From a bacterium (GTDB taxonomy: Bacteria > Patescibacteriota > Patescibacteriia > UBA9934 > GWF2-40-263): 11,357 nucleotides of DNA. The notes below the pieces were generated by a model. The model was not told the DNA's origin and ran no database searches. It worked only from the letters and a program-made list of their open reading frames with translations. The DNA is taken from the NCBI GenBank assembly GCA_021789915.1, contig JAJYIV010000031.1:1-11357 (forward strand). Reading direction: 5' to 3'. Numbering within the stretch: position 1 is the first letter of the stretch; each line of letters begins with the position of its first letter. Below are positions 1 through 11,357 of the stretch, in pieces. A program made the position numbers and the translations under genes.

Positions 1-4
1 CCGA

Positions 5-250
5 TCATGCGGGTTGGGCTTTCACGCGAATCCGGCCGACGAATTCCCCGCGATCCTGCGGAATAGGTTCTCCATCCGCAGCCAAGCTTTCGCAATATAG
101 GCGAATCGCATCCTCGGCCATGCGTTTCGCCTCGTCGAGCGTCGCGCCTTGGGTCACGCAGCCCGGCAGCGCCGGGACGGAAACGGCATAACCGCCTTCC
201 TCGGAAGGCTGGAACACGACGGTGAAATCGTAAATGCGGTCCGTTGCCAT
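5..250 (-). CDS. HicB-family (UPF0150) antitoxin-domain protein, 81 aa
   Basis: The ORF runs from ATG at 250..248 to TGA at 7..5. The sequence YAVSVPALPGCVTQGATLDEAKRMAEDAIRLYCES is typical of the HicB_lk_antitox/UPF0150 RNase-H-like fold. It has no C-terminal DNA-binding extension. No obvious SD. Confidence 0.65.
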   Translation of the reverse strand: MATDRIYDFTVVFQPSEEGGYAVSVPALPGCVTQGATLDEAKRMAEDAIRLYCESLAADGEPIPQDRGEFVGRIRVKAQPA

Positions 251-293
251 ACTAATTCACTGTAGACAAAAACGGCGGACAAGACAATGCACT

Positions 294-1865
294 TCAAATC
301 TCCTCGCGCTTCTCGCGCAGGTACGAAATCCAGCTCTCGATCACGCGGATGGCCGCCTTGAACGGCGCTTCGATGATGAAATCGAGGAAGAACAGGAAGA
401 CGTTGATGCGCGGCGCGCGCAGGGCGATCCAGCGGCCCGCCCGGACGATCGGCAGGAACAGCAGGTCGCCGAGGAAGCCGAGGAACGGACTGCCTGTCTC
501 CACGATGACCAGCTCGCGGCGGCCGTTGCGGATCTTCAGGCCGAAGAACGTCACCAGCGACAGGAAGAACAGGAACAGGATGATGGAGAAGACGTTGAAG
601 TGCAGCGCGTGCAGGAACCAGCTGATCGCGCCGACCGTCACGAGGAACATGATGCCGTACAGGGTCCGGAAGGCGACGGACAGGCCTCCGTTCGAGCGCC
701 CGGGGCGCAGCGTCACGGCGAAATCCTTTCCGGTCCCGAGGATGGCGTGCGTCTCCTCCAGGATTTTCCTGTTGTTCTTCTGCTCGGGAATACCCACCGT
801 CAGTCCCAGCACGGACAGCAACAGCGGATGGAAGAGGATATTGACGAGGAGCGGCCGGTCGTCGCTGGATTTCAGGATGAACTGCTCGTACGGCAATTCC
901 AGGACGAGCGCAAGCACGGATTTCGTGAACAGCAGGAAAAGCGCGGCGCGCACGACGCTGCGGCCCAGGCGCTTGCGGAAACGGTCGTAACGGCTTTCCG
1001 CGGCCTTGACGACGGCCGCGTCGAGCGCGCCCGCGTCTCCAGACGCAAGCGCCGCGGCGAAGGCGGCCGGATCGTCCTGGGCCACGTCGCGCAGCAGGTG
1101 GAAGACGACGGCATGGCGGCGCACCAGGCGGTACACGGCGTCGGCCGCCGGATGGCGCAGCTGGCGCTCGATGGCTTCCGCCACGGCCGGCAGCCGGGCG
1201 GAGATGTCGGACACCAGGGCGTCGCCCGCCGCCGCGGTCGGCCAGGCGGGATAATAGAGCGTGAACACGCGGAAGCGCAGCGTGGCGATGTTGGAGCGCA
1301 GCACGGAGCGGTGGACCGCGACATACAGCTGCAGGTCGCGGTCTTCCTCCTTGACCGCGGGGTTGGCCCAGACCATGCGCTGCTTCAGGGCGCGGTAGGC
1401 CAGGCCCGCCTCCGCCTCGTCGACGTAGGGCGGCGCCAGGGTGTACTCGACCTCCGTGGACATCACGTCCAGCAGCCAGTCGTACAGAAACCCCGCCTCC
1501 CGCCCCCCGGCGGCGGCGCGCGCGAACAGCGGCCGGTACTTTTCAAAGACGGCGGCGACGACGCCGACGGTCGATTCCGGAATTTTCTTGTTGGGAAGGT
1601 ACCGCGCCCAGATCAGCTCCCGCAGCACGTCGGCCGCGAGCGGCCGGGAGGCCTCGTCCTGGATGCGGCGCATCAGGATGCGCCGGATGGCGTTGCGGCG
1701 CATCAGGTGCTCCTCGTCGTATTCCAGGGTATTGCGGATCGCCTCATAGGCGGACGCCGCCGCCGACACCGTGTCGTTGACGGTGATGACCTCCCCTTCC
1801 GGAACGGCGGGAGGGCGGGCAGCGACGCGGATGGCGGCGAGCAGGCTGTCGAAGGGGGTGGACAT
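294..1865 (-). CDS. Large membrane protein of unknown function: ~330-aa helical soluble N-domain plus 4-5 C-terminal TM helices
   Basis: Long minus ORF with stop TGA at 296..294. The most likely start is ATG at 1865 (MSTPFDSLL...). The upstream in-frame Met at 1928 would translate the intergenic repeat region (FYDFYVLRL) and was discounted. The C-terminal 200 aa contain strongly hydrophobic segments (LVNILFHPLLLSVLGLTVGI, IMFLVTVGAISWFLHAL, FSIILFLFFLSLVTFFGL, FLGFLGDLLFLPIV, INVFLFFLDFII). No canonical SD; a C/G run precedes the ATG. Confidence 0.6.
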   Translation of the reverse strand: MSTPFDSLLAAIRVAARPPAVPEGEVITVNDTVSAAASAYEAIRNTLEYDEEHLMRRNAIRRILMRRIQDEASRPLAADVLRELIWARYLPNKKIPESTVGVVAAVFEKYRPLFARAAAGGREAGFLYDWLLDVMSTEVEYTLAPPYVDEAEAGLAYRALKQRMVWANPAVKEEDRDLQLYVAVHRSVLRSNIATLRFRVFTLYYPAWPTAAAGDALVSDISARLPAVAEAIERQLRHPAADAVYRLVRRHAVVFHLLRDVAQDDPAAFAAALASGDAGALDAAVVKAAESRYDRFRKRLGRSVVRAALFLLFTKSVLALVLELPYEQFILKSSDDRPLLVNILFHPLLLSVLGLTVGIPEQKNNRKILEETHAILGTGKDFAVTLRPGRSNGGLSVAFRTLYGIMFLVTVGAISWFLHALHFNVFSIILFLFFLSLVTFFGLKIRNGRRELVIVETGSPFLGFLGDLLFLPIVRAGRWIALRAPRINVFLFFLDFIIEAPFKAAIRVIESWISYLREKREEI

Positions 1866-1873
1866 AGGGGGGG

Positions 1874-1962
1874 AACGTAGAAGGCGTAGAACGTAGAAGT
1901 CGTAGAAGACGAAGAAGTGACTCAGCACTTTCTCCGCGTTCCCACGCTTTCTACGTTCTACG
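1874..1962 (-). repeat. Imperfect inverted repeat built from tandem 7-9-nt units (aaCGTAG...); 14-nt perfect arms 1885-1898 / 1949-1962
   Basis: cgtagaacgtagaa (1885-1898) is exactly complementary to ttctacgttctacg (1949-1962). Additional degenerate units (aaggcgtag, aagtcgtag, aagacgaag) flank the arms. The element sits between the glycosyltransferase stop (1987) and the ATG at 1865. Confidence 0.55.
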
Positions 1963-1963
1963 A

Positions 1964-1982
1964 GCCCGGCCGCAGGCCGGGC
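1964..1982 (-). terminator. GC hairpin 4 nt after the glycosyltransferase stop (gcccggc-cgcag-gccgggc); U-tract weak
   Basis: Perfect 7-bp GC stem with a 5-nt loop. On the minus RNA it is followed by UCGUAGAACGUAGAAAG, which is A/U-mixed rather than a clean U-run. It may be a weak terminator or part of the larger structured element. Confidence 0.35.
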
Positions 1983-1986
1983 GATT

Positions 1987-3345
1987 CTACACGATCAGCG
2001 GCAGATTCGGCAGCGGGCTCTTGCGCCCGAGCACCAAATCCTCGATGCGGTACGTGCCGTGGGTCGGCGCCTCAATATAGCCGTTCCACGCCATGCGCGC
2101 CACGCCGCCCGAATCGATCCAGTCGAACAGCCACTCGCTCGCATAGCGCGGATCGCCCTGCGGCACGCCGCCGCCGACGTATTGCAGCCAGACGCGGTTG
2201 AACTTTTCCTGCGATCCGATGGGCGGGGCGATGATGATGGGCAATCCGACGCCGGTATAGAACGACAGTTCGCTTGGCTTCGTCCAGAGGATGTCCGTCG
2301 TCTCGAGCAGGCGGTTGAAGCCGGAAAAGTACGCGGGGCGGGATTCGAAGAGCGGGATGAGCAGGCTTTCGCCCAAGGCGTCGTGCAGATGCAAATCCTC
2401 CGCGGCGCGCCGGTAATAGGCGGCCACGTCCTGCCGCGTGCCCGAGGAAAGGACGAAGCGCAGCTCGCGGCGCGCGATCTTGTGGCGCAATCCGCGCATG
2501 ATTTCCACGCCCAGGCGGCGCTGGGCCCCGGCTCCGCCGACGCTGTACATCATCGTCAGCGGGTGGCGGTCCTTGGGCGGCGAACAGTATTCCCTTCCGA
2601 GCTCGTGGCCGATCGTCTCGGCATAGCGCGTCATGAAAATGCCCTCCGGATCCAGGTTGCAGATGCGGGCCATGAGCTGGCGTTTGGCGAACACGGCCTG
2701 TTCCCCGCCGACCAGCTCCTTCGGCAGCGGGAAGCCCGTCAGGATTATGCGCTCCTCCTGCACCCCGTACAGCTTGAGGCGCTCGACCACGCGGCCGTTG
2801 GAGGCGATGTAGGTGATGCGGCTACGCTTGGGGTCGAGCGGCGCCCAGGCGCGCGAGACGTCGGCGTCCGTCGTGATGCAGTAGATGTCGCCGGGATAAT
2901 CATGCACGTCGGCGAAGAACGCCACGGTGAAAAACGTGGTCACGAGCGGCAGCGGATGGCGGGCCAGCTGCTCGATGAGGTGGCGGCCGAATCCGCGGTT
3001 GATGGAATCGTAGATGGCGCGGACCTGGATGATGGGACGGGACAGGTCGCGGCGCGGGTAGAATTCCGGGATGCGCTGCAAATCGTCCATCATCCCGAAC
3101 AGCGCCGACCCGATCACCGGCACCGGCTTCAGGCGCGAGATGAGCTCGTACAGGATGCGCGTGCGGCGCCACCATCCGCGATCCGACGCCGGAATGCCCG
3201 GATAATCGTTGGCGGTAACGACCTCGCCGCCGGCCAAATCCCGCAACGCGAACGCCGCGCGGCTGTGGCCATACCCCATGTTCACGTCCACCACCCAGGC
3301 GCGGCGGGAACGGCCGTCATGCGCATGCGGCACCGGCTCGGACAT
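1987..3345 (-). CDS. MGDG-synthase-like (GT28-type) glycosyltransferase, probable diacylglycerol/lipid glycosyltransferase, 452 aa
   Basis: The N-terminal VVDVNMGYGHSRAAFAL matches the GxGH..AA G-loop of the MGDG synthase/UgtP-like N-domain, and a C-terminal GT-B half follows. The ORF runs from ATG 3345..3343 to TAG 1989..1987. It lies 32 nt downstream of the LOG stop. A GGAG lies 17 nt upstream, which is distant. Confidence 0.75.
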   Translation of the reverse strand: MSEPVPHAHDGRSRRAWVVDVNMGYGHSRAAFALRDLAGGEVVTANDYPGIPASDRGWWRRTRILYELISRLKPVPVIGSALFGMMDDLQRIPEFYPRRDLSRPIIQVRAIYDSINRGFGRHLIEQLARHPLPLVTTFFTVAFFADVHDYPGDIYCITTDADVSRAWAPLDPKRSRITYIASNGRVVERLKLYGVQEERIILTGFPLPKELVGGEQAVFAKRQLMARICNLDPEGIFMTRYAETIGHELGREYCSPPKDRHPLTMMYSVGGAGAQRRLGVEIMRGLRHKIARRELRFVLSSGTRQDVAAYYRRAAEDLHLHDALGESLLIPLFESRPAYFSGFNRLLETTDILWTKPSELSFYTGVGLPIIIAPPIGSQEKFNRVWLQYVGGGVPQGDPRYASEWLFDWIDSGGVARMAWNGYIEAPTHGTYRIEDLVLGRKSPLPNLPLIV

Positions 3346-3377
3346 AGCGGGAAAAAGTTCGGCTCCTTTAAACCTTT

Positions 3378-4130
3378 TCAGAAAAAGGCCCGGTCCGGCG
3401 CGGACCGGATCAGCTCAAAGGCCTCGTCCGCCGAATCGACCAGACGGTAAATCGACGTGTCCTCGGGAGAGATCGTCTTGTACTGCCGGCCCATCGTCTT
3501 TTCGATCCACGCCAAGAGCGGCGACCAGAAGTCCTTGCCGACCAGAATGATGGGAATGCGCTGCATCTTTTCCGTCTGGATGAGGTTGGTCAGCTCCGCC
3601 ATCTCGTCCAGCGTTCCGAGACCGCCCGGAAAATACACGTAGGCCATGCTGGCGGCGGCCAGCATCACTTTGCGCGTGAAGAAATAATGGAAGCCGCGGC
3701 TGTGCCGGACATACGGATTGATGCGCTGCTCGTGCGGCAGCTCGATGTTGAGGCCCAGGGACGGCGCCCCCGCCTCGTAGGCGCCGCGGTTGGCCGCTTC
3801 CATGATGCCGGGACCGCCGCCGGTGATGACGGTGAAACCCCCCTTGCCCAGTTTGTGCGCCAGACGGCGGGCTTCTTCATACCATGGGTGGTCCGGCTGG
3901 AAGCGGGTCGAGCCGAAGATGGAAACGGATTTCCCCGCGTGCGAAAGGAATTCAAACCCCTCGACGAATTCCGCCATGATGCGGAAGACGCGCCACGTGA
4001 TGTCCGACAGCTTGGTCGGCAGATCGGGCGAATAGCCGTTGTGGCGCTCTTCCTCCGACAGCGGCACGCGGATGCTCGCCGCGGACGGCAAGGGGGCGCG
4101 GGAAGACGCGGCGGAAGATGGGTTCGCCAT
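3378..4130 (-). CDS. LOG-family (TIGR00730) nucleotide 5'-monophosphate phosphoribohydrolase/nucleosidase, 250 aa
   Basis: Carries the hallmark LOG motifs GGGPGIMEA and PGGLGTLDE and the Rossmann-like core VSIFGSTR...ILVGKDFW. The ORF runs from ATG 4130..4128 to TGA 3380..3378. It starts 9 nt after the nuclease stop, so it is likely co-transcribed with it. Confidence 0.85.
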   Translation of the reverse strand: MANPSSAASSRAPLPSAASIRVPLSEEERHNGYSPDLPTKLSDITWRVFRIMAEFVEGFEFLSHAGKSVSIFGSTRFQPDHPWYEEARRLAHKLGKGGFTVITGGGPGIMEAANRGAYEAGAPSLGLNIELPHEQRINPYVRHSRGFHYFFTRKVMLAAASMAYVYFPGGLGTLDEMAELTNLIQTEKMQRIPIILVGKDFWSPLLAWIEKTMGRQYKTISPEDTSIYRLVDSADEAFELIRSAPDRAFF

Positions 4131-4139
4131 AGGCGTCCA

Positions 4140-5642
4140 TCATACCATTTTTTCCGCGGTCCGTCGTCGCGCGACTCCCCCGCGCCCTTCCCCCAGCCAC
4201 CGGCACAGGTACTCCGTCGCCACGACGTCGTCCTCATTGTAATCGACGATGTCGCGCAGCACGGCGCGGTCGCCCGTCTCCAGCCACTGCTCGTACCAGA
4301 ACACGCTCTGCGCGCCGCCCGCCTTGGCGTGCCGCCAGTGGTAATTGAGGAATTTCGACTTGGCGATGTCCTTGATCGAATAGAAATACAGCGGGAAGAC
4401 GACGGATTTCTTCACGACGGCGAAGAGGTCGACGTAGCGCGACGCGAAGCGCCGGAACGAAGGCCGGTCTTCGATCTCCTTCGCCAAACGGAGCGTGCGC
4501 GCGCGTTCGTAGTCCGCGAAATGATACACGACGAACGACGGCGGGTCGGGCAACAGGTCCGTCCAGTCGAGGAACTCCTTCCACATCCGGTCCTGATCCT
4601 CCGGCCGTTCGGCCAGGAAATAGAGGTAATAGCCCTCCGCACCCTGATCGCGCATCTGCCCGATCTTCGCGTAGCGGCGCTCCGGATCGCCCGTGATCCA
4701 GAAGCCGAACAGGTACTCGAGATCCAGCAGCGGATCGCCCTCGATGTCAAAATGGATCTTGAGAGGCGCGTCCGGCAGATCCGGCGCGGCGCGCCAGATG
4801 ACGCTCCCGTCCCGCAGCGACCGCGCCTGGAGCTTCAGCCGCTCGAGCGTGGGCGGCGGGGCGTACGGGATCTCCGGCATCCGCGCCGCATCCATGAGCG
4901 CCGCGTCGCGCACCGTGCGCACGCCCGCCGCGCGCAGGGCCGAAAGCGCGCGCGGGTCGGCGCCGTAGAGCAGCGCCACGTCCTGCGCCTCCTCGGCCGC
5001 GCGCACGCACTCCTTGAACCACGGCGACTGCTTGCACTTGCTGGTGAGACGCAGCGGCGGCTTCTCGCCCTGCACGATGCCGGCCACCGTGCGCGCCGTC
5101 GCGCGGCATTTCGCGAGCAGGCGCGGCTCGAGCGCCAGCGGCAGGCGCTCGCTGTCGACATTGATGATCGACGCCGCATGCGGCCGCACGCCCTGGACGC
5201 GCTGCAGCACCAGCGCGTAGAAGGCGAGCTGCAGCGCCTGCGTGTCGTGGATGGTGTGCGACGACTTGATGTCGCACGGCGCGTACATCCAGTCGCCGAA
5301 GGACGAACGGCCCGGCTTGCGCTCCAGCAAGTCGGGGCGCCCGCGCCAAAGCGCGCCTTCGATCTCCGCTTCGATCACGCCCTGGTAGATGCGCGGCGCG
5401 CCCTGCGCCATCAGCGCGCGCGTCTGCGCCGCCGCCGTTTCCATGTCGATGGTGAGCACCGCCTGCACGTCCAGGCCCTTGAGGTATTCCTGCTCGCGGA
5501 CGACGCCCTGCTCCAAAAGTTTTCGCGCCAGCTCCGGCATATCCCCCTTGCGCGCCGGGTCACCGTAGCGGTCGTACCACAACCAGTGCGGGCAGGCCGC
5601 GTACTGGTAGAACATCGAAGGAGTGATGACGGGGAGGGACAT
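4140..5642 (-). CDS. TM0106-family RecB-like nuclease: N-terminal Cas4-like PD-(D/E)xK domain with a 4-Cys Fe-S cluster, fused to a C-terminal RNase-H-fold (DnaQ-like) exonuclease domain; 500 aa
   Basis: N-terminal Cys in YQYAACPHWLWYDRYGD. Putative DxK at APCDIKSS. RecB-type QxxxY in QLAFYALVLQ. Cys triad CRATAR...(23)...CKQSPWFKEC. C-terminal LKIHFDIEGDPLLDLEYLFG matches the PF13482-type predicted 3'-5' exonuclease. The ORF runs from ATG 5642..5640 to TGA 4142..4140. Confidence 0.8.
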   Translation of the reverse strand: MSLPVITPSMFYQYAACPHWLWYDRYGDPARKGDMPELARKLLEQGVVREQEYLKGLDVQAVLTIDMETAAAQTRALMAQGAPRIYQGVIEAEIEGALWRGRPDLLERKPGRSSFGDWMYAPCDIKSSHTIHDTQALQLAFYALVLQRVQGVRPHAASIINVDSERLPLALEPRLLAKCRATARTVAGIVQGEKPPLRLTSKCKQSPWFKECVRAAEEAQDVALLYGADPRALSALRAAGVRTVRDAALMDAARMPEIPYAPPPTLERLKLQARSLRDGSVIWRAAPDLPDAPLKIHFDIEGDPLLDLEYLFGFWITGDPERRYAKIGQMRDQGAEGYYLYFLAERPEDQDRMWKEFLDWTDLLPDPPSFVVYHFADYERARTLRLAKEIEDRPSFRRFASRYVDLFAVVKKSVVFPLYFYSIKDIAKSKFLNYHWRHAKAGGAQSVFWYEQWLETGDRAVLRDIVDYNEDDVVATEYLCRWLGEGRGGVARRRTAEKMV

Positions 5643-5648
5643 GGGAAA

Positions 5649-5721
5649 GCCTTTAGCCTTTAGCCGTTAGGAGAGAATAAGGCCAAATCATCCTAACAGC
5701 TAAAAGCCAAAGGCTAAAGGC
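5649..5721 (-). repeat. Long imperfect hairpin from tandem heptamers (gcctttag/cctttag/ccgttag vs ctaaaag/ccaaagg/ctaaagg) immediately upstream of the nuclease ATG
   Basis: Arm 5649-5671 (gcctttagcctttagccgttagg) pairs with arm 5692-5721 (cctaacagctaaaagccaaaggctaaaggc). There are 13+6 identical positions around one internal bulge. The loop is agagaataaggccaaatca. The element is strongly AT-rich compared with its surroundings and ends 6 nt from the ATG, so it would occlude the weak AAAGG SD. Confidence 0.55.
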
Positions 5722-5754
5722 TAAACAAAAATCCGTCGCTGCTGTCAGCGACGG
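5722..5754 (-). terminator. Rho-independent terminator for the 148-aa gene
   Basis: Perfect 9-bp stem ccgtcgctg-ctgt-cagcgacgg (5733-5754). On the minus RNA it is followed by AUUUUUGUUUAG, from plus-strand ctaaacaaaaat at 5721-5732. Confidence 0.6.
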
Positions 5755-5829
5755 GAGGCAGCGACGTCCTGAGGCCAACAGGCCGAAGGACCTCGCGGCG
5801 AGACGGACGGGGCGAAGCGGGGAACCGCG

Positions 5830-6276
5830 CTAGGCCGCGCGGGGGATAAACAGATCGGCCGTGCCGCCAAGCCCGTACCGGCGAGTGAGCGCCACCAGCT
5901 TGGCCCGCTGGCTGTCATCGACCTCCTCGGAGAGGGAGCGCGCGATGGCACGGATGGCCACGGTGAGGCCCGACCTTTTGGCCTTGATCGGCGACGCCCG
6001 GTGGATGGCCAGCGCGTTCGCGAAGACGCGCTGTTGGAGCTCGACCGATGGCGCGGGCGCGTCGGTCTGCAGAAGGGCGGCGAGCGTGCTCGCGGCCAAG
6101 CCGTGCTCCCCCTCGAGCGTGAAACGCTCGACGGCGGCCACGGTCGGCGCCACGGGCGCGACGGCGACGCCCTTGCGCGGCTTGGGCGGCGGGGCGTTGT
6201 CGCCCGGACGGAAGCCGTAGTAAGGGGGCCTCTTGCTGCGGTTCACCTGTGTACGGTTCGTGCTCTGCGTGCTCAT
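5830..6276 (-). CDS. Hypothetical protein, 148 aa, basic Pro-rich N-terminus; unknown function
   Basis: ATG 6276..6274 is preceded by AAGGAG (rc of 6282-6287) with a 5-nt spacer, a good RBS. The ORF-track start at 6282 is GTG, and MLM then translates GTG-CTG-ATG. Stop is TAG at 5832..5830. The protein has plausible composition and hydrophobic periodicity. Competing overlapping frames are Arg/Ser-rich junk. Confidence 0.55.
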   Translation of the reverse strand: MSTQSTNRTQVNRSKRPPYYGFRPGDNAPPPKPRKGVAVAPVAPTVAAVERFTLEGEHGLAASTLAALLQTDAPAPSVELQQRVFANALAIHRASPIKAKRSGLTVAIRAIARSLSEEVDDSQRAKLVALTRRYGLGGTADLFIPRAA

Positions 6277-6402
6277 CAGCACTCCTTGTTGCGTCCACGC
6301 GTGGACGGCTCGTCCGACGGGACAAGCGTCGCGACTATACGCGAAAACGCCGCGGGCGTCAAGGCACCCCGCGGGCCGACGGCGGAAGCGTCCGAAGTCC
6401 TC

Positions 6403-6457
6403 GACGCTGCTTTTTCTTGGTCCGGGCTGTCGCCGTCCTCGGCGAAAAAGCAGCGTC
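6403..6457. promoter_or_regulatory. 14-bp perfect inverted repeat GACGCTGCTTTTTC-N27-GAAAAAGCAGCGTC
   Basis: Arm 6403-6416 is exactly complementary to arm 6444-6457. The 27-nt spacer (ttggtccgggctgtcgccgtcctcggc) is itself GC-rich and partly self-complementary. The repeat lies in the 255-nt non-coding gap between the 126-aa gene stop (6532) and the 148-aa gene start (6276). It has no flanking T-run, so it is not a classical terminator. Confidence 0.4.
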
Positions 6458-6531
6458 TCCGGCTCCGGCCGCCGAGACCCTGCTTCAATGTCGGGTCCAC
6501 CTCCGCTCAGGGAGCATTCCGTCGAGCCCTC

Positions 6532-6912
6532 CTATTCTTTTGACTCTTTTTCCCCCTCCTTTGTGAACTTGACGACGAATTTCGGCACGTAGCGGTTCTT
6601 GTACTGGTCCGTTACTTCGACGGTTTCGTCTTTCATCAGCAGATTGAACGCGAGGTCGGAGAGCAATTCCTCGTCGGCCTTCAGCTCGACCTCGACGTCC
6701 TGCAGCTTCTGGCTCTCCCCCGGCGCGCTCTCGCGCACCTGCGTCTCGATGGATTTTTTCTCGTCCTTGAATTTTTTCATCTCCTCGAGGAGCTCCTGAT
6801 AGCGTTCGTGATGCTCAAGCTCGTTTTTGAACCCGTCCTTGATCTCCTTGCGCTGTTTCTTGAGCAGCTGGATCTCGGCGTAAACTTCCTGGAGGCGTGT
6901 TTGGTCAGACAT
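6532..6912 (-). CDS. Small Lys/Glu-rich coiled-coil protein, 126 aa, unknown function
   Basis: ATG 6912..6910 (MSDQTRLQEVYAEIQLLKKQRKEIKDGF...) to TAG 6534..6532. The listed 217-aa ORF (6532..7185) is an artefactual extension that overlaps flotillin in another frame. The gene has markedly lower GC than its neighbours, with many AAA, GAA and TTT codons. Confidence 0.6.
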   Translation of the reverse strand: MSDQTRLQEVYAEIQLLKKQRKEIKDGFKNELEHHERYQELLEEMKKFKDEKKSIETQVRESAPGESQKLQDVEVELKADEELLSDLAFNLLMKDETVEVTDQYKNRYVPKFVVKFTKEGEKESKE

Positions 6913-6923
6913 AGGTACGGCGC

Positions 6924-6929
6924 ATTGTA
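6924..6929 (-). promoter_or_regulatory. Possible -10 box (TACAAT) 11 nt upstream of the 126-aa gene ATG; implies a near-leaderless mRNA
   Basis: rc of 6924-6929 is TACAAT. It lies immediately downstream of the flotillin terminator. No convincing -35 and no SD. Supported only by the hexamer match. Confidence 0.25.
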
Positions 6930-6933
6930 GCAC

Positions 6934-6979
6934 AAAGAAAAATCCCCCGAGGTCCCTGGAGAAAACCGGAACCTGGGGG
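6934..6979 (-). terminator. Rho-independent terminator after the flotillin gene
   Basis: Minus RNA: CCCCCAGGUUCCGGUUUUCUCCAGGGACCUCGGGGG followed by AUUUUUCUUUGUG. CCCCC/GGGGG and AGG/CCU pair, with a U-tract from plus 6935-6942. Confidence 0.55.
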
Positions 6980-6991
6980 TGGTGGCTACTC

Positions 6992-8845
6992 CTAGGCCTT
7001 GGGGGGCTCGGGAGCGGCCGACATCTGGCGCTGCAGCATGTTGGCGAGCAGGACGTCGGCGATCGTGCCGCCGTTGCCCTGGCCCGTTCCGCCGCCGACC
7101 ATGATCTGCGGCACGAGCTGCACCTTGTTCTCCGCGAGCGCGCGGCCGACCTCGATGACGGCGTAGTTCTGCGGGCCGATGGCATCCGTCTTCTTCTGGA
7201 TGACCTGCGCCTCGGCTTCGCCGACGGCCAGAACGCTCCTGCCCTTGGCCTCGCCGACCGCGACGAGCACGTGCGCGTCGGCGTCGGCCTGCGTCTTCTT
7301 CGCCTCGGCCTCGCCGGCCGCCTTGGCCTTGAGCGCGTTGCCCTCGCCCTCGGCCTTCTTCACGGCCGCGTTGGCCTGGAACTCGGCGATGGCGACGGTG
7401 CGTTCGGCGTCGACGACCTTCGACTGCGTGTCGGCGAGAGCCTTGGACTGCTCGAGCTTCTGCCGCTGCTCCTGCGCGTCTCGCTCGGTCTCGTAGGTCG
7501 TCTTCTGCTCCTGCGCGATCTTGCGGTCCGTCAGGGTCTTCATGAGCTCCTCCGGCGGGACGATGTCGCCGATCAGCGTGTCGACGGCGACGATGTTGTA
7601 GTCCTCGAGCGCCTTGGCGATGGCGGCCCGAGCCTCCCCCTGCCGCTCCTCGCGCTCCTTAAGGAAGGAGATGACGTCCGCACCCTGCGCGGCGTTCCGG
7701 AAGTAGTTGCCGATGGTAGGCTCGAGCACCTGGGTCACCAGGTTGGCCACGGTCCCGAAGCGCGCGATGACCTTGGGAGCGTCCGTGCGCGGGATGTGGA
7801 TGATCTGGCTCACGTCCAGGTTGTACCGGAAACCGTCGGACGAACGCACCGTGATGGTGGAGAGGCGCTCATCGAGCCTGTGCGCCTCCGACTTGCCCGT
7901 CGCCCAGTTGAGCACGACGTTGGCCGTGGGCACGCACTCCACCTTGTGGGTGCGAGGGTTGATGGGGTACTTGCCCGGGTCGAGCGGCTCGACGCAGACG
8001 CCCTTCTGCCCCTTCTTCACGAGGTTGCCGTGCTTGAAGGTGTCGCCCGTGACGTCCTGTCCCTCGTCGCCCACGTAGGCGATGACCACGCCGGCATGCG
8101 CGATAGGCACCTCCGTCATGTCCGCCTCCTCGATGGACACGAAGTCCGTATTGAGGAAGTAGCGGCCGGCCAGCATGACCTGCTCCTGCAAGCCCTTGAA
8201 GCCGCCGCCGTCCAGGAAGGCCTGGCCATCCTGAAACATGTTGTGGCCCGGAATCTCCTTGCCGGCGATCTCACCGGTGGGCAGCGGCTTGCCCTCCTTC
8301 GTCGTAACGATGCCGACCTTGCCCCTTCCGATCTCGACCGCGTCCCGCAGTTGGATCTTGAAGATCTTGGTGTTGATGCGGAAGGTACCGGGCGGAAGGA
8401 CGGGAATCTGGGACCCGCGCTCGCCGCCGTTCTGCAGGAAGGCACGCGCGTCTTGGAAGGAGCTGCACTCGACCTTCTTGCCGAATATGCGGCCGGAAGG
8501 CAACGGAATACCGTCCGCGGCGCTGATGATCCCGACGCAACCGTCCGGAATCACGACGAATCTCTCGATCGAGATGATGTATTGCCAGGGCCAGTAGCCC
8601 CAGTGCATGCCGGGCGCCAGCGTGTCCGCCTGGATGCCGGCTTCGCCGTTCAGCGCGATGATCTTGCCGTCGGGCAGCGCCTTGTACGCACCGAAGAGCA
8701 CGAACCTCTTATTCACGATGCCCAGCGAGTCCTGCGGGATCATCACGACCCCGAATAGCCGGAGGATCACCTTGTAGCCGATCAAGGCGAGCATGATGGG
8801 AACGACCCACCAAAACGCAAGTACGTGTTCCACGACTGACCTCAC
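6992..8845 (-). CDS. Flotillin-family SPFH/band-7 protein (YqiK/FloT-like), 617 aa, with N-terminal TM helix
   Basis: N-terminal hydrophobic VLAFWWVVPIMLALIGYKVILRLFGVV, then an SPFH core, then a flotillin Ala/Glu-rich region (KAKAAGEAEAKKTQADADAHVLVAVGEAKGRSVLAVGEAEAQV) and C-terminal MVGGGTGQG. The start codon at 8845..8843 is GTG. The alternative ATG at 8794 would cut the TM helix. Stop is TAG at 6994..6992. Confidence 0.88.
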   Translation of the reverse strand: MRSVVEHVLAFWWVVPIMLALIGYKVILRLFGVVMIPQDSLGIVNKRFVLFGAYKALPDGKIIALNGEAGIQADTLAPGMHWGYWPWQYIISIERFVVIPDGCVGIISAADGIPLPSGRIFGKKVECSSFQDARAFLQNGGERGSQIPVLPPGTFRINTKIFKIQLRDAVEIGRGKVGIVTTKEGKPLPTGEIAGKEIPGHNMFQDGQAFLDGGGFKGLQEQVMLAGRYFLNTDFVSIEEADMTEVPIAHAGVVIAYVGDEGQDVTGDTFKHGNLVKKGQKGVCVEPLDPGKYPINPRTHKVECVPTANVVLNWATGKSEAHRLDERLSTITVRSSDGFRYNLDVSQIIHIPRTDAPKVIARFGTVANLVTQVLEPTIGNYFRNAAQGADVISFLKEREERQGEARAAIAKALEDYNIVAVDTLIGDIVPPEELMKTLTDRKIAQEQKTTYETERDAQEQRQKLEQSKALADTQSKVVDAERTVAIAEFQANAAVKKAEGEGNALKAKAAGEAEAKKTQADADAHVLVAVGEAKGRSVLAVGEAEAQVIQKKTDAIGPQNYAVIEVGRALAENKVQLVPQIMVGGGTGQGNGGTIADVLLANMLQRQMSAAPEPPKA

Positions 8846-8850
8846 TTTTT

Positions 8851-8865
8851 GAGCGCTCAGCGCTC
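8851..8865. promoter_or_regulatory. Palindrome gAGCGCTcAGCGCTc (two copies of the self-complementary hexamer AGCGCT) 6 nt upstream of the flotillin GTG start
   Basis: Read directly from sequence. It is preceded on the plus strand by ttttt (8846-8850). It could be an operator, or part of the RBS-region structure. Confidence 0.3.
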
Positions 8866-8871
8866 ACGATG

Positions 8872-8905
8872 TGGGAAAAGAACGCTTCCGGACCCTCCGG
8901 AAGCG
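8872..8905 (-). terminator. Rho-independent terminator after cfa
   Basis: Perfect 10-bp stem cgcttccgga-ccc-tccggaagcg (8883-8905). On the minus RNA it is followed by UUCUUUUCCCAC (rc of 8871-8882). Confidence 0.65.
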
Positions 8906-8949
8906 AGCGAAGAATTACATATTCCCGACAGAATGTCAACGGAGGCGAA

Positions 8950-10098
8950 TCACCGCACCGGCGCATATCCGCCCGGCACGCCATCGGGGGACAGGACGAT
9001 CTGCCACAGATTGTTCTGCCGCGCGCGGAAGGAACCGGCGCACGACAACAGGTAAAAGCGCCACATGCGGAAAAACCGCTCGCCGTAATGCTCCTTGAGG
9101 GCGGGCCAGGCGCGCTCGAAGTTGGCGTCCCAGGCCATGAGCGTCCGATCGTAGTCGACGCCGAAGTTGTGCCAGTCCTCGAGCACGAAACGTCCTTCCG
9201 CGGCATGGGCGAGCTGCACGGCAGACGGGATCATGGAGTTCGGGAAGATGTATTTTTCGATCCACGGATCCGTCGAACGCACGGAACGGTTGCCGCCGAT
9301 GGTGTGCAGCAAAAAGAGCCCGCCGGGCTTAAGGCAGCGGCGCACGACGGCCATGTACGTGCCGTAATTCTTGTAGCCGACGTGCTCGATCATGCCGAGC
9401 GACACGACGTGGTCGAACGTTTCGCGCAGCTCGCGGTAATCCTGCAGGCGGATTTCCACCGGCAGCCCCGCCGCGCGTTCGTCCGCGAGCGCCTTCTGCT
9501 CGCGCGACACCGTCACGCCGACGACGTGCGCACCATACCGCTGCGCAGCGAAAATCGCGAAGCTCCCCCAGCCGCAGCCGATGTCCAGCACGCGCTGCCC
9601 CTCCTTCAAACCGATCTTGCGGCACACCAAATCCAGCTTGGCCTCCTGCGCCTCGTCGAGCGTCATGTCCCCGTGAGCCGAAAGATCGCCGTTTTGCAGG
9701 GGTCGCCAATAGGCACAGGTGTACGTCATGCGCGCATCCAGCATGGCGCGGTACAAATCGTTGCCGAGATCGTAATGCGCCTCGCCGACGCGGAAGGCGC
9801 GGCGCTTGTTCTGCCGGTTCGTCAGCGCGGCGAGCAGCCAATCGACCGCGAGCGCGGCGCTCGGCCGCAGCGCGCGGCGCACGTCCGTGCGCAGCAGGCG
9901 CGCGACCAGTTCGTCCAGCCGGTCGCAATCCCACCAGCCGTCCATGTACGACTCGCCAAAACCCAGCGTGCCGTCCGCAAGCACGCGCGCGTAAAACCGG
10001 TCGTCGCGCACCTGCGGATCCCAGGGATCCGAACCGTTCATTTGAACGCCGGCAGCGGACAGGACGTCGCGTATGGCTGGCGGAAAAGAAACGGGCAT
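8950..10098 (-). CDS. cfa: Cyclopropane-fatty-acyl-phospholipid synthase family SAM-dependent methyltransferase, 383 aa
   Basis: Carries the SAM-binding VLDIGCGWGSFAIFAAQRYGAHVVGVTVSREQ, plus VSLGMIEHVG and CLKPGGLFLLHTIGG, which are characteristic of the CFA synthase/mycolic acid cyclopropane synthase family. The probable start is ATG 10098..10096 (MPVSFPPAIRD...), with GGAGG upstream. The ORF-track start at 10182 would translate the structured IGR. Stop is TGA at 8952..8950. Confidence 0.88.
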   Translation of the reverse strand: MPVSFPPAIRDVLSAAGVQMNGSDPWDPQVRDDRFYARVLADGTLGFGESYMDGWWDCDRLDELVARLLRTDVRRALRPSAALAVDWLLAALTNRQNKRRAFRVGEAHYDLGNDLYRAMLDARMTYTCAYWRPLQNGDLSAHGDMTLDEAQEAKLDLVCRKIGLKEGQRVLDIGCGWGSFAIFAAQRYGAHVVGVTVSREQKALADERAAGLPVEIRLQDYRELRETFDHVVSLGMIEHVGYKNYGTYMAVVRRCLKPGGLFLLHTIGGNRSVRSTDPWIEKYIFPNSMIPSAVQLAHAAEGRFVLEDWHNFGVDYDRTLMAWDANFERAWPALKEHYGERFFRMWRFYLLSCAGSFRARQNNLWQIVLSPDGVPGGYAPVR

Positions 10099-10108
10099 AT
10101 CTTCTGAG

Positions 10109-10241
10109 GAAGCCTCCGAAAATGGATGGATTTTCGTTGAGCGGGACGGACGCCATCCGAGCCGTAGCAGCCCCGCCTGCATGCAGGCGGGGGTGGCGTC
10201 AGGGACCCGCGAGACGAAAAGACGCCATTTTCGGAGGCTTC
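10109..10241 (-). promoter_or_regulatory. Structured cfa leader: 17-nt anti-SD segment perfectly complementary to the cfa SD region, enclosing a 22-nt perfect palindromic GC hairpin
   Basis: Plus 10225-10241 (ccattttcggaggcttc) is the exact reverse complement of 10109-10125 (gaagcctccgaaaatgg). On the minus RNA, 5'-GAAGCCUCCGAAAAUGG (which overlaps the stop codon of the upstream gene) can pair with CCAUUUUCGGAGGCUUC, which contains the GGAGG SD 10-16 nt before the cfa AUG. Between them lies ccccgcctgcatgcaggcgggg (10171-10192). The gacgccat motif occurs twice (10149-10156 and 10221-10228), each imperfectly complementary (7/8) to gtggcgtc at 10194-10200. Confidence 0.45.
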
Positions 10242-11357
10242 TACTGATTCAAATCGTTGATGTCCGCCTGATACGTGTCCATGGTGGCCAACACCTCGTC
10301 GCCGTAGAAGCGGTAGCGCGTGTTCGTCGACCCGCTGAAGTAGCGCATCGCGGCGTCCCATTCGTCCTGCCGCGTGCCGCCCGCCGCCCCGTCGGCCGCG
10401 AGCTTCAGGCCCGCCGCGACGAAGGCGTCGCGGATGTCCCACGGATCCGGCACGGAACCGGTGACGGCCTGGACGCGCGGCATCCATCCGATCCACGTGG
10501 ACGGGATGAACTGCGCGGGCCCCATGGCGCCGCCCCAGCCGATCCGGTTGCCGTAGCGGTCGTGCATCGGGCAGGACACGGGCGTCACGTCCGTGTCGCG
10601 GCCGAGCTGCTGCGTGATCTGGACGAAAGGCTGCTGGTCGCGGTCGGGCTTCATCACGACGCGCCAGCTTTTGTCGGGCGGATCGCCGGGGCGGTTGCAC
10701 GTGCCGACGTTCTTCCCCAGGTTGGATTCCTGCGTCAGGATCGCCAGAAGGAACGCCGTCGGGACGCCGGTCTGCTGCGACACCCAGTTGGCCGCCTGCA
10801 CGGCCTGGCCGAAGGTGATCTGCGTCGACACGCCGAGCAGTTGATAGATGCGGCTGCGGATGTCCGCCGCCTGTTTGGTCGTGTCCGCCAGCTGGGCCTG
10901 GTACGCGCTTTCCTTGCCCTTGGTGGCGACGAGCAGGTCGTTCTGATCCTGCAGGTCGGACGCAAGCTGGGATTTCTGGAGCGTCTGGATGGACAGCAGC
11001 TGCTGCGCGTCGTCCTGTTCCTGCGCCAGCTTCTGCTGCTGCGCGTTGAGGTCGTCAGCCACTTTCTGCGCCTTGTCCAGCGTCGACGTGAGGCTCGACG
11101 AGAGCTCCGTGTCGCGTTCGACTTCCGTGAGCGCCGACGACAGGTTGCCCTGGTCGATCACGGCATACAGCCACTGCGGCTCCCGGTCGCGCTGGTCGAT
11201 GAGCGCCAGGATCTGCGACATCTGGTCGCGCAAGTCGCTTTGCGTGACGAGGTTCGCGGCGATGTCCTGCCGGGTCTGGTCCATCTGCGCCGCGACGTCG
11301 TCCAGTTTGGCGTTCGTCTCGCGGATTTGGAGGTTGAGCGACGCCTGCTTGACGGCC
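10241..11357 (-). CDS. Coiled-coil protein with C-terminal MltB-like (family 3) lytic transglycosylase domain; N-terminus lies outside the window
   Basis: The C-terminal domain has the catalytic-Glu motif AILTQESNLGKN and GAMGPAQFIPSTW, matching the ESxxG and GAMGQxQFMPS(T)W motifs of MltB/Slt35. The N-terminal >170 aa are Gln-rich heptad coiled coil. The reading frame stays open through 11357 (...AVKQASLNLQIRETNAKLDDVAAQMDQ...). Stop is TAG at 10243..10241. Confidence 0.75.
   Translation of the reverse strand, partial: AVKQASLNLQIRETNAKLDDVAAQMDQTRQDIAANLVTQSDLRDQMSQILALIDQRDREPQWLYAVIDQGNLSSALTEVERDTELSSSLTSTLDKAQKVADDLNAQQQKLAQEQDDAQQLLSIQTLQKSQLASDLQDQNDLLVATKGKESAYQAQLADTTKQAADIRSRIYQLLGVSTQITFGQAVQAANWVSQQTGVPTAFLLAILTQESNLGKNVGTCNRPGDPPDKSWRVVMKPDRDQQPFVQITQQLGRDTDVTPVSCPMHDRYGNRIGWGGAMGPAQFIPSTWIGWMPRVQAVTGSVPDPWDIRDAFVAAGLKLAADGAAGGTRQDEWDAAMRYFSGSTNTRYRFYGDEVLATMDTYQADINDLNQ

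Follow-up and report, generated by a model that had tools for sequence, protein, structure and literature searches.

A TM0106-type nuclease, a type-IIa LOG enzyme and a DUF6938 protein as probable lineage-specific neighbours in an Uhrbacteria-like genome

The window analysed here, a stretch of 11,357 nucleotides from a patescibacterial (CPR) genome that resembles those of the Uhrbacteria, carries ten genes, all ten on the same strand. The three minus-strand open reading frames under study encode, from 5' to 3', a TM0106/COG2251-type nuclease of 500 amino acids (4140-5642), a type-IIa LOG (nucleoside 5'-monophosphate phosphoribohydrolase) of 250 amino acids (3378-4130), and a DUF6938 protein of 452 amino acids (1987-3345), predicted to be a GT-B-fold, GT28-like (MGDG-synthase/MurG-like) glycosyltransferase. 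The earlier note on this DNA is borne out with respect to these coordinates and to the 9-nt and 32-nt spacers, and its identification of a nuclease, a LOG enzyme and a glycosyltransferase proves right. No other spacer in the window is as short as these two, which counts against a mere juxtaposition of genes; however, the tight packing, though present, is not peculiar to the trio, as the whole window is co-directional. Beyond the coordinates considered in that note, the minus strand also encodes a conserved, all-helical membrane protein of 523 amino acids without known family (294-1865), and the nuclease gene is preceded by a gene at 5830-6282. No CRISPR array, tRNA or Rfam element was found in the window.

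The nuclease matches TIGR03491 over its full length (308 bits, cutoff 97), RNase_H_2 (PF13482, E 1.5e-25) and Cas_Cas4 (PF01930, 26.3 bits, cutoff 22.7). It thus shares the architecture of the TM0106 family of RecB-like putative nucleases (TIGR03491/COG2251), with an N-terminal DUF83/Cas4-like PD-(D/E)xK domain and a C-terminal 3'-5' exonuclease domain of the PolB-exo/DnaQ-like type (PF13482). A helix-hairpin-helix-like segment may be placed centrally, as the homologue P0062 has a precomputed PF14520 (HHH_5) annotation beside Cas_Cas4 and RNase_H_2. The DxK, QxxxY and DIEG motifs named by the earlier note are all located: the Cas4-like domain contains GRPD101-104 (D104), D124-I-K126 (D124xK126) and Q138xxxY142, and the exonuclease domain FDIEG298-302 (D299xE301), D405 and Y468NEDD472 (Y468xxxD472). 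The catalytic motifs of both domains of the family are kept, and both active sites are intact as judged from sequence. However, the four-cysteine set that had been claimed is incomplete: three family-conserved cysteines are present (C17, C203, C212), whereas the fourth position, a cysteine in 36% of 81 homologues, is Ala219. Majorek et al. (2014, PMC3985635) place the TM0106 family in the RNase H-like superfamily as cluster F.13. A solved structure for the family was not detectable by sequence, and its spread over CPR, Chlamydiae and Gammaproteobacteria is housekeeping-like.

The LOG protein matches TIGR00730 (128 bits, cutoff 96), so that both family calls of the earlier note lie above cutoff, and PF03641 (E 5e-30). 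Its closest solved structures are TT1465 of Thermus thermophilus (1wek, E 9e-66), followed by the type-II LOGs 5zi9 and 5wq3, the latter being CgLOGII (Cg1261) of Corynebacterium glutamicum. With TT1465 and CgLOGII it has in common the PGGxGTLDE motif with the type-II Asp (PGGLGTLDE168), the FFxRK motif with the catalytic Arg (FFTRK150) and a type-II-like N-terminal extension, and it also contains GGGPGIM104; its N-terminal tail of about 40 residues, however, is poorly conserved. By these motifs the protein is a canonical type-IIa LOG. Both TT1465 and CgLOGII hydrolyse AMP, yielding adenine along with ribose 5-phosphate (Seo & Kim 2017, PMC5379747). An assignment as PpnN was rejected (31.7 bits, cutoff 450), and so was a divergent conflict-system SLOG, given the far stronger matches to housekeeping LOGs and the type-IIa motifs. 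The Rossmann-like SLOG fold is common to this protein and to the SLOG proteins of conflict systems at the superfamily level, but the matches to the DprA-like SLOG proteins of PADLOC PsyrA and ShosA are marginal (E 2e-4 and 9e-3) and extend over 60-90 residues, and the hint of a conflict system in the earlier note is therefore not borne out.

The third gene was described earlier as a lipid glycosyltransferase. The GT-B fold is confirmed by modelling (AF2, pLDDT 83.7, pTM 0.84), in that Foldseek returns Arabidopsis MGD1 as the best match (4wyi, E 5e-7), followed by UDP-GlcNAc 2-epimerases and MurG, with TM-scores of 0.4-0.6. By sequence, however, the protein matches DUF6938 (PF22053, 40.6 bits), a family separate from the GT28-type lipid glycosyltransferases (plant MGD1, MurG, UgtP/YpfP), to which its sequence likeness is marginal: it scores 19.5 bits with the diglucosyl-DAG-synthase (UgtP) model, for which the cutoff is 500, and E 0.054 with PDB 9wde. 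It has an N-terminal G-x-G-H loop (GYGH24), and its relatives are fused to or adjoin GT21 and MGDG-synthase-like genes; the homologue P0411 is a GT21 fusion, and P0457 matches MGDG_synth. A role in lipid glycosylation is therefore suggested by fold, fusions and neighbours, and not by the family match. In ypfP-ltaA, the gene for a membrane protein, the flippase LtaA, lies directly 3' of ypfP, and the arrangement at DUF6938 is similar, although its 3' membrane protein is not MFS, unlike LtaA, and no structural match was found for it.

Strong RNA structures occur on both flanks of the trio. Of the two intrinsic terminators said to bracket it, the upstream one (5733-5754, minus strand) agrees with the consensus: nine pairs, seven of them GC, are followed by the T-rich tail ATTTTTGTTT, and the hairpin folds at -17.5 kcal/mol (z -2.7). 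This hairpin is located downstream of the gene at 5830-6282. Next to it lies a long leader hairpin (5648-5722, minus strand; inverted repeats I3 and I11) with a stem of about 25 bp composed of GCTAAAG/AGCCTTT heptamers, which stops a few nucleotides before the ATG of the nuclease and is more stable than any of 200 shuffles (-41 kcal/mol, z -6.5). The downstream terminator (1964-1982) does not hold up, as its 8-bp GC stem is followed by TCGTAGAAC without a T-run and the terminator scan made no call there. It is part of a structured spacer between the DUF6938 and membrane-protein genes (1873-1982, minus strand; -60.7 kcal/mol, z -6.8), in which a long hairpin with CGTAGAA heptamers (1873-1962) directly follows the GC hairpin; the equivalent spacer of a close relative (L003) contains a related inverted repeat. 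Gene tables were read for this junction in four relatives (L084, L165, L167, L168); there the membrane-protein gene overlaps DUF6938 or follows it within 38 nt, and the unit is therefore not closed there. A further terminator-like hairpin with a T-run (3389-3409, minus strand; nine pairs, seven GC, tail CCTTTTTCTG) extends over the final codons of LOG and its stop, and may partially terminate transcription between LOG and DUF6938, although its stability against shuffles is not significant (z -1.5). Terminator-like sites are mildly enriched in the window as a whole (15 versus 8.7 +/- 3.1 expected). The structures on both flanks suggest that the trio may be a single transcription or processing unit, and I infer that its three genes are probably co-transcribed in the source genome.

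The distribution of the nuclease was followed in 80 species-level dereplicated genomes with a homologue. LOG, DUF6938 and the membrane-protein gene stand beside it in only three of these (L003-L005), whose nucleases are the closest relatives (at least 58% identical), and of the other loci, 71 have a downstream flank of 1 kb or more, none of them with a TIGR00730 LOG near the nuclease. The synteny of the trio, whose complete absence from other genomes was to have spoken against an operon, thus exists in close relatives, but is confined to one narrow Uhrbacteria branch. The other neighbours of the nuclease are variable, comprising housekeeping and repair genes: cyclophilin (17 of the 80 loci), SecDF (12), an HD-domain protein (10), and LexA, another PD-(D/E)xK nuclease and MetK (9 each). 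All seven LOG-adjacent nucleases found fall into one paralogous clade of a neighbour-joining tree, separate from two clades with nucleases of other Uhrbacteria, and the genome DAISXX01 has one nuclease of each type (L004, L076). This pattern is consistent with one event in which a nuclease paralogue was inserted upstream of LOG.

A different picture is seen for LOG and DUF6938. LOG is the gene immediately upstream of DUF6938 in each of the 12 Uhrbacteria-type contexts, an invariance that was counted against mere juxtaposition; the two are separated by 2-15 nt in the six relatives with gene tables, compared with 32 nt in the window. Seven of these contexts have the nuclease, and the five that lack it are Uhrbacteria contigs with LOG, DUF6938 and the membrane protein. 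The contexts share a long backbone (HU-HflX-L28-...-LOG-DUF6938-membrane protein-GH-like-...-RNR). In the genome of the window the upstream part is rearranged and the block from nuclease to membrane protein is retained, which again counts against mere juxtaposition. In Uhrbacteria the membrane protein regularly accompanies DUF6938 on its downstream side, and the GH-like (TIM-barrel) gene of Uhrbacteria, also found on the window's contig beyond HicBA, has homologues in the sister loci, with 33-37% identity (E 1e-56 to 1e-81). Neither LOG nor nuclease was found near DUF6938 in 79 more distant loci, and LOG stood beside it in none of the 59 whose upstream flank is 1 kb or longer; recurring neighbours in the 79 loci are GT21 (14), EamA (11), a GH42-like protein (10), a second MGDG-synthase-like glycosyltransferase (9) and PlsC (3). 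DUF6938, the membrane protein and the GH-like protein therefore form the more deeply conserved unit, with LOG as a neighbour specific to Uhrbacteria and the nuclease as an insertion specific to a sub-clade.

The earlier note proposed that the trio may be one defence, stress or salvage module; on this reading the nuclease would degrade nucleic acid, LOG would destroy or salvage the nucleotides and the glycosyltransferase would add a membrane step. The tight spacers and flanking structures, the trio order kept in seven related contexts, the intact nuclease active sites and LOG catalytic motifs and the nearby HicBA toxin-antitoxin pair would all suit such a module. However, the nuclease-LOG adjacency belongs to one clade, hence to one event, and is missing from 77 of the 80 nuclease-bearing genomes and from the five of 12 Uhrbacteria contexts where LOG-DUF6938 lacks the nuclease; the LOG is of the canonical housekeeping type, the nuclease elsewhere adjoins genes such as LexA, and PADLOC matched no defence system, returning domain-level Cas4 matches and marginal SLOG-level matches (E ~2e-4). 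The module is thus very improbable, with the caveat that missing synteny does not prove missing interaction. Even harder to credit is a solo Cas4-type nuclease serving CRISPR adaptation or a mobile element, with its neighbours as cargo: the PF01930 match and the PADLOC Cas4 match (E 4e-12) point that way, but the cas4 model TIGR00372 stays below its cutoff (43.7 bits against 65), the window is without cas genes or a CRISPR array, the region has neither an integrase, a transposase nor a tRNA at its flanks, and the family carries a fused exonuclease domain and has the distribution of a housekeeping protein.

Alternatively, the real operon could be the Uhrbacteria-specific LOG-DUF6938-membrane protein unit, with or without the GH-like gene, in which LOG is tied to envelope glycoconjugate synthesis, for instance by recycling a nucleotide by-product or supplying ribose 5-phosphate or base, and the nuclease is an unrelated insertion. 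I regard this as unlikely, though worth keeping in mind. The position of LOG directly upstream in every Uhrbacteria-type context, surviving flank rearrangement and the insertion of a histidine kinase or the nuclease, argues for it; however, the same genomes share the longer backbone of unrelated housekeeping genes, and the adjacency therefore has little discriminating power. The 59 distant loci with enough flank and no adjacent LOG include 11 sister loci (~540-635 bits), the terminator-like hairpin at the LOG 3' end speaks against the unit in the window, and LOG is not known to be linked to GT-B enzymes by any biochemical logic.

On balance, a lineage-specific juxtaposition is the probable explanation: three separate functions, probably co-transcribed, within a long co-directional Uhrbacteria-like array. 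A TM0106/COG2251 paralogue would have entered the position upstream of LOG a single time, in one Uhrbacteria sub-lineage, and its most likely role is to process DNA ends during repair or recombination. By analogy with TT1465 and CgLOGII, I infer that LOG would hydrolyse nucleoside 5'-monophosphates at the N-glycosidic bond, yielding a base along with ribose 5-phosphate, and may serve housekeeping nucleotide catabolism or salvage. DUF6938, the 523-amino-acid membrane protein and the GH-like protein would probably make or remodel an envelope glycolipid or glycan, as fold, fusions and neighbours suggest. The trio does not look like a new defence or salvage system; as its genes stand together only in a narrow Uhrbacteria branch, they appear to be inherited neighbours.

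The ten genes of the window (G+C about 65%) are all co-directional on the minus strand, and the three of interest lie exactly where the earlier note had placed them: the 500-aa nuclease at 4140-5642, the 250-aa LOG protein at 3378-4130 and the 452-aa DUF6938 protein at 1987-3345, with spacers of 9 nt between nuclease and LOG and 32 nt between LOG and DUF6938. The window is contained as identical sequence in a 28-kb ENA metagenome contig (ERZ27233565:k141_1830706), and for all of its proteins the named homologues belong to Candidatus Uhrbacteria or to other Patescibacteria (the CPR). For these tightly packed genes it had been proposed that nuclease, LOG and glycosyltransferase form a functional module in defence, stress or salvage, and the distribution of the genes speaks against this. 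All three were found together in 3 of 80 genomes when approached from the nuclease and in none of 79 distant loci when approached from DUF6938; no three-gene synteny recurs across divergent lineages, and all positive cases belong to one nuclease clade.

On the nuclease side, a scan with an alignment query, taking one genome per species (GTDB), yielded 80 loci with 32-65% identity. Searching these with all window proteins (tblastn and phmmer), I found LOG, DUF6938 and the 523-aa membrane protein encoded downstream of it in L003-L005 only, the closest relatives, whose nucleases share 58% identity or more; among the other 77 loci, none of the 71 whose downstream flank extends for 1 kb or more has a TIGR00730 LOG. 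One parcubacterial locus (L061) has an SLOG cluster-4 (LDcluster4) gene 1.5 kb from the nuclease, which is of a different family and which I treat as a chance neighbour. A fixed conserved partner is not apparent either, as clustering of 899 ORFs from the 80 loci gave cyclophilin as the top neighbour in just 17 of them, followed by SecDF (12), an HD-domain protein (10) and, in 9 loci each, LexA, another PD-(D/E)xK nuclease and SAM synthetase.

In a neighbour-joining (NJ) tree of 81 nucleases, from L003-L082, L083, L163 and L166, the seven LOG-adjacent nucleases form one clade placed among those of Doudnabacteria and other CPR, and the other Uhrbacteria nucleases fall into two distant clades. 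This greater proximity to Doudnabacteria and other CPR than to the remaining Uhrbacteria suggests, on the tree, a lateral acquisition. Since all seven fall into one clade, vertical descent from one acquisition or one duplication is indicated, and the adjacency of nuclease and LOG, having a single origin, counts as one observation and not as seven. Genome DAISXX01 contains both nuclease types, one adjoining LOG (L004) and one elsewhere (L076). Uhrbacteria-type genomes can thus hold two TM0106 nuclease paralogues of distant clades.

Within Uhrbacteria, where DUF6938 is 62-83% identical, 12 contexts of the Uhrbacteria type could be read. LOG is located immediately upstream of DUF6938 in all 12, with spacers of 2-15 nt in those six relatives that have gene tables against 32 nt in the window, and the membrane protein (window 294-1865) directly follows DUF6938 in 10, an inserted histidine kinase separating the two in the other 2. 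The proposed order of the trio is kept in seven contexts (the window, L003, L004, L005, L083, L163 and L166), but the remaining five (L084, the JGI 3300072015 contig, L165, L167 and L168) lack the nuclease. The contexts share a long backbone, which comprises S41 peptidase, NUDIX, flavokinase, HU, HflX, L28 and DUF7282 upstream of LOG, then LOG, DUF6938, the membrane protein and a GH-like protein, and finally a pyridine-nucleotide oxidoreductase, a small RNase_H_2 exonuclease and ribonucleotide reductase. Because so many unrelated genes are held in common, the adjacency of LOG and DUF6938 among these contigs is mostly inherited gene order.

The small exonuclease is a stand-alone RNase_H_2/PolB-exo-like protein of about 190-215 aa (L083 16134-16712, L084 13165-13812, L165 11410-11979, L167 11463-12032), and is encoded immediately upstream of ribonucleotide reductase in these four loci and in the JGI 3300072015 contig. 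On the window's contig, a HicB/HicA toxin-antitoxin pair (window 5-250, minus strand; 15393-15862 on L001, a 17-kb stretch of the same contig) splits the membrane-protein gene from the GH-like gene; the two genes adjoin each other in the further Uhrbacteria contigs examined. Upstream of the cluster, also on the minus strand, a 617-aa SPFH/Band-7 protein (6992-8845), a cyclopropane-fatty-acyl-phospholipid (CFA) synthase (8950-10182) and a coiled-coil protein with a short SLT-like motif (10241-11284) stand where the other examined contigs have HU-HflX-L28-DUF7282. The synthase scores 585 bits to PRK11705, and its presence is notable in a CPR organism presumed to obtain its lipids by scavenging.

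Beyond Uhrbacteria, the DUF6938 family comprises about 668 clusters at 50% identity, and a metagenome scan with distant members gave 80 loci (L085-L164). L163, the sole Uhrbacteria-type locus among them, has the complete nuclease-LOG-DUF6938-membrane array. The other 79 (59 of them with an upstream flank of 1 kb or more) contain neither LOG nor nuclease, and the membrane protein is found in L155 only. The neighbours that do recur in these 79 loci are GT21 (14), EamA transporters (11), a GH42/GH10-like TIM-barrel protein (10), a second MGDG-synthase-like GT28 (9) and PlsC (3), with examples at L088 326-1471, L119 7314-8450, L132 1530-3502 and L134 2020-5904; one homologue, P0411, is a GT21-DUF6938 fusion protein. 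In four distant loci an ATP-grasp_ST/MATCAP fusion and a 7TM_transglut protein also adjoin DUF6938. The GH-like protein of the distant loci is homologous to the one encoded downstream of the membrane protein in Uhrbacteria, of which the window's contig has a 332-aa homologue just beyond HicBA. From these recurrent neighbours and this homology, the association conserved most deeply is that of DUF6938 with the membrane protein and with the GH-like protein, a context suggestive of an envelope glycolipid or glycan.

As for the proteins themselves, the assignment of the nuclease to the TM0106 type holds, with a full-length match to TIGR03491, the TM0106 family of RecB-like nucleases (308.3 bits against a cutoff of 97.45, residues 10-483 of 500), a C-terminal RNase_H_2 domain (PF13482, E 1.5e-25) and an N-terminal Cas4-like domain (PF01930, 26.3 bits). 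Mapping of motif positions from alignments located the DxK, QxxxY and DIEG motifs that the earlier note had asked for: the PD-(D/E)xK/Cas4-like site is intact (D104, 99% conserved; D124-I-K126; Q138xxxY142), and so is the PolB-exo/DnaQ-like exonuclease site (D299xE301, 100%; D405, 99%; Y468xxxD472, 99%). The Fe-S cluster held by four cysteines, as in Cas4 and AddB, had to be given up, since conserved cysteines are limited to C17, C203 and C212, and the fourth column is Ala219, with Cys there in 36% of 81 homologues; some homologues (P0101, P0107, P0110 and P0119) lack Cys at positions 17 and 203, and three of these also lack Cys212. A sequence search found no solved structure for the nuclease, and a literature search found nothing on TM0106, TIGR03491 or DUF6938, with COG2251 turning up solely in papers on the classification of superfamilies. 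COG2251 is assigned by Majorek et al. 2014 (PMC3985635) to the PolB-exonuclease-like predicted 3'-5' exonucleases fused to DUF83. The two nuclease polarities, a helix-hairpin-helix-like linker and the occasional LexA neighbour lead me to infer a role in DNA end-processing or repair.

The LOG assignment is likewise sound (TIGR00730, 128.2 bits against a cutoff of 96.35). The protein has the motifs PGGLGTLDE (168-176), FFTRK (150-154) and GGGPGIM, with the catalytic Arg and Glu and, ahead of that Glu, the Asp that marks type-II LOGs; the first two correspond to 170-PGGFGTLDE-178 and F152/F153/R155 of CgLOGII. Its nearest solved structures are TT1465 (E 9e-66) and type-II LOGs, and TT1465 and CgLOGII hydrolyse AMP, giving adenine along with ribose 5-phosphate (PMC5379747). 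By family and motifs, the window protein is thus a type-II LOG and a predicted phosphoribohydrolase acting on NMPs. It is not PpnN, which has an architecture of about 450 aa with regulatory domains, whereas the LOG protein has 250 aa and scores 31.7 bits against the cutoff of 450 of the PpnN model NF038390.

For the third protein, noted earlier as a lipid glycosyltransferase, the fold bears out a glycosyltransferase and the sequence family does not. PF22053 (40.6 bits) is the only family passing for the DUF6938 ORF; profile search gave no membership in PF06925/PF04101 or the UgtP equivalog, and the diglucosyl-DAG synthase model PRK13609 matches very weakly (19.5 bits, cutoff 500). A distant homologue, P0457, reaches PF06925 at E 3.5e-5 with 24.4 bits, slightly under the gathering score of 25. 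The AF2 model (pLDDT 83.7) has a two-Rossmann GT-B fold with 85 PDB matches at E <= 1e-3 in Foldseek, the best 50 of which are GT-B enzymes or UDP-GlcNAc 2-epimerases; Arabidopsis MGD1 is the top match, followed by UDP-GlcNAc 2-epimerases and MurG. By sequence, the best solved structure reaches E 0.054 only. A lipid acceptor, diacylglycerol or another membrane lipid, is tentatively predicted from the neighbours of homologues (GT21, PlsC, the second MGDG-synthase-like GT and membrane proteins). The model of the 523-aa membrane protein is confident (pLDDT 80.5) and all-helical, and the structure search returned no PDB counterpart for it.

The trio had been thought to be bracketed by two intrinsic terminators. 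The upstream one (5754-5733) is confirmed as a 9-bp hairpin followed by ATTTTTGTTT, which matches the consensus; the downstream element (1982-1964) is a GC hairpin of 8 bp followed by UCGUAGAAC, and with no T-run and no call by the terminator scan it does not qualify. Both spacers contain long hairpins on the minus strand, one of heptamer repeats (GCTAAAG/AGCCTTT) at 5648-5722, ending immediately ahead of the nuclease ATG (-41 kcal/mol, z -6.5), and one of CGTAGAA/TTCTACG heptamers at 1873-1962 (-60.7 kcal/mol with the adjoining GC hairpin, z -6.8). A third, intergenic hairpin at 10109-10241 (minus strand) has a perfect 17-nt inverted repeat (-81 kcal/mol); against shuffles the three range from z -6.5 to -8.6. 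Each sequence occurs once on L001, none of the three matches Rfam, and a related inverted repeat, CGTAGAACGT, is found in the equivalent spacer between DUF6938 and the membrane gene of L003, the closest relative. The three hairpins may act as operators, or as REP-like elements that mark transcript ends or serve in processing. With large hairpins in both spacers, the trio is flanked by strong RNA structures in the window genome; the one downstream falls short of a canonical terminator. A further terminator-like hairpin with a T-run (3389-3409, minus strand) fits the consensus and overlaps the last codons and stop of LOG; its stability is not significantly above that of shuffled sequence (z -1.5), and it could partly uncouple DUF6938 transcription from LOG. 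In the four gene tables read (L084, L165, L167 and L168), the DUF6938 and membrane-protein genes overlap or are at most 38 nt apart, so that the ancestral gene array continues past 1987.

PADLOC-DB v2 matched no defined defence system by its component proteins: the nuclease gave Cas4 matches at the domain level only, LOG gave marginal PsyrA/ShosA matches, and DUF6938, the membrane protein and the neighbours tested gave none, which argues against an anti-phage system. Nor is LOG a divergent SLOG of the conflict type. The nuclease does not qualify as a CRISPR-associated Cas4: its TIGR00372 score of 43.7 bits is below the cutoff of 65, and the window contains no cas genes and no CRISPR-like array; nor does it have any Rfam element or tRNA, so that a CRISPR, mobile or RNA element is rejected as well.

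The earlier observation was therefore largely accurate and its interpretation as a module unsupported: the trio is a lineage-specific juxtaposition of genes. A nuclease paralogue would have been inserted once upstream of LOG, which in turn neighbours an envelope gene set centred on DUF6938 in Uhrbacteria specifically. That the nuclease and LOG are functionally coupled is very unlikely, and coupling of LOG with DUF6938 inside Uhrbacteria is possible, if rather improbable. Alternatively, the invariant LOG-DUF6938-membrane-GH-like array of Uhrbacteria could represent a new pathway, in which a type-II LOG would have a part in making or recycling an envelope glycoconjugate; the nuclease paralogue could then have been recruited in the window's sub-lineage to feed nucleotides from scavenged DNA to LOG. 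I consider this quite doubtful; if true, it would tie the scavenging of nucleic acids to envelope synthesis in a way specific to CPR.

In compact, co-directional CPR genomes tight spacing is weak evidence of functional coupling, and the trio illustrates why the neighbourhood has to be checked. The families of its proteins are known but in part uncharacterised, and the proteins are new members of them. For DUF6938, a description as a GT-B enzyme of GT28-like type can now be given, with a genomic context that suggests glycolipid synthesis; in Uhrbacteria the conserved 523-aa membrane protein without structural match regularly accompanies it. The TM0106/COG2251 dual nuclease occurs widely, in CPR, Chlamydiae and some Gammaproteobacteria, and may be an end-processing enzyme in genomes without RecBCD/AddAB.

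Follow-up and report, generated by a model that had tools for sequence, protein, structure and literature searches.

Genes and a palindrome between them

The window that we analyzed (the whole stretch of DNA, 11,357 nt) belongs to a Patescibacteria/Uhrbacteria-like metagenome-assembled genome with 66% G+C. Two genes of interest lie in tandem on its minus strand. The upstream gene is represented by its 3' part (10241–11357), as its start lies beyond the window, and it encodes an SLT-like protein of the lytic transglycosylase type with a coiled coil. In the source contig, this protein has 450 amino acids (gene call L074 8449–9801) and matches Pfam SLT_2 (27.5 bits, E = 2e-6). The downstream gene, cfa (8950–10098), encodes a cyclopropane-fatty-acyl-phospholipid synthase of 382 amino acids (Pfam CMAS, E = 9e-88). 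In an N-terminal alignment, homologous proteins begin with MPxxF... in register with ATG 10098, which supports the start codon that was assumed in an earlier note on this DNA. The public gene call (ATG 10041, 363 amino acids) is too short.

The spacer between the two genes is 142 nt long and is filled by a 133-nt nested imperfect palindrome. We describe it along the minus-strand RNA. The 5' arm (GAAGCCTCCGAAAATGG/GAAGCCUCCGAAAAUGG, 10241–10225) contains CCUCC, and the 3' arm (CCATTTTCGGAGGCTTC/CCAUUUUCGGAGGCUUC, 10125–10109) contains GGAGG (10117–10113). The two arms lie 99 nt apart. They are complementary at 17 of 17 positions, as the earlier note had reported; a search for the 17-mer with up to three mismatches found the two arm sites only (0.03 expected). 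Inside the outer arms, an inner left arm (UUUUCGUCUCGCGGG, 10206–10220) is 80% complementary to an inner right arm (CCCGCUCAACGAAAA, 10131–10145), with a 3x3 internal loop. Further in, GACGCCA (10200–10194) pairs with UGGCGUC (10155–10149), and the apical hairpin is a perfect 22-nt palindrome (CCCCGCCTGCATGCAGGCGGGG/CCCCGCCUGCAUGCAGGCGGGG, 10192–10171) that is not followed by a U-tract on either strand. The heptamer pair and the 22-nt palindrome had both been noted before and are present. The apex sequence TGCTACGGC resembles the local TGnTAnnnT motif without the final T; as a promoter for cfa inside the element we rejected it, since the scans found no match.

The element abuts both genes. The stop codon of the SLT-like gene is the TAG at 10243–10241, and the 5' arm does overlap it, as claimed earlier, though by its last base (the G) alone. 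At the other end, 10 nt (CUCAGAAGAU, 10099–10108) separate the base of the hairpin from the cfa AUG; these nucleotides lie outside the long helix and form weak local or flanking pairs in some folds. The GGAGG had been taken for the ribosome-binding site of cfa. It is indeed in the 3' arm, but it lies 14 nt upstream of the AUG, which is not a canonical distance: eight SD-like motifs that we scored in this contig are 5–10 nt from their start codons.

The element is unlikely to be an assembly artifact: the NCBI contig and a Logan assembly have it in identical form, the palindrome is imperfect and contains indels, and the genes on both sides are intact.

Promoter-like motifs and canonical terminators flank the neighboring genes. 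For example, cfa is followed by an intrinsic terminator (8873–8905, minus strand; CGCTTCCGGAGGGTCCGGAAGCG and then TTCTTTTCCC), which serves as a reference for this genome, and hairpins with a U-tract are found at several other genes (such as 5754–5723). Within the gap, motif scans found no sigma-70-like promoter and no TGnTAnnnT motif, and a terminator scan of both strands of 10099–10243 found no stem-loop directly before a U-tract. The SLT-like gene and cfa are probably a bicistronic, co-transcribed unit.

Predicted folding and the question of a riboregulator

The sense strand of the 133-nt element is predicted to fold with -79 to -81 kcal/mol. A 161-nt sense RNA reaches -81.3 kcal/mol (z = -7.75), and none of 200 shuffled sequences folded as well. 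The outer 17-bp helix accounts for -29.8 kcal/mol. In this predicted fold, GGAGG is sequestered by the 10 nt that start at the G of the UAG, so the suggestion that the structure would occlude GGAGG holds up in silico. We also followed the earlier proposal to fold the RNA at several temperatures: the predicted pairing probability of GGAGG is 1.00 at 10–55°C and does not fall below 0.996 at temperatures up to 85°C.

The earlier note had proposed a cis-acting switch that opens upon a signal, perhaps temperature or a ligand. RNA thermometers such as ROSE and fourU elements also sequester the SD in a hairpin. Their helices are short and rich in mismatches, and they melt at 30–42°C; the class needs a marginally stable helix that opens at a physiological temperature. 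In contrast, the outer stem here still has a pair probability of 0.85 at 85°C, and therefore we do not consider it a thermometer. A ligand-controlled switch fares no better. No Rfam 15 family matches at its gathering score, and at E values of up to 10 the matches on both strands are generic long hairpins; the best of these are far below their gathering scores (DUF3268, 21.6 bits versus 65.3, on the minus strand, and MIR918, 23 versus 268, on the plus strand). The interior has the symmetry of a plain palindrome rather than the asymmetry of an aptamer, and there is no conserved, covarying leader across six cfa loci (see below). It is true that GGAGG is fully sequestered and that each half of the element has alternative local pairings between CGAAAA and UUUUCG of about -8 to -10 kcal/mol (for instance, CGAAAAU of the inner right arm with AUUUUCG at 10117–10123 in the 3' arm), and both points favor a switch. 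Given the stability of the outer helix and the lack of conservation in any orthologous leader, a sensing thermometer or riboswitch is extremely improbable, and we regard this reading as close to refuted.

The analogy that had been drawn to the regulation of cfa in other bacteria also found no counterpart. In E. coli, cfa is under post-transcriptional control by the sRNAs RydC, ArrS, CpxQ, GcvB, and OxyS, which act on a long 5' UTR (PMC6755755, PMC12691595). This control is trans-acting: Hfq-dependent sRNAs modulate the access of RNase E and Rho to a monocistronic leader (PMC6755755, PMC12691595). The gene is the same and the leader would again be the site of regulation, but the structure here is a palindrome in cis, placed between two cistrons, and it has no similarity in sequence or structure to the E. 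coli leader.

Because the whole element is one nested imperfect palindrome, the complementary (plus) strand folds as well. In fact, for the exact element, the antisense strand is predicted to fold better than the sense strand by 9 kcal/mol (-88.6 versus -79.3 kcal/mol). If selection had acted on the mRNA strand, the reverse would be expected. The element is a palindrome at the DNA level.

Other cfa loci and other palindromes

The earlier note had said that its idea would fall if orthologous cfa loci lacked the complementary arms. Neither the element nor its arms are present at any other cfa locus that we retrieved, namely six distinct loci at 66–75% protein identity. Two of these are syntenic, and they are the sole informative loci for polarizing the insertion. 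In the nearest syntenic relative (L076), whose SLT-like protein is 72% identical to ours, the spacer is just 14 nt (TGA-TTCGTTTCCTCCGT-ATG), so that these two genes must be co-transcribed. The other syntenic locus (L079) has an unrelated spacer of 71 nt (z = -0.5). The remaining loci have a 23-nt spacer, overlapping genes, or a divergent upstream gene. The orthologs of cfa mostly lack an SD.

The adjacency itself appears from these sequences to be limited to this small clade. We examined 26 JGI loci that carry a complete relative of the upstream gene, and none had a cfa match downstream (within 2.5 kb, or less at contig ends). Among the more distant relatives, a terminator hairpin commonly comes directly after the SLT-like gene.

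After its stop codon, L076 too has the sequence CCTCCG, and CCTCCG-N-ATG is common to that locus and the element; a mini-ORF (MASF...) echoes MPVSF... On these cues, we asked whether the left half of the element is what remains of a duplicated ancestral spacer and cfa 5' end. We rejected this because local alignments scored no better than shuffled sequences (p = 0.4–0.6), with one borderline match (0.03) among six tests.

Three other intergenic gaps in the window contain long palindromes (1873–1962, 5648–5725, and 6388–6472; the sense-strand z of the containing gap is -6.3, -8.8, and -2.2, respectively). All three are unrelated in sequence to the element at cfa. At the apex of one neighboring palindrome lies a promoter-like TGTTAGGAT, and the RNA of this palindrome would therefore carry one arm only. 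Also, hairpins with GGAGG/CCTCC arms are found far from any start codon in relatives (for example, at about 1417–1525 in L079, and after a stop codon in L091).

With its terminal inverted arms and its overall nested palindrome in an intergenic site, the element has the structure of a MITE or REP-like sequence. Families such as the REP/BIME palindromes (in E. coli, for example, between malE and malF) and the ERIC and Correia MITEs are present many times per genome and share a consensus. The element resembles them in being an imperfect DNA palindrome of about 130 bp in an operon spacer that folds on both strands and is found in one lineage but not in its relatives. Unlike them, it was found in a single copy: there is no second one in the 21 kb of the source contig, and blastn-short against all of the retrieved loci gave the self-match only. 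Among 185,579 species-representative GTDB genomes, the exact 17-mer had 73 single matches (about 69 are expected by chance) and no locus had both arms, and the paired-arm pattern had no matches in JGI metagenomes. We saw no clear target-site duplication; TCAG is present on both flanks but at different offsets.

Overall, it is highly probable that this is a lineage-specific palindromic element and not a conserved riboregulator of cfa: the arms are absent from the orthologous loci retrieved, the antisense strand folds better, Rfam gives no match, and the spacing of GGAGG is atypical. The element is known from one genome only, which offers no covariation as evidence of selection on the pairing.

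Proposed translational coupling and its alternatives

The explanation that we favor, tentatively and at somewhat less than even chances when its parts are taken together, is a lineage-specific palindromic insertion in a bicistronic spacer combined with translational coupling by RNA unfolding. A 133-bp palindrome would have inserted into a probably very short spacer between the co-oriented SLT-like gene and cfa. The bicistronic transcript would then form a very stable, constitutive hairpin whose basal 17-bp helix joins the last base of the UAG to GGAGG. A ribosome terminating at the UAG would cover about 9 nt past the stop codon and so would unwind GAAGCCUCCG from CGGAGGCUUC. Unwinding these ten base pairs, in which GGAGG is buried, would free it and bring the AUG, 10 nt past the base of the helix, beside the terminating ribosome. 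Thus, the tight linkage from stop to start that the 14-nt spacer gives in the closest relative would be restored. The likeliest effect at the RNA level would be constitutive and, at most, would link the translation of cfa to that of the preceding gene.

That ribosome transit might couple the two genes had been suggested before. The geometry of this suggestion stands: if the stop codon and the next 9–15 nt are forced to be single-stranded, the predicted outer helix opens and the freed GGAGG is held only by a weak 4-bp local hairpin. The coupling step itself, and the use of GGAGG as an SD, we infer. The 14-nt distance from GGAGG to the AUG and the scarcity of SDs among cfa orthologs both sit poorly with coupling, and because of them GGAGG may do no more than mirror the CCTCC of the 5' arm. 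The geometry also comes free, as an insertion anywhere in a spacer of about 14 nt would necessarily end up next to the stop codon on one side and the start codon on the other. Furthermore, initiation without an SD might escape blocking because the AUG and the preceding 10 nt are outside the long helix.

Coupling of the RNA-unfolding type is established for rpmI-rplT of E. coli and for genes VII/IX of phage f1, and also for the coat and lysis genes of MS2 (reviewed in PMC12548453). As in those systems, the genes are co-oriented and the downstream initiation region is paired to a segment that the ribosome on the upstream ORF must unwind. Here, however, the spacer measures 142 nt, and the segment that inhibits initiation is located directly downstream of the stop codon instead of within the upstream ORF; moreover, the helix, with its 17 perfect base pairs, is much more stable, and the element is not conserved. 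A bolder version is that the hairpin acts as a bridge for termination-dependent initiation, with the terminating ribosome freeing GGAGG and then handing over to, or itself re-initiating at, the cfa AUG. The 142-nt spacer would then behave like the ancestral one of about 14 nt, in a bacterial analog of ribosome shunting across a hairpin, and this locus may be one of many across the genome at which reduced Patescibacteria, with their many genes that lack an SD, make use of long duplexes. We consider this version quite unlikely.

The main competitor to coupling is that the element is a neutral or selfish palindromic insertion, whether MITE/REP-like or a fold-back or template-switch error of replication. 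It would be tolerated because it folds on itself, the CCTCC and GGAGG would be incidental, and the expression of cfa would be unaffected or mildly reduced. The DNA-level palindrome with its better antisense fold, its absence from orthologs, the unrelated long palindromes in neighboring gaps (one with a promoter-like apex), the GGAGG/CCTCC hairpins away from start codons in L079 and L091, and the atypical spacing of GGAGG are all as expected from such an insertion. Against it, there is no second copy in 21 kb of the contig, the genome and metagenome searches turned up no locus with both arms, and no clear target-site duplication was seen; also, a perfect 17-bp outer helix and a perfect 22-nt center around a degenerate middle could reflect selection. 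On balance, this explanation is somewhat unlikely.

We weighed two other roles. The hairpin could be an intercistronic processing or stability element (a substrate for RNase III, a barrier to 3'-to-5' exonucleases, or both) that would give the two cistrons independent half-lives; once cleaved, the transcript would lose its 5' arm, and the region where cfa translation initiates would be freed. Precedents are the RNase III sites of phage T7 and of the rpsO-pnp leaders, as well as the REP/BIME hairpins found between malE and malF. The stacked helices (17 bp, and then 7, 5, and 7 bp) far exceed a terminator stem, and there are several other long stems between genes. In the same contig, a 28-nt inverted repeat lengthens the acceptor stem of a tRNA-Trp and resembles a processing stalk. 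The better antisense fold speaks against selection at the RNA level, though, and relatives do not conserve the element, which makes a processing role unlikely. Alternatively, the hairpin could be a terminator of the SLT-like gene that lacks a U-tract, with cfa transcribed from its own unrecognized promoter. The central GC-rich 22-nt palindrome does resemble a terminator stem, and in distant relatives a terminator hairpin commonly follows the SLT-like gene, with no cfa found in the downstream sequence that was compared. Yet this genome uses the canonical hairpin with a U-tract at several other genes, no stem in the gap is followed by a U-tract, the gap has no promoter-like motif, and co-transcription in L076 seems unavoidable. 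Termination is therefore very unlikely.

Whichever of coupling or neutral insertion is correct, this is not a new class of regulator. If the element is only a neutral palindrome, then it carries a caution: in GC-rich, palindrome-rich genomes, CCUCC/GGAGG arms by a start codon are not by themselves evidence of a riboregulator. If coupling is real, then an operon can accommodate a palindromic insertion and still keep its coupling from stop to start, and in this uncultured lineage with its reduced genome, the cyclopropanation of membrane lipids would be tied to a gene resembling cell-wall hydrolases.

Anatomy of the palindrome upstream of cfa

The downstream open reading frame encodes a cyclopropane-fatty-acyl-phospholipid synthase of the CMAS family (Pfam E = 9e-88). 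Its nearest homologues are 61–75% identical, and the named ones are from Candidatus Uhrbacteria or Patescibacteria; judged by these names, the source is probably Patescibacteria/Uhrbacteria-like. The upstream open reading frame, which extends past the window (450 amino acids in the source contig), has a weak match to SLT_2 (27.5 bits). The window is 99.97% identical to the source contig, L074 (DAHWTR010000016.1 of GCA_027328745.1), and matches a Logan contig from SRR13170411 (L075) at 100% identity. In the public gene call, cfa begins at ATG 10041 (363 amino acids), but the N-terminus that homologues conserve starts at ATG 10098 (382 amino acids): 11 of them, beginning with MPxxF..., line up in register with this codon (alignment A1). 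We therefore take ATG 10098 to be the correct start, as the earlier note had assumed.

Both genes are on the minus strand. Between the upstream stop codon (TAG, 10243–10241) and the cfa start lies a 133-nt nested imperfect palindrome (10109–10241; “the element”). Its 5' arm, GAAGCCTCCGAAAATGG (10241–10225), is complementary to its 3' arm, CCATTTTCGGAGGCTTC (10125–10109), at 17 of 17 positions; the arms are 99 nt apart, and no other 17-mer site has three or fewer mismatches (expected 0.03). Nested within are an inner 15-nt arm pair (10220–10206 and 10145–10131, 80% complementary), a GACGCCA/TGGCGTC pair (10200–10194 and 10155–10149), and a perfect 22-nt palindrome, CCCCGCCTGCATGCAGGCGGGG (10192–10171). 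The earlier note had located the 17-nt pairing, the heptamer pair, and the 22-nt palindrome correctly; the overlap that it described between the 5' arm and the stop codon is real but amounts to one base, the G of TAG. GGAGG lies at 10117–10113, 14 nt from the cfa AUG. A nine-codon mini-ORF, ATGGCGTCTTTTCGTCTCGCGGGTCCCTGA (MASFRLAGP*; 10202–10229, minus strand), begins within the 5' arm; its likeness to the cfa N-terminus (MPVSF) is superficial and not significant relative to shuffles.

All folding energies, z-scores, and pairing probabilities are in silico. The sense RNA (161 nt) has a predicted energy of -81.3 kcal/mol (z = -7.75), a stability that not one shuffle in 200 reached. In the predicted folds, the cfa AUG and the preceding 10 nt are outside the long helix. 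Under selection for mRNA structure, the mismatches that G-U pairing tolerates should lie on the sense strand. We found the opposite: the exact element (133 nt) has a folding energy of -79.3 kcal/mol as mRNA (51 pairs, one G-U) and of -88.6 kcal/mol as antisense (53 pairs, four G-U), which argues against such selection. The element is a palindrome at the DNA level and not an RNA structure confined to one strand.

Relatives and other palindromes

We compared the gene neighborhoods of the nearest Cfa homologues (L076–L086; the closest in the protein collection is 75% identical) and of 26 JGI relatives of the upstream gene (46–56% identity). The locus of the closest homologue, L076, keeps the gene order (Cfa 75% and upstream protein 72% identical), and its spacer is just 14 nt (TGA-TTCGTTTCCTCCGT-ATG). 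Synteny is kept in L079 (68%) too, with a 71-nt spacer of unrelated sequence that does not fold significantly (z = -0.5). The other loci have other neighbors and no comparable hairpin, with spacers of 57 nt (L077/L078), 23 nt (L080–L082), -10 nt (L083–L085), and 92 nt (L086). Downstream of the complete upstream-gene relatives (up to 2.5 kb, less at contig ends), none of the 26 JGI loci had a match to cfa, and several have an ordinary terminator hairpin directly after the stop codon. The pairing of the SLT-like gene (lytic-transglycosylase-type coiled-coil protein) with cfa is therefore probably recent, and the element is probably specific to the window's lineage. The lack of arms at orthologous loci was the outcome that the earlier note had named as refuting its riboregulator, and a conserved switch is not upheld.

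Long hairpins of unrelated sequence are present in three further gaps of the window. At 5648–5725 (minus strand; sense-strand z of the containing gap = -8.8), a palindrome of AGCCTTT/AAAGGCT heptamers ends its 3' arm 8 nt before ATG 5642 of a 500-amino-acid RNase_H_2/Cas4-like gene. A promoter-like extended -10, TGTTAGGAT, is at its apex (5690–5698, minus strand); a transcript from there would contain one arm alone, which points to a DNA-level feature. Similar heptamers (GCCTAAC/GCCTAAA) are found at ~5640–5670 of L076, upstream of a different gene, and suggest a family of heptamer repeats that is expanding or mobile. The other two hairpins have GTAGAAC-type repeats (1873–1962; gap z = -6.3) and a 14-bp perfect core, GACGCTGCTTTTTC/GAAAAAGCAGCGTC (6388–6472). 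Relatives bear their own, differing long hairpins. Long palindromes thus seem typical of the contig's intergenic DNA, and given those in other gaps, the cfa hairpin would be one case of a genome-wide property and not peculiar to cfa.

Outside the window, a 28-nt inverted repeat with 89% complementarity borders tRNA-Trp on both sides (L074 1561–1672; tRNA 1582–1655) and lengthens the acceptor stem into a leader-trailer duplex resembling an RNase III processing stalk. At the low-coordinate end, a HicB-like antitoxin/HicA toxin pair spans window 5–250 and the adjacent region (L074 19792–20261).

GGAGG and translation initiation

Eight genes of the source contig carry an SD-like motif 5–10 nt from the start and about half of its genes have none, and relative to these motifs the GGAGG of cfa is an outlier. 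Cfa orthologues mostly lack an SD. As a ribosome-binding site for cfa, GGAGG does lie within the 3' arm and is predicted to be paired, but its distance from the AUG counts against it. It may instead be a mere mirror image of a pre-existing CCTCC, since L076 has CCTCCG, a counterpart to the 5'-arm CCTCC, directly after the stop codon and since GGAGG/CCTCC-armed hairpins occur in relatives away from start codons (L079 ~1417–1525, ~70 nt from the nearest start, and a terminator-like stem after the SLT-like stop codon in L091, another relative's locus). Anti-SD-like/SD-like arm pairs are common across these genomes; in L077 (~3250–3290), a short CCUCC...GGAGG hairpin covers the downstream gene's SD.

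For many genes across the window, L074, and L076–L086, the start codon sits in C/T-rich surroundings (“...CT ATG”), and TGnTAnnnT occurs 8–45 nt upstream of several starts (for example, 4139–4147, 5690–5698, and 6924–6932, minus strand); all three minus-strand matches in the window are so placed relative to minus-strand genes. Together with the many genes without an SD, this suggests that the lineage uses very short leaders or leaderless mRNAs. Within the gap, we found no sigma-70-like promoter or TGnTAnnnT motif. Given the 14-nt spacer of L076, co-transcription of the two genes is the parsimonious assumption.

Possible consequences for cfa

Transcribed within a bicistronic RNA, the element would have physical consequences for the cfa initiation region. 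When UAG occupies its A site, a ribosome would enclose about nine further nucleotides (GAAGCCUCCG); those ten bases pair with CGGAGGCUUC, so a terminating ribosome would open this pairing. In constrained folding, the outer helix opens and GGAGG remains only in a weak 4-bp GAGG/CCUC hairpin. Such RNA-unfolding coupling is documented for rpmI-rplT, phage f1 genes VII/IX, and others (PMC12548453), and we tentatively regard it as the likeliest functional consequence. Constrained folding thus favors the earlier note's ribosome-transit control. The geometry is not by itself evidence of design, because any insertion in a ~14-nt spacer abuts both stop and start. A neutral or selfish palindrome is a serious if doubtful contender. 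Termination-dependent, shunt-like initiation across the hairpin base is improbable.

An RNase III or stability element is unlikely; analogy and the tRNA-Trp leader-trailer stem on the same contig would favor it, and nothing else does. A terminator lacking a U-tract is quite improbable: no stem in the gap is followed by a U-tract on either strand, whereas canonical hairpin-plus-U-tract terminators follow cfa (8905–8873) and other genes. The isolated arm duplex is predicted at -29.8 kcal/mol, and GGAGG is paired with a probability of at least 0.996 from 10 to 85°C, with outer-stem pairs still at 0.85 at 85°C. Sequestration of GGAGG is thus borne out in silico, and thermal control is contradicted. 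A sensing riboregulator is very improbable, given this pairing and the lack of any Rfam match to the element at gathering score. Relaxed searches gave one generic long-hairpin match per strand, both below gathering score: DUF3268 (21.6 versus 65.3 bits) and a plant miRNA precursor (23 versus 268 bits).

The element has nothing in common with the sRNA-controlled cfa leader of E. coli (PMC6755755, PMC12691595), so the suggested parallel to post-transcriptional control of cfa finds no support in that leader. It resembles REP or MITE-type palindromes in appearance, and it was single-copy in the sequence reached (21 kb of the source genome). It would work like intercistronic SD-sequestering structures. 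The structure is striking, yet it is not conserved and neutral explanations are plausible; it is best filed as a single-lineage example of an already known kind, not as a new class.
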